A stretch of 53,377 nucleotides of DNA from a virus (Duplodnaviria > Caudoviricetes). Position 1 is the first letter of the stretch; each line of letters begins with the position of its first letter. A model generated the notes under the pieces. It saw only the letters and a list, made by a program, of their open reading frames with translations. It was not told the origin of the DNA and did not search any database. The stretch lies in IMG/VR virus record IMGVR_UViG_3300023296_001269, positions 1 to 53,377 of that record; one strand, given 5' to 3'. Positions 1 through 53,377 of this stretch are shown in pieces. A program made the translations under genes and the position numbers.

Positions 1-283
1 CTTTTGTGGGCTTTTTGCGGGCTTCTTGCGGACAATGTTTTTTGAAATCAGCTATTTGCCTCTTTATTTCAATTAAACATTTTTCTTCATTAGCCCACTC
101 TTTTGCCCGTTGCCTTGCCCCGCTCCACCATTCCAGCGTCTTTAATTTGGTAGGCCAGACATTAACAAGGATTTTCTTTTGGTATTTTACTTGCCAATGC
201 CATTTACTCGGCTGCGCCACCGTACAGCCTGTTCCCTCAATCTCTTTCACCAAGCGGTCGTGGGAGAGCCTTGTTTTATCCAT
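1..283 (-). CDS. Hypothetical protein, 3' end runs off the window (MDKTRLSHDRLVKEIEGTG...)
   Basis: Hand translation: ATG at 283 overlaps the ligase 3' end; frame stays open to position 1. Confidence 0.7.
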   Translation of the reverse strand, partial: MDKTRLSHDRLVKEIEGTGCTVAQPSKWHWQVKYQKKILVNVWPTKLKTLEWWSGARQRAKEWANEEKCLIEIKRQIADFKKHCPQEARKKPTK

Positions 284-1400
284 CGGCTATTTCTTTCGCT
301 ACAGGTAAGAAGGGTACCGGGGCGTCTGTATTTGTAAACATTTGGTATTTCACCGTCATCCGTTTACCGAGGTAGCTATCCCGATTTTCCCAGAACGCTT
401 TCTTTTCTTCATGGCTGCCGGGGGCTGTCACATCGAACGGGTTGCCGTCTTCAGTGGCACATTGAAAGATAGCCATACCTGTATACGAACTGCGGCCTTC
501 CTTGCAGCCTATAATTACAAACTCCCCGTCAAAGAATGTTTTCATCTTTAACAGATTGGCGGATCGCTTTCCGGGGCGGTACCCCGCGCGGCCGTGTCGC
601 AGCATGGCCCCCTCATAATCATGTTCCAGACAATGGGCCTGGAACTGCGCCGCTTCATCCACACTTCCGATGGGTTGTGTGCGAGATAAGTGTACGTGGG
701 AAAGGGACAGCCCGTCCAAAGTCTCGACTAAGAGATTGTTTCTATCTTTGAACGAGAGTTTCGGGTTGCTGATGTCGTATAATATGTAACACAGCTCTTC
801 TGATCTCGGGCGTTTCTTTTTAATGAGAGAACTGATTACATTCAGTGATTCCCCGTGTACGTACAATTCCCCGTCTAATATGGTACCTGGTTCCATTACG
901 GGGTGGAGTTGGTCAATCAGGTGGGGGCAGGTCTCAATAGGTTTGCCCTCTCGGCTGACCAATGTGATATTCATTGCGTCATCACACATCACCAGGCATC
1001 GATGCCCGTCGAATTTAGGTTGCACATGCAGGTGCTCTTTATCTTCCCAGTTAATTTTACTTGCGTGGTCATCATAAACATGCGCAAGCATGGGTGCCGC
1101 AACAATCTTTAATTCAGATTCCCGTATGGTCTCTCCATAATGCTTGCGGTCTTTTCGTTTTGCCCACGCCGCTTCCGCTTCTTTAATCGCTTGTTGTTGC
1201 GGAGTGGTTTCATTTTTCTTTCCTGTATTCTTCCCTGCAGTGATCTGGTCACGGTTCTCTTGCTTTTTTCCGTTTTCCCGCCCGTAGGTGGTAACGATGG
1301 TAGCGGTGCCATCGTCTTCTGGCTCTACACGGACTTCCCAGGTTTGCACACCGCCGTCTGCGGCACGTTTAAATAATACAGGTAAATCAATCAGTGTCAT
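276..1400 (-). CDS. ATP-dependent DNA ligase with N-terminal WGR-like domain
   Basis: Motif I KFDGHR, motif III ILDGELY, IIIa YILYDI, IV EGAMLR, V LLKMK, C-terminal OB fold; N-terminal WEVRV...TYGRENG. Confidence 0.93.
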   Translation of the reverse strand: MTLIDLPVLFKRAADGGVQTWEVRVEPEDDGTATIVTTYGRENGKKQENRDQITAGKNTGKKNETTPQQQAIKEAEAAWAKRKDRKHYGETIRESELKIVAAPMLAHVYDDHASKINWEDKEHLHVQPKFDGHRCLVMCDDAMNITLVSREGKPIETCPHLIDQLHPVMEPGTILDGELYVHGESLNVISSLIKKKRPRSEELCYILYDISNPKLSFKDRNNLLVETLDGLSLSHVHLSRTQPIGSVDEAAQFQAHCLEHDYEGAMLRHGRAGYRPGKRSANLLKMKTFFDGEFVIIGCKEGRSSYTGMAIFQCATEDGNPFDVTAPGSHEEKKAFWENRDSYLGKRMTVKYQMFTNTDAPVPFLPVAKEIADG

Positions 1401-1401
1401 A

Positions 1402-1863
1402 TTATTTCGCCTCTAACCAATGCCCATTGTTAAATTCAAACCCAGCTGCGAGACGCGATTGCTCGCGTAGCTGGATTATACGTCTGCGGAATATATTTTC
1501 ATCTTCATAATATTCTGGGGAATGCGGGTGCCTTGTTAAGTATTCTATTTTAAACACTCTTTCTTTACCCGCAGGTATTTTCTTTTTAGGCTGTTGCGGT
1601 ACAGCGTTCCGAGTTATGTTGCCCGCCGCGTCGAATGTGTCCCCAGGGTACAGCGCTTTAGTTTTAGCTGTGGTGTGCTTTGGAACGCAGGGACAGGTAT
1701 GTCGCCAGGCTATTTTCTGGGCCGTCGCTGCGTATTTATAAAACTTTACACACTCTTTCGTATTACCTAAATGAGCGTGTTCCCGGTATCGTTTATCTTG
1801 ACAATACCGTCTTCCGCACACATCACAAACAACAAACCAGCGGGCTCCGTCATTCTTTGTCAT
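1402..1863 (-). CDS. Hypothetical protein with N-terminal CxxC
   Basis: ORF abuts neighbours; VCDVCGRRYC; ATG at 1863 preceded by G-rich RBS. Confidence 0.7.
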   Translation of the reverse strand: MTKNDGARWFVVCDVCGRRYCQDKRYREHAHLGNTKECVKFYKYAATAQKIAWRHTCPCVPKHTTAKTKALYPGDTFDAAGNITRNAVPQQPKKKIPAGKERVFKIEYLTRHPHSPEYYEDENIFRRRIIQLREQSRLAAGFEFNNGHWLEAK

Positions 1864-2197
1864 CAGCACCCCCCAAATATATTATGCTACCGTAAGGCCC
1901 ACGTTTTGCATACGGGGCATCGTTTTGAAGCGCCTGCCCCAGTGTTCTGAAATAGTAATGGTTCTGGTACCGACCGTTAATTAGGTCTGCTCGTCCCCAG
2001 TTCCAGCCGCATTTCCAGACGCCAACGGCCGCTTGTTTAAACTTACATAACCCAAAGCCGCGCGCGTCATCTAACTCGCATGTAAAACCGCATCGCTCAG
2101 CAAAATCATTTTCTTCCGCAATGCCTTGTAATTTTTTCGCACATTCTTCTTTTGCCATGTTTGTAAATAATGGCGACACTATTGTTCTCCAGCTCAT
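1850..2197 (-). CDS. Hypothetical protein
   Basis: 115-aa ORF, AAGGA RBS, overlaps next gene. Confidence 0.7.
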   Translation of the reverse strand: MSWRTIVSPLFTNMAKEECAKKLQGIAEENDFAERCGFTCELDDARGFGLCKFKQAAVGVWKCGWNWGRADLINGRYQNHYYFRTLGQALQNDAPYAKRGPYGSIIYLGGADDKE

Positions 2198-2240
2198 TCG
2201 TTATCCTTAATCTTAGAAGCTACAGCTGCGTTTCTTGTTT

Positions 2241-2468
2241 TTACGGGTTAGGCTTTGTTTGCACGGGACAGTCACAGCTAAATTCCGCGACAAAAACGCT
2301 CCGGCGAGGAACCAGCAACGCTACGAGGATAGCAACGACCCACCCCCGGAGAGGGTTTCCTGTTGCATAGAGTGCGTAACTATTCCATACTATGCCACAA
2401 ATAAACAACTTGTCACGGGTGTCACAGGCAAGCCACGCTTCCTGTGCTTTCTTTATGAAAGTAGTCAT
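2241..2468 (-). CDS. Small membrane protein
   Basis: MTTFIKK start with AAAGGA RBS; hydrophobic segment WVVAILVALLV. Confidence 0.6.
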   Translation of the reverse strand: MTTFIKKAQEAWLACDTRDKLFICGIVWNSYALYATGNPLRGWVVAILVALLVPRRSVFVAEFSCDCPVQTKPNP

Positions 2469-2469
2469 T

Positions 2470-2859
2470 ATGGTGTTTCCTTTAAAAGTCAATAAAGTGT
2501 GGGGGCATGAAATCATTTTCGCAAATGATCCAGAAAAAGGATACTGCGGAAAAATGCTTTATATCGAAAATAATTTCTGTACCAGCATGCATATGCATCC
2601 CATCAAAGATGAGGTGTTTTACATCACTACCGGTGGTATGTATGTAGAGACCGCGGGCACAGATCCTGAAGGCCCTGGGGACATTGAAAAAGTGTTATTG
2701 TTGCCAAAGGATAGATTCCACATCCCTACGGGTACTTGGCATCGAATCTCTGCAACGAGCCAGGGTGGCCGGTACTCCTCGTTAGTCGAGGTATCCACTT
2801 ATCATGATGATGCTGATGTACTACGGGCAGAAGCAAGCGGGCGTGTTAATCCATTATGA
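2470..2859 (+). CDS. Cupin-fold protein (mannose-6-phosphate isomerase/lyxose isomerase-like)
   Basis: KVWGHE...YCGKML...TSMHMHPIKDEVFY...IPTGTWHRI...EVSTYHDDAD cupin metal motifs. Start is 2470 or 2455. Confidence 0.85.
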   Translation: MVFPLKVNKVWGHEIIFANDPEKGYCGKMLYIENNFCTSMHMHPIKDEVFYITTGGMYVETAGTDPEGPGDIEKVLLLPKDRFHIPTGTWHRISATSQGGRYSSLVEVSTYHDDADVLRAEASGRVNPL

Positions 2860-3424
2860 CGGTATCCGCCTCTGCAGGCGGTTCCCATGTATCTGCTTCT
2901 TGGTTAATACCTTCCAGCACGTATAGATCTTCCCAGCATGCGCGGCAGGCGCAGCATTTAACATCTTGTTTTGCCCGCCCCGGGGACGGCTCCCGTAATT
3001 GCATCGTTCCTGTGAATAGGTCGTCTGACCCACAGAAGGGACATAGCACTCCACCTATAGTATTATACATATTCGCATTTGCAGAAGTAAGCGTGCCAAT
3101 TGTGACTCGCTTTATGCATAACGTATACCGGTAATCCTGCCAGTGCAGCTCGTAGTCCCGCTCCAGTGATCGCCCTACATCTTCAATGCGATCCACAACT
3201 CGTCCGTGTGTGGATTTTAACAGGGCTTGCACCATACCGTGTGGGCGGTTCAATACCGCCAATTCGATAGTGAAGCCAGAGGGGTATTCCACGATGAATG
3301 GGCCAGTAAGCACCATATTAAATGTGGGGTCTTCGTCCGTGCCGCTGCATTCATGCGTATTAACGAGAAGGGCGGGGTGCAGCTCCTGTGCTGAGAGGCG
3401 AAGGGTTTCCGAATAATGGGGCAT
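2846..3424 (-). CDS. Hypothetical protein with C-terminal zinc ribbon
   Basis: CPFCGS...CCACRACW motif pair. Confidence 0.7.
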   Translation of the reverse strand: MPHYSETLRLSAQELHPALLVNTHECSGTDEDPTFNMVLTGPFIVEYPSGFTIELAVLNRPHGMVQALLKSTHGRVVDRIEDVGRSLERDYELHWQDYRYTLCIKRVTIGTLTSANANMYNTIGGVLCPFCGSDDLFTGTMQLREPSPGRAKQDVKCCACRACWEDLYVLEGINQEADTWEPPAEADTVIMD

Positions 3425-3611
3425 CTGGTTTTCCTGTCCATTCTATCCCGTATTCCAATCGTGTCTTCGCGTCGGCAATAGCGGGTTGCTTTGCATTTGT
3501 CCAAAGCTGTTGTTCGTAAAATAAAGTAACGTGCGTAGTATAGCGGTCGACAGAGCAGCCGGCCGCGGTAGATAGATACCAACAAAGAAATATTGCGGTT
3601 ATTTTTTTCAT
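3360..3611 (-). CDS. Small exported/lipoprotein-like protein
   Basis: MKKITAIFLCWYLSTAAGC signal-like N-terminus; AAGGA RBS. Confidence 0.5.
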   Translation of the reverse strand: MKKITAIFLCWYLSTAAGCSVDRYTTHVTLFYEQQLWTNAKQPAIADAKTRLEYGIEWTGKPDAPLFGNPSPLSTGAAPRPSR

Positions 3612-3612
3612 G

Positions 3613-4467
3613 TTATTCCTTATACTCTTTCCAGTTACCGATCTCCATATTGCTCGCGTACTGGCGTTTTGCATTTATTAGTTTCGCGTCAGGGTATACA
3701 GGCTTATTAATAATGTCCCAGCCGGCTTCTTCCATTTGATATGCCACATCCATGGCAGCATCGGCTTCAGCTTCTGCTATATCTTCTGTGGCGTCCCCGA
3801 TTAGTTCTATAGGTATGCCCCAGGATTCGTACATATCCCAGCCTGGAATGTGTACGCGACAGCTGACGGTGGCAATCTCAATTCCGGAATAATAGCGAAG
3901 TATCGTCTTAATATACGCCGCGTCTTCTTGGGCGAGCATCTCTGCGGCCACCTGTTTAGTAACACCCGTTTTTCGGTATTTTTGAAATCGTTGTTCCCTG
4001 GTCGTGCCGTGGTAGCTGCAATCATCTATTTCAATCATCCTGGGATCATGCCGGGAAAAGACAGGATCTTGCAGTACGTTATTTGCCATGTCGTAGTTCA
4101 TTTCTTCCGGGACAGGGAACAGATTATGCACAAAAGAGCCATATTCGTTCCAAGGATACACGGCGAGCGAGTCTTTTCCCCACTCTGTATTGCAGCATGT
4201 ATCTACCAGGGCGGCAACATCAACAATGGCGGGTATTGATCTATGCATTTTTTCTGTAAATTGCCCGTACCCTGGGATACCGTCGATGCTCTCCAGGTCT
4301 TCGTGCTCGTCTGTAATAATTATGTATTTACCTTCCCGCCACTTTTTTGTCACCATCTGCCCCATCGCAGTGGCTCGCGTCCGTGTTTCTTCATACTTCT
4401 CTACTGGGGGCGCTTTTAAATCATCGTCGGTTAAACATATTTCTCGATACTGTGGTGTCTGGAACAT
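3613..4467 (-). CDS. Hypothetical protein
   Basis: 284-aa ORF, GGAG RBS, tightly packed in operon. Confidence 0.8.
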   Translation of the reverse strand: MFQTPQYREICLTDDDLKAPPVEKYEETRTRATAMGQMVTKKWREGKYIIITDEHEDLESIDGIPGYGQFTEKMHRSIPAIVDVAALVDTCCNTEWGKDSLAVYPWNEYGSFVHNLFPVPEEMNYDMANNVLQDPVFSRHDPRMIEIDDCSYHGTTREQRFQKYRKTGVTKQVAAEMLAQEDAAYIKTILRYYSGIEIATVSCRVHIPGWDMYESWGIPIELIGDATEDIAEAEADAAMDVAYQMEEAGWDIINKPVYPDAKLINAKRQYASNMEIGNWKEYKE

Positions 4468-4470
4468 GCT

Positions 4471-5160
4471 TTATTGCTCCGGGTTAATCAGATACGGGTC
4501 CAGGCGTTGATTAGTATCTGGATTATAAAATACCAGATTATCGATCGCCGCGGCGGCTCTAGCTGCGTGGCCGACCCCCATAACATATGCAGGGTCTGCT
4601 GCGTTCATCACCTCTCTTCTTGATAAGCCCGCCATCAGATCAGCGGCCCAGTTCAACTCAGTGGTTTGCCGCGGTGCCCAGTGAAATTCAAAACGGTAAC
4701 CGATCCGGGCGAGCTCTCGCATTGGGGCCCAAATCGCTAATTGTTTTCGGGGTAACCGCCCTACGGGGCTTGTCGCTTTATTCCCCCATGACGCGATGAC
4801 TTGCGAATCCGTTAATACATGCACGCGTAAGAACTGCAGGTTTTCCAGCATTTCTTTTCCGAACATGGCGTCATACCATGTAATCGCCTGCACGTATGGC
4901 ATTGATTCTGCAAAGTTTACAGAACCACAATCCATACCTCCGTAAAAGAACCGCCTGCGTTGATGGCGATTTTCAATGAGTGTGGCTGCCCAGCCGCAGG
5001 CATGATTTCTTCCACTGCCGGAGCCGTCCCCTACCAATAGCAAGTCGTAAGCGGGGTGGCCCATTTTTTCAAGCACCTGGGCGAGCAGTTGTCTTTCTGA
5101 GTCGCGTATTTCAGTCTCCATTGCTGACGTGTAGCCCGTCTCGTTTTCTTTCTGCTGCAT
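4471..5160 (-). CDS. Ribonuclease HI-like protein
   Basis: RNase H catalytic pattern: VGDGSG, SVNFAES, VLTDSQ, FHWAPR...NWAADLMA. Confidence 0.85.
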   Translation of the reverse strand: MQQKENETGYTSAMETEIRDSERQLLAQVLEKMGHPAYDLLLVGDGSGSGRNHACGWAATLIENRHQRRRFFYGGMDCGSVNFAESMPYVQAITWYDAMFGKEMLENLQFLRVHVLTDSQVIASWGNKATSPVGRLPRKQLAIWAPMRELARIGYRFEFHWAPRQTTELNWAADLMAGLSRREVMNAADPAYVMGVGHAARAAAAIDNLVFYNPDTNQRLDPYLINPEQ

Positions 5161-5482
5161 GGACTTCCTCTTCTAGTTGCTCTAACTGTTTTCGCCGCTC
5201 TCCCATATATTTATCTATGTTCTGCAGGCACTGCTGACTCAACTGTAATTCATAGTTGAGTGCTTTTATGGTTTGTTGTGTGAGTTTTACTATCTCCGCA
5301 GGGCTGGTTATAGGACCCGACTGCCCTTTAATAATTGCGTAAGGTAAAGCATCGCTAGTGTAGCAATAGCTGAAGACCATTGCAGCAGCTTCTAGTTCTG
5401 GTATCTCTTCCAATAATGCGTCTATCGCAGCGGACGCCTTTTCCACTAACTCTTCTGGGAACGGCTTCTTCTTATCAGTCAT
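5111..5482 (-). CDS. Hypothetical protein with C-terminal coiled coil
   Basis: 123-aa ORF overlapping both neighbours. Confidence 0.7.
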   Translation of the reverse strand: MTDKKKPFPEELVEKASAAIDALLEEIPELEAAAMVFSYCYTSDALPYAIIKGQSGPITSPAEIVKLTQQTIKALNYELQLSQQCLQNIDKYMGERRKQLEQLEEEVHAAERKRDGLHVSNGD

Positions 5483-5900
5483 TAATGTAGCGGGCCTCCG
5501 ATGGAAGTAATGCGTTAATTAAATTACCCAATCGCGTTGCTGCTAAAGAATACACAGGCACCTTCAACAGAAAGATCACCCAGGGTATGGTGATAAAATG
5601 TGCCGGCACAAAAAATAGTACCAGCAATATCCAAGGAACATGATACGAAAAACAAAAGTCACAGCTCAGTAGCTCGAATAACAGTCTAGGTAAGCACTTA
5701 CTGGCTACGCGCATCATCAAAGGTGCTGGCTCACCTTGTGGATCGTCGGCGGCCTGTTCCGGGGTGCCCCTAAGATCTGGATCTTCTTCTGCTGCAACAG
5801 CAGCAAATTCTCGCCATGTTGCAAAGATAGATCCGTTAAACCAGACGTCAATAACGCCCCCGGCAGCAAGTGTCAATACAATAAAATCAAACCAGCTCAT
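5475..5900 (-). CDS. DUF1360-like membrane protein with CxxC
   Basis: ELLSCDFCFSYHVPW followed by hydrophobic helices resembles the DUF1360 LLxCxxCxSxW signature. Confidence 0.6.
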   Translation of the reverse strand: MSWFDFIVLTLAAGGVIDVWFNGSIFATWREFAAVAAEEDPDLRGTPEQAADDPQGEPAPLMMRVASKCLPRLLFELLSCDFCFSYHVPWILLVLFFVPAHFITIPWVIFLLKVPVYSLAATRLGNLINALLPSEARYIND

Positions 5901-5904
5901 GGTA

Positions 5905-6081
5905 CTACTTTCGTTTACCTCTAATGACTTCTGTGTCTATCGCGTTACAAAAGCGTAACACGAGAAATACCCCGACAAGCCCGAATAACATAGCCACGCT
6001 TTCTAAAAGCCAGGCGGTGCCCAGAATCGCGGGTACAGCGAACGCAGAAAATTGTACGAAAGAATTAGCGCCTGTGCGCAT
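5905..6081 (-). CDS. 58-aa two-TM membrane protein (not in ORF track)
   Basis: Hand translation MRTGANSFVQFSAFAVPAILGTAWLLESVAMLFGLVGVFLVLRFCNAIDTEVIRGKRK; CAGGAG RBS. Confidence 0.7.
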   Translation of the reverse strand: MRTGANSFVQFSAFAVPAILGTAWLLESVAMLFGLVGVFLVLRFCNAIDTEVIRGKRK

Positions 6082-6110
6082 TATCGTCTCCTGTAAATTA
6101 ATAAGCGACG

Positions 6111-6350
6111 CTAGGAAAGTTCTTCCTCACCGTGCGGCCAGGGGGTAGTGTTTCCTGCGTCTGGCGGATGGTTCCTTGCCATTTGCAAGGCATCCGGTAA
6201 TGGGTAAGGTGGCGAAATAGGTATAGTGTGAATGGGATTATGGGCGAGATCCAGACGTGGGCCCGGTAATCGGTGTGTTTGCACGTCCTCTGGAGCCCGC
6301 CGTTCTTGGTACAACTTCGCACTTTTGCTTAAACGTGGTGTGTCACCCAT
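6111..6350 (-). CDS. Hypothetical Pro-rich protein
   Basis: 79-aa ORF with CAGGGG RBS filling the gap. Confidence 0.55.
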   Translation of the reverse strand: MGDTPRLSKSAKLYQERRAPEDVQTHRLPGPRLDLAHNPIHTIPISPPYPLPDALQMARNHPPDAGNTTPWPHGEEELS

Positions 6351-6424
6351 GAACTATTTCCCCTGTATACCTTAAAAAATATCAGTTATACTGATAAATT
6401 ACCAACAATAATTAAACGCAGTTA

Positions 6425-6580
6425 CTATTTATCGTTAGAGGATTTATCCTCAAACGCCCACATAATAACTGCTAACGCCGCGTGTAGTAATGCTGCAGCA
6501 GCTGTTGCTACATACAGAAATATATTTATGAGCCCGTCTTCTAAAAATTGAAACTCAGGCTCTTCCGAAGGTTTTTTCAT
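6425..6580 (-). CDS. 51-aa single-TM protein (not in ORF track)
   Basis: Hand translation MKKPSEEPEFQFLEDGLINIFLYVATAAAALLHAALAVIMWAFEDKSSNDK; AGGGAG RBS lies inside the terminase ORF. Confidence 0.6.
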   Translation of the reverse strand: MKKPSEEPEFQFLEDGLINIFLYVATAAAALLHAALAVIMWAFEDKSSNDK

Positions 6581-8489
6581 GTCGCTCCCTACTGATATAC
6601 TTAATCCAAACCTATCAAATAACGATATCGCTCATATTATTAAGGAGATCGAATCCAATAATATCAGTGGCCGAAAGCAATCCAGCGCTGATAGGATTCT
6701 ACAGCTTCGACGGCTTGCTGAACATGGGAGATTACAAACACTGGAGCCGTTGCTCCCGCTGTGCCTGTCTTTACAGGGCCAGCCCTATGATTTAACAGAT
6801 CACTATCCTTTCTCCCCTGTCTTTAAAACTGCTATGCCAGCGTCCCTGGTGCTAAAAACTGGCAGGCAGGTAAGCAAAAGTACATCACTTGCCTCACATG
6901 GTGTGATGCTCTCTAACTGCGTACCCTTCTTTCGCACGCTGTATATCACACCATTATACGAACAGATCCGCCGGTTCTCCAATAACTACGTGCGGCCCTT
7001 CATTGATCGTTCTCCTATCAAGCCACTATGGTCCGGTACAAACACAGAGAACTCTGTGTTGCAGCGATCGTTTAAAAATCTAAGCGTGATGATCTTTTCA
7101 TTTGCTTTACTTGATGCAGACAGAATCCGTGGAATTAGTGCAGACAAGGTAGCGATTGACGAAATTCAGGACATGGATCCAGACCATATCCCGATCATTC
7201 GGGAGGTTATGTCTCACTCAAAATATGGCCTTTTCCAGTTCACTGGAACTCCCAAAAGTCTTGACAATCCGCTCGAAGGCCTCTGGAGAAGATCATCACA
7301 GGCAGAGTGGTTCATCCCGTGCTACGGTTGCGGCGAGTGGAATATCCCTGCTATGGAATTCCATATCGACGCCATGATTGGCCCAGCGCATGACGATATC
7401 TCGGAGAAATGCCCTGGTGTTGTTTGTCACAAATGTCGCAAGCCCATCTTTCCACGACAAGGACATTGGGTGCATCGGTACCCTGCCCGCCGCTGGCAAA
7501 TGGCAGGGTATCACGTGCCGCAGATTATTATGCCGCTCCATTACAGTCGCCCGGATAAATGGAGCGAGCTGCTTGCAAAACAATCAGGCTGGGGAAATAC
7601 CACTCAGTCCATGTTTTATAACGAAGTATTAGGGGAGTCTGTCGACGCAGGGCAGAAGCTGCTCTCTGAAACAGAAATGCGGGCTGCCGCTACACTCCCC
7701 TGGAAAAATAATCCGCAGGACCCGTCTCCCGATATGCTGAAACAATTGCCGCAATATAAGATGCGGATGCTTGCGGTTGACTGGGGTGGCGGAGGGCAGG
7801 AAGGGGTGTCTTTCACAACCATTGCGTTGTTGGGGCTGACAACGGCAGGACAGGTCCACATACTTTGGGGCAAGCGATTGGTGGCGTCGCAGGAACATTT
7901 GCGAGAAGCCACAGAAGTACTTCACTGGTTACGTAAATTTAAGTGTGAGCTATTCACGCATGATTACACTGGTGCTGGGGTAGTTCGGGAAACGGTTATG
8001 GTCCAAGCTGGATTCAACCTAGAACGTGTGATGCCTATCCAGTATGTGCGGGCAGCCACATCTAACTTAATGCGATACATTGCTCCTACACCGTTACATA
8101 ACAGAGCGCATTATCGGGTGGACAAGACGCGGTCTCTTCTTTATACCTTTCAGGCAATTAAATTAAAGTTATTGCGGAGTTTTCAATACGACTATATTAA
8201 TGACGATAACCCCGGGCTGCTCAGCGATTTTCTCGCTTTAGTGGAAGAGAAAACCGAGAGCAGATTGGCCGGGGATATCTATACAATTACCCGAAATACC
8301 ATGTTAACTGATGACTTTGCGCAAGCCGTGAACATTGGATGTGCCGCGTTATGGCACGCAAATGACTGTTGGCCTAATTATGCAGACGCCGCGGCAATAG
8401 GCAAACTAAATGCAAATCAGATACCCGCTGCAGGCTCACGGGATTTCGGATGGGAACAGGAAAAAGGTAGCTTCTTTAATCAACCGTAA
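6579..8489 (+). CDS. terL: Terminase large subunit, lambda GpA-like
   Basis: Walker A-like KTGRQVSKS, Walker B VAIDE, coupling motif GTPK, CxxC..CxxC insert, nuclease AVDWG and DDFAQA. Confidence 0.92.
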   Translation: MSLPTDILNPNLSNNDIAHIIKEIESNNISGRKQSSADRILQLRRLAEHGRLQTLEPLLPLCLSLQGQPYDLTDHYPFSPVFKTAMPASLVLKTGRQVSKSTSLASHGVMLSNCVPFFRTLYITPLYEQIRRFSNNYVRPFIDRSPIKPLWSGTNTENSVLQRSFKNLSVMIFSFALLDADRIRGISADKVAIDEIQDMDPDHIPIIREVMSHSKYGLFQFTGTPKSLDNPLEGLWRRSSQAEWFIPCYGCGEWNIPAMEFHIDAMIGPAHDDISEKCPGVVCHKCRKPIFPRQGHWVHRYPARRWQMAGYHVPQIIMPLHYSRPDKWSELLAKQSGWGNTTQSMFYNEVLGESVDAGQKLLSETEMRAAATLPWKNNPQDPSPDMLKQLPQYKMRMLAVDWGGGGQEGVSFTTIALLGLTTAGQVHILWGKRLVASQEHLREATEVLHWLRKFKCELFTHDYTGAGVVRETVMVQAGFNLERVMPIQYVRAATSNLMRYIAPTPLHNRAHYRVDKTRSLLYTFQAIKLKLLRSFQYDYINDDNPGLLSDFLALVEEKTESRLAGDIYTITRNTMLTDDFAQAVNIGCAALWHANDCWPNYADAAAIGKLNANQIPAAGSRDFGWEQEKGSFFNQP

Positions 8490-8661
8490 TGAGGTTGTCA
8501 ACGAACTCCGTATTATCATCTGAGAAGAAATCTACCTCATCATCCGCCCCCTCTCTCGCGCGGGTGGGCAGCTCAATAATAGGGGCATCTTGAAAGGCCG
8601 CACACGTGGGGACATATGCAACAATATCGTCAAACCAGTCAACAGTTTTCCCTTCGCTCAT
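8476..8661 (-). CDS. Small acidic hypothetical protein
   Basis: 61-aa ORF, GGAGG RBS. Confidence 0.65.
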   Translation of the reverse strand: MSEGKTVDWFDDIVAYVPTCAAFQDAPIIELPTRAREGADDEVDFFSDDNTEFVDNLITVD

Positions 8662-11344
8662 TTTTCCTCCATAAACGAATTTTTTTGTTCCAAAGGGTAT
8701 CTGTAATTAACCACCCTTTTTGATTTTCTAAACTGTGCTCTTTTTGCAGCAGCGACAATTGCTGTAAAGACTGGGTAATCAATAAAAGGTCCGGGGATAG
8801 TCCTCCGTTTCTACGGGCCGCCAGACTAAACCGTTCTTGGGATATCCATATGTAGGGCGCGTCTTTGCCTTCAATGGCTAGTAATGCTACATTTTCTTTT
8901 TCTTTTTCCTCCGTAAAAGCAGCCCTGGCATAATTTAGTTTACCCGCTGTGTATAGGTAAAACACTAGATCGAAAAAACACTTACATGCTGTCTCCGGGG
9001 ACGGGAACCATAGTATTTCTGAGACATTCAGTATCGCTTCATTGTTCCCGCCTATGCGAGAGAACCACGCCGCAATATCTGTTAAAATATTTTCTGCCAG
9101 ATACTCGCTGTTTTCTGGCAGGCACATTTTTCGGTTGATGAGGTCCTGTAGGTAGTTTGTTAATATATGCGGTACCGCAGTAGTCGTCAGTTGCATTGAC
9201 CCAACACGGGTATGATCAGACACGATATGTACATTCTTTCGAATACCTAGAATGCGCGTAGTGGCGTAGTCTGCCCTGTATATCCCATTTGTACCCGCAA
9301 GTTCATCGGACCAGCGGTTGTTCTCCACAATGTACGGCCAGTCATGTATAGCGGCGTTTTGCTTGAGCTGGGGGCAAATCCTGTTTACACGATTACTGGT
9401 AGTGGTCAGGCACCCCATTCTTTTTGCTGTGCTTACACCTATTCGTTGGGTATCCTCCCCGTCCAGCAATATCGGGGGTTGGTTCCTATTTACCGCGGGT
9501 GAAATAATATTTGTCAGTACAGCCACGGCAGTGGCCCACACAATCCGGGTCTCGTTATTCAGGAAGGATAGGTTCGCAATGTGGGTCCGAGGGATAACTC
9601 CCGGCGGGGGCAAATGCATCGCGGGCAGGGACCGCCCTTGAAATAACCCCGCCACACTTTCATCATCTATACCCGAGCGGGTGATTGCAAAATTTGGTAG
9701 TTGGAAGTTAAGCAGGTTCTCCCGCCACCCTATCCGGAACTCATGATGCACATTCTCTGGGGGATTGAAACTTAATGCAAGCTGCAACCCTTTTGCGTTC
9801 CAGCTTGGGTAATATGCTGCAGCCCCCCCTTTTAGTGTGTCCCGAAGGTATTTATGTGCCCAGCGGAGTGCCCCTAGTTTATCTATTATTTTAGTATGCT
9901 CTGTAAAGGGATATACCTGCTCGTGGAAGCGTAGTTCTCCCCGGTAATAGGTATCCCCTGCATGCGCGGAGATAACCTGGTGGATCCTGATAATAACACT
10001 GGAAATGCAATCATTTGTCTTTTCCAGGTACCAGCCCGTAGGCTTCTCCACAACCCACTGTCGTTCAAACCGGGTCCGGTTGGATAACCCGCCGTGGGCA
10101 GCCAGGTGTTTTAAGCGTTCCCGTAACGTATCGTCGCAATGGTTTATAAACTCACTGATGTCTTTATTTGACATTTCCAGGCTGAGGAGTATTTCTTCCG
10201 CCTGGAGATCATCTGCTTCATTAAGAATGTCCTGGAGAGCCCGTGACCAGTGCACAGCTCGCTGCTTCATCCGGTGTAACCACCCTGCCGCAGATAAGCT
10301 ATTGCTGTTACGGGTAATAATATCCCGGGTGTATTTTGCAATGGTGACTTGTCCATTTGCCGGCATCGCCAGCCGGATTGTTTTCAGGACGTCAGGGCCC
10401 CAGAATACGACATCCTGCGGTCGCAGCCAATCCCACACATTCGCAGTGGTGCCTCGCGGGGCTTCATAAGCACAGGCCATCGGGAGTATTTTAGAAGAAT
10501 CCTTAGCTTGCCGCCCATGTAGACAAAGCGCCGTTTGTATGTCTGTCATTATGAATTTGGTGTGCCCCAGTAAAGAATGCCGCTCCTGGAACATTCCATC
10601 CAGCATCGCCAGCCCGCCTTCGCTGTAATAGGGCAGTACCTGTTTAAATACGAAATCTTCCGGATCCCCGTCGCGACCAATAAATAGATACCCGCAAATA
10701 CGCCCCGGGAGGTCATAGAAAGGCACCGCCAGCAGCTCATTCCAGTTACGGCCGGGGAAGTCTACATAATCAAAACTCCCCGATTTTCCGTTCCGGAGCT
10801 GTTTCTTGTACTCGTATCGTGCTTTATGGAAATACTTTGCGGTGTCTTCAGTAGTGCAGGCCCCAATGATCCGTGTGAGCCGTTCGCCTGCCATTGCAGT
10901 ATCTGGGGACACGTGGAAGTGCCGCTGCAGCATACGAATCTTGGCATTTTCCCGCTGGAGATGGTATCCTTGGCAATGTTGCCAGAACGCGTTTACCACA
11001 TTATGCCGATCGTTGACAATTTTTTTATGCTGGTCTACCTGGGATAGCGTACTCTTGGTCTCTATAAGCAGCCCATTGATTATCAGCTTACGAATCGCCT
11101 GATTGATTTCGAGCTTCCAACTTTTCTCAGCAAGAGTTATCATATCGCAGGCAGTTTTGCAGTTATCGCAATAACACCATTCGCCCCCTGTTGCCTTATC
11201 GCAGTAAACGTGTAATTTTTTTTCCGCCTGGCATACTGGGCAATCAGTAATCGCCGGCAAGGCGTTTACTTTTATTGGGCTGCCCAGCAGCTGCAGTAAT
11301 TCTTGAAAATTAATCTGTTGATTTAATGAGGAGCAAAACGACAT
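8639..11344 (-). CDS. Large protein with DnaG-type zinc finger and degenerate primase-like core
   Basis: CPVC...WCYCDNCKTACDMI CHC2-like finger; LAVPFYDLPGRICGYLFIGR resembles the DnaG segment; TOPRIM acidic motifs not recognisable. Confidence 0.6.
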   Translation of the reverse strand: MSFCSSLNQQINFQELLQLLGSPIKVNALPAITDCPVCQAEKKLHVYCDKATGGEWCYCDNCKTACDMITLAEKSWKLEINQAIRKLIINGLLIETKSTLSQVDQHKKIVNDRHNVVNAFWQHCQGYHLQRENAKIRMLQRHFHVSPDTAMAGERLTRIIGACTTEDTAKYFHKARYEYKKQLRNGKSGSFDYVDFPGRNWNELLAVPFYDLPGRICGYLFIGRDGDPEDFVFKQVLPYYSEGGLAMLDGMFQERHSLLGHTKFIMTDIQTALCLHGRQAKDSSKILPMACAYEAPRGTTANVWDWLRPQDVVFWGPDVLKTIRLAMPANGQVTIAKYTRDIITRNSNSLSAAGWLHRMKQRAVHWSRALQDILNEADDLQAEEILLSLEMSNKDISEFINHCDDTLRERLKHLAAHGGLSNRTRFERQWVVEKPTGWYLEKTNDCISSVIIRIHQVISAHAGDTYYRGELRFHEQVYPFTEHTKIIDKLGALRWAHKYLRDTLKGGAAAYYPSWNAKGLQLALSFNPPENVHHEFRIGWRENLLNFQLPNFAITRSGIDDESVAGLFQGRSLPAMHLPPPGVIPRTHIANLSFLNNETRIVWATAVAVLTNIISPAVNRNQPPILLDGEDTQRIGVSTAKRMGCLTTTSNRVNRICPQLKQNAAIHDWPYIVENNRWSDELAGTNGIYRADYATTRILGIRKNVHIVSDHTRVGSMQLTTTAVPHILTNYLQDLINRKMCLPENSEYLAENILTDIAAWFSRIGGNNEAILNVSEILWFPSPETACKCFFDLVFYLYTAGKLNYARAAFTEEKEKENVALLAIEGKDAPYIWISQERFSLAARRNGGLSPDLLLITQSLQQLSLLQKEHSLENQKGWLITDTLWNKKIRLWRKNERRENC

Positions 11345-12551
11345 GACGCCAGAGCCTATCTTTGATCAAACGCAAGATTTAACAGGTACGGAACGCCACA
11401 GACTTACGCAGATGTGCCCCGTCCCTGATTTTGTAAAAACCGCTAGCCACTTGCACTTACATGGAGATGCAGAAGTGCCAATGGCGGCACATTTATACGC
11501 AAATGACGTTGATCGCGTCTACCCTGTACATACCAAAGCGGCTACTTGGCTGTCAGCGTTATTCTTCGCGGACAAACGAGACCAGTTCAGTAGCAGCAGA
11601 GCCACCCAGATCGAACAACGTCTACAGAAAGCAGCATCATACTGGAAAATGCAATCTGAAGTCGATAGCCTTTGGGAAAAGGTGGCCGCAGCTAAGCAGG
11701 CTGGAGAATCAGAGTTACAAGATGCCGACTTCGCGTTTGTCTGGGAAGCGGACGGACAACGAGAGCGGCATTACCCATTACGGAACGCTACAGAGGTGAA
11801 ACAAGCCTCTGCCTGGTTTCAGGAGCACCACGCAAGGTTCACCTTTATTGAAAAGACCGCTATGGCTTCGCGTATTTTAGAGAAAGCTGATAGTCTTAAC
11901 GCGGAAGTGGTAGACGCAGAATTGTTGAACCGATGCGCTGGTAATGGGTACTGCCCCGGAGAGAAGGCCGCTGCTGCCTGGGATACCCGGGCTGCACTGA
12001 CCAAAACTGCGGCTCCTGCGTATGCCGCACAGGCGAAACAACTGGCCGCGTCTATTCGCGCAAATCCTATTGAGGTGCATGAGCAGGGCAGCCGGATGAA
12101 GATGGCATGCGTAATGGATGACTTTGACAATTTCACCCATATCGATACTCTGTATGCAGACGGTGGGCTGGATCGTCCTGAAGACATCTTATTTGGAGTG
12201 ACTGAAAAGGTCGCCTCTGAATTTGTATCCGGGCACGTGCAAACCATTAACGGTGCTATGTATGAAAAAGCGGCGTTAGCCAACCTGGATATTGATAAAG
12301 TACAGGAATGGCTCGGAGAGGATCTGGCTGACGCGTGTGGCGGAGTATTATTAGATACAGAAAAGCTGGCGGAACTAGTCCCCACGCTGCCACGCCCCGA
12401 CGCCGACGCATTCGAACGAATGGCCGCAGCCTCAAATATTCCTGTATTGTTAAAAGAAAAATCTGCCCAACATCAAGGGTTGAGCGAAACAGAGCTGCAG
12501 GAGCTGGCGAAAGAATACAAACCAGCCCCTGCAGGTGCAGCGATACTTTAA
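11343..12551 (+). CDS. Probable virion head/internal protein with two YP repeats (DUF6582-like) and many K-x-A motifs
   Basis: RVYPVHTKAATWLSALFF and RHYPLRNATEVKQASAWF repeats; GAGGAG RBS; same strand as terL. Confidence 0.55.
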   Translation: MTPEPIFDQTQDLTGTERHRLTQMCPVPDFVKTASHLHLHGDAEVPMAAHLYANDVDRVYPVHTKAATWLSALFFADKRDQFSSSRATQIEQRLQKAASYWKMQSEVDSLWEKVAAAKQAGESELQDADFAFVWEADGQRERHYPLRNATEVKQASAWFQEHHARFTFIEKTAMASRILEKADSLNAEVVDAELLNRCAGNGYCPGEKAAAAWDTRAALTKTAAPAYAAQAKQLAASIRANPIEVHEQGSRMKMACVMDDFDNFTHIDTLYADGGLDRPEDILFGVTEKVASEFVSGHVQTINGAMYEKAALANLDIDKVQEWLGEDLADACGGVLLDTEKLAELVPTLPRPDADAFERMAAASNIPVLLKEKSAQHQGLSETELQELAKEYKPAPAGAAIL

Positions 12552-12579
12552 CGCTGCTGTGCTGTAATCGAGCCTACAC

Positions 12580-12615
12580 GAAAGGGCTGCCTGAATATCT
12601 CCGGGCAGCCCTTTC
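12580..12615. terminator. Hairpin between convergent genes (probable bidirectional terminator)
   Basis: gaaagggctgcc...ggcagccctttc 12-bp inverted repeat between stops at 12551 (+) and 12621 (-). Confidence 0.75.
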
Positions 12616-12620
12616 TAAAA

Positions 12621-12863
12621 TTACAGCGATTCCTCTGCGGTAGCCTGCGCATCTTTTAGTGCCTGCACCTCGGTACGGTTGATATTGATTGTTTTTGGGG
12701 CCACAATCCCTATGCGGGCTCCCTGTGCGTTTACTCTTACAACCGTAATATCGATTCGCTGTTTACGGCCTGTTTTGCGGGTATCTTCAAGTAACGTCTC
12801 TAACGTCTCTTCATCAAGATTGAGGCAAAATCCTTGCCCCTTTGTTCTGGTAAAAACTAACAT
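12621..12863 (-). CDS. csrA: Carbon storage regulator CsrA homologue
   Basis: MLVFTR...IDITVVRV...ARIGIVAPKTININRTEV matches the CsrA pattern, with a ~20-aa insert; CAGGGAG RBS. Confidence 0.85.
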   Translation of the reverse strand: MLVFTRTKGQGFCLNLDEETLETLLEDTRKTGRKQRIDITVVRVNAQGARIGIVAPKTININRTEVQALKDAQATAEESL

Positions 12864-12876
12864 CGTATCTCCCTGT

Positions 12877-13380
12877 TTAAATGTCAATGTCCCGAAAGTA
12901 CCGGTCGTTTTCGTCCTTTACTTGTCGTGGTACTACCGGAGGTACTGGGGACGCGTCGGCGTGGTGTATGATGTTAGTCATAATCCACGATACTACATCA
13001 GCTTCCCTGGCAAGTAGGTTATTTGTAAGAAGTGAGTTCCCGTCGACTATCTGACACCGCCAACGCAACTGTCTCGCCTCTGCGGTCGCGTGCCCGTTCT
13101 CAGCTATGCGAATCCGCATATAAGTCTGCGACCCTATCCGCAGGTCTAGTCGCGGAGAGACCTCCGCCCGCCCCGCTGCTTCTTTCAGCTCCGTCCCAGA
13201 CGGGACTAAGGAGCCTAATAAGCTAATGCTCTCTTCCCGCAGGTAGTCTAAAGTATCATACACTACAGAGAAAAACAGTCGCAACTTTTCAAAATCCGGA
13301 GCAACCACCGCCGCTTGTTGCGTTGTACGGGCTTGCTCTTCTCGACAGCGTTGCAGTGCTTGTTGCATAAGATCGGTCAT
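12877..13380 (-). CDS. Hypothetical protein ending RYFRDIDI
   Basis: ATG 13380 with GGAGG RBS, coupled to the upstream stop. Confidence 0.75.
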   Translation of the reverse strand: MTDLMQQALQRCREEQARTTQQAAVVAPDFEKLRLFFSVVYDTLDYLREESISLLGSLVPSGTELKEAAGRAEVSPRLDLRIGSQTYMRIRIAENGHATAEARQLRWRCQIVDGNSLLTNNLLAREADVVSWIMTNIIHHADASPVPPVVPRQVKDENDRYFRDIDI

Positions 13381-14117
13381 ATATCCTCCGGAACGTTTAT
13401 CTCGCCGTAGCTTTGTAATTCCACTGCCAAGTCGGCCTCCCACCGCGGGAGCTTCGTATTATAACAGATACCACATGACGAGCAGGTTATTTTGTTCTTT
13501 GTAGGTACCCCGTTTTCTGGAGGGCAGACTTGAATACCGTTTGCTCGTTTCATCACTGTGTTGCGTTTAGCTCTAAATACCAGGTCACAGTCATTGGGGG
13601 CAGTTTTCGCGTCTGTGTCGTTAATCGCCATATATGCCCGCTTGATTCCTTTGATGGCAGGGGCTGGGCCTGTCTCACGATCGATGGACCACCACAGGTC
13701 TACATTAGGTAAAGCGGCAAATGCAATTAAATGGGGGAGTATTGCCGCGTCTCGCCATGCGCGGGAGTATCCAAAGTATTCCGTACGCCTGGTACCTTTT
13801 GCGATGGTGATCCACTTATCGACATAAGGGACATCGTAAAATTCCCCGGACGGGTGCACGCGAGCAAGCGACGCCATCTTTGCAGCGATGGAATGAATCA
13901 TCCATTCTGCAAAACCGTCTGTCTGGCTAAATGCGTAATTTTTAGCGTAAGCCTTTTCCACAGAAGGCATATTAAAAAAGCCCTTTTTTGCGTAACACAG
14001 TCCGCTGCATAATTGACTAGCGCCCACGCAGATTTTTTCATCTGCGGGTAGCGACCAGCTATGGATGCGGGGCCCCAGTTTTGTATTTCCGGGGTTTGCC
14101 AATGTAGCTATACTCAT
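13377..14117 (-). CDS. GP88-like (radical-SAM-related, Cys-rich) phage protein
   Basis: GNTKLG, WSLPA, CVGASQLCSGLCYA, RVHPSGEFY, C-terminal CP...TCSSCGIC. Confidence 0.8.
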   Translation of the reverse strand: MSIATLANPGNTKLGPRIHSWSLPADEKICVGASQLCSGLCYAKKGFFNMPSVEKAYAKNYAFSQTDGFAEWMIHSIAAKMASLARVHPSGEFYDVPYVDKWITIAKGTRRTEYFGYSRAWRDAAILPHLIAFAALPNVDLWWSIDRETGPAPAIKGIKRAYMAINDTDAKTAPNDCDLVFRAKRNTVMKRANGIQVCPPENGVPTKNKITCSSCGICYNTKLPRWEADLAVELQSYGEINVPEDI

Positions 14118-14124
14118 ATTAGCC

Positions 14125-15741
14125 CTAGCTTAAATCAAGTTCCCTCGCATTCCGCCCGAAGCGGCCATGCATTTCTAAGTTGGTAGTTACCTGTACGGGG
14201 CTTTCCAGAAATGTCCCCAGCCCGCTTTGCGGTTGGCGGTCTTCTGGATTATCCCAAGGAAGTGGTATGTCAGCGTCGGCATGTTCCCCTAGTAAATACG
14301 TATTAAGGTATTGAAACAGCACAGGTGGAAATGTGACATGTTGCCGCACAGCCTGCTGCACTAATGCCCGAAAGGCAGGTTGTTTCGATAACCATATCTC
14401 TTCCGTATTTATAGGGGGGCCATCTATGTACCTTAAATTATGTAGTTTCGTAAATTTATAAAAGAACGGGTATCGGTTATCGTAAAGCCATGTGATCGTT
14501 TCCCAGGCATGCCGGGCAGACATATCAATAATGGTACAAACGGTAGTCCCTCCTTCTTCGGAAGCACATTCCCATGTGGTATGATTTCCCCAGTCGATTG
14601 TGGGCAGGGGCCGGAGAGTGTCTAACTGCTCGCTCAATCGTTGCAGCGATGGTCGCGTAGTAGCGATAGTAGGTGCGACACTTTCGAGGCTGGCAGGCGC
14701 TATCACCGCCCTCGGTGTGGCGTCCTCCCCCACAATACCGTTACGCACAAATCCACCCGTTGCGTCTATTAACATGAAAATGTTTAGTTGCCCTTCCCGT
14801 GAAAGATTAATAGCACGGTCTGCCAGGTCATTAAAAATTTGCGCCACCCGGACCCCCACAGGGGACGAGCCTCCGGAACGTAGGCTGTCTCTGGCATCCC
14901 GCCACTCTGCTGTTATAGTCGGTACCACGGATGGCGCGGGTACCGGTAAAAACATGACAAGAGCCACGATACACGAGGGCGTGGGTAAACTGCTGGGGAT
15001 CTCGCCAAGTGGTGTACCGTCCCGGGCGGATAGCCACATCAGCTGTTCCCGGCTTTTCAGAAGAGCAAACCCGGCTACCCCAGATTCTTGTAGACGCTGA
15101 TTTATCCTGTGTATCAATCCTAATGCACCCGTGGCGTTGTGGCACATAAATGTATTGACGTATTTCTGCGTTGTCGGAACCTCGGGGGCGTCATAGGTAA
15201 CGGCATCATTGGCGTTAGCTGGCGGTCGCATAGCAGGAATGGTATTATCTCTTGCAGGGGAGATCGCCTGCTCCCCGTCATATATCCGTCTGTCCTGTTC
15301 TATATGTAAGCCAAACGCATCTAGTTGTGCTGCAAAAGACTCACCGGCGGATGCCCTTGCTATGCGGCTAACAAATCTATCAACTACATACCCTTCGGAA
15401 GTTCCGCCGCGTATAACCAGCCTACGTCCCACACGCCGGAATCGCGAGATTATCGGCCGTCGCTCGGCGCCACGGCCGTCCCTGTTCACGTAATAAATAA
15501 TCAAAGTGAGAAGCCCCGGCTCAACAGACGGCCCATCCTCACCGGGAGTTAACTCCCGCATGTTATTTATGACTTCCTGAAGAAACGGCTCCCCGTTATG
15601 GCACGACTCCATCTGCGCGGCAGTTTTTATGCAAGCAAAACCGGTTAGCCTCGCCTGTTGAAGCATTCCGTTTACTTCCATTACCAGCTCGCTGGCTTGG
15701 TGGTCGTTCCCACATAGGTAGGCGTTGTAAAAAAATTGCAT
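14125..15741 (-). CDS. Hypothetical protein with internal domain duplication, ending RFGRNARELDLS
   Basis: 538-aa ORF; two homologous blocks (YNAYLC..GFACIKT and VNTFMC..GFALLKS). Confidence 0.8.
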   Translation of the reverse strand: MQFFYNAYLCGNDHQASELVMEVNGMLQQARLTGFACIKTAAQMESCHNGEPFLQEVINNMRELTPGEDGPSVEPGLLTLIIYYVNRDGRGAERRPIISRFRRVGRRLVIRGGTSEGYVVDRFVSRIARASAGESFAAQLDAFGLHIEQDRRIYDGEQAISPARDNTIPAMRPPANANDAVTYDAPEVPTTQKYVNTFMCHNATGALGLIHRINQRLQESGVAGFALLKSREQLMWLSARDGTPLGEIPSSLPTPSCIVALVMFLPVPAPSVVPTITAEWRDARDSLRSGGSSPVGVRVAQIFNDLADRAINLSREGQLNIFMLIDATGGFVRNGIVGEDATPRAVIAPASLESVAPTIATTRPSLQRLSEQLDTLRPLPTIDWGNHTTWECASEEGGTTVCTIIDMSARHAWETITWLYDNRYPFFYKFTKLHNLRYIDGPPINTEEIWLSKQPAFRALVQQAVRQHVTFPPVLFQYLNTYLLGEHADADIPLPWDNPEDRQPQSGLGTFLESPVQVTTNLEMHGRFGRNARELDLS

Positions 15742-15744
15742 TTT

Positions 15745-16183
15745 CTACTCCAACATGATTCCACGTAACTCCCGCCCGCTAAACCCAGGAACTACTTCTT
15801 CTGCTTGAGATACTGTGTTGATTAACATACCGTTTGTCTTTTTAGCGGTACAGGTTTTTATACCCATCATGTCATTGGTATGTTTGCACTGCCGTAGTTT
15901 TCCGGTCCGTTTTATAGCCCATCCTGGACAATTACAGCTACAGCGTAGCTCGTCAGTGCCCCTGTCCCTTCCATTTTACTGTTGTGTATTGGGAGAGGCC
16001 ATTACTACTTTCCCAATTTTCTGCCTCAATAGGTATCTGGGCCATGCCGTATACCAGCATGTTCCCGCTGGAGAAAGTAACCCCGTCTTCATTTTCTACG
16101 GACGCGTAATCCACGTGCACCTGGTTATCGGCTATAAGCCGGGAACTTGTTTCTTCTTCAGACTCTGTTCGTTGTCGTGTCAT
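15745..16183 (-). pseudogene. SWIM zinc-finger protein split by a +1 frameshift (pseudogene, programmed shift or sequencing error)
   Basis: Frame 0 reads ...WESSNGLSQYTTVKW then stops at 15953; the +1 frame continues GTDELRCSCNCPGWAIKR...RQCKH...GRELRGIMLE to TAG at 15745. Confidence 0.75.
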
Positions 16184-16205
16184 GGTAACCTACATAAATG
16201 CTAAG

Positions 16206-16242
16206 AAAAAAAGATAGCTGCCGCCCCGCAGGAGGGCGGCAG
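16206..16242 (-). terminator. Intrinsic terminator
   Basis: ctgccgccc/gggcggcag stem followed by a T7 run on the minus strand. Confidence 0.75.
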
Positions 16243-16247
16243 GGAGC

Positions 16248-17504
16248 TTATAAATCAATTCCGCGGGTTTCCCGCCCAAACCGGTCAATGTCTGCCGCTG
16301 CCTGTAGCTCGTCTTCCACCTCTGCGGCATACGCGTCAAGGGCAGTGCTGAATCCCTCTGCGGACGCAGCATCATTTATTAAATCTTTTGGGGCGGTAAT
16401 ATCCAGTTGCCCCTCCATTTCTGTTATTTTATTTAATAGCCCGTCATTGGCGACAAAATCGAACACGCGGATCTTTGCAATAGCCTCTCTGACGGGACGG
16501 AACGATGCAGTGGTCACCCTCCCGTTACGGGCAATCAGTTCTTTCAGATTGCTCATTGCCTGCGCTAACTGTTGCCGCGGCCCACGGATCATTTCTTCAA
16601 TAGCCTCGTTAACCCTGCGTTGGCATGATTCCTCTAAAAGATTCTGGTGTGCGGTCATGTGGGCCGCTAGCGTTTCACGGGTCATCTTTTGTGGTTTATT
16701 CCCCGCTAGCTCTACAGGGACAACATCCAGATGGAATTTGTCCCTGATAGCCTCTCTGGTCTGCGGAAGTCGATCTGACACCTGATTATAAGTCTGTGGG
16801 TTCTTTACAGCGATCTCCTGCTTGATCGCGTCCCAGCGATTACAGAAGTCTTCCGCCAGGATATGCAATTGATATGCCAGCGATTGTTCTGCGCCTTTGC
16901 TAGCTTCGAATAATGGCATGTTGTTACTTGCAAGGAGGTTGCCGGCGCCGATCGCCACACCGATCTCATCTGTTAGCCGAGACACGTCCGCCCTTGCCTG
17001 CGATAGCCGCCGCGCACATTCTTCCTGTGTGATAGAATCTCCCATCTCGTCGAATTGAGTCAGGGGGTCCCATTCCTGGTATTTTATAATTTCCTCTGTG
17101 TGCAATTTCTTTTGTGCGCGGAGTGTCCCCAAGGTGAGCCCGTAGAGCTCGTCCATCATGTCGTCGATATATTTCTTAGGCACGATACGCACCCCGGTAA
17201 TCGGAAACGGCAGGGAATATTTATCTTTAATATTCTTGAGCCGGGATGCCAGCTTCTGCAGCGTCTTTTTGTATGGGACGCCGTACGCGTCTGTCGGATA
17301 AGTATCCGTCATCAATTTGGCGCTGGGTTGCGTGATTGTGCCTTTTTCCAATGTCTCCCCGTGGGACGTCACTTCGACACTATCGTCGAGTTTGTACATC
17401 CCTTGCCAGTACCCGAACGACGGGGAGAGTAAAATGATATTCTCTTCGAGCACCTGTTGGGTGTTGTGCGCACCTGTTTGTTCTGGTTCCATAATTGTGG
17501 CCAT
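16248..17504 (-). CDS. DUF3150-like protein ending RFGRETRGIDL
   Basis: SLPFPITGVRIVP and helical C-terminus resemble DUF3150; lies in the usual AAA/DUF1257/DUF2997 neighbourhood. Confidence 0.6.
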   Translation of the reverse strand: MATIMEPEQTGAHNTQQVLEENIILLSPSFGYWQGMYKLDDSVEVTSHGETLEKGTITQPSAKLMTDTYPTDAYGVPYKKTLQKLASRLKNIKDKYSLPFPITGVRIVPKKYIDDMMDELYGLTLGTLRAQKKLHTEEIIKYQEWDPLTQFDEMGDSITQEECARRLSQARADVSRLTDEIGVAIGAGNLLASNNMPLFEASKGAEQSLAYQLHILAEDFCNRWDAIKQEIAVKNPQTYNQVSDRLPQTREAIRDKFHLDVVPVELAGNKPQKMTRETLAAHMTAHQNLLEESCQRRVNEAIEEMIRGPRQQLAQAMSNLKELIARNGRVTTASFRPVREAIAKIRVFDFVANDGLLNKITEMEGQLDITAPKDLINDAASAEGFSTALDAYAAEVEDELQAAADIDRFGRETRGIDL

Positions 17505-17530
17505 TTGTATTACCTGTTTGTATGCTGGTT

Positions 17531-17566
17531 AAAAAACCAAGGCCTCTCATATAGAAAAGGCCTTGG
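17531..17566 (-). terminator. Intrinsic terminator
   Basis: ccaaggcct/aggccttgg stem plus T6. Confidence 0.75.
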
Positions 17567-17608
17567 CGATTTTTCGAATGTCTCTTTTGCAGCTCTGCTT
17601 ACACTGTT

Positions 17609-17854
17609 TTAAATTTTTTCTGTGTAAGTCTTTCTTGTTTTGTCTTTATTTACTGTAGTATTACGGAGCCACCCAGGTTTGATTAACCGGAACTGTTTCT
17701 GGGAAGCGGCGGGTTCTGTAGTTTGCATAAAGACTACAGGGCTGCTTTGCCATTGCGTCATTGGGCTATCCGTAGGGGCGAATGTATTACACCCCGTCAG
17801 CGTAACCAGGAGGAACAGGCTGCAAAGTACAGCCAAGATGTGTCTTATAGGCAT
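17609..17854 (-). CDS. Lipoprotein
   Basis: Signal peptide with lipobox LTGC (MPIRHILAVLCSLFLLVTLTG/C); AAAGGA RBS. Confidence 0.7.
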   Translation of the reverse strand: MPIRHILAVLCSLFLLVTLTGCNTFAPTDSPMTQWQSSPVVFMQTTEPAASQKQFRLIKPGWLRNTTVNKDKTRKTYTEKI

Positions 17855-17911
17855 GTTTTCTTTCCTTTGTGAAAATTGTTGCAGAAAGTAACGTAATTAT
17901 GTATTGCGTAA

Positions 17912-18316
17912 TTAAATAGGCGTAGGATTCGCAGTACAGCTGCTGCACGTGGGGATGTTGTGGGCGTGCAACCAGTTGACTTCTGTCTCCAGTGCGGTGT
18001 CCCGTTGGTCGGGATTATAGGGCCCCAACACGGTATCATGCCCAGTAGGCGTCATATCAGCGAACCAGTGGGACGCGTATTTTTGCAGGATCTGCCACTG
18101 CGTTCCTGCGACAATCTCTGCATATTCGTATCCAAGATGCGACAGCGCTGCCTGACTTAATGCAGCGCCGGGTTCTACATGTGATGCCCGCACAGTAGTC
18201 ACTGCCCCCACCGCAGGCAGCATCTTTGCCACCCCCGCATCGTACACAGCCCGTACTTCTTGGGAGCCGTCGTGAATACCGTTACGGGGCACAATTATTT
18301 TTGTTGGCTTAGTCAT
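17912..18316 (-). CDS. RASHVEP-motif hypothetical protein
   Basis: RASHVEP...WFADMTP...VLGPY...ALETEVNWL; I recognise this family from Planctomycetota AAA/DUF1257/DUF2997 clusters. Confidence 0.75.
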   Translation of the reverse strand: MTKPTKIIVPRNGIHDGSQEVRAVYDAGVAKMLPAVGAVTTVRASHVEPGAALSQAALSHLGYEYAEIVAGTQWQILQKYASHWFADMTPTGHDTVLGPYNPDQRDTALETEVNWLHAHNIPTCSSCTANPTPI

Positions 18317-18346
18317 AATCGCAGGGCCTTAGTTAGCTGGGGCAAT

Positions 18347-18379
18347 AAAAAAGCAGACAGCGGGGGTACCGTTGCCTGC
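18347..18379 (-). terminator. Intrinsic terminator
   Basis: gcaggcaacgg/ccgctgtctgc stem plus T6 on the minus strand. Confidence 0.65.
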
Positions 18380-18414
18380 GTATATTTTTTAATGATGGTA
18401 GTGTGTCGCAGGTA

Positions 18415-18630
18415 TTATTCGTCGCCGTCGCTGAGATGCTCGTGCGTCTCTTCGGTATCGTAGAATTCGTTTTTGAGGGTTTCCTCTTCAGCTACCCCGA
18501 TAGCCGCCTCAAATGGGGCAGTGGCTGATTGACAGGTAGTTCCTGTAAACCCACTGGTTTCGAATGACATCTTACGTTCCCCTTTGGAAATACCGACCAG
18601 GGGGATAGTTACTTTAATTTCTTTTGCCAT
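18415..18630 (-). CDS. DUF2997 family protein
   Basis: KEIKVTI...ETSGFTGTTCQSATAPFEAAIG...KNEFY signature. Confidence 0.85.
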   Translation of the reverse strand: MAKEIKVTIPLVGISKGERKMSFETSGFTGTTCQSATAPFEAAIGVAEEETLKNEFYDTEETHEHLSDGDE

Positions 18631-18665
18631 GTTAATGGGCCTATTGCTACTCAAATGAAAGATAT

Positions 18666-18697
18666 AAAAAAGGCAGGACCAAAGTAGTCCTGCCTTT
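18666..18697 (-). terminator. Intrinsic terminator
   Basis: aaaggcaggac/gtcctgccttt stem plus T6. Confidence 0.75.
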
Positions 18698-18718
18698 CCG
18701 TGCCGGGCGAATTACACT

Positions 18719-19084
18719 TTATGCGAAAGCATGCATGCTGAGTTCGATGTCACCATTGTCGAGCTCTTCTTCTGCTACTGTGTACCCTTCGATCGCGGCT
18801 TGATCGTTAAGGGTCTCCACAGAATAGCGTTGGACCAATTTGTCCAACTCAATCTGTTTGCCCCAGTGTTCCCCGTAATTGTCATAACTGACTTCGCCGC
18901 TGTCAGTATTGATGACAACTGGGTAATCCCAGGCTGGGAGGGTGAAGGCGAGGCCTTCGGCTTTTTGTCCGTTGTACAACTTGTGGGTATCTCGCCCCAA
19001 GTTGGTCAGCCCCAGAAATTCTGCTGCCCGCACCAGGCAGGCCTCATTCTTTATTTCAACTTTCGCTTTAACTACGTGACTCAT
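18719..19084 (-). CDS. DUF1257 (Ycf35-like) protein
   Basis: MSHVV...YDNYGEHWG...LVQRYSVE...GYTVAEEELDNGDIEL; AAGGAG RBS. Confidence 0.88.
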   Translation of the reverse strand: MSHVVKAKVEIKNEACLVRAAEFLGLTNLGRDTHKLYNGQKAEGLAFTLPAWDYPVVINTDSGEVSYDNYGEHWGKQIELDKLVQRYSVETLNDQAAIEGYTVAEEELDNGDIELSMHAFA

Positions 19085-19173
19085 ACTCGGTCTCTCCTTA
19101 ATAACTTCCATGGAACTCACCCCGGTATCCCGGGGTATAACACGTGTGGGTATCTATTGTATTCAGCGTGCGA

Positions 19174-20862
19174 CTATTCGTCTAGGTCGACGTTCCGCTT
19201 TTGTCGATTGAGGCGTTTCTGTTTCTTCGTTTGCCCCTCGTTTTGAGCAGCAGATACTGGCTCCCCCTTATTTTCGCAAAACTCTCGGATTTCCTTCATC
19301 CCTGCTGGGTCGTGTACCGTCAGTGGGATTACTGACTTGATCGCGTCACGTAACTGGTCAAACGTAGGTGTACCAGTTACCCCTTCAGTGCCTGCAGTTG
19401 CCTCCAGGGCCCTGCCACGGGCATCCACGATCACTTCTTCCAATTCCGCCCCTACGTATCCGTCTGTGTCTTTAATAAGTTGTTCCCAGTCCGCATCGTC
19501 GAACCCTAGCGACGCAGGATCGACACCGCGACGACGAAGATGGATCTCCATAATTTGCCGTCTTTCTGCATCTGCGGGGATATCCGTAAAGAAGATCTTG
19601 TCAAAACGCCCGGCCCGCAGTAATTCCGGAGGTAGCCCTTCGGTACGGTTTAGAGTCATGATACAGAACGTCTTTGACCGGTTCTCTGCTAACCACGTCA
19701 AGATTGTACCAAACACCCGCTGCGTTACACCAGAATCCCCGCGGCTGCCTACCGCATTTCCCAGTGCCTTGTCGGCTTCGTCAATTACCAACACGCAGCC
19801 GCGCTGTGCGTCGATCTGTCGGAGTACGTCGCGTGTTCGTTTTTCGGATTCCCCTACCAGGCTCCCGAACAGCGAACCGATATCCAGGATGTACCCGGGA
19901 AGGTCCATTGCGTGACAAGTAGCTTTCGCCACCATGGACTTTCCAGTTCCAGGTAATCCCAAAAGTACGCAGCCTTTAGGGTAATCAATTTGCAGCTGGC
20001 GTGCTTCGTCTCCGTACGCCAGCTTCCGGCGGGCAAGCCACGTGGTGTAATTTTCGTAACCGCCAATATCCGAGAAAGAGGCTACAGAGTCTACGGGGAT
20101 ATACGTCAAAATCCCCTCTTTCTTGATGATGCCCGCTTTTTCGTCTTTAATGGTATCCAGCATAGCATCTTTGAACCCATCATGAATAATCAGGCAGCGA
20201 GACAGGCAGTTCTCGGCCTCCCCGTGTGTCAGCCCCAGCATGTTGGTCGCCAGGTTTCTGCGGAGTTCCGGGGACAGTGTTGCTTTCCCCGCGGCCTTGC
20301 CTTTTACAGACGTTTGAACAAAGTCCACTGTCTGTAAAAGTGCCTCTTCATCTGGTAAGACAAAATCGATCACGGTGATCGAAGACTTAATTTTATCTGG
20401 GATATTCAGCTGAGAACTGATGATGATGATCGGTGTATGCCGCTTGCTGTTTACAAGATGGTTCCCTTGTTCCAGCGACTTGATGTGTCGTCGCACTGTG
20501 GGGTCCTTCATATAGTCATCCAGATCCCGGAAGACTAACATCAAGTCACCGCTGATAAGCGACTTGTCGGCAACGGCTCCCAGTGCCTGGATGGGGTTGT
20601 TATACTTGGGCTCGCTCAATTTCTTTTCTAGCGCCGCAGGGGCGGTAAATCCGCAAGCACTGTCCCAGGTAATAACGCCCCAGTCCATCCGCTGCGCTAA
20701 TCTGTGAAGTTCTGCTTCTGCCCGGCTCTCTTCGCTGGTGTGTACGTACAGAATTTGGTAACCAGCTTTTAAGTGCTGGTGTACGTCTTGCGTGAACTCC
20801 GTGTGCTGGATGGTTTCGGTTGCGTCGGTAGTTGCGGCAGGGGTTGTGACTGTATTGCTCAT
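19174..20862 (-). CDS. Ycf46-like AAA+ ATPase ending RQKRNVDLDE
   Basis: Degenerate N-terminal AAA domain (TSEESR, FRDLD), Walker A GLPGTGKS, Walker B VIDEADK, SRH LPPELLRAGRFD. Confidence 0.92.
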   Translation of the reverse strand: MSNTVTTPAATTDATETIQHTEFTQDVHQHLKAGYQILYVHTSEESRAEAELHRLAQRMDWGVITWDSACGFTAPAALEKKLSEPKYNNPIQALGAVADKSLISGDLMLVFRDLDDYMKDPTVRRHIKSLEQGNHLVNSKRHTPIIIISSQLNIPDKIKSSITVIDFVLPDEEALLQTVDFVQTSVKGKAAGKATLSPELRRNLATNMLGLTHGEAENCLSRCLIIHDGFKDAMLDTIKDEKAGIIKKEGILTYIPVDSVASFSDIGGYENYTTWLARRKLAYGDEARQLQIDYPKGCVLLGLPGTGKSMVAKATCHAMDLPGYILDIGSLFGSLVGESEKRTRDVLRQIDAQRGCVLVIDEADKALGNAVGSRGDSGVTQRVFGTILTWLAENRSKTFCIMTLNRTEGLPPELLRAGRFDKIFFTDIPADAERRQIMEIHLRRRGVDPASLGFDDADWEQLIKDTDGYVGAELEEVIVDARGRALEATAGTEGVTGTPTFDQLRDAIKSVIPLTVHDPAGMKEIREFCENKGEPVSAAQNEGQTKKQKRLNRQKRNVDLDE

Positions 20863-20871
20863 TTTTTCTTT

Positions 20872-21549
20872 CTACTTAAACGAGTTTAACATGTTTGCGA
20901 CGGCTTCGTTTGCAGAGCCGCTGCGCAGTGGTAGGGAGGAAAGTTGCTGCGCCAGCGATTTTAAGTTCGCTTTTACAGCATTGTTAATTTCTTCTGTCTT
21001 TGTAGCCTCCAGCGTGTAGATGGAGTTATACATAATTGGGTCATCAGAAAATTCCTGATTGACAAACGATTGTTGATCCGCCCTGGTAGCAATTCGTAAA
21101 ATATCAGGTGCGTTAATGATCCCTTCTGCGTCTAGTACCAGCCCGATGTAGCCGGTGATTTCTTCCGTAAACGGTGCATCATCCGTGTCTTCAGGAGGAG
21201 AAAGTAACAACGCCTCAGTAACGCCCCACGCGACTTCTGCTGCGTCTGCTGGATCCCAGTTGCGAGGATCGTACGTGTCCCCGGAAAGAATATTGCAGTA
21301 ATTAACAAAGTCAGGTAGAGATTTATAGAAATCATCAGAGGTGATGATATTGATACCTGCCATTAACCGGTCCAGATTGGCCGGATGTATGGTGATATTA
21401 AAATCATCATTGATTTCCATCTGTATGGTTTCTGGTGCCCAGGTAAACCCTTCGGTGCCGTAATTATCCACAAATACCGTGAGTAGTGTAGTGGTAAAAG
21501 CGGCTGGATTACGTAACGCGTCTCTGTGCGTTGCTTTGAAGTCGGGCAT
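20872..21549 (-). CDS. Conserved-looking phage hypothetical protein
   Basis: Long ORF (WAPETI...AWGVTEA); ATG 21549 with GGAG RBS. Confidence 0.8.
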   Translation of the reverse strand: MPDFKATHRDALRNPAAFTTTLLTVFVDNYGTEGFTWAPETIQMEINDDFNITIHPANLDRLMAGINIITSDDFYKSLPDFVNYCNILSGDTYDPRNWDPADAAEVAWGVTEALLLSPPEDTDDAPFTEEITGYIGLVLDAEGIINAPDILRIATRADQQSFVNQEFSDDPIMYNSIYTLEATKTEEINNAVKANLKSLAQQLSSLPLRSGSANEAVANMLNSFK

Positions 21550-21550
21550 A

Positions 21551-22000
21551 TTAAGCTCCAGAAGTTTCAAGCCGCGAACAAGCGTGGTGGTTACGCTGGA
21601 ATAAGATAGCCAGGTTGTACGCGAGAGTTTCTAACGGGTAATTTTCCGGTTTCTCTACAGTGTCACCGGAAACTAGGTCTAGCCACCCTGTCACATTATG
21701 AAAGGCGGCGTAACGGCAATCAGCAATAACCAGCATGGGTGGTTGGAGGGTTCGGGCTTGGGCAGCTTTGCCTAGCCCTGTAAGTTGTCCAACTACCAAT
21801 TCGTATAATAAGTTTTTTTGCTCAGGGGCAAGGAACTGCAGTTTATGGATTAACATAAACACCCAGAGACCCAGACAGTGGTCTGCTGTTAATACAGTAT
21901 CCGCGGGCGGCGTCCCTTCCCGCCCAAGTTGCCGAAACGCGGCGCGTAGCTGCAATGCGGATAGTTGTGTTCCGCGTGTAATAGTTTCGACAGTCAACAT
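21551..22000 (-). CDS. Hypothetical protein
   Basis: 149-aa ORF packed in operon. Confidence 0.75.
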   Translation of the reverse strand: MLTVETITRGTQLSALQLRAAFRQLGREGTPPADTVLTADHCLGLWVFMLIHKLQFLAPEQKNLLYELVVGQLTGLGKAAQARTLQPPMLVIADCRYAAFHNVTGWLDLVSGDTVEKPENYPLETLAYNLAILFQRNHHACSRLETSGA

Positions 22001-22003
22001 ATA

Positions 22004-22273
22004 TTACAGGCCGCCTGTCAGATTGTAATCACAGCGATAGGCGGCTACTGCCCCACCACGGCCCATGATTAAGTCTTCTGAATATTTTCCGTCCCCGTCT
22101 ACAGGATAGGCGCTCTCATTACCAGAGATACCAGCACGGGAGATTGTGCCTGCAGCAGTGGTGATTGCCAGGTTTTTAGCAGCGGGGGACATTACGTCTT
22201 CCTGGGACGGGCCTTCAATGGTGACGGTCCCCGTCCGTGAGTTCAGATCTTGTGATACTACATGAAGTGTCAT
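22004..22273 (-). CDS. Hypothetical protein
   Basis: 89-aa ORF, AAGGAG RBS. Confidence 0.75.
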   Translation of the reverse strand: MTLHVVSQDLNSRTGTVTIEGPSQEDVMSPAAKNLAITTAAGTISRAGISGNESAYPVDGDGKYSEDLIMGRGGAVAAYRCDYNLTGGL

Positions 22274-22294
22274 ACTGCGGCTCCTTCTTTTATA

Positions 22295-22815
22295 CTTAAA
22301 AATGGTTATTACTTTCGCAATAATACTCTGCCGTCTTTCTTAACGCAATGCCAGCCCCTGCACCTGTACACGCAGTGATCGCCAATAGCTAAGAAAAATT
22401 GTACAGGGATAGCGGGAAAATAACGCAGCAGACCATTGGAGAGCATGAGGAAAATACTTACAGTAAGTAAAAAGTTCTTACGTAAATAAAGTCCTCACGC
22501 CCACCAATGGTCGCTAAACGGATCCGTCGCCTCAGTCCTCGACCGGGAAGGTCGAGCATTGTCTCACGAGCTCGTTGCGGGTCGCAATAACCCGCCCTGA
22601 GATCACGGTGTACGCGTAACTTTTTGTCACGCGTACCTTCGGTACTGGTTGTTTTTCGATTGCGTTCGGTGTAAACCGAATAGGGGATTGCCGGCGGACC
22701 GGCAGATGTAGGTGATATTCCGCCATCTTTTCTTCCTTCTAGAGGGGCCCATATGATTGGCTCCTTCATCGTTAAACTACGGGTGTGAAGTAACTTATGC
22801 TAAAATAGCTAACAC
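22295..22815 (-). ncRNA. Putative large structured non-coding RNA or long leader
   Basis: At least nine stems in ~520 nt; stem imperfections are G-U pairs on the minus strand; GAAA tetraloop; lies just downstream of the duplicated promoter-like motif. Confidence 0.6.
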
Positions 22816-22818
22816 AGA

Positions 22819-23184
22819 TCACTTTATATGCCGCATTTCTGCGGTTAATTTAGCAGCATATAAGGGCTGCAAGAAATGGCCGATGAGGGATTCGAACCCT
22901 CGATGATCTGGGAGGGGCTGCGTGTACTTAAAGCCCACCCCCCTGGGCCAAGCACTATCCGTAACCTGCCCAGTGCGTGATTCCTCCCGCCTACCGGCCA
23001 GGGCCTCTTCCTCCGCGTCATCACTCGCGGTCTCTTCCGCGATGCTCGCGGCCAGGAAGGCTGCCTCATTGGCTGTCACTTCGGAGGCTTCGCTGGCGAC
23101 CACCGCTGCTGTGCGAGGTGGTCGCCATGCGTAGTAATTGCGCGCCACTAAAAGAATCACGGCGGCGACTGCCCATACAATCAT
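22819..23184 (-). CDS. Possible single-TM Ala/Glu-rich protein reading through the tRNA-like element
   Basis: Open 121 codons with a hydrophobic N-terminus, but no clear RBS and heavy RNA structure. Confidence 0.35.
   Translation of the reverse strand: MIVWAVAAVILLVARNYYAWRPPRTAAVVASEASEVTANEAAFLAASIAEETASDDAEEEALAGRREESRTGQVTDSAWPRGVGFKYTQPLPDHRGFESLIGHFLQPLYAAKLTAEMRHIK
22824..22853 (-). promoter_or_regulatory. Promoter-like motif copy 1, CTAAATTAA-CCGCAG-AAATGCGGCATATAA
   Basis: 27/30 identical to 24399-24428. Confidence 0.65.
22877..22999 (-). ncRNA. Oversized (123-nt) tRNA-like cloverleaf
   Basis: Acceptor GGCCGGT/ATCGGCC+A, canonical T arm GAGGG-TTCGAAT-CCCTC, D-like stem GCG/CGC, extended CTGGG/CCCAG arm and long variable arm; no canonical 7-nt anticodon loop. 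Confidence 0.55.
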
Positions 23185-23204
23185 GTATAAAGGATCTTAC
23201 AAAG

Positions 23205-23237
23205 AGGGTGCGATATTGGTTTACGAAAACGCACCCT
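23205..23237 (-). terminator. Hairpin/terminator after the NLTPH gene
   Basis: agggtgcg/cgcaccct stem followed by CTTTGT. Confidence 0.5.
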
Positions 23238-23244
23238 ATCGTAA

Positions 23245-23601
23245 TTAAATATCATCGGAATTCACTGCGAGACTTTCGCAGCCTACAATTTTTCCTTCTT
23301 CGTCTCTGACAAGATCTGAAGGACAACACAAATCGTGCCGTAATGGCAGTGCTGACATTACCAAGTGTGATACAATCAACATCACACCTTCTTCTTGATC
23401 TGGGAGATTCAAAACATCTCCGAATTCCTTACGTACCAAAGGGACGGGGAAGTTGGCACTCAGCCGCTTGGCTAAGTGTGTCACCGACTCGACACACCTC
23501 GGTAATTTTTGCCTAATCATTGTGATTTCAGATCGCACTTCAACAGTTGAATTTGAAAAAATGATATTCACATTGTGAGGTGTCAGATTTCTTAATCTCA
23601 T
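23245..23601 (-). CDS. NLTPH-motif phage hypothetical protein
   Basis: MRLRNLTPH...LIVSHLV...RHDLCCP...VRDEEGKIVGC; AGGGAG RBS. Confidence 0.8.
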   Translation of the reverse strand: MRLRNLTPHNVNIIFSNSTVEVRSEITMIRQKLPRCVESVTHLAKRLSANFPVPLVRKEFGDVLNLPDQEEGVMLIVSHLVMSALPLRHDLCCPSDLVRDEEGKIVGCESLAVNSDDI

Positions 23602-23640
23602 TTCTTCTCTCCCTTTGTTTGTGGTTAAATAATTCTTTAA

Positions 23641-23937
23641 TTACATTTCACATTCAGGACTGTCAGATGTCAATGTCCAGATAGGACGGTCACCAATGCG
23701 ACCACCATAGAAGGTGGTTTTCCAGACGTCTTTGACAATTCCTTCTGGGAAAACTCTTTCGGCACTTTCTTTTGCCTGAAACATTGCGAGGCTCATAACC
23801 TCTTTCTCTCTCGGATTGATTCTGTAGTTATTCCAACCGGCCATCTTAAATTCCCCTGCCCGGTTATTGTGGAAGCCCATAGCTAAGGGCTTGTCGGAAC
23901 TTTGATCAACGAACATTACAACTTCAAAATGGAACAT
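23641..23937 (-). CDS. Hypothetical protein
   Basis: 98-aa ORF, AAGGT RBS. Confidence 0.7.
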   Translation of the reverse strand: MFHFEVVMFVDQSSDKPLAMGFHNNRAGEFKMAGWNNYRINPREKEVMSLAMFQAKESAERVFPEGIVKDVWKTTFYGGRIGDRPIWTLTSDSPECEM

Positions 23938-24166
23938 GTCAAAACCTTTAAATAATTATTTAGTTAAAAGATTGGCGGTTAAAAGTTCAAATTTTTAATC
24001 GGAACAACTCTGAGAAAAACAGAAATAAGAGTTTTCTTAATAAACATCTAAATGCCCAGCACTTCTTTGATCTCTTGCATCTGTGTAGATTCCACGCCAT
24101 CAATTAGCGTGAATTTGTACGATTTTCATATCTTTAAAACCTTTATTATTTCTGTTTTGTTTGTTG

Positions 24167-24199
24167 AAAAACCCTAGCTAAATAATTCTTTAGCTAAGG
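24167..24199 (-). terminator. Intrinsic terminator built around one palindrome copy
   Basis: ccttagctaaa/tttagctaggg stem plus T5. Confidence 0.65.
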
Positions 24200-24398
24200 T
24201 CTCTGAGAATGGAATTATCTGGTAGATAATTCTTTAAATGCAGTGTGACCATAACTGCTATGGATAAGTCATTAGACGTCTCCCTCAAATAAAAGAAATT
24301 GGTAGCTATCTACCGCGCGATAGATAAAAGAAAAGCCCGTAGCAATATTTCTATTGTTGTGGGCCTGTGTTGTTGTTAGTAGTTAATTAGCATACACC

Positions 24399-24428
24399 TT
24401 ATATGCCGCATTTTTGCCTTTAATTTAG
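24399..24428 (-). promoter_or_regulatory. Promoter-like motif copy 2, CTAAATTAA-AGGCAA-AAATGCGGCATATAA
   Basis: 27/30 identical to 22824-22853; begins at the stop codon ending the structural operon. Confidence 0.65.
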
Positions 24429-24736
24429 ACGGTATAAACGGTCGGTTTCCCTGCCCCGTTTCGGGTAATCACTCGTAGCTGCTTCGCGTTTAACAGGGCC
24501 TTCAGCTGCGACAGCTTGGCCCCTTTTGTATTTTTGATACATTGTTTAGCCTGTGCGAACGCAGCAGTTTTAATCGCGTTCTTTTTCCGGGTACACTTCA
24601 AACAGTTGCGGCCCCCTTTTTGTGTACTGGCTAATTTCTGCTTGAAAGATTGTAAGCAGGGAAGCAACGCTATAAACCGCGGATCTTGTGTCATAGAGCG
24701 AAGCACCTGATCTTCAATCGTTACCAAGTTTGCCAC
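24425..24736 (-). CDS. Basic CxxC protein (paralogue of 25797-26147)
   Basis: TIEDQVLRSM...F..LPCL...RNCLKC. Confidence 0.75.
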   Translation of the reverse strand: MANLVTIEDQVLRSMTQDPRFIALLPCLQSFKQKLASTQKGGRNCLKCTRKKNAIKTAAFAQAKQCIKNTKGAKLSQLKALLNAKQLRVITRNGAGKPTVYTV

Positions 24737-25782
24737 TACAGCTCCTCTCGATAATAAATGTCCAATTCTACACCGTCGATTTCCACAATTGAGTGGTCGG
24801 TGTTGAACCCGTTATTTACAACCAGCCCAAGTCCAAAGGCCCCGTCTTTTAGCTCTTCCCCAGTTAGAGCAGGAAAGCCCCACAGGTCGCTATCATTACC
24901 ATACGTCAATGTGCCCCATTCTGGGCCTGCGATACAATCATCCCCTGCCATGTTTGTGCCAAGACCGCGCGCGGGGTGTTGCAATGTTAGGAAGGTAAGT
25001 CTGGGGCACGTAGCTGCGATATCGCTGCTGCTGGATGTACTGGACACACTGGATGCAATGCTGCCGTCTGTGATATCCCGCAGCACCAATCTTGCTACAA
25101 TCCCCTCAATGATGGCGTCGTTAGCTAACGCAGTAACGTTAAACCCCTGTACTAATAGTACCTGACTTGCCTCACCAGTGGAGAGCTCGACCTGTGACCG
25201 ATTCAGCCCCAGGCTGTCTGACGCCCCTACTGGAGAGCCGGCGCCGTCCCCCAGATTTCGCCATGGCGTTCCTGCGCCCACAGATTGCTCATGCGTTCCA
25301 ACAACCGTCAAGAAGGCTAGCGAGCCCAGAGACGCAGAGTTGGTGGAACTGAGGGACGAAGAACTGGACGAGCTGGCGGGGTCACAGTCTGCCCCAATGA
25401 CTTCTGTGCCATCCGTGAACAATGTGTCCATGGTTTTCAGTACTGCGATCAACCGGCGGGCATCCTCTCGAACTAACGCAATAAAGTTTTCCGCTTCTGC
25501 TACTGAATAAACCAATACGTCTACGTAAGATAACCGGAACCAGGCAGGAGAGTCCCCCGGCGTGGGGCCGTCTTCAGGAAAGTTCTCCAAATCCGGGGCA
25601 GAACAAATATGGCTGAACCTGCCCTCTTCGTTTCCGTTACGGTCCCGCGGAAACATGCGATATGCAAATATCTTGCTGGACAAGTCTCCAGCACATACCA
25701 CATCAAAGCGGACACGCACACCGTCATCTACGCCGTATACATAGTGACTGGTGGCCCATTGTAATTTGAGAGAACGTGCCAT
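24736..25782 (-). CDS. Probable virion protein with Ser tracts
   Basis: Beta-rich 348-aa ORF with ASSSSSSSLSS and SSVSSTSSSS tracts. Confidence 0.7.
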   Translation of the reverse strand: MARSLKLQWATSHYVYGVDDGVRVRFDVVCAGDLSSKIFAYRMFPRDRNGNEEGRFSHICSAPDLENFPEDGPTPGDSPAWFRLSYVDVLVYSVAEAENFIALVREDARRLIAVLKTMDTLFTDGTEVIGADCDPASSSSSSSLSSTNSASLGSLAFLTVVGTHEQSVGAGTPWRNLGDGAGSPVGASDSLGLNRSQVELSTGEASQVLLVQGFNVTALANDAIIEGIVARLVLRDITDGSIASSVSSTSSSSDIAATCPRLTFLTLQHPARGLGTNMAGDDCIAGPEWGTLTYGNDSDLWGFPALTGEELKDGAFGLGLVVNNGFNTDHSIVEIDGVELDIYYREEL

Positions 25783-25796
25783 CCGTGGCTCCGGGT

Positions 25797-26147
25797 TTAG
25801 AATTGTATTTTAAAGATTTTACCCTGCGTGTGCGATCTGCGGTAGTATAGCACGCATTGCTCAACGGTGTAACCTTTTCGTTGGGACAGCCAGTCTTTTA
25901 TCTGGGTAATACTTTCCGGATCTTCTGCTTTTAATTCCTGAAGTTTCAACAGCATCGCATCACAGACGCCCCGCATGTGTTTCCACTCTGCTCCGCAGCG
26001 TTGGCACTCTTTGGCGTTTTGTGTCATTTCCCAGCTCTTCAATGCAGCGTCCCGTAGATACACGAACGCCGGGACCGCAATATAGAAATCAAGGGATTTC
26101 GCCATTTGGATTAAATGGGTTCGGTCTAACGTGAGTTTCTTTGTCAC
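25797..26147 (-). CDS. CxxC protein (paralogue of 24425-24736)
   Basis: TLDRTHLIQM...F..VPAF...KECQRC. Confidence 0.75.
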   Translation of the reverse strand: MTKKLTLDRTHLIQMAKSLDFYIAVPAFVYLRDAALKSWEMTQNAKECQRCGAEWKHMRGVCDAMLLKLQELKAEDPESITQIKDWLSQRKGYTVEQCVLYYRRSHTQGKIFKIQF

Positions 26148-27439
26148 TACAGTTTCCGTAATTTAGGTTGTCCGCTGTTGGTTGCCATTTTAATAGGGGC
26201 TCTGATTGCTGTTGGTCTGATAGCCGCTGGTAGCGGGGGCGGTACAATAATCTTATCAGTTTTTTCTGCAGTTGCTATGACAGGTGCTGTTTCTTCGGTA
26301 TTTTCCATATCCCCTGTTTTATCAATGGTGGGCATTGTGACCCCCCGGCGATCAACAGAAGACGTACGCACAAATTGTTTTTTACCGTTAAACTGCCGCA
26401 TGGTATACCCGGCCTGGTACAGCTGCTCTCCAATTTGCCAGTCTCCCCCTGTATGGGTGAGCCCGGTTCCGAGATCTGGAATGTCCGCAGCTACGATCGC
26501 TTCGTGCGTGATGGCCCAGAACCCCCCTGTGGCAAATAAGATCTTTGTTCCGTTGGGGCTAGGCTTCCCTTGCGCGGTCCTCCAAGGCCGCCCGTTATAC
26601 CAAGGACGGGTGGCTATCGCCTCTTTCTGTTTTTTATTCGGTGTCCAGATATAGCTGGCTCCAATCATGTGGGCCTCTTTAGCTTTATCCTTGTGATGCT
26701 GGCTAATGTGCCGGCCCAGCATATTTAACCAGCTGGGCTGCACATCACAAATAGAATCGTCATCGAACCAGAGTACCCACTTTGTCGTGATGGGGTGCTC
26801 GGGGTCGTAGAACATTTCTCGCATGACCGGGTATTTGTAGGCGTTTTCTTCGTGCCTGTAATGTTTTGTAATGAAGCCTTTTTCCTGGTACTCATCAAGC
26901 ATTGCTAACGATTTTTTGTTTAACGCGTTAGACGCCACTCGTAGATCGATGCGGTCTGCCGGAGTAGTTGCCAGGAATGTTGTCAGACACTTACGGTGTA
27001 GTTCGTGAAACTCTTCTCCCCCATAAAACAGGATGAATGTTGTAATCTTCCCTCCTACGGAAGGATGGTCCAGGATACGGTCATCAGAGAAATCGGGTGA
27101 CTGCCCCGGCCGCGCGGTCGTGGCTACCTGTTTATTAGGGTCCCGTACATTTACTTTAGCGGTAGGGTTGATCTTAATGGGCATTCCTGTGGGGATTACC
27201 ACAGAGGCAGAAGTTCTTTTTGTGTTTGGAGATTTTGCCCCCTTTGGGCTGCACTTCCCTGATTTGCATTCTCCCGTTGTGTCGCACGCCCCTGACTTGC
27301 AAGTTTGTGTTTTCGGGGGGGTAGTCGCCAGGGCGGGCGGGGTTATCTTTAATTCTACTTTAGCCCCGTCGCCCCGGAGGTACTCCAGAACACCGTCGTC
27401 GTTAATTGGTGGTTGTGATGTGTCAGTAAATTTAGCCAT
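26147..27439 (-). CDS. GT-A fold (GT2-like) glycosyltransferase
   Basis: WVLWFDDDS DxD motif, FATGGFWAI, GGDWQIG. Confidence 0.75.
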   Translation of the reverse strand: MAKFTDTSQPPINDDGVLEYLRGDGAKVELKITPPALATTPPKTQTCKSGACDTTGECKSGKCSPKGAKSPNTKRTSASVVIPTGMPIKINPTAKVNVRDPNKQVATTARPGQSPDFSDDRILDHPSVGGKITTFILFYGGEEFHELHRKCLTTFLATTPADRIDLRVASNALNKKSLAMLDEYQEKGFITKHYRHEENAYKYPVMREMFYDPEHPITTKWVLWFDDDSICDVQPSWLNMLGRHISQHHKDKAKEAHMIGASYIWTPNKKQKEAIATRPWYNGRPWRTAQGKPSPNGTKILFATGGFWAITHEAIVAADIPDLGTGLTHTGGDWQIGEQLYQAGYTMRQFNGKKQFVRTSSVDRRGVTMPTIDKTGDMENTEETAPVIATAEKTDKIIVPPPLPAAIRPTAIRAPIKMATNSGQPKLRKL

Positions 27440-28475
27440 CGGTATTGTTTAATCCTAATGAGGCTAGCGGTGGAAGAGAGCCATCGTAGTAGTACGATGT
27501 GACTGCGTTTATAACCATCTCTGGTTTAATCATGTCCATGCATTTTGCTACCGGCATTTCAGGGGTGATAATTGGCATCTTGCAGAGGCTTTTATCTTTG
27601 CCAGTCGAAACAACCTTGTTTCGCCAGCAGCCGACTGATTTGCAGCAATCAAGTAATCCAATTGTGTGCAGGAATCTGTGGGGCATTGGGTGCTTCCCTG
27701 AGGCGATAGGTCCGAACCCAGAGTGCTCATTTGTGTAGCTTTCCCACCAGTAAGCCTCCCGGCCACCACCTATCACTACGCAAGGTTTGTGCAATGCCGC
27801 TGCGATATGCATGGCGCCGGTCACCCCGCAAATAACTCCTTCGGCGTGATAGATCTGCTGTACCCACTCACGGAAGCTGCCGTGGCCCACCAGGTCAATA
27901 ACATGGTCGCCTTTTAACTCAGGATGCCAGTGCCCGGTGTGTGTAGCCCCAGACTGCACAACCCCAAGACCCATTTCACCTAAGGTGTCTGCTACTTTCT
28001 GAAAAGAGTTTTTGTGCCACACCTTAATCGTGAAGTCTGACTTGCCCCCGGTCATGATTAGCCAGTACCGCCCTAATACAGGTGGAGTAGCCTTTTCTTT
28101 CTCTGACAGGTAGATCTCACCGTGTGGGCGGTGCAGGGGGACGTCTATGCCCGTCTGCTTTTTGAAGTCCCTGTGGAAGTAGGCACAGAAATGAATGGTT
28201 TCTTTATTCTGGTCCCGAATGCCCCGGCCGTATTGGCACTTCAGCATTTTAGTGTTTCTGTGCGTAATAACCTGGTTATTCTTTTTCCGGTTCCACAGCT
28301 TGGTAATGTGAGGGTTGTTATCCCAGATGGGCATAACCGTGGTGTTCACATCGATTTCGAACTGCCCTGGGTATGTTAGATGGATATCACGAGCAAGGGC
28401 AGTGAGGCAGACGACATCGCCTGGGCTGCGGTGGTGGGATAATATGAATCTGCGTTTCTCGCTCATTGCTACCAT
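27432..28475 (-). CDS. GT9 (heptosyltransferase-like, GT-B) glycosyltransferase
   Basis: SPGDVVCLT, WDNNPHI, KVW, ICGVTGAMHIAAALHKPCVVIGG. Confidence 0.85.
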   Translation of the reverse strand: MVAMSEKRRFILSHHRSPGDVVCLTALARDIHLTYPGQFEIDVNTTVMPIWDNNPHITKLWNRKKNNQVITHRNTKMLKCQYGRGIRDQNKETIHFCAYFHRDFKKQTGIDVPLHRPHGEIYLSEKEKATPPVLGRYWLIMTGGKSDFTIKVWHKNSFQKVADTLGEMGLGVVQSGATHTGHWHPELKGDHVIDLVGHGSFREWVQQIYHAEGVICGVTGAMHIAAALHKPCVVIGGGREAYWWESYTNEHSGFGPIASGKHPMPHRFLHTIGLLDCCKSVGCWRNKVVSTGKDKSLCKMPIITPEMPVAKCMDMIKPEMVINAVTSYYYDGSLPPLASLGLNNTDG

Positions 28476-28517
28476 TCCGTTGGTTTATATCTACGTCCGT
28501 GTCCCCTTCGCAGGCGT

Positions 28518-28547
28518 ATTGTGTCGTAAAGCCGGGCTGTTTGTCAA
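28518..28547 (-). promoter_or_regulatory. Possible sigma70 promoter TTGACA-N18-CACAAT
   Basis: Perfect -35 and a 4/6 -10 in the only sizeable gap before the GT9 gene. Confidence 0.4.
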
Positions 28548-28555
28548 TATAGGTG

Positions 28556-31036
28556 TTATTCCCCTTTCCCGTTGCTATGTCCGCGTTGGGATTTACAGGC
28601 CATGAAATCAAACCACACAGGACGTTCCCCTGCCGCCCATAGTGATTTAACAAATTGCCAATCTCCTGAGTTTTTAGCATCCCAGGCTTGTCTGTGTGTG
28701 TCCCATAATTTTTTACTTATAATTACAGAGAAACTAGGAATCGTAGCATGTTTAGGCAACCATTTTATTCCAAAGGGTATTGGGTACTGCTTATTACGGA
28801 TTTTTGTGCGAACCATCACCCAATCTGGGTATCCCTGTGCGACGATAAATTCACTTAATTTTTCTACATACGTTTTATCGCAGATCATATCATCATCGTC
28901 GATAATCTGCAGATAATTCCCGGCGTATTCAAAACCATCTGCCAGCATTTTATTTGCGCCTGCGATACCGATTTCGCCGGGAGACGGCAAAAGCACGTGC
29001 TCGTACTTCGCACTTGTCTGTACGGCTATAGATTTTTTTAATACCTGTAACGCGGCTGGGCGGTTCGGGTGCACCCTCGTTACGATGGAGAGCGATGGTG
29101 CCCCCGCAGTTGTCCGGTTATGCCGACTTGCCTCAATAGACAGGTTGTTACGATTTATAGCGTGTTTCTTAAAACTGTAATGATGCACGTGGGCTGCGTA
29201 CGCATTGTTCGCTACAAGCAATCGCCACCCTTTTTCTATGGCCCGCTCACACCATTCATCATCCGCCCCTAACCCGTAGGCAAAATTTTCATGGGTGTTT
29301 TGCAACCCTATTGCAGTAATGGCTGTGCGGCGGATAAGTGTGCAAAAGAAGGGCAGCATTTCTTCTTCAGAGGTGCTTTCATTTATGCATAACGACGCCC
29401 CCTCTTTTGCACTTCTTGGGTCCTGCGGGGGCCGAAGAAGGCCTGCCTTCTCACGACGAGATTTCTGTTGGATAGATAACTTCCCTCGATCACAGGTAAG
29501 GGGGTTAATCGCCGCAATGTTTGTGTCACTGGTTAGCCAGTTTTTTAGCGTACTGAGGCATTTGGGGCCGATGAAACAATCGTTATTCAATAGTAATACG
29601 TAAGCATACCCCGGAGTGGTAAATCCGATGTTGCAGGCACGATGAAACCCGACAGGGGCACTAAATTTTTGCACCGTAAGTGGGACGTTTAACTCATGTG
29701 CGTGGTTAGCAATTTTTTCGGCTACTCCGTCCTGGCTGGCGTCGTCTATATACAGGACATCATAGGCAATGTCCGCGTATTTATGTAAATGCTCCAAACA
29801 TTTCATTGTCATATCCGCACAGTCTTTTGCGGGAATAACAATAAGCGTCTTTTCTTCTGCCACCCCTAATACTTTGCGTATGGCGACACCTGCCTCTTTT
29901 TCTCCCGCTAAGATCCCTTTGGCCCACCGGCTTATCTTGTTTAATTTGGCAATGCGCGCGGGGCACTTACAGGGACGGCCCAGCCATTTATTTACTCTCG
30001 CCTGCGTAATACCGACAGAAGATAATGCGGCTGATACTTGATCACCCAGTTCATTTCCTGTTTGTTTTTTTGGTAACAATAAGCGAGTGGCGTCAAAAGC
30101 ATCCCCTTTATAACTAATGGCCACGGGGTGTTTTGGGTTGTGCATAGAACTCTGTTCCCCGCGATGCTGTACTAAACTGGGATAATGCACATACTCATAG
30201 ATACCCTGTTTTTTTAATGAATCCACTATGCCCCCATCTACTGACCAAGTGGATTTTTTTCCTCTTGGTTTGTTTATCATATGGCTAGCGGTTAGTAATT
30301 TTCTCGTAACCTCGTTTGAGAATACCAGTGCCACCGCCCCTAGCCCACGTTGGTTTGATTTATAAAATCCCGTAAAGTCAGCAGGTGCGTTCGCCTCATT
30401 GACGGGAAAAGTATATAGATTCAAATAGCCTTTCTCTGGTATCTTTATTCCGTCAAGATACGTCCGCAAATTTCGGTAACAGCTCATATCGTCTTGAAAA
30501 ATAGCATAGCGAGCGGCCTGCGGGTCCCGCAGGTACAGCTCTATTAACGACAGATACCAGTTTGCGAATGTTTTAACTTGCGGGAATCGGGCGGTGATAT
30601 GTAATTTATATTTACCGTATTGTTCTTCTGCGGCGATAGGGGGCATCCCGTCAACAAATAAGCGGGGGGAAGGGAACCCACCATGTTTTAAAGCCTGTAT
30701 TGTTTTTGGGAGTAACAGGTCTGCGCGGGTTTCTACTGTAGTTATACCGTAAGCCCACCTGATCTTTTTTTGGGGTTTGTCTATTTTTCTTTTAGGAACA
30801 ATTATTTTGGCTTTTGGCGGGCCACTTGTTGCAAGCGATACAGGAGTGCAATCTTGTTTGTCATCTTTCCCTTGTTCCCATTGTTCCCAGTATTTCAACC
30901 CTGCATCAGCGGTATCTGCAGTTAAACTACATAGGTCATATTTCCGTTTTGTTTTAAGTACGCAATGCCTGGCACACTGAAAAGGAAAAGAAGTAGGGTT
31001 GCAAGAACAATGCGGGTTGTTTTTCTGCGACATCAA
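28556..31036 (-). CDS. Multidomain glycosyltransferase (three GT-A-like domains plus Cys-rich modules)
   Basis: AIFQDD...PSLVQHRG; IDDAS...LLLNNDC...ADDEWC; IIDDDD...GDWQF. Confidence 0.82.
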   Translation of the reverse strand: MMSQKNNPHCSCNPTSFPFQCARHCVLKTKRKYDLCSLTADTADAGLKYWEQWEQGKDDKQDCTPVSLATSGPPKAKIIVPKRKIDKPQKKIRWAYGITTVETRADLLLPKTIQALKHGGFPSPRLFVDGMPPIAAEEQYGKYKLHITARFPQVKTFANWYLSLIELYLRDPQAARYAIFQDDMSCYRNLRTYLDGIKIPEKGYLNLYTFPVNEANAPADFTGFYKSNQRGLGAVALVFSNEVTRKLLTASHMINKPRGKKSTWSVDGGIVDSLKKQGIYEYVHYPSLVQHRGEQSSMHNPKHPVAISYKGDAFDATRLLLPKKQTGNELGDQVSAALSSVGITQARVNKWLGRPCKCPARIAKLNKISRWAKGILAGEKEAGVAIRKVLGVAEEKTLIVIPAKDCADMTMKCLEHLHKYADIAYDVLYIDDASQDGVAEKIANHAHELNVPLTVQKFSAPVGFHRACNIGFTTPGYAYVLLLNNDCFIGPKCLSTLKNWLTSDTNIAAINPLTCDRGKLSIQQKSRREKAGLLRPPQDPRSAKEGASLCINESTSEEEMLPFFCTLIRRTAITAIGLQNTHENFAYGLGADDEWCERAIEKGWRLLVANNAYAAHVHHYSFKKHAINRNNLSIEASRHNRTTAGAPSLSIVTRVHPNRPAALQVLKKSIAVQTSAKYEHVLLPSPGEIGIAGANKMLADGFEYAGNYLQIIDDDDMICDKTYVEKLSEFIVAQGYPDWVMVRTKIRNKQYPIPFGIKWLPKHATIPSFSVIISKKLWDTHRQAWDAKNSGDWQFVKSLWAAGERPVWFDFMACKSQRGHSNGKGE

Positions 31037-32665
31037 TCACTCCGTTATAAACACATAAAAGCCACATTGGAAAGGTGCTGGCGGATCATAATTGTCCCCG
31101 TCGTCAGAAAAACATTCTAAGAGTACCCCGTTCCAGGTTACTTCAAATTGTTTATCAATCGGGAAACAGGTGCCTGCCTCTATTTCACTGGTTGCCTCGA
31201 ACCCCATGGTGGGGCCGTTTACAGGGTCGGGGCACCCGTAAACATATAAATGGCCTAACCCTGTCGTAGGCACTAATTGAAATACAAGTAACATCGGTCC
31301 TGCGTCAATGACACCTTGACCGTACCATAGACATCCAAGATCTCCCTCATATACCCCAGTCAGGGGGATAGATCCGGTTTGTCCTTTACTGAAACAAACA
31401 TTCGGAACTGCAGGTGCAACCACTTCTGCGTTTAATGAACCAGGTACGTCCCGACATTTACATTGGCAAGTGTTCTCATTACAACCGCCGCATTCCCAAC
31501 ATGCGATCGTTATTGTTTCGTATTCGTTTAATTGTATTGTTTCATTTAATTCTGGACAAGTTTCTAGCAAAATTGAGGTTGTAGTTGTGACGCCGCCAGC
31601 CCCTGTTCCGGTTCCGGTACCGGTACCTGTCCCTGTACTTGTAGCAATCGTGGAGGATGCGAGAAGTTCACATTGGCCTGTATCTTCATTTTTATGGAAT
31701 TTTAAAGAGATGCCCACAGTACACTCGCCCGGCTGGCTCATGTCTAAAACAACAGGAACAGGGTTATTGTCTAAATCCCCTAAATCATGTGCGTGGCTAT
31801 TTGCGATAAAGTTGATACCCCAGCCGCCTGTCCCGTCGTACGATGCCCTGCCCCGCTGAGTGCAAGACATGAAATCCCCGGTACCTGTACCGGTGCCCGT
31901 GCCCGTGCCAGTGCCAGTGCCGATATCTTCAGTCGGTCCGGTATATGACCAAGTGATACATACATCTTTACAAATGCACTTACAGCCCCAGCACCCGCAC
32001 TCCTTTGCCATGGGCACTGTGCCTGTGCCAGCGCCGGTTCCGCTGGTAGTAGTTAATGGTTTAGGATACACGCGGTCGATGCAATAAGCAGTTACGCTGT
32101 AGGACGCAGTACAGTCTCCGTCATTACAGTCTGCTGCATTAACCTCCCACTCGAACTCCATTCCGCCAGTTTGGGAGAAACCTGTTCCGGTATCTCCGTT
32201 ACAGTTACTAGTGTATTTTCCCATGGCTATGCATTGGTCTTCTATACCAGTACCTGTCCCGGTACCTGTTCCGGCGACCGTGCCGGTACCTGTTCCGGTG
32301 CCCGTGCCGGTATCTGTTCCGTGCCCACTAGTACAAGATGCTCTGAAACACGCATAACACGTATCCGTTAGTCTGTCATAATAAATGTAGATCTCGAACG
32401 GGATGCGAATACTGCCACAACCCAATGTGCCGTGGAAGCTATTTGTTGCCTCGTCGTAAATAGAGTATGTATAGATGGTGTCGCTACACCCGCAATCGTC
32501 AGTATTTGGGCACACCGTAGATATGTCGGGTTGTAAAATCAGGCATATTGCTTGACAAATTTTAGTGCAGCAACATGGTTCTCCCGCGTCTGCCCCACAT
32601 TTTTTACAACAACAAAGCGATGCCTTATTCCGCGACTCTCGAGTATTTTTGCAATCACCAGCCAC
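31037..32665 (-). CDS. Cys-rich virion/fibre protein with (Gly-Thr)n tracts
   Basis: 44 Cys by hand count; several GTGTGTG runs; likely GTG start at 32665 after a GAGGG RBS. Confidence 0.75.
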   Translation of the reverse strand: MAGDCKNTRESRNKASLCCCKKCGADAGEPCCCTKICQAICLILQPDISTVCPNTDDCGCSDTIYTYSIYDEATNSFHGTLGCGSIRIPFEIYIYYDRLTDTCYACFRASCTSGHGTDTGTGTGTGTGTVAGTGTGTGTGIEDQCIAMGKYTSNCNGDTGTGFSQTGGMEFEWEVNAADCNDGDCTASYSVTAYCIDRVYPKPLTTTSGTGAGTGTVPMAKECGCWGCKCICKDVCITWSYTGPTEDIGTGTGTGTGTGTGTGDFMSCTQRGRASYDGTGGWGINFIANSHAHDLGDLDNNPVPVVLDMSQPGECTVGISLKFHKNEDTGQCELLASSTIATSTGTGTGTGTGTGAGGVTTTTSILLETCPELNETIQLNEYETITIACWECGGCNENTCQCKCRDVPGSLNAEVVAPAVPNVCFSKGQTGSIPLTGVYEGDLGCLWYGQGVIDAGPMLLVFQLVPTTGLGHLYVYGCPDPVNGPTMGFEATSEIEAGTCFPIDKQFEVTWNGVLLECFSDDGDNYDPPAPFQCGFYVFITE

Positions 32666-35168
32666 ACGCGCCCTCTTCACAACAAAGGTTTTCAATAATC
32701 CATTTACAGCCGTTATCCCCGCCGCCCGGCCAAAACTCACTGGAACCACTGCCTAGATCTTTCCAGGACGCACTGCTGGACGTTATTGTATCTACTGCCA
32801 TATATTTAGCCCACCCTTTTCGGCCTATAAGATCACCTTCCGGCTCGTTAAGGTTACACCCCACAAAATCATACACTCTAATTGTATTATTGATATCTTC
32901 ATCTGGTAAAACACCACTACCGCAATTGCGCCCAAGTACCTGTGCGTCTGCGTAAACTTCGCTCTCGCTACAGTTTACGGATATTATCTGAATAATGGCA
33001 CTAGGGGTACCTCCTGCAGGGAAGGTGAAGTCAAATGTAAAATCCATATCTACTGCACATATTGGCTCACAGGGTGTGCCCAGGTTGTTCTGTACGGCAA
33101 CAATCGTCACTTCGGCATCAGGAGTTCCGGTGGTTGTAAGGACCGTGGTCGTGGCATCTGTCTGGAACGTAGGACAAGGGATAGGCACCTGTGGGAACAT
33201 GAAGTCAAAATCAAAATCAAAGTCTAGTAAACAAGACGGCCGACAAGACGGGCCACCCTGCGTGGGTGTGATTACTACCCCTGCATTTACGCTGGGTAAG
33301 CCCCCGCACTGGATATATGCACTGGACTCTGAAGAAGCATAAGAAGACGTGAGATACAGATACCCTACAGTTGCGGACGCGCTCCCCTCTACATACGGGC
33401 ACGGTACTAATGGCGGTGGGATCACAAAGTTGAAATCAAAATCAAAGTCTACTGCACAAGATGGATTACAGGAGTCCCCTACGTTTGCTGTGGTTATAAC
33501 CACGCCTACTGAAGCGGACGGAGCCCCGTTGCAGTTTTCCCCGTCTTCCGTTACTTGTGTAATATTGGTAACGGCATCGGCTGTAAATCTGGGACAGGGT
33601 GGCGGAGGTACTGGGATAACAAAGTCAAAGTCGAATGTGAACTCGCACGCGCTACTATTGCTCAGAGTAGCGGTATTTTTTGTGACCTGAATAGCTACAG
33701 ATGGTTGTGCGTCACAAGCTGTTGAGCCAGTGATAACAGTAACCTCCCCTTCTGCGTCTATTACAGGGCAAGGGAGAGGAATAATAAAATCAAAATCGAA
33801 ATCGAATGTGCACTCTGTCGCTTCTTCACAGCTGCCCACTGATGCGGTTGTATTTGTAACAGTTACAGTTACGTCAGGGGCCCCACCGTTTGTCACAGTC
33901 AATCCTGCTTGCGCTTCCAGTGTAGGGCAAGGGGGCACAGGCACTGGGATATTGAAATCGAAATCGAAATCGAATGTACAAGTAGGGGCGTCGGTGTCGC
34001 TGTCACTGCAGTTAGGAGGAGGTGTAGTATTTGTGGCTGTGATTGTAACGCCCGGAGCGGCGTCGCAGGTCGCAGCCGCTACAGTTACGCTCCCCCCAAG
34101 AGTAAACTCTGGGCACGGAGGTTGCGGTACTGGAATATTGAAATCAAAGTCGAACTCGTATACACACGGCATTACAGCGCTGCAACTTGACTGCACTGAA
34201 GGGGGCACTTTTGTAACAAGTAGGGTTACAGCGGGTGCGCCTCCGCAATCGGCCGCGGGGTGCGTCACCCCAATACTGGCGGATCCCCTTATGATAGGGC
34301 AGGGTATTGGAATATTGAAGTCAAAATCAAATTCGTACTGGCACGGTTGAATAGAAGAATTGCTGTTGCAGCTGGAATTAGATACTTTGGTAACAGTGAT
34401 CTCTACGCCAGGGCCCTCTATAGAACAACTGCGATCTCTTCCAATAGTTACTCCCCCACCGGCTGTTATAACAGGGCAGGGTACTGGGATGTTGAAATCG
34501 AAGTCGAACAAAAACTCACAAGGCTGGATGGATGAGTCACTTCGGCAGCTGGAATTAGATACCTTAGTAATCGTAATTTCTACACCGGGTCCTGCCACAG
34601 AGCAGTTGCTTTGTCGCCCAACAGTTACTTCACCCGCTGCTTTTAAAATAGGGCAGGGTATCGGGATGTTGAAATCAAAGTCAAACTGGTATTCACAAGG
34701 CGTTGCCGCATCGCAGCTGCCGCTATTTAAGTTTGGTTGTTTAGTAACTGTGACTGCGACCCCGGGCCCCGCTTCAGAACAATTACTTTTCCGCCCGATG
34801 GTGACCTCACCGCCGCCGCTTATAGTAGGGCAGGGAATCGTAGGGGGCGGCAGCGCTATATCAAAATCAAAATCTAGGTTTATATGACAGGACCCGCAGC
34901 TGTCTATTTGGGTAACGGTAGTCTCCACGTCGAAACGCCCCGGGGTGCACGGTGTGCCCCCATAACCTGCGGAACCTGTAGCCGCCACCTCTATTACGGG
35001 ACAAGGGATCTTCTGCGGAGGAGGATCAAATGGGATTGGGATTTCTGGGCAATCAAATATAGGCGGAGGCGCAGGCAGAATACTGCACTCACTGACGAAC
35101 CTGAAGTTAGCAGTAGGCACGTAAGGTACAGAGCAATTATTCTGATTAAATAGTGGAGGTTGCGACAT
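32655..35168 (-). CDS. Tail-fibre-like protein with 11 PCP...C..FDFDF.IP repeats
   Basis: Eleven ~55-75-aa units; the last resembles the beta repeats of phage fibres. Confidence 0.75.
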   Translation of the reverse strand: MSQPPLFNQNNCSVPYVPTANFRFVSECSILPAPPPIFDCPEIPIPFDPPPQKIPCPVIEVAATGSAGYGGTPCTPGRFDVETTVTQIDSCGSCHINLDFDFDIALPPPTIPCPTISGGGEVTIGRKSNCSEAGPGVAVTVTKQPNLNSGSCDAATPCEYQFDFDFNIPIPCPILKAAGEVTVGRQSNCSVAGPGVEITITKVSNSSCRSDSSIQPCEFLFDFDFNIPVPCPVITAGGGVTIGRDRSCSIEGPGVEITVTKVSNSSCNSNSSIQPCQYEFDFDFNIPIPCPIIRGSASIGVTHPAADCGGAPAVTLLVTKVPPSVQSSCSAVMPCVYEFDFDFNIPVPQPPCPEFTLGGSVTVAAATCDAAPGVTITATNTTPPPNCSDSDTDAPTCTFDFDFDFNIPVPVPPCPTLEAQAGLTVTNGGAPDVTVTVTNTTASVGSCEEATECTFDFDFDFIIPLPCPVIDAEGEVTVITGSTACDAQPSVAIQVTKNTATLSNSSACEFTFDFDFVIPVPPPPCPRFTADAVTNITQVTEDGENCNGAPSASVGVVITTANVGDSCNPSCAVDFDFDFNFVIPPPLVPCPYVEGSASATVGYLYLTSSYASSESSAYIQCGGLPSVNAGVVITPTQGGPSCRPSCLLDFDFDFDFMFPQVPIPCPTFQTDATTTVLTTTGTPDAEVTIVAVQNNLGTPCEPICAVDMDFTFDFTFPAGGTPSAIIQIISVNCSESEVYADAQVLGRNCGSGVLPDEDINNTIRVYDFVGCNLNEPEGDLIGRKGWAKYMAVDTITSSSASWKDLGSGSSEFWPGGGDNGCKWIIENLCCEEGACGW

Positions 35169-35176
35169 CCGTGTCG

Positions 35177-36214
35177 TTATCCTGGGGCAGAAGATGATGA
35201 GTTACTGGAACTATCGTCGGTATTAGTATCTAAACATATGATAAAATTGGACAGTGCTTTATTTATAATTAGTGTATTTGCGTGAGAAACATCCTCCTCG
35301 ATTATAATTCCAGTGCCTGCTGTAATTGTAAGATGTGTACCGGATACCCCGTTTATAGATTTAACCACTTCATTACATGCAGGCCCACCAGAATAAAATC
35401 TACTATCTGCTGGCTTCTCTTCCCCAGTGTATCGTGGCACTTCTTCGCAAGGCTCTCCTTCCCCCAGCCCCACACCGGCACTTACGATAATTGCGTTTTT
35501 ATTGTTATCTTGTCGAATATTACAATTGTACCCCTCTTTCCATTTAACATTTCCGGTAATACACGTTGCGATTACTTGCACATCAGTAGCAGCGGTGTCG
35601 CTACTGTTGCTATCACTGCTGCTACTGCTACACATTTCACCGCTCGCCCGTAATCGGGGAGCATTTGCTAAACTGATTGATCGTAAATAAGACGCGGCCA
35701 GGCTTTGTATTCTAGCGGGCTCCACCACCCATAACCCATTATTAAATATAATCTGCTCTCCTGATGATAGTAGGTCCGCCAGGTCAGTCATCGACCCAGT
35801 AACTAAGAAGCCGCGCCATCGTGGTTGTAACGAACATGCCCATTCATCCAAAGGTTCTGCTGTGATAGAGGCGGCGTCTTCCCACTCAATGGCGTGTTCG
35901 TCGTCAAGTAACTCCCGGGTGAATACTAATTGGTGGTTACTTGCGTAAGGGGCTGTAGTGCGGAAATTAAAGGTGAATGTATCGCTGCTGCGGGAAACCG
36001 CATATAAATATACAGTATGGTCGTCTTCCGCGTATTCCGCATCGATCTCCATAATAGCGCCGAAGTCAGTAATAATGGCATGTGGTAAATGCAGCAGTGA
36101 CCCGTCCTCACTGGCTGAGGAGCTAAAGCCCCCCGCTGCTGCGACAGGCTCTGTTCGCGTGATGAATGGGTAATCACGAAATTGGTTGTTATTGTACCAT
36201 GATGGATTTGTCAT
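35177..36214 (-). CDS. Virion protein, YP[FL]/ING paralogue 1
   Basis: WYNNNQFRDYPF ... VKSINGV. Confidence 0.75.
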   Translation of the reverse strand: MTNPSWYNNNQFRDYPFITRTEPVAAAGGFSSSASEDGSLLHLPHAIITDFGAIMEIDAEYAEDDHTVYLYAVSRSSDTFTFNFRTTAPYASNHQLVFTRELLDDEHAIEWEDAASITAEPLDEWACSLQPRWRGFLVTGSMTDLADLLSSGEQIIFNNGLWVVEPARIQSLAASYLRSISLANAPRLRASGEMCSSSSSDSNSSDTAATDVQVIATCITGNVKWKEGYNCNIRQDNNKNAIIVSAGVGLGEGEPCEEVPRYTGEEKPADSRFYSGGPACNEVVKSINGVSGTHLTITAGTGIIIEEDVSHANTLIINKALSNFIICLDTNTDDSSSNSSSSAPG

Positions 36215-36226
36215 AATATTTGTCCG

Positions 36227-36991
36227 TTAGGTCGTATCCCCAACTGCTTCGATTACTAGCCCGTGCCCTGAATCATATAACCGTATAATTGTTTGCGCGT
36301 TTAAATGATCCCCGATCGTTATGTTGAAATTACCATACTCGTCTGGTGGGCACCCGTTAATTGTCTTTATAAAAGTAGGGGCGGTGAATAGGTCTATGGG
36401 GGTACAAAGCTGTCGCCTAAATAACGGCTCACCTACTATATCTACTCGTATAATTGTGGGGTCCGCGGGATCTTGCCGCACAACCACCCCGTTATCCCCT
36501 ACGATCATCGCGTCCCCTGTTATAAAATCCCCCTGCTCTGTGACGAGCCCGCGTACCCCAACTGCAGGTGTTGGAATAATGCAACTAGGTACAAACTGCG
36601 TAGCGGCGATTGAGAATACATGAGTGCCGAGAGACCAGGAGCTAAACCGCTGCAGTGTTTCGTTGGCTGTTACGAATAGTCCGGCAGGTCTCCCGTACTC
36701 ATCTACTATGCGTAAATTATCCGGGCCCGTCGCAGGGTCAAAAGTAGCGGTTGCTTTTTCTCTGCGGCTGCGATCGGCCACTGTAATAGTGACTTCCCGA
36801 GACTGCACTACGATTTGCGAAATATACAGGTACCCCGTAAGTACGCCGATAGGATGCAAACTGGCATCCAGGAACATGTCGCGATCAATTACTTGCCCCG
36901 TGTCTGCAGTTAACGTGGCGTTATCCATAAAGGGGTACGCGGTTTCTTGAAACTGGTCCCGAAATTCCGGAAACAAATGATACTCAGGCAT
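36227..36991 (-). CDS. Virion protein, YP[FL]/ING paralogue 2
   Basis: EFRDQFQETAYPF ... IKTINGCPPDEYGNF; GGAGG RBS before ATG 36991. Confidence 0.75.
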   Translation of the reverse strand: MPEYHLFPEFRDQFQETAYPFMDNATLTADTGQVIDRDMFLDASLHPIGVLTGYLYISQIVVQSREVTITVADRSRREKATATFDPATGPDNLRIVDEYGRPAGLFVTANETLQRFSSWSLGTHVFSIAATQFVPSCIIPTPAVGVRGLVTEQGDFITGDAMIVGDNGVVVRQDPADPTIIRVDIVGEPLFRRQLCTPIDLFTAPTFIKTINGCPPDEYGNFNITIGDHLNAQTIIRLYDSGHGLVIEAVGDTT

Positions 36992-38669
36992 CTTGTACCC
37001 TCCAGAACTCAAAATCGCTTACTGCTCGATTTGTGTAAACCCCGTGGGCCCCGTCTGCCGCATCCCACTGACTGGTAAGCACGGTGAAGCTAACTTGCGG
37101 CCATGCGGCGTTGGTTACACTATTTACTACCACGCTAATTTGTGTGTTTCCGCCTCCGGCGTCTGTACATGTGGCGGAGATCTCATACCAATCTGTGAGC
37201 GAGAACGGCACCCCGGGGGAGACGGAGTTTTGGATGATCAAGATAGTGCCGTTATAGCGGAGTAGCTCAATCTTATTGGAATCTCTATTTAATTGTACCA
37301 CAAAATATTCGTATCGCGGTTGTGTGAACGGTGCTACTAGGTGGTAGTTAAGTACTACTCCGGCATTTTGTCTTGGGCCGCTATTTTTGAATTGACACCA
37401 AACAAGGACCTGTGTGTCAAGAGTGGCAGCAACACCGCAATCGTCCCAAAGCATTATATTTTTTCGTGATTTGTTTGTTAGGCGTAACGCTCGGGATTCT
37501 CCTGCGGAACAGCCGGAGGCTAAAGAGACGCTGGATGATAAGGAGATGCTATTTACATAATCGATGCATGCTGGCAGCGGGCATATTTCTGTTTCAGGCG
37601 CGTCAGAAACAACTAAAGCATATCCTCCAACTATGAGGCCCCAGCTGGCGTGAATGGTGTCTCCGTTAAAACAATCGATAAACGGCAACCCCTCACAAGC
37701 CTCAGAGGACGCGGATGCGGATTCACTAGGGGGAGTGACGGGGCCCACAGATTCACTACTAATAGATTCTAAGGAGGCACTACTGAGGGATTCACTGCTT
37801 GATGAAGAGGCAGAGTCGCAGTAGTCATCCCCTTCTGTCACTCTGTTATCCTGCGTGGTGCAAACGTCACCGATTCCGATAGACTGATCCAGTGTAACCC
37901 CTGCATACTCACTGCCGCATGAGTCATAAGGACCTGCAACAAACCCACGAAAGTCAATGGTGATATTTCCATTGCAGTCAGGGGATACCCCGTTAATAGT
38001 TTCTATTCCAAGTCGGCTACAGTTTTGGCTTTCTGGGCGGACGCCGCAAGGCCCGATGTAATCAGAGAGGACATTACGGACAGAGGTAGGATTCACTAAT
38101 CGAATCACAATAGCTGATGTCTCTTCCCCCTCAATAGATGTCTCTTCTTTAACAATTTCAATATCTGTTCCCGCAGCTAACGTGACTAACCCGGTCAAAC
38201 TATCTGCACGTTTATATTTTCTCATCGTGGGGACGGGTAACGCGGCATAGGGGCTGGCTATTTTTGGTAACAACAATCCCTGTGCTGGCGTGGTAAAACG
38301 GGCGGCGTAAGGCTCATCCGTGTCTTCGAATGCAATGAACCCCCCAGTGCCGGGGTACATTGCTTCCAGTGCGTAATATTTATAACGGTCGACCGGTTGT
38401 GGAATGGTGACAGATGCAATTGGCGTAAAGTTTGTCGTGGCTACCGGGCTGTCTGCCCCCAGAATAACCACGGTTACGATATTGGCGGTAACAGTGATAC
38501 CCCCCACAAAAGCATACTGTCCTGCTGCTTCCGGCCACCGTAAATTGACGTCTACTATTATGTCTGTCTTAAAAGACGTACCATCATCGCTAACACCGGT
38601 GGCGTTATCATCCAAAGGGTACTTCTGTTGCGCCCTTGCGTTTAACCAGTTTTGTCCCTGCGTGGTCAT
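36984..38669 (-). CDS. Virion protein, YP[FL]/ING paralogue 3, with C-terminal beta-sandwich
   Basis: WLNARAQQKYPL ... IETINGVSPDCNGNI; Ser tract. Confidence 0.75.
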   Translation of the reverse strand: MTTQGQNWLNARAQQKYPLDDNATGVSDDGTSFKTDIIVDVNLRWPEAAGQYAFVGGITVTANIVTVVILGADSPVATTNFTPIASVTIPQPVDRYKYYALEAMYPGTGGFIAFEDTDEPYAARFTTPAQGLLLPKIASPYAALPVPTMRKYKRADSLTGLVTLAAGTDIEIVKEETSIEGEETSAIVIRLVNPTSVRNVLSDYIGPCGVRPESQNCSRLGIETINGVSPDCNGNITIDFRGFVAGPYDSCGSEYAGVTLDQSIGIGDVCTTQDNRVTEGDDYCDSASSSSSESLSSASLESISSESVGPVTPPSESASASSEACEGLPFIDCFNGDTIHASWGLIVGGYALVVSDAPETEICPLPACIDYVNSISLSSSVSLASGCSAGESRALRLTNKSRKNIMLWDDCGVAATLDTQVLVWCQFKNSGPRQNAGVVLNYHLVAPFTQPRYEYFVVQLNRDSNKIELLRYNGTILIIQNSVSPGVPFSLTDWYEISATCTDAGGGNTQISVVVNSVTNAAWPQVSFTVLTSQWDAADGAHGVYTNRAVSDFEFWRVQDA

Positions 38670-40438
38670 TATTCCTCACAAGCGCAGATAAGTGGGTTAA
38701 ATGTTGCGTCATCCGGCGGAGGACAATTCAATGTACGTGTATCAGAGACCTCTATAGCCCCCGAGTCTCCGGAAATTGCAACCGCTTCTGCCTCCCCGGT
38801 AAGCGTCATAGTGACGGCAATAGGTACTGTGCCCCCATCCCCGCCTAAGTACGCAGAGAGACTGGACGTAGTGTGTCCGCAGTCATCAAACTGTAACCGA
38901 AAGCGTACGCTAACAGAGGCGCCGGGCTGCACCATATCAATATACGCACGAAACATAGGCCATGTGCCGTCCATTTTATATCGTTCTGTTTGTCCGGTTG
39001 TGCCGCCGGCCGTGGTAACGGCCCCAGTAATATAAGTAAACCCAGGCACCTCCACGCCAATACTCCCTGTAGGCGATGTTGCTCCTGTAAGTATTAATTC
39101 TACGTTTGTTTTGCACTCGGATGTTTGGTTGCAAAATTGTGCCGCTACGTCTATGAACGGGCACATTTGAGGCAAGACACGTATTCTTAACGCTCTGTCC
39201 GTCATGCAGCTTGCAGTAGTCAACCACCGCAGCCTGTTTTCGTGATAAAGGGTGCGAGAGTTATGTAGTACTGTGCCTACCGTCTGGTACGTATCGCGTG
39301 TGCGGTTCATGTACTCCGCGGTTGTCACATAATCATCACATTCACAGCAAGGCCCGCAATCGTTTCCAAGTTGTAAATGCGCATATCGCGGGTCGTCATC
39401 AGTAGGCCACCCAGGCAGATTTTTAACAGTACCGGCGGCAGGGTCTGGAAGATTTGCGGTAGGGGCACTTCCCGGCAATAACGTGATTGACGGCGCAGTT
39501 AGTCGTGGCACCTCACTGATTAGTTGGGTAGGTTGGCGGACCCAATAACACGCCCCCGCGGCAATGGAGAACCGCCCATCCTCTGTAGGGGCTGTTTCGT
39601 TGATTGTGCGGAGGAATAACTGCTCTGCTTCACAGCCGGGAAATACGCCTAATCCTTTTCCGGCTGTTGCGTTAAAGGTAATAGCTGTTGTACGACGTTT
39701 CCCTGGCGTAGTGACGGTGTCGCCAGTTGTGATAGCCATGTTGTACCCGCTTACCAACTCCACTTTCATTTGCGATAACGTGTCTAACACCACAATAAAT
39801 GCGCGGACACGTTTAGGTAATTCATCGATAGCCCTGCTATCTAACACTGCTTGTTCCGGAAAAAAATATTCTTTATATGTCCTTGGGGAAGGCGCTGTAT
39901 TGGGAGACCATGCAGTGTGATAAACTACGGTGCAGATTGCATTAGCGTTTTGTCGCCACATGACTATTTTTAAACGATCGCCCCAGTCTCGAGTCTCATA
40001 GGTAGTGCCCGCTTCCGTCGAGTCAAACACCACGCGACCCGTTGCATCATGCACGATAATATCCTGTGCGTGCGCAGGTACCGGGAGACAGTCTGCATAA
40101 CTATAAGAAGATGCTGCAGTAACTGATAAACTGCTTGTCGTACAAATATCCCCCCAACTGGATAAACTACCGCCAACTTCTGTGGGGATAGGGAAGTCCG
40201 CGCTCTCACAGCCAAACCCGTATAACCAATCGATTTTGAAAGGTCGCGTGAACGCCTCACCCGCCCCGTAATGGTGCGGGGAATCAAACGTCAGGTGGAA
40301 ATCTGCCAATAAATACCGTATATCCGTGGATGGCTGTGTTAACGGATAATCTGTCCCTGCCTGTGGCTGCGATACCCCGATCCCTTGTCGTCCGTGTGTG
40401 TGGTATTCAAAATACCCGCATGATGACGAGCTCTCCAT
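38669..40438 (-). CDS. Virion protein, YP[FL]/ING paralogue 4
   Basis: GTDYPL ... LRTINETAPTEDGRF ... PCCECDDY. Confidence 0.75.
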   Translation of the reverse strand: MESSSSCGYFEYHTHGRQGIGVSQPQAGTDYPLTQPSTDIRYLLADFHLTFDSPHHYGAGEAFTRPFKIDWLYGFGCESADFPIPTEVGGSLSSWGDICTTSSLSVTAASSYSYADCLPVPAHAQDIIVHDATGRVVFDSTEAGTTYETRDWGDRLKIVMWRQNANAICTVVYHTAWSPNTAPSPRTYKEYFFPEQAVLDSRAIDELPKRVRAFIVVLDTLSQMKVELVSGYNMAITTGDTVTTPGKRRTTAITFNATAGKGLGVFPGCEAEQLFLRTINETAPTEDGRFSIAAGACYWVRQPTQLISEVPRLTAPSITLLPGSAPTANLPDPAAGTVKNLPGWPTDDDPRYAHLQLGNDCGPCCECDDYVTTAEYMNRTRDTYQTVGTVLHNSRTLYHENRLRWLTTASCMTDRALRIRVLPQMCPFIDVAAQFCNQTSECKTNVELILTGATSPTGSIGVEVPGFTYITGAVTTAGGTTGQTERYKMDGTWPMFRAYIDMVQPGASVSVRFRLQFDDCGHTTSSLSAYLGGDGGTVPIAVTMTLTGEAEAVAISGDSGAIEVSDTRTLNCPPPDDATFNPLICACEE

Positions 40439-40448
40439 TCGTCACCTC

Positions 40449-41399
40449 CTAGCAATTAATGCAGCCGTTATCATTTAAGCGGGAACCCAGAACAACCTGG
40501 CTCATTTGTGTGACTTCTGTTTTTAATGCGTTTGCAAAACTCTGCAGAGTAACTGCTCCATCAGCAAAGCGATCAATTTGTTGTGTAATTGCGGTTAACT
40601 CTTCGCAGCCACAACATGGTTCTGAACAAATATCTGTGAGCTTTAATCCGTTAGTTATAGGACTTATATTCAGACAGGTGTTTCCCACCATACGAAAGTT
40701 GCCGTCCGGTAGCGGAGGGATTCCGTTAATAAATCGAATAGCCGGGCCTTCCCCTGATTCATCACAAGCGCAGACTTCGTTAAGTCCTTCCCCAGAGATA
40801 GCATTAAATACCACCTCCGCTGGGAACCCGTCTACGGTATTAGCGACAATTCGCATGTTTGCCCCCGCGGTGATTTCTACATCTCCGTAGATAGGGTCGC
40901 TACGGTCAGCCCCGTTCACCACAGTCAACGAGGAGATTCCGCGGATCATAGGGCGTATGGCATCTGTTTCTAATGTGGCGGCTTCCGGAGTAAATAGGTA
41001 TGTGCCCACAGGAAGTAAATCAATGGCATCCAGTCTACCGATAGCAACTGTGCCTGTACCGTCTTCAAAATCGTCAATTCCGGAGATAGAATAAGTGCGA
41101 CCTTCGTAATGGCTAAGTTTAGACACGTTCACATTGGCAATTACTGGGGGGCTACTTGTACCGTCGTCATATCCCAAAACCAGAGAATATCCAATAGGAA
41201 AAATACTAAGTGTGTGCAGGTAAAATTTTTCTGGTTGGATAGAAACCCCTGCATTTACAGCAAACTGCATTGCTAAAATGAAGCTGTCTGGAATGGTAAT
41301 TGTACCTGTGGTGTCGTGCCCACTACTGGCGTCAGTAAAAGGGTACGAGCGTTGGCTATTATGATTTAACCATTGGACATTCCAATTTCCTGTCACCAT
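40449..41399 (-). CDS. Virion protein, YP[FL]/ING paralogue 5
   Basis: WLNHNSQRSYPF ... IRFINGIPPLPDGNF ... PCCGCEEL; start 41399. Confidence 0.75.
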   Translation of the reverse strand: MVTGNWNVQWLNHNSQRSYPFTDASSGHDTTGTITIPDSFILAMQFAVNAGVSIQPEKFYLHTLSIFPIGYSLVLGYDDGTSSPPVIANVNVSKLSHYEGRTYSISGIDDFEDGTGTVAIGRLDAIDLLPVGTYLFTPEAATLETDAIRPMIRGISSLTVVNGADRSDPIYGDVEITAGANMRIVANTVDGFPAEVVFNAISGEGLNEVCACDESGEGPAIRFINGIPPLPDGNFRMVGNTCLNISPITNGLKLTDICSEPCCGCEELTAITQQIDRFADGAVTLQSFANALKTEVTQMSQVVLGSRLNDNGCINC

Positions 41400-41400
41400 G

Positions 41401-43329
41401 TTATGCCCCCGCCACAATAATGCCGCCGATACGAATAAGTCCAATATCCGCGGTGAATGTTGGTAACGCGTCGTCAGCGCGGGCCAGTGTGACAAATACA
41501 GTGTCCCCTGCTGCCACAGTAAACTCACTGCTTTCTATCTCAATCACGTCATCTGCGGGCAGGTCTGTACCACCTCCGTCGTAATCGTCTGAGGGGGCCA
41601 CGACATCAAAGGTGATTGATGTGTCGCCCGCTACCAGACTGAACGGGGCCCCGTCCGTAGGCCGAATAATACGGTAATAACTCATGGTCATCGCAGCCCA
41701 CGGGCCCACCTGTCTACCAAACATTAACGCCCTAATTTTAAGTTTTGGCGTAGTAGGTAACCCACTGGACGGCACGTTGTACCGCATGCGTATAGCAGAG
41801 TCCCGCGAAGACGGAAATCCAAGGTAAGTAGTATTTTTATGCGTACGTTCCAGCGCGTCCCCTAGTTTTACTACCTGCGGGTTTAGCTCTCGTTCTGTTG
41901 GGTCTAGCTGCACATCGACTGTGACGATTCCCTGATGCAACATTGGGTTCTCCCCGCTTGCTGCTGCGTCAGGATCCAACAGCTCTTGGAAGCTGCCAGA
42001 CAGCACCACATTGTCTGATCCGGCAACGAGCCCCTCCGTAATGTAACCTTTATTGAATGTAAGCGAACTGTCCGCGATTTCTTTCAACGCCTGTATGCCG
42101 CGTACCGGGGTAGTATTAACTAACGCCGTGACATCGAGGTCTGCGTATAGGTCACCGGTGGCCGCCACGGTACCATCACTGTTTAGGTATAAAAGCGGAG
42201 ACCCCGCAGCCGGTTGTAGCGACGTCACTACAGTTTTATCTGTGGCGAAGGTCATCTTTAGAAACGACAGCAGTACCTTCATCCCTGACTCATTTGGGCA
42301 GGCTTCCGCCGCTGCAGAAGATGAGGAAGCAGAGACGGAGCTAGCGCTAGAGCTAATGGAGCTGGTAGAATCGTACGTAGTAGGCCAGGGCACCTGGTTA
42401 TAGCAAGTAGTCATCCACCAGATTCCGTGCTCAGTGAATTGGACTGTATCACTGGGTACCCGCTCCAGCCCCTCAAACTTCTCAGGGGCCCCGTCCAGAT
42501 CTGGTTGGAACATCTCTAAGATTGCGGCAGTAATAGGCAAGGGCGGCCATACCCGGCTTAAAGAGGCGTGGGCAGCGATGTTGTATCCAAATTTTGCCCC
42601 CACTGGTGCAGTGCTATTAAAACTACTGTGGGCGGCAGGTAGCCACCCTGGTAACTCTTCATCTGCATCTGTGATCTCGTGTGGCTCCCCGGAGAGCGGT
42701 GGGGTATGTGTTCCCGCAGGCAGCGGCGTCAGATCGATCTGATAATGGATATGGTCTTCCAGGAAGTCTCGGGGCTGTGGGTTGACGATAATCCAGGAAT
42801 CTTCTTCACAGGCGTCTGTAGGCCCCAACAGATATATTACGGAGACCGATACCGGGGGTTTTTGTAATACGACCTTTCCTGGCTCAATTGCGGACAAATA
42901 ATATTGCCCGGGGGTGGCGTCATCGCCAATAAGCTGCGTAACTACTGTGGGGGTGACACGTAAAGCGCCCATCAACACGATGGTACCTGTAGTGCTATTT
43001 GTCTTGGTTGCGCACATACCTAAGCATTTTGCGCTATCTGCTTGTGTGTACACATGCAGATCAGGATCATTGACCGCAGCGGCCAGTGCGAGAGCGTACC
43101 GTTTATTCTCTGCGTCCCAATAAACAGCGGCCCCCTCTGTCACGTCGCTGCTAACAGCCTGGTTCTCCATTGCGATAAGCTGCCCTGCTTCGATCGCCGC
43201 AATTATCTCGTTTAGATAATTGGTACGTTTTTCCAGGTCACGCGTGGCGTGGCTGGTGTTACTGGCGCTTACCGGAGATCCTGGCTGGACATGGTTAACG
43301 CGGCTGGAGAAGTTACGTCCCTGTGGCAT
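41401..43329 (-). CDS. Tail fibre/baseplate-attached protein
   Basis: N-terminal GSPVSA...LEKRTNYL fibre-anchor-like motif; GGAGGG RBS before ATG 43329. Confidence 0.65.
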   Translation of the reverse strand: MPQGRNFSSRVNHVQPGSPVSASNTSHATRDLEKRTNYLNEIIAAIEAGQLIAMENQAVSSDVTEGAAVYWDAENKRYALALAAAVNDPDLHVYTQADSAKCLGMCATKTNSTTGTIVLMGALRVTPTVVTQLIGDDATPGQYYLSAIEPGKVVLQKPPVSVSVIYLLGPTDACEEDSWIIVNPQPRDFLEDHIHYQIDLTPLPAGTHTPPLSGEPHEITDADEELPGWLPAAHSSFNSTAPVGAKFGYNIAAHASLSRVWPPLPITAAILEMFQPDLDGAPEKFEGLERVPSDTVQFTEHGIWWMTTCYNQVPWPTTYDSTSSISSSASSVSASSSSAAAEACPNESGMKVLLSFLKMTFATDKTVVTSLQPAAGSPLLYLNSDGTVAATGDLYADLDVTALVNTTPVRGIQALKEIADSSLTFNKGYITEGLVAGSDNVVLSGSFQELLDPDAAASGENPMLHQGIVTVDVQLDPTERELNPQVVKLGDALERTHKNTTYLGFPSSRDSAIRMRYNVPSSGLPTTPKLKIRALMFGRQVGPWAAMTMSYYRIIRPTDGAPFSLVAGDTSITFDVVAPSDDYDGGGTDLPADDVIEIESSEFTVAAGDTVFVTLARADDALPTFTADIGLIRIGGIIVAGA

Positions 43330-43383
43330 CTGAATTCCCTCCATGGGATTCGTGAGTTAACTATCTTGTTACGGCGACTAATT

Positions 43384-44016
43384 TTAACCGAATACCCAAT
43401 CCCAGGTAACCCCCACCTGGCTGGATGGTAGTTTTACAACCTGATCGGCTGTTTCAAAATAGGTACGGGCGGCGATTATGTCTTTAGTGGGGTCACCAAA
43501 TTCTGGGGTGGCCACTAACGCTACGCCAAAAATAGTAGAGTTGGCTGTGTCAGAAAAATCTTTCCCGTGAAACCCAGAAGTACCTTGCGTTTGGGTAAAA
43601 AATGTCAATGTGTTGCCATCTTCTCCTGCGGTGAAAGAGTCTTCGTACCCAGGCTCAATAGCAATGGTTGGCTCCACTAACAGAGGAACCCGTAAAAAGT
43701 CATGGGTGGCGGACAGAGACAGGTCCTGGTAGTACGACAGTCCTTCGTCCCGATCGTATGTGGGAACAGTAACAGGGTCCCCGCTGGATACGGTGTTTTC
43801 GTACTCGAGATATATGGCTGAGATCTTGTAACTACTGTTTCCTTTTCCGATTGTTTGCGCTGCTATGTGTCCCCAGGTATGTTGAATCTGGTTTGACTGG
43901 CTAAACAGATGCTCTACTTTACGGGGGGCGTGGCGGTCCTGTTTTTGAAAATGCACCCGATATACGGAAATACGGCCGTTGATGTTACCGTCGTTAACTT
44001 TATCTTTTTGTCGCAT
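43384..44016 (-). CDS. Baseplate/tail structural protein
   Basis: C-terminal AARTYF...KLPSSQVGVTWDWVF pattern seen in baseplate/collar proteins; AAGGAGG RBS. Confidence 0.6.
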   Translation of the reverse strand: MRQKDKVNDGNINGRISVYRVHFQKQDRHAPRKVEHLFSQSNQIQHTWGHIAAQTIGKGNSSYKISAIYLEYENTVSSGDPVTVPTYDRDEGLSYYQDLSLSATHDFLRVPLLVEPTIAIEPGYEDSFTAGEDGNTLTFFTQTQGTSGFHGKDFSDTANSTIFGVALVATPEFGDPTKDIIAARTYFETADQVVKLPSSQVGVTWDWVFG

Positions 44017-44042
44017 TGGTAGCCTCCTTGCTATTACCTGGG

Positions 44043-45638
44043 TCAGTGAACCACACGAAGTGATACACGAGACGCGTCCATCATAGCAGTAGTTATGGTA
44101 TCGGAAATAGGGGTCATTCCCGTAAAGGTGGTGATAGTTTCTGATAATATGTCATCAGTTACAATGTCACGTTGTCGCGGCATATCCAAAATAAGAATCA
44201 TTGCTGTATGCGCGGGAAGAACCTTGCGAAGTAGCCGTATATTGTGTAGCTCCAAACGGTCTTTTCCGGCGGATATTTGCATACGCACGATAAAGGCATT
44301 ATTTCTGAGGATATTTTTTGCCAAAAATTCTAACGGGTTAATGGTTAGTGGCAGGTGGGCCGCGGTAGGCTCCCCTACACGTGTCTGGCGATGGTCCAGG
44401 AAATGGGCTAGCGTTCCCCTGCGTGCGGTAGCGCCTTCTTCGTCGCAATCACTGGCAGGGTATTGCATCAACTCATCAGCGGCACAGCCGTCGACGGGTT
44501 GCCCCGCTGCGAGGACCCCCCTGGTGTGCATGTCATCAAAAAACTGTGCCACATCTGTAGCGAAACCCCCGAGCCCCCAGGTTACTTTTGTGTACCCAGA
44601 TGCGTGAGCAGCGTCTACGATTAGCGGGACATCCCTGTTTTCAAATACAAGATCCGCATAGAAACATGTAGCCAGGAACCCTTTCCCTAATGCCAGTGCT
44701 CGCACATCCTCCGGTACCCGCCCTGTATTTAACTCGTAAAACTGGAGCGCTGTCGTTAGGGACTCCCCACGAGTAACGGTATCGCCAATAGTGACAGCGG
44801 GGACTGCAGATACATCAAACTTGTATACGGATAAGTCAGTAATGATTAAAAGGTCTTCATTGCTGGCGACAATATCCTTGATCACTTCTTCCATCTCTAT
44901 AACAAGAGGGATTCCGGAGATTGCTGACATAAAGTTAAGAATATCTTGTCGCGTGTTACCCCCCACCAGGGCATCGAATAGGGAGTTCATTACTTCACGG
45001 TACCCCTGACTGGACTGTAGCCTGGCCCCGATAACATAGGCAAATTGCTCGTAAATAGTATCCCAATCGAAATCTCCCCGGTATACCCATAATGTTATTT
45101 CTGTGTCTATAGCCACACCGTCTGCATATATTTTACGAGACGCCACCCGGCTGTCATTGAACGGGTTTTGTTGGAATATAATAGCGGTGTCCGTTAGCCG
45201 GAAATCGATATTCTCTGCCAGCGACAAAGAAGGGGCGGTGAACCGGTTCAATAAGATAGGGGCCGCTACCAGGGAAGCAGGTTTTGGGAAAGCGTAAAAT
45301 TCATTATTTGTAGGGATGTCATACTGTGTCCCGTCTCCGTATGTAGCAGTTTCCCCGTATTTTGCTAAGCCAATATCTCCTGCGTTTAACTGGCTGCCCA
45401 GCAATTGCAAGGGGTACCAATTTTCTTTGTGGTAGATAGGAACCGAATGCCGACTGAGGGCAGAGAGCAGTTCCAATATGTTTACTGTTGTTTGCGACTC
45501 GATCTGCGACTTCCCTTGCACAATCGCTAATGTCTGATCTCGAGACGCATAATCATCGGCCCACCAACTGCCCAGTAGGGCCAGGATGTTTTCCGCTTGA
45601 TCGTATACAGTATTCGGGTATTGGTAATATTCTGGCAT
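44043..45638 (-). CDS. Probable baseplate wedge protein
   Basis: Follows baseplate J; C-terminal LRKVLPAHT resembles the PAH motif of tail-I/wedge proteins. Confidence 0.6.
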   Translation of the reverse strand: MPEYYQYPNTVYDQAENILALLGSWWADDYASRDQTLAIVQGKSQIESQTTVNILELLSALSRHSVPIYHKENWYPLQLLGSQLNAGDIGLAKYGETATYGDGTQYDIPTNNEFYAFPKPASLVAAPILLNRFTAPSLSLAENIDFRLTDTAIIFQQNPFNDSRVASRKIYADGVAIDTEITLWVYRGDFDWDTIYEQFAYVIGARLQSSQGYREVMNSLFDALVGGNTRQDILNFMSAISGIPLVIEMEEVIKDIVASNEDLLIITDLSVYKFDVSAVPAVTIGDTVTRGESLTTALQFYELNTGRVPEDVRALALGKGFLATCFYADLVFENRDVPLIVDAAHASGYTKVTWGLGGFATDVAQFFDDMHTRGVLAAGQPVDGCAADELMQYPASDCDEEGATARRGTLAHFLDHRQTRVGEPTAAHLPLTINPLEFLAKNILRNNAFIVRMQISAGKDRLELHNIRLLRKVLPAHTAMILILDMPRQRDIVTDDILSETITTFTGMTPISDTITTAMMDASRVSLRVVH

Positions 45639-47278
45639 TAGTTACTCCTGTTCACCACATTGATCCCGACGTCATCGGGATACAGCACAAATATGGTTGT
45701 GCGGGGCGTAACTAGTAAACTCGGTGTTGTGGGTATTCGCAATATTTGTGTGTCCCTGATAACTGTGTCACCACCGTCCACCCGACTGATGCGACCGTGC
45801 ATCATTAAAGCCCCAACCGCTTGAGAACCGGTCAGGTAGTTATGAATGACATCATTTAACTGGGATGCATATAGAACACTTGGAAAATCCAGGTTATTTA
45901 CCCATTCTACCAATCCTGCAATAATATCGTCGGTGTCTGGGGATGACTCCCCCACGTCTTTAATCACATCAAAGTTAAGCGTTAAAAAACAGGGGACGGC
46001 AGCTTTTACTAAGATATCTGCCGCCAGGCTTCGGTGGTCGCTGCCTGCCAGGAATTCCTGGATTTCTCTGATATACGGCTGTGTGACGACACTCACGTTG
46101 TACTCCGCAGTGTCTCCTACTGTAAGTCCGCTTGTGGCGGTCACAGTATCCGTGAAGCGAATGATCGCTGTCTGGTATCGTGTGTAGGTCGCTTCATGGA
46201 TACTTTCAATATCTGGTACCCAGGTATCAGTAGACAGGTCCCAGCCCCGTACGTCAGAGGTGGGGGGAAACCCAGCTATATCCAGAGGGTCATCTGGCCG
46301 CCGAATACCTGATACATAGTAGAACCCAGGGGCGTCGTCTCGCCCTAAAGCAAACTGCCATTCTGTGGTTGTGCTATTGATCTTGGTGAGTACAGCCGTT
46401 TTCTTAATAGTGATTGTTTGCGGCATAGGGGCTGTCTGGGAATAAATGTCGATACGCCCACCGCCAGACACGGGAAAGATCCAGTGCTGGTCCCGCTCCA
46501 TCTCCGCATCTCCGTACCCAATAACGGAGTAGTTTTTTGTATCCGCAAATGCAGGCTGCGCTTTTAACAACGCTTTGATGTTTAACCTTCCAGCCGCTAT
46601 TTTCGCAGGAATACCGGATTCCATTCTGGCGACAAGCTGCGTGTTTGTTTCTTCGGAATTTCCGCCGACCAGGTCACTGGAGTTAAACGCCGATACAAAA
46701 CGCGGCGGCACAGGCTCTGGCACAAACTTGCTGCCTGTCCGTAGATTACCGGCCTCTCCTACTATATCTGCAGTAATAGGTACAGAGAACTCATATGTGC
46801 CGTCTCCGCGATCACTCAGGATGCGGTCAGTGGTATTGACAGCTACGTTCCCGGGCGGCCGGGCGGTGATGGCCTCGTCTGTATAGAAATCTAGCCCGTT
46901 GGCCGAATATAACGCGTTGGCGGCGATTACAACGGTTCCGTCCCCTTCTACAATAATTGTGACCTCCCCTTTTGCCCGCGTACCCGTTTTCCGCGAGATA
47001 AGGTAATTGGATAGAATGTGGTCGACTAGTTCATCATCCGCTAGTTCAGGGTTGGTCTGTATTGCTAACAATGAGCGGGAATCCAACACGCGGTTTACTT
47101 CTGTTTGATTCACTCCACCAGAGATGCCGCCTGCAAGAAATGCTACAATATCATGCAGTACGCCGCGTTGGAGTTCTGCCTCTGGGTATTTCTCCTGGAT
47201 CAATTGGGATAATTGCAGCTGCGCCGCTCTTACAACCGCAGGGTCCAACTCGTTAATTGATTGTACTTTTAGACCCAT
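45638..47278 (-). CDS. Baseplate J-like protein
   Basis: SRKTGTRAKGEVTI, GEAGNL, GGNSEETNTQLVAR, GGRIDIY. Confidence 0.85.
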   Translation of the reverse strand: MGLKVQSINELDPAVVRAAQLQLSQLIQEKYPEAELQRGVLHDIVAFLAGGISGGVNQTEVNRVLDSRSLLAIQTNPELADDELVDHILSNYLISRKTGTRAKGEVTIIVEGDGTVVIAANALYSANGLDFYTDEAITARPPGNVAVNTTDRILSDRGDGTYEFSVPITADIVGEAGNLRTGSKFVPEPVPPRFVSAFNSSDLVGGNSEETNTQLVARMESGIPAKIAAGRLNIKALLKAQPAFADTKNYSVIGYGDAEMERDQHWIFPVSGGGRIDIYSQTAPMPQTITIKKTAVLTKINSTTTEWQFALGRDDAPGFYYVSGIRRPDDPLDIAGFPPTSDVRGWDLSTDTWVPDIESIHEATYTRYQTAIIRFTDTVTATSGLTVGDTAEYNVSVVTQPYIREIQEFLAGSDHRSLAADILVKAAVPCFLTLNFDVIKDVGESSPDTDDIIAGLVEWVNNLDFPSVLYASQLNDVIHNYLTGSQAVGALMMHGRISRVDGGDTVIRDTQILRIPTTPSLLVTPRTTIFVLYPDDVGINVVNRSN

Positions 47279-47288
47279 TCCTGGTCTC

Positions 47289-47774
47289 CTATAGCGTCAT
47301 GTTTATAGGGGTATAAGGCAGCGGCAAGATAACTTCACGTGTTGTTTCAGCGTCGCTTGTAAGTGTGACTTGTAATTCCAGCGATCCCGATATCAGTGAG
47401 ATATTGTCTAAAAAGGCACTTTTTAATCGTTCATCTGCAGGAGCTGTTTCCGTGAGATCATTACGGAGATTGATTGCTACCTGTTCTGCAGCAAAATCAA
47501 AGTATGCTTGTACATCAAATTCCGTCCTAATACGTCCTTGTCTGAGGTACGCCAGGAAATCGCTGCCGCGAGTAACTAAGTGATACCCCATTGACCCGCG
47601 TATTGTAAGAAATTCCAGTAACCATTGCTGCGCCAACTTTTGCATGCCCGTACAGACCTCGCCGCCTATTGTAGCGTCAAACAGAGACTGTGCCAGTTGC
47701 ACGTCTCCAGTATCCGTGCCGCCGCGGAACGCCAATATATCGAATTTCTTATTTAAGTAATCTGCAGCACTCAT
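47289..47774 (-). CDS. gp25/GPW-like baseplate protein
   Basis: TGMQKLAQQWLLEFLTIRGS...RGSDF...DERL; start 47774 with GGAGG RBS. Confidence 0.65.
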   Translation of the reverse strand: MSAADYLNKKFDILAFRGGTDTGDVQLAQSLFDATIGGEVCTGMQKLAQQWLLEFLTIRGSMGYHLVTRGSDFLAYLRQGRIRTEFDVQAYFDFAAEQVAINLRNDLTETAPADERLKSAFLDNISLISGSLELQVTLTSDAETTREVILPLPYTPINMTL

Positions 47775-48271
47775 ACAGTACCTCCGGCCGAGGACTCTTT
47801 CGCCCCACCTGCTGCGATAAATGAGGCCACCTCGCCCTCTATTCCGCGAGTTGCAGCCCATACAGACCCGTGGCCTTGCCCGTATCGGCGGGCGTGCCCT
47901 AGACATGTCGCACGGCACATAGATGTGTGGCGGCTGCGGAAGGCCCGCTCCTCCATAGCATTATAATCAATTTGCATCTTTATCGCGATAACGTCTCCAT
48001 TGGTGCCAGGTGCTGCTATGTCTTTAGTTACTGTATCGTACTGTTTATTTAATTCCTCTCGGGCGAAGGCTGGTTTATGCAGATTAGGGACATCCAGCAA
48101 ACTTGTTTTTAACACAGAAGGTACTTGCCACTGTCGTTGGTGTTTTCCTTGCAGTGCGTTCTGTGTTTCTTTCGCCTGCCTTTGCAGCTCGCGTAACCTG
48201 TCCGTGAAGGTCGCATCTGGTGTAGCCTTTGTTTTTCCCTTATTCCCGCCGTACTTTCCAAGTGGCATCAT
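47771..48271 (-). CDS. Hypothetical protein
   Basis: 166-aa ORF coupled to both neighbours. Confidence 0.75.
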   Translation of the reverse strand: MMPLGKYGGNKGKTKATPDATFTDRLRELQRQAKETQNALQGKHQRQWQVPSVLKTSLLDVPNLHKPAFAREELNKQYDTVTKDIAAPGTNGDVIAIKMQIDYNAMEERAFRSRHTSMCRATCLGHARRYGQGHGSVWAATRGIEGEVASFIAAGGAKESSAGGTV

Positions 48272-49068
48272 TCACCTCCAAATAGTTGGTGCCCGACACG
48301 TTCATCGAGCATAGCTTGTATTTTTGCTTTTCGCTGGCTGACTGCTCCCGGGGACAAGTTTAACTTCTCTGCTAACGCAGAATTGGAGAGGGTGGCCGCC
48401 CCACGTAACCCGAGGGTGTATTCCATGATAGTTTGATCTGTTGCGTTTAGATCATGATACACCATATCCTGCCAGGCGTCTGCCGCGGTACTTGCGCCAG
48501 GGATATTTGACGCAGGCGAGTAGACGTCCCCTTCTGTATCTAAAATAGATCCCGAGTTTACAGCAGATTTGGCCCCACGGATATGCCCAATTCGTTTTAA
48601 AGATAACCCGCTACGGTCTGCGATTTCCGCATCACTGGGTTCCCGCCCCAGGTCTGCCGTTAATTGGCTCTCCACATTATTCAGGTTACCCCTGTCTATT
48701 GCGATACGTTCTGGAATAGTAATTGCCTGATTCGCTTGAGCAGATACCCGTTGTAATCGCCGCAGTCGGGATAGCAGGTGGGTCCGCATAGTTCCCTGCT
48801 GCGGGTTGTATGAGCCAAACGCATCCAGTGCCAGTAGCTTAGCCTGCCCTTTTATATGTGGGCTAGGTTTTGCCCCGGCATAAGAATATATGGCACGATC
48901 AATAATCGGTTGTGTCGCCTTCAGCAGCTGTCCCCGTGTTTTATTGTCATTGTTTGCCTGCCATGCAGAATACGCTCCCGCAATCTCTGGTTCGAGATTC
49001 TGGGGACTGCCGGATTGAAACGGCATTTCGCCGCCCAACTCTTTTTTTAAATTATCCGCAAATGTCAT
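48268..49068 (-). CDS. Phage RNA polymerase sigma factor (sigma70 family, FliA/SigF-like)
   Basis: Region 2 AFGSYNPQQGTMRTHL, region 3 LGREPSDAEIADRSGLS, region 4 HTH LAEKLNLSPGAVSQRKAKI. Confidence 0.85.
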   Translation of the reverse strand: MTFADNLKKELGGEMPFQSGSPQNLEPEIAGAYSAWQANNDNKTRGQLLKATQPIIDRAIYSYAGAKPSPHIKGQAKLLALDAFGSYNPQQGTMRTHLLSRLRRLQRVSAQANQAITIPERIAIDRGNLNNVESQLTADLGREPSDAEIADRSGLSLKRIGHIRGAKSAVNSGSILDTEGDVYSPASNIPGASTAADAWQDMVYHDLNATDQTIMEYTLGLRGAATLSNSALAEKLNLSPGAVSQRKAKIQAMLDERVGHQLFGGE

Positions 49069-50717
49069 TGGACTAATTTCTCCACACCAATACCGTCGTG
49101 CTCTATTAACTTGGCCCCTTGCCATGAGGTGTCATAAAGGGCATGTCCTGCCATCGAGAACCCTGGTTCTGTATTTTCTGCGTCTGTGCGAATATGCGAC
49201 ACACCAAAGGCGGTGCCGGCCGTCTGGTTTTGGGCACTGATTGTATACGCCACTTGAATAACGGTGGCGTATACGTCACTGCTGGTGACTACTTCGTTGC
49301 GGAACTGCGGCACAGTCCCGGCTTCAATTTTCACACTGGATCCGGGGGCGATATCAAAACGAAGTTTTCCACCTATTTCTCCTACGCGGCCTTTTAACGC
49401 TTCCGTAATATACCACTGTTCTGCATATCTGGAAATGATACTTTGATAACCCTTAAACCGCTCGGTGAATACAGCTGCCGGTGCGTTATCCTGTCCTACC
49501 CCGTCTTCATCTTGGGCAGTACCGATGGGGGCGTTGTCCATCCCTTCTGCTTGTGCGCTATGAAAATGCTCCGAGATAGGGTCTGTGAGCCATCTGGGGG
49601 GTGATTTAATTAATACCATTCCTGTCTTATCTTTAGAGGGGGAGTAGTAGCTTGCAAATCCGCCTCTATCTGCGGGAATGAATGATTTATTTAGATCAAG
49701 TCCGGAAGTTGATTTCATAGGATGCACCATCCCTACGCCGCGGAGCACCTGGTTTAGTTGCGTGTTTAGATTGGCCATGTCGTAATCTTCATCCCCGATT
49801 ACTGACCACGGCTCCCCTTTTAAACTAGGGGTGTAGGGGATAACTAACGCGTCCTCAACACGTGGGGCTACAGCGAACCGATAGGCGGGTGCCCAGTCTC
49901 CAATTAGTTTGCCCCACAAAGTTGTATTTATCCAGTTCCCTCCTGATTCTTGTTTTAACGCTTTTATGATGCCGCTAGCGACAACATCATCTGCTACACC
50001 TAATTTTAGTAAATTTAATTTGGCTCCGTACTCACTTGGGCCAATACGGTCGATAGCATCTATGATATCTGGGTCAACGGCGGTTCCGTCTCCTTTTAAC
50101 ATTTGCGCATCAAACGGGTCAGAAGCTGCTGTCTCACGCATCCATGTATGTAATATATTTCCCCAAATATCCGATAAAGAGGCCGCGTTTACGAGCTCTT
50201 TTGTTACAGGAGGGAGCCATCGTGTAAGCCCACTTGCAGGGGCAGCCCCTGGGTTACCAATTACTCCAAAGATGGCCGGGTATGTAAAATCGCTGGGATT
50301 GCCAGGATGGCTTGACGCTGCTATTGCAGAGGCGTAATTAAGGGCCCCTAGCCAATGCAGCATATGAATTGTAAAGTTAGCCCCCTCAGCGGTACGGTGC
50401 CACCCTGCCCCCACAATTTTTCCTTTGAAGATTTTAATCTCTTCTTTATTAGGCACACCTGGGATTGTACGATCTGGAATGCCTACATCTGCTGTTAAAA
50501 ATACCTCGACATCCTGCTGTATTCTTAAAGAATTTGCTGTTGTATGAATCGTAGCCAATTGGTTGTCGTCTTCTATACTCCGACCCACCGCAATTGACAG
50601 TACCCCTGTAGGGATGCTGTTTAATGCAAACGTACTACTGTATTGTAATATGTCATTAAACTCTTCACCGGCAATAACAGCCCGTAACGATAATTTAATT
50701 ACTGCGTGTTTCGTCAT
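49065..50717 (-). CDS. Probable baseplate hub (gpD/gp27-like) protein
   Basis: IFKGKIVG in the N-terminal barrel and GKLRFDIAPGSSVKI...VIQVAYTI at the C-terminus; position upstream of gp25/J. Confidence 0.55.
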   Translation of the reverse strand: MTKHAVIKLSLRAVIAGEEFNDILQYSSTFALNSIPTGVLSIAVGRSIEDDNQLATIHTTANSLRIQQDVEVFLTADVGIPDRTIPGVPNKEEIKIFKGKIVGAGWHRTAEGANFTIHMLHWLGALNYASAIAASSHPGNPSDFTYPAIFGVIGNPGAAPASGLTRWLPPVTKELVNAASLSDIWGNILHTWMRETAASDPFDAQMLKGDGTAVDPDIIDAIDRIGPSEYGAKLNLLKLGVADDVVASGIIKALKQESGGNWINTTLWGKLIGDWAPAYRFAVAPRVEDALVIPYTPSLKGEPWSVIGDEDYDMANLNTQLNQVLRGVGMVHPMKSTSGLDLNKSFIPADRGGFASYYSPSKDKTGMVLIKSPPRWLTDPISEHFHSAQAEGMDNAPIGTAQDEDGVGQDNAPAAVFTERFKGYQSIISRYAEQWYITEALKGRVGEIGGKLRFDIAPGSSVKIEAGTVPQFRNEVVTSSDVYATVIQVAYTISAQNQTAGTAFGVSHIRTDAENTEPGFSMAGHALYDTSWQGAKLIEHDGIGVEKLVQ

Positions 50718-51745
50718 AGATCGTTCCTCTGCGGTAAACGCATTGTACGATCGGCGACCGCTAGTAATAGTGCTGTAAATTTCATAGGGGCTTCATGACT
50801 GTTCCTATATATGTTATGCCATGTGACAACAGGTTCCTCTGCCTGTGGGGGGAAGATATCTGCTAACCCGGTTTCCCCGGCAATGTTAATCATCTGTCCC
50901 AACAATTCAGCAATATTGAATTGCGGTTTTGCTGTGGCAGTGATCTGGGCAAGATAACCTGGCGGGGCGTCGTGCAGGTAAAACAACAATTCCGACCCCG
51001 GTAATAAGATGGCTGTATTCTCATCGTCAACCACGACCAGCTGGGTGAGGGCCGGGAACCGGCGCCTGGTAACCATGACGTATCCCGGAGAAAGTACTGT
51101 AACATCCCATACTTGTTCTGCAACGCCGTTCCCCATGTCTGCTTTGTAAGTGCCCGCGATGTGTGTGATATGTGCTGTGCCCGCTAGTTGTTTTACTGTT
51201 GTTCTAAAGGCAGTATCAAACAGATCGTCTTTGAACGGCAGGTACGACAGGCGGGGGCTGTAGGCCGTGATATCTTCAGATAACGGGGTAGCGTGCATCA
51301 TTTGCATGATCTGCCGCATACGGTAGTTCAAGAATAACCGGTCAGGCCGTTGCCCGAATAGAATCTGGTGCACCCGTGAAATAGGGCGGTTTAGCAGACG
51401 CGGCACAAACTCTTCAGAAATGTACTCTTCCCCGTAATCTGATAGTCTCGCGCCTTCTTTTTGTCTGTTCAATAGCAACGTCCGCACATGATTTACCAAT
51501 GGCGGCATAGATGTATAAGTAACAAGGTTAGAAGGCATATCGAATACTTCATTTAAAAGCGGTTCCTCGATGTCCGACAGGCTTTCGCTGCTGGATGATA
51601 AGATAACGCTACCAAGGCTGACGGATGACCGGCTACTGCTGCTCCACCACGGCGCGCTCGACGAGCTGGACGCACTGTCGCTCTCGCTAGAAGAGGACGA
51701 CGGTGTTTCAACTGCCGGCGATGTAAAGTGCCAAAAACGTAACAT
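50714..51745 (-). CDS. Hypothetical virion protein with N-terminal Ser tract
   Basis: PSSSSSESDSASSSSSAPWWSSSSRSS; coupled to neighbours. Confidence 0.75.
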   Translation of the reverse strand: MLRFWHFTSPAVETPSSSSSESDSASSSSSAPWWSSSSRSSVSLGSVILSSSSESLSDIEEPLLNEVFDMPSNLVTYTSMPPLVNHVRTLLLNRQKEGARLSDYGEEYISEEFVPRLLNRPISRVHQILFGQRPDRLFLNYRMRQIMQMMHATPLSEDITAYSPRLSYLPFKDDLFDTAFRTTVKQLAGTAHITHIAGTYKADMGNGVAEQVWDVTVLSPGYVMVTRRRFPALTQLVVVDDENTAILLPGSELLFYLHDAPPGYLAQITATAKPQFNIAELLGQMINIAGETGLADIFPPQAEEPVVTWHNIYRNSHEAPMKFTALLLAVADRTMRLPQRNDL

Positions 51746-53377
51746 TATACAGGATCAACTGCAGAAATTGGGTTACCAGGGGCTGTAGTGACGGTCATCG
51801 TATACGCGACGGTCGTATCATCTGTCTCGTACACAGACATTACCCCCGCAACAATTTCTACTTTATTTCTAAGCTGGTACAGCGATTCTGCCATCGTGCG
51901 GCCATCGCCCAAATCATAATTCACGACGTCGGCAGCAGAGTGGGTACTAAAGCCAGTTGCCGTTGTCCATGTGGAGTTACCAACTACAGCCAACGCTGTG
52001 AACGCGTCGTTCATTTCTGCTTTGGTAGGGCCATCATAAGTAGCAAGAGCTGTATCTACTTCTCCAGTGCTGATATTCTCCAGGTCATCTAAGGTCGTTA
52101 ACACACCAGAGATCGAATAGCCGGTCTTGTCGTTATTTGTCCCCACAACTACTGTATCCGCGGCAGGGTCAAAGTAATTTGCCGCCACAATGGTGCGAGT
52201 CTCGAATTCAGCTACGGTTGGTATATCCGCTAACTGAGTATCCAGATCTGCAGAGGAAAGGCCAACTGCGCTGCGGATACCTGCTGCGGATATCATGTCT
52301 GTATTGGTAGTTGTCGTATCAACTAATGTGACATTTGCGACTGCGTCCGCGGCGGGATCGAAGTAATCATCTGCGGTAATAGTACGCGCCTCGAATTCAG
52401 CTACGGTTGGAATGTCTGCTAACTGTGTGTCCAGATTAGCAGAAGAGAGCCCCAACGCTGTACGGACGCCTGCCGCGGATATCATATCTGTATTTGTTGT
52501 CGTAGTGCCCACTAATGTAACATTAGCTACTGTATCCGCGGTAGGGTCAAAGTATGCCGCAGCCACGAGGGTGCGAGCCTCGAACTCCGCAACAGTAGGT
52601 ATATCTGCCAGTTGCGTATCCAGATCTGCAGAAGAAAGACCGACCGCGCTCCGGATACCAGCTGCAGTTATCATGTCTGTATTTGTTGTAGTAGTATCAA
52701 CTAATGTAACATTAGCTACAGCGTCCGTGGCGGGATCAAAGTAAGCGGCCGCCACAATGGTACGTGCTTCGAATTCTGCTACAGTGGGTAGATCCGCTAA
52801 TTGTGTATCCAGATCTGCAGAAGAGAGGCCCAACGCACTACGAACGTCCGCTGCGGATAACATATCTGTATTGGTAGTCGTAGTAGCGACCAACGTCACG
52901 TTTGCTACCGCGTCTGTGGTCGGATCAAAGTAATTTGCCGCTACCAGTGTTCTTGCTTCGAATTCAGCAACAGTTGGTATATCCGCTAACTGTGTGTCCA
53001 GATTAGCAGAGGATAAACCGAGGGCTGCACGGGTGGCAGCCGCGTCCATTCCGCCACCGGCCCCAATATCATCTACAGTTTTAGTAGTTGTTGGGTTAAC
53101 GTCAAAGAAGTAAGATACGTTGTTCGCAAGATCTCCCTCGTTGGATTCTGAAAGGGCGGTAGACAGGAACGCCCCGACGGCCACCATGTCTGACGCGACG
53201 TCGAAGTAATCATCTGCAGCAATGGTACGCGCCTCGAATTCAGCAACAGTCGGTATATCCGCTAATTGAGTATCCAGATTAGCGGAAGAGAGCCCAACCG
53301 CTGTCTGAATGTCTGCAGCAGATACTTTGTCTGTATTGGTGGTTGTTGTTGCTACTAATGTAACATTAGCTACAGCG
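51745..53377 (-). CDS. Fibre-like protein with 63-aa tandem repeats; 5' end outside window
   Basis: Frame is open beyond 53187 to the window edge, with a further repeat copy there. Confidence 0.85.
   Translation of the reverse strand, partial: AVANVTLVATTTTNTDKVSAADIQTAVGLSSANLDTQLADIPTVAEFEARTIAADDYFDVASDMVAVGAFLSTALSESNEGDLANNVSYFFDVNPTTTKTVDDIGAGGGMDAAATRAALGLSSANLDTQLADIPTVAEFEARTLVAANYFDPTTDAVANVTLVATTTTNTDMLSAADVRSALGLSSADLDTQLADLPTVAEFEARTIVAAAYFDPATDAVANVTLVDTTTTNTDMITAAGIRSAVGLSSADLDTQLADIPTVAEFEARTLVAAAYFDPTADTVANVTLVGTTTTNTDMISAAGVRTALGLSSANLDTQLADIPTVAEFEARTITADDYFDPAADAVANVTLVDTTTTNTDMISAAGIRSAVGLSSADLDTQLADIPTVAEFETRTIVAANYFDPAADTVVVGTNNDKTGYSISGVLTTLDDLENISTGEVDTALATYDGPTKAEMNDAFTALAVVGNSTWTTATGFSTHSAADVVNYDLGDGRTMAESLYQLRNKVEIVAGVMSVYETDDTTVAYTMTVTTAPGNPISAVDPV
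52150..53377 (-). repeat. 189-bp coding tandem repeat (five copies, the last partial, plus one upstream)
   Basis: gaattcagctacggttgg recurs at 52204 and 52393 (189-bp period); unit AAGIRSAVGLSSADLDTQLADIPTVAEFEART...YFDP...VANVTLV.TTTTNTDM. Confidence 0.9.

Follow-up and report, generated by a model that had tools for sequence, protein, structure and literature searches.

Phage hairpins that are processed by RNase III or that act in retroregulation are exemplified by sib of phage lambda, which lies downstream of int, and by the intergenic RNase III sites of T7. RNase III cuts substrates of this kind, double-stranded stems longer than 20 bp. The locus described here resembles these sites in that a long, imperfect stem on the sense strand is found just after a gene and between transcription units. 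It differs from them in that there is no sequence relation, and in that the hairpin is a predicted one and is followed about 33 nt downstream by an invariant word, which is not known from the lambda and T7 sites. There is also a likeness to the bacterial small RNAs derived from 3′ untranslated regions, namely a structured 3′ segment of a short message, possibly released by processing.

The large structured RNAs GOLLD and ROOL (Rfam; PMC5737381) share with the locus their occurrence in phages, a strong predicted structure and the proximity of a tRNA-like sequence. They differ from it in three respects: no covariance model matches here, the centre of the region is mostly a conserved protein gene, and what is conserved is one unbranched hairpin (25 pairs), with no pseudoknot or multistem junction among the conserved structure, the multibranch part being situated in coding DNA that has no alignable homologue. 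The initial annotation had proposed that the region 22295-22815 (521 bases) is a new class of large non-coding RNA of about 520 nt. We conclude instead, with a probability of roughly three in four, that it is a transcription unit for a small protein, whose 3′ region is structured and conserved.

The window, i.e. the whole stretch of DNA that was analysed, corresponds to an IMG/VR virus record (53,377 bases) whose estimated completeness is 26%, and nearly all of its genes are on the minus strand. Relatives of its AAA ATPase (19174-20862, minus strand) are carried by contigs of 213-230 kb and the window is therefore a fragment of a giant phage. This giant phage is uncultured, is about 200 kb in size and comes from salt-lake metagenomes. 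The closest cultured match to the ATPase has 31% identity, the phage clade having no cultured member, and megablast and blastn searches with the DNA of the region found no match in the cultured phage collection. Near-identical sequence is present in four salt-lake metagenome DNA runs and carries no informative variation (the single difference inside the region, at 22461, is found in one low-depth contig); the sequencing-run listing for the stretch contains no RNA run that holds it.

A search of IMG/VR with the ATPase sequence alone returned nothing, while a search with an ATPase alignment returned 22 loci. In the relatives L003-L008, whose ATPases are 46-63% identical to that of the window, the genes are arranged in the order 430 aa, 116 aa, 348 aa, 103 aa, a variable island, 89 aa, 149 aa, 232 aa and ATPase. 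The island is 1.7-2.4 kb long in L003, L004, L005 and L008, with larger ORFs that are unrelated between phages, and proteins from the relatives' islands found nothing when searched against the window. The 89-aa gene is conserved, with identities of 31-66% to L003-L008 by tblastn and a homologue recognised by eye in L067. The features of the locus are as follows, in order of transcription except that the stems are placed together at the end.

22820..22853, minus strand: promoter-like bipartite motif (CTAAAT, 17 nt, CATATAAAG), with a second copy at 24395-24428
22788..22824, minus strand: hairpin of 15 bp that opens the presumed 5′ untranslated region, from the fold of 22727-22875 (z -2.42)
22732..22739, minus strand: Shine-Dalgarno-like GAAGGAAG, separated by 5 nt from the ATG of the 64-aa gene, read from the sequence
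22532..22726, minus strand: protein gene, 64 aa, of a family of 54-72-aa proteins in related giant phages
22458..22769, minus strand: overlapping ORF, 103 aa, in another frame, called as a gene in public annotations
22431..22512, minus strand: long RNA hairpin of 82 nt, whose approximately 36 bp are interrupted by small internal loops, situated 20 nt past the stop codon of the 64-aa gene
22382..22398, minus strand: invariant 17-nt motif TTTTTCTTAGCTATTGG (the word), about 33 nt past the hairpin
22004..22273, minus strand: 89-aa gene, which opens the conserved module ending in the AAA ATPase
22689-22704, minus strand: stem, 6 bp
22665-22680, minus strand: stem, 6 bp
22610-22636, minus strand: stem, 11 bp
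22577-22595 and 22538-22556, minus strand: two stems of 7 bp each, within a closing helix
22363..22407, minus strand: stem, 8 bp, with the 17-nt motif in its loop, from the fold
22298..22323, minus strand: AU-rich hairpin with a GAAA loop (stem 22306-22323, 7 bp), then a run of U, from the fold

The region had been described as lacking a convincing gene; however, the ORF at 22532-22726 (minus strand) is a conserved protein gene. Conservation of this frame had been named beforehand as an argument against the RNA reading. A relative over the whole length is the 63-aa protein P0127, which aligns with the 64-aa protein from end to end with 31/64 residues identical (48%), 44/64 similar (69%) and one gap (E 2e-20). 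P0127 is encoded by an ENA contig of 3.7 kb, and the other of the two nearest relatives, P0002, by a Logan contig of 62 kb. L003 and L004 have small ORFs of 72 and 54 aa, respectively, at this position, which are similar to one another and to the ORF of the window. A profile made from the three proteins was searched against 1.84 billion proteins and gave eight matches at E <= 1e-3, seven of them to proteins of 54-66 aa; the eighth, a repetitive 646-aa protein aligned only on a 15-residue repeat, was set aside. When the HMM was built from the L003 and L004 proteins only, and searched against the stop-to-stop ORFs of the window and the 22 loci, the ORF of the window ranked first of 6,503 non-training ORFs (E 0.015). 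In the nine-sequence alignment of the family, Y37, V41, G44 and V46 are invariant. The coding DNA, by contrast, has no similarity to the relatives' loci that is detectable by blastn or nhmmer, which indicates that it is the protein that is under constraint.

With 0.147 bits per codon, the codon score of the 64-aa frame falls within the coding range; it ranks only at the 13th percentile of true-frame pieces, but practically no off-frame piece attains it. Among the overlapping frames the 103-aa frame scores 0.046 over the shared span, not far behind, and the 41-aa frame -0.386. As judged from the alignments, 22532-22726 (minus strand) evidently encodes a conserved protein of 64 aa. The 103-aa ORF was judged spurious, having no relative in a word-based search, a lower codon score and no ribosome-binding site. 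Public annotations appear to be split between the two frames, as both 103-aa and 64-aa calls are present, with relatives found for the 64-aa protein only. In word-based protein searches the 64-aa and 103-aa ORFs each matched only themselves, by a method that also missed P0127.

Searches of the 64-aa family against Pfam, PHROGs, PDB sequences and the ESM Atlas returned nothing usable. The AlphaFold model of the 64-aa protein is of low confidence overall (pLDDT 67, pTM 0.28), its confident core being a two-stranded beta-hairpin (residues 31-56), and Foldseek with this model found no meaningful structural neighbour. A metagenome scan was made with the two closest small proteins, the nine-sequence alignment being too variable for this use, and gave 143 pattern matches, none of which was confirmed.

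Upstream of the gene is the 34-nt motif, which reads CTAAAT-N17-CATAT. The initial annotation had reported it as duplicated, and the copies at 22820-22853 and 24395-24428 are indeed 88% identical; the 19-nt core occurs twice in the window against 0.06 occurrences expected. The pattern CTAAAT...AAAT..GGCATAT was found in the sense of the genes in the islands of L006 and L008 and in L038, L133 (twice) and L147, and the sense-oriented promoter-like instances amount to eight in six phages. In L133 and L147 the motif follows the 17-nt word within about 10 nt, and a third copy, with other flanks, is present in salt-lake contigs. These occurrences support a role of the 34-nt repeat as a clade-specific promoter or operator. 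Of the proposal that the unit has its own promoter, the part that stands is that a promoter-like motif, a putative promoter, precedes the unit and recurs in relatives. The 15-bp hairpin that follows contains a copy of TTAGCTAT at 22805-22812.

The long hairpin is the only one of the listed stems with demonstrated conservation. In the window it has 36 pairs, of which 32 are Watson-Crick and four G-U, and in other phages it has 28-36 pairs. An equivalent hairpin is found directly after the small gene in L004 (5058-5138, spacer z -8.0) and in L003 (about 4811-4897, spacer z -5.6). Alignment of the three, which was fitted to a structure model, has 25 shared pairs; 91.9% of cells are paired, and in 11 pairs both partners have changed. 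Of 500 shuffles, not one reached any of the five pair measures, and in slid controls, where the 3′ partners were moved by 1-3 columns, pairing fell to 38-53%. The covariance model R1 found no further member in the 20 other relatives' loci, nor in the other 46 of 47 IMG/VR loci and the other 79 of 80 metagenome loci holding the word. In a seven-sequence alignment over both phage branches the 3′ arms aligned too poorly for a count of pairs.

The imperfections of the hairpin are distributed unequally between the strands, as had been pointed out from the sequence. The hairpin of the window has four G-U pairs on the sense (minus) strand and none on the antisense, and folds at -49.6 and -36.6 kcal/mol, respectively. 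Across five phages the G-U pairs number 4, 4, 7, 4 and 1 on the sense strand and 0, 0, 1, 0 and 2 on the antisense; the sense fold is the more stable in four of the five, by 13-20 kcal/mol in the window, L003 and L004. The G-U pairs on the sense strand favour a role in RNA, and the asymmetry supports the earlier assignment of the transcript to the minus strand. Conservation of the hairpin is that of a sense-strand structure, on evidence that is good if not final.

The hairpin has a sense-strand stem of the length expected of an RNase III site, about two helical turns or more; a specific role of RNase III would nonetheless be doubtful. The hairpin is not terminator-like, as the terminator scan lists no minus-strand site there and the nearest run of U, within the word, is 32 nt past it. 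The GAAA-loop hairpin 22306-22323 is also missing from the scan because its stem has only one G-C pair; the element at 22298..22323, which is directly 5′ of the ribosome-binding site of the 89-aa gene, may at best be a weak terminator-like site.

The second conserved element is the word. When the DNA of the region was compared with the relatives' loci by nhmmer and blastn, the only match was an 18-nt stretch with the word in L003, where TTTTTCTTAGCTATTGG is identical; L004 has the variant TTTTTGTTTAGCTATCAG, which is one base longer. The spacing between hairpin and word, read from the coordinates, is 32-35 nt in the window, L003 and L004. Stems of differing sequence appear, by eye, to enclose the word in L003 and L004 as well, and to pair there with the start codon or the ribosome-binding site of the ORF that follows. 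The words of L003, L004 and L067 are followed by a gene start, and that of the window is not.

Beyond these phages the exact word was found at 47 IMG/VR loci and in at least 118 stretches of metagenome contigs, and a degenerate form in at least 113 stretches. The degenerate word is present in 259 of the 288 loci examined, representing 209 distinct contexts, and many of the contigs that bear the word are 140-220 kb long. Five records picked by means of the word hold 10 copies, 1-4 each, five of them beyond the selecting copy, with none for the reversed control. These numbers indicate a low-copy site and not a general promoter. The word, which contains the 6-bp palindrome TAGCTA, is evidently conserved as sequence. 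It was also considered as the -35 element of a sigma-70-type promoter and rejected, the spacing, as judged by eye, being inconsistent.

In most of the best-folding contexts listed, the word comes directly after a G+C-rich terminator-like hairpin and supplies its T run. This arrangement resembles a terminator-promoter cassette, the more so in L133 and L147 where the promoter-like motif follows. The window, L003 and L004 differ in having no terminator stem by the T run, and in the presence of the long hairpin 32-35 nt upstream.

The reading that we prefer is that of a short transcription unit whose small gene is followed by conserved RNA structure. Transcription would start near 22812, downstream of the promoter-like motif 22853-22820, and produce a leader of some 90 nt that contains one hairpin and the ribosome-binding site. 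Then would follow the 64-aa gene 22726-22532, a structured spacer of about 260 nt with the 82-nt hairpin and the word, and, lastly, the conserved module of 89-aa, 149-aa, 232-aa and AAA-ATPase genes. The best guess for the hairpin is that it acts in RNA, as a processing or stability signal located at the 3′ end of the small gene's message, and in this way may determine the amount of transcription or translation that continues into the downstream module. A factor that controls the next gene most likely has its binding site in the word. Hairpin and word are situated between the small gene and the 89-aa/149-aa/232-aa/ATPase module in the window and its relatives alike. The suggestion that the region is a regulatory leader of the ATPase operon thus survives for the 3′ part, with which these two elements fit. 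The leads that arise are a small-protein family without a name, a sense-strand hairpin kept through compensatory change and an invariant low-copy word in many phage contigs of about 200 kb.

A sister branch of phages bears on what the small gene may do. At the position of the 64-aa gene, taken as an ORF within 600 nt upstream of the word, L035, L064, L067, L068, L070, L073 and L075 have a 62-aa csrA, as do the metagenome loci L178, L185, L219, L282 and L290, giving 12 loci and eight distinct contexts. Matches of the branch CsrA proteins to PF02599 have E values of 8e-15 and 5e-14, above the curated cut-off. The order is exemplified by L067: csrA, a 66-nt hairpin, a terminator, the word, a ribosome-binding site, a 65-aa gene and further ORFs that are, by eye, homologues of the 89-aa and 232-aa proteins of the window. 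A separate terminator stem abuts the word in both L067 and L075, and the 5′ arms of the hairpins in this branch begin, like those of L004 and the window, with a CCAATGGTC-like sequence. As the branch keeps the position, the hairpin and the word, all three are older than the gene now found there.

The 64-aa family and the CsrA/RsmA proteins (PF02599) thus occupy the same position, are of similar size and are followed by the same type of hairpin and by the word; they differ in having no detectable protein similarity. The family was considered as CsrA and rejected, none of its nine members hitting PF02599 at E <= 1 and the hhalign probability being 0.2%. The presence of csrA in the sister phages suggests that this spot may encode a post-transcriptional switch for the ATPase module. 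An extension of this view is that hairpin and word form a new conserved regulatory RNA element of the uncultured clade of phages of about 200 kb, always following a very small regulator gene (csrA or the 64-aa gene), and that the element is a target or sponge of that protein which gates the ATPase module; we consider this rather unlikely. If true, CsrA would have been displaced here by the 64-aa family, which would then represent a new RNA-binding protein.

The alternative that survives best places the function of hairpin and word in DNA, as a recombination or nuclease site by which cassettes of the island are exchanged, or as a replication or packaging signal. The island is hypervariable, with 1.7-2.4 kb of unrelated ORFs, and a population variant in the salt-lake DNA runs is without 23172-24265; the palindrome within the word and its 1-4 copies per genome would also suit such a site, and some homologues of the ATPase have HNH or intein domains (Pfam). 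Against it, the G-U pairs confined mostly to one strand and the antisense fold that is much weaker in four of the five hairpins point to a single-stranded sense molecule, and the usual location of the word after a G+C-rich terminator hairpin, whose T run it supplies, is a feature of transcripts. No recombinase gene was seen adjoining the word and no integron attC core sites were seen by eye against the familiar consensus. A DNA site is on balance unlikely.

The distribution of structure within the unit bears on a further alternative, namely a message with two functions, which codes for the 64-aa protein and whose structured body (stems of the coding part included) also has a regulatory role, e.g. 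as a decoy for an RNA-binding factor. The excess of folding on the minus strand is uneven: z is -4.80 for the spacer 22274-22531 (258 nt; none of 200 shuffles as good), -3.19 for the coding stretch 22532-22726 and -2.42 for the 5′ part 22727-22875. The coding parts of two homologues are similarly structured (z -2.88 and -3.14), and the gene found here in the sister branch, csrA, is that of an RNA-binding regulator, both of which agree with a dual function. When set against their own genomes, however, the three coding parts are less exceptional, with 3/63, 1/29 and 7/28 background windows as low, respectively. For the window itself this comparison used windows of 195 nt and z <= -2.9, and places the coding part in the upper tail without making it unique. 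The coding stems, by eye, are not at matching positions of the protein alignment. A dual function of this kind is quite unlikely.

The initial annotation's own reading, in which the whole of the approximately 520 nt is one large structured RNA, forming a class of its own comparable to GOLLD or ROOL and containing the 64-aa frame only incidentally, has its origin in the strength of the fold. Minimum-energy folds of the minus strand reproduce all of the stems that it listed, and the energy of the region is -184.7 kcal/mol, compared with -145.8 +/- 6.6 for dinucleotide shuffles (z -5.86, none of 100 as good); the plus strand has a z of -5.57. A background for the genome was obtained from 265 minus-strand windows of 521 nt, at steps of 200, with energy regressed on GC. 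The residual of the region is -34.2 (sd 11.3), which is three standard deviations under the mean of the background windows, and only 2/265 grid windows are as low, both overlapping or adjoining the region. The five most over-structured of the 265 all begin within 22001-23001. The region lies in the most structured part of the window and is adjoined by a tRNA-like piece, both of which speak for this reading; GOLLD often occurs near tRNAs and in prophages (PMC5737381).

The reading is nevertheless very improbable. Of the 521 bases, 195 belong to a protein gene conserved at the amino-acid level; its 64-aa frame is kept as protein from end to end, with coding DNA that is not alignable to the relatives, which keep the hairpin and word only and not the multibranch part. 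The structure of the coding part is within the upper 5% of the genome and not beyond. At the gathering scores, Rfam, which includes GOLLD, ROOL, HEARO, OLE and other large ornate RNAs, gave no match in the whole window, and at E <= 10 only chance-level microRNA precursor hairpins were found in 21900-23400 (15.8-22.8 bits, where 43-93 are required). It was the strong folding score by itself that made a short gene resemble a giant RNA. That the structure is a by-product of composition or chance, without function, is hardly credible: a single long inverted repeat provides much of the signal and the coding z-scores are within the background tail, but none of 100 and none of 200 shuffles fold as well, the region is the top outlier against the genome's own windows, and the hairpin is kept at the same place, with pairs changed on both sides, where the ATPase is only 54-63% identical.

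The tRNA-like piece is located at 22876-23000, beside the region. ARAGORN with default settings found no tRNA in the window and the Rfam tRNA model found none in 21900-23400 at E <= 10; with introns allowed, ARAGORN only then reported the piece, as a Gly(CCC)-like fold with a 49-nt insert and the loop CACCCCU. This loop departs from the 7-nt anticodon loop with U33 and a purine at 37 that is expected of a tRNA. No exact match to a 24-mer of the piece was found in GTDB genomes. Its T arm and the 3′ strand of its acceptor are typical of tRNAs, and a 21-mer from it occurs at nine GTDB loci, four of them within called tRNA genes, the tRNAs being from unrelated phyla.

The most over-structured 521-nt window of the whole record is 22800-23320 on the minus strand, with a folding energy of -203.8 kcal/mol, and the z-score for folding of 22800-23250 is -5.17. 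A perfect 11-bp stem at 23094-23127 forms part of this 521-nt segment, within sequence for which the coding signal is strong.

A tRNA-like element is located at 22876-23000 on the minus strand, beside the stretch of about 520 nt that holds the gene for the small conserved phage protein of 64 amino acids. Its acceptor-type stem is 8 bp long and its T arm (GAGGG TTCGAAT CCCTC) is canonical, but the place of the anticodon loop is taken by a two-hairpin insert of 49 nt. ARAGORN detected the element only when introns were allowed, and the Rfam tRNA model gave no match to it. The element overlaps the C-terminal half of an ORF at 22819-23184, the codon score of which falls from 0.600 in the N-terminal half to 0.014 in the overlapping half.

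A further reading frame is present near the gene for the 64-aa protein:
22627-22752, minus strand, very basic ORF of 41 codons, starting 8 nt past a perfect AAGGAG
The codon score of this ORF, -0.29, is that of non-coding sequence, and no entry for it was found in the protein collection; it could still serve as a short upstream ORF that influences how the 64-aa gene is translated.

In the region 24335-24428 (minus strand), another copy of the bipartite promoter-like motif (CTAAAT-N17-CATAT), the second in the record, begins at the stop codon of the gene at 24425-24736 and is followed, about 30 nt further on, by a terminator-like element at 24364-24335 that consists of a 13-bp hairpin and a T run. 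If the motif fires, a very short transcript would be expected. In the AT-rich spacer at 23625-24240 (G + C is 35% over 23801-24321), the 19-nt sequence TTAAATAATTCTTTAATTA is repeated four times, with some of the copies forming inverted pairs. In a variant contig from one salt-lake run, 1,092 bases at 23172-24265 are replaced by 10 other bases, which shows the 98-aa and 118-aa ORFs to be dispensable in part of the population. Another, small deletion spans 24058-24144.

A CsrA of 62 amino acids is encoded on giant-phage contigs, at L067 9559-9900, L075 10773-11100 and ten other loci. The spacer after csrA in these contigs is extremely structured (z about -10), and the leader of the downstream gene has several GGA triplets around the ribosome-binding site, which resemble CsrA target sites.

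On the reverse strand of another phage contig, L090, the conserved 17-nt word at about 6068 comes after a terminator hairpin and a gene for a tRNA, so that the word marks the ends of genes of different kinds.

Two homologues of the AAA ATPase, P0033 and P0057, are longer (845 and 824 amino acids, respectively) and contain an HNH endonuclease or intein-splicing Pfam domain, so the ATPase gene of some relatives carries mobile insertions.
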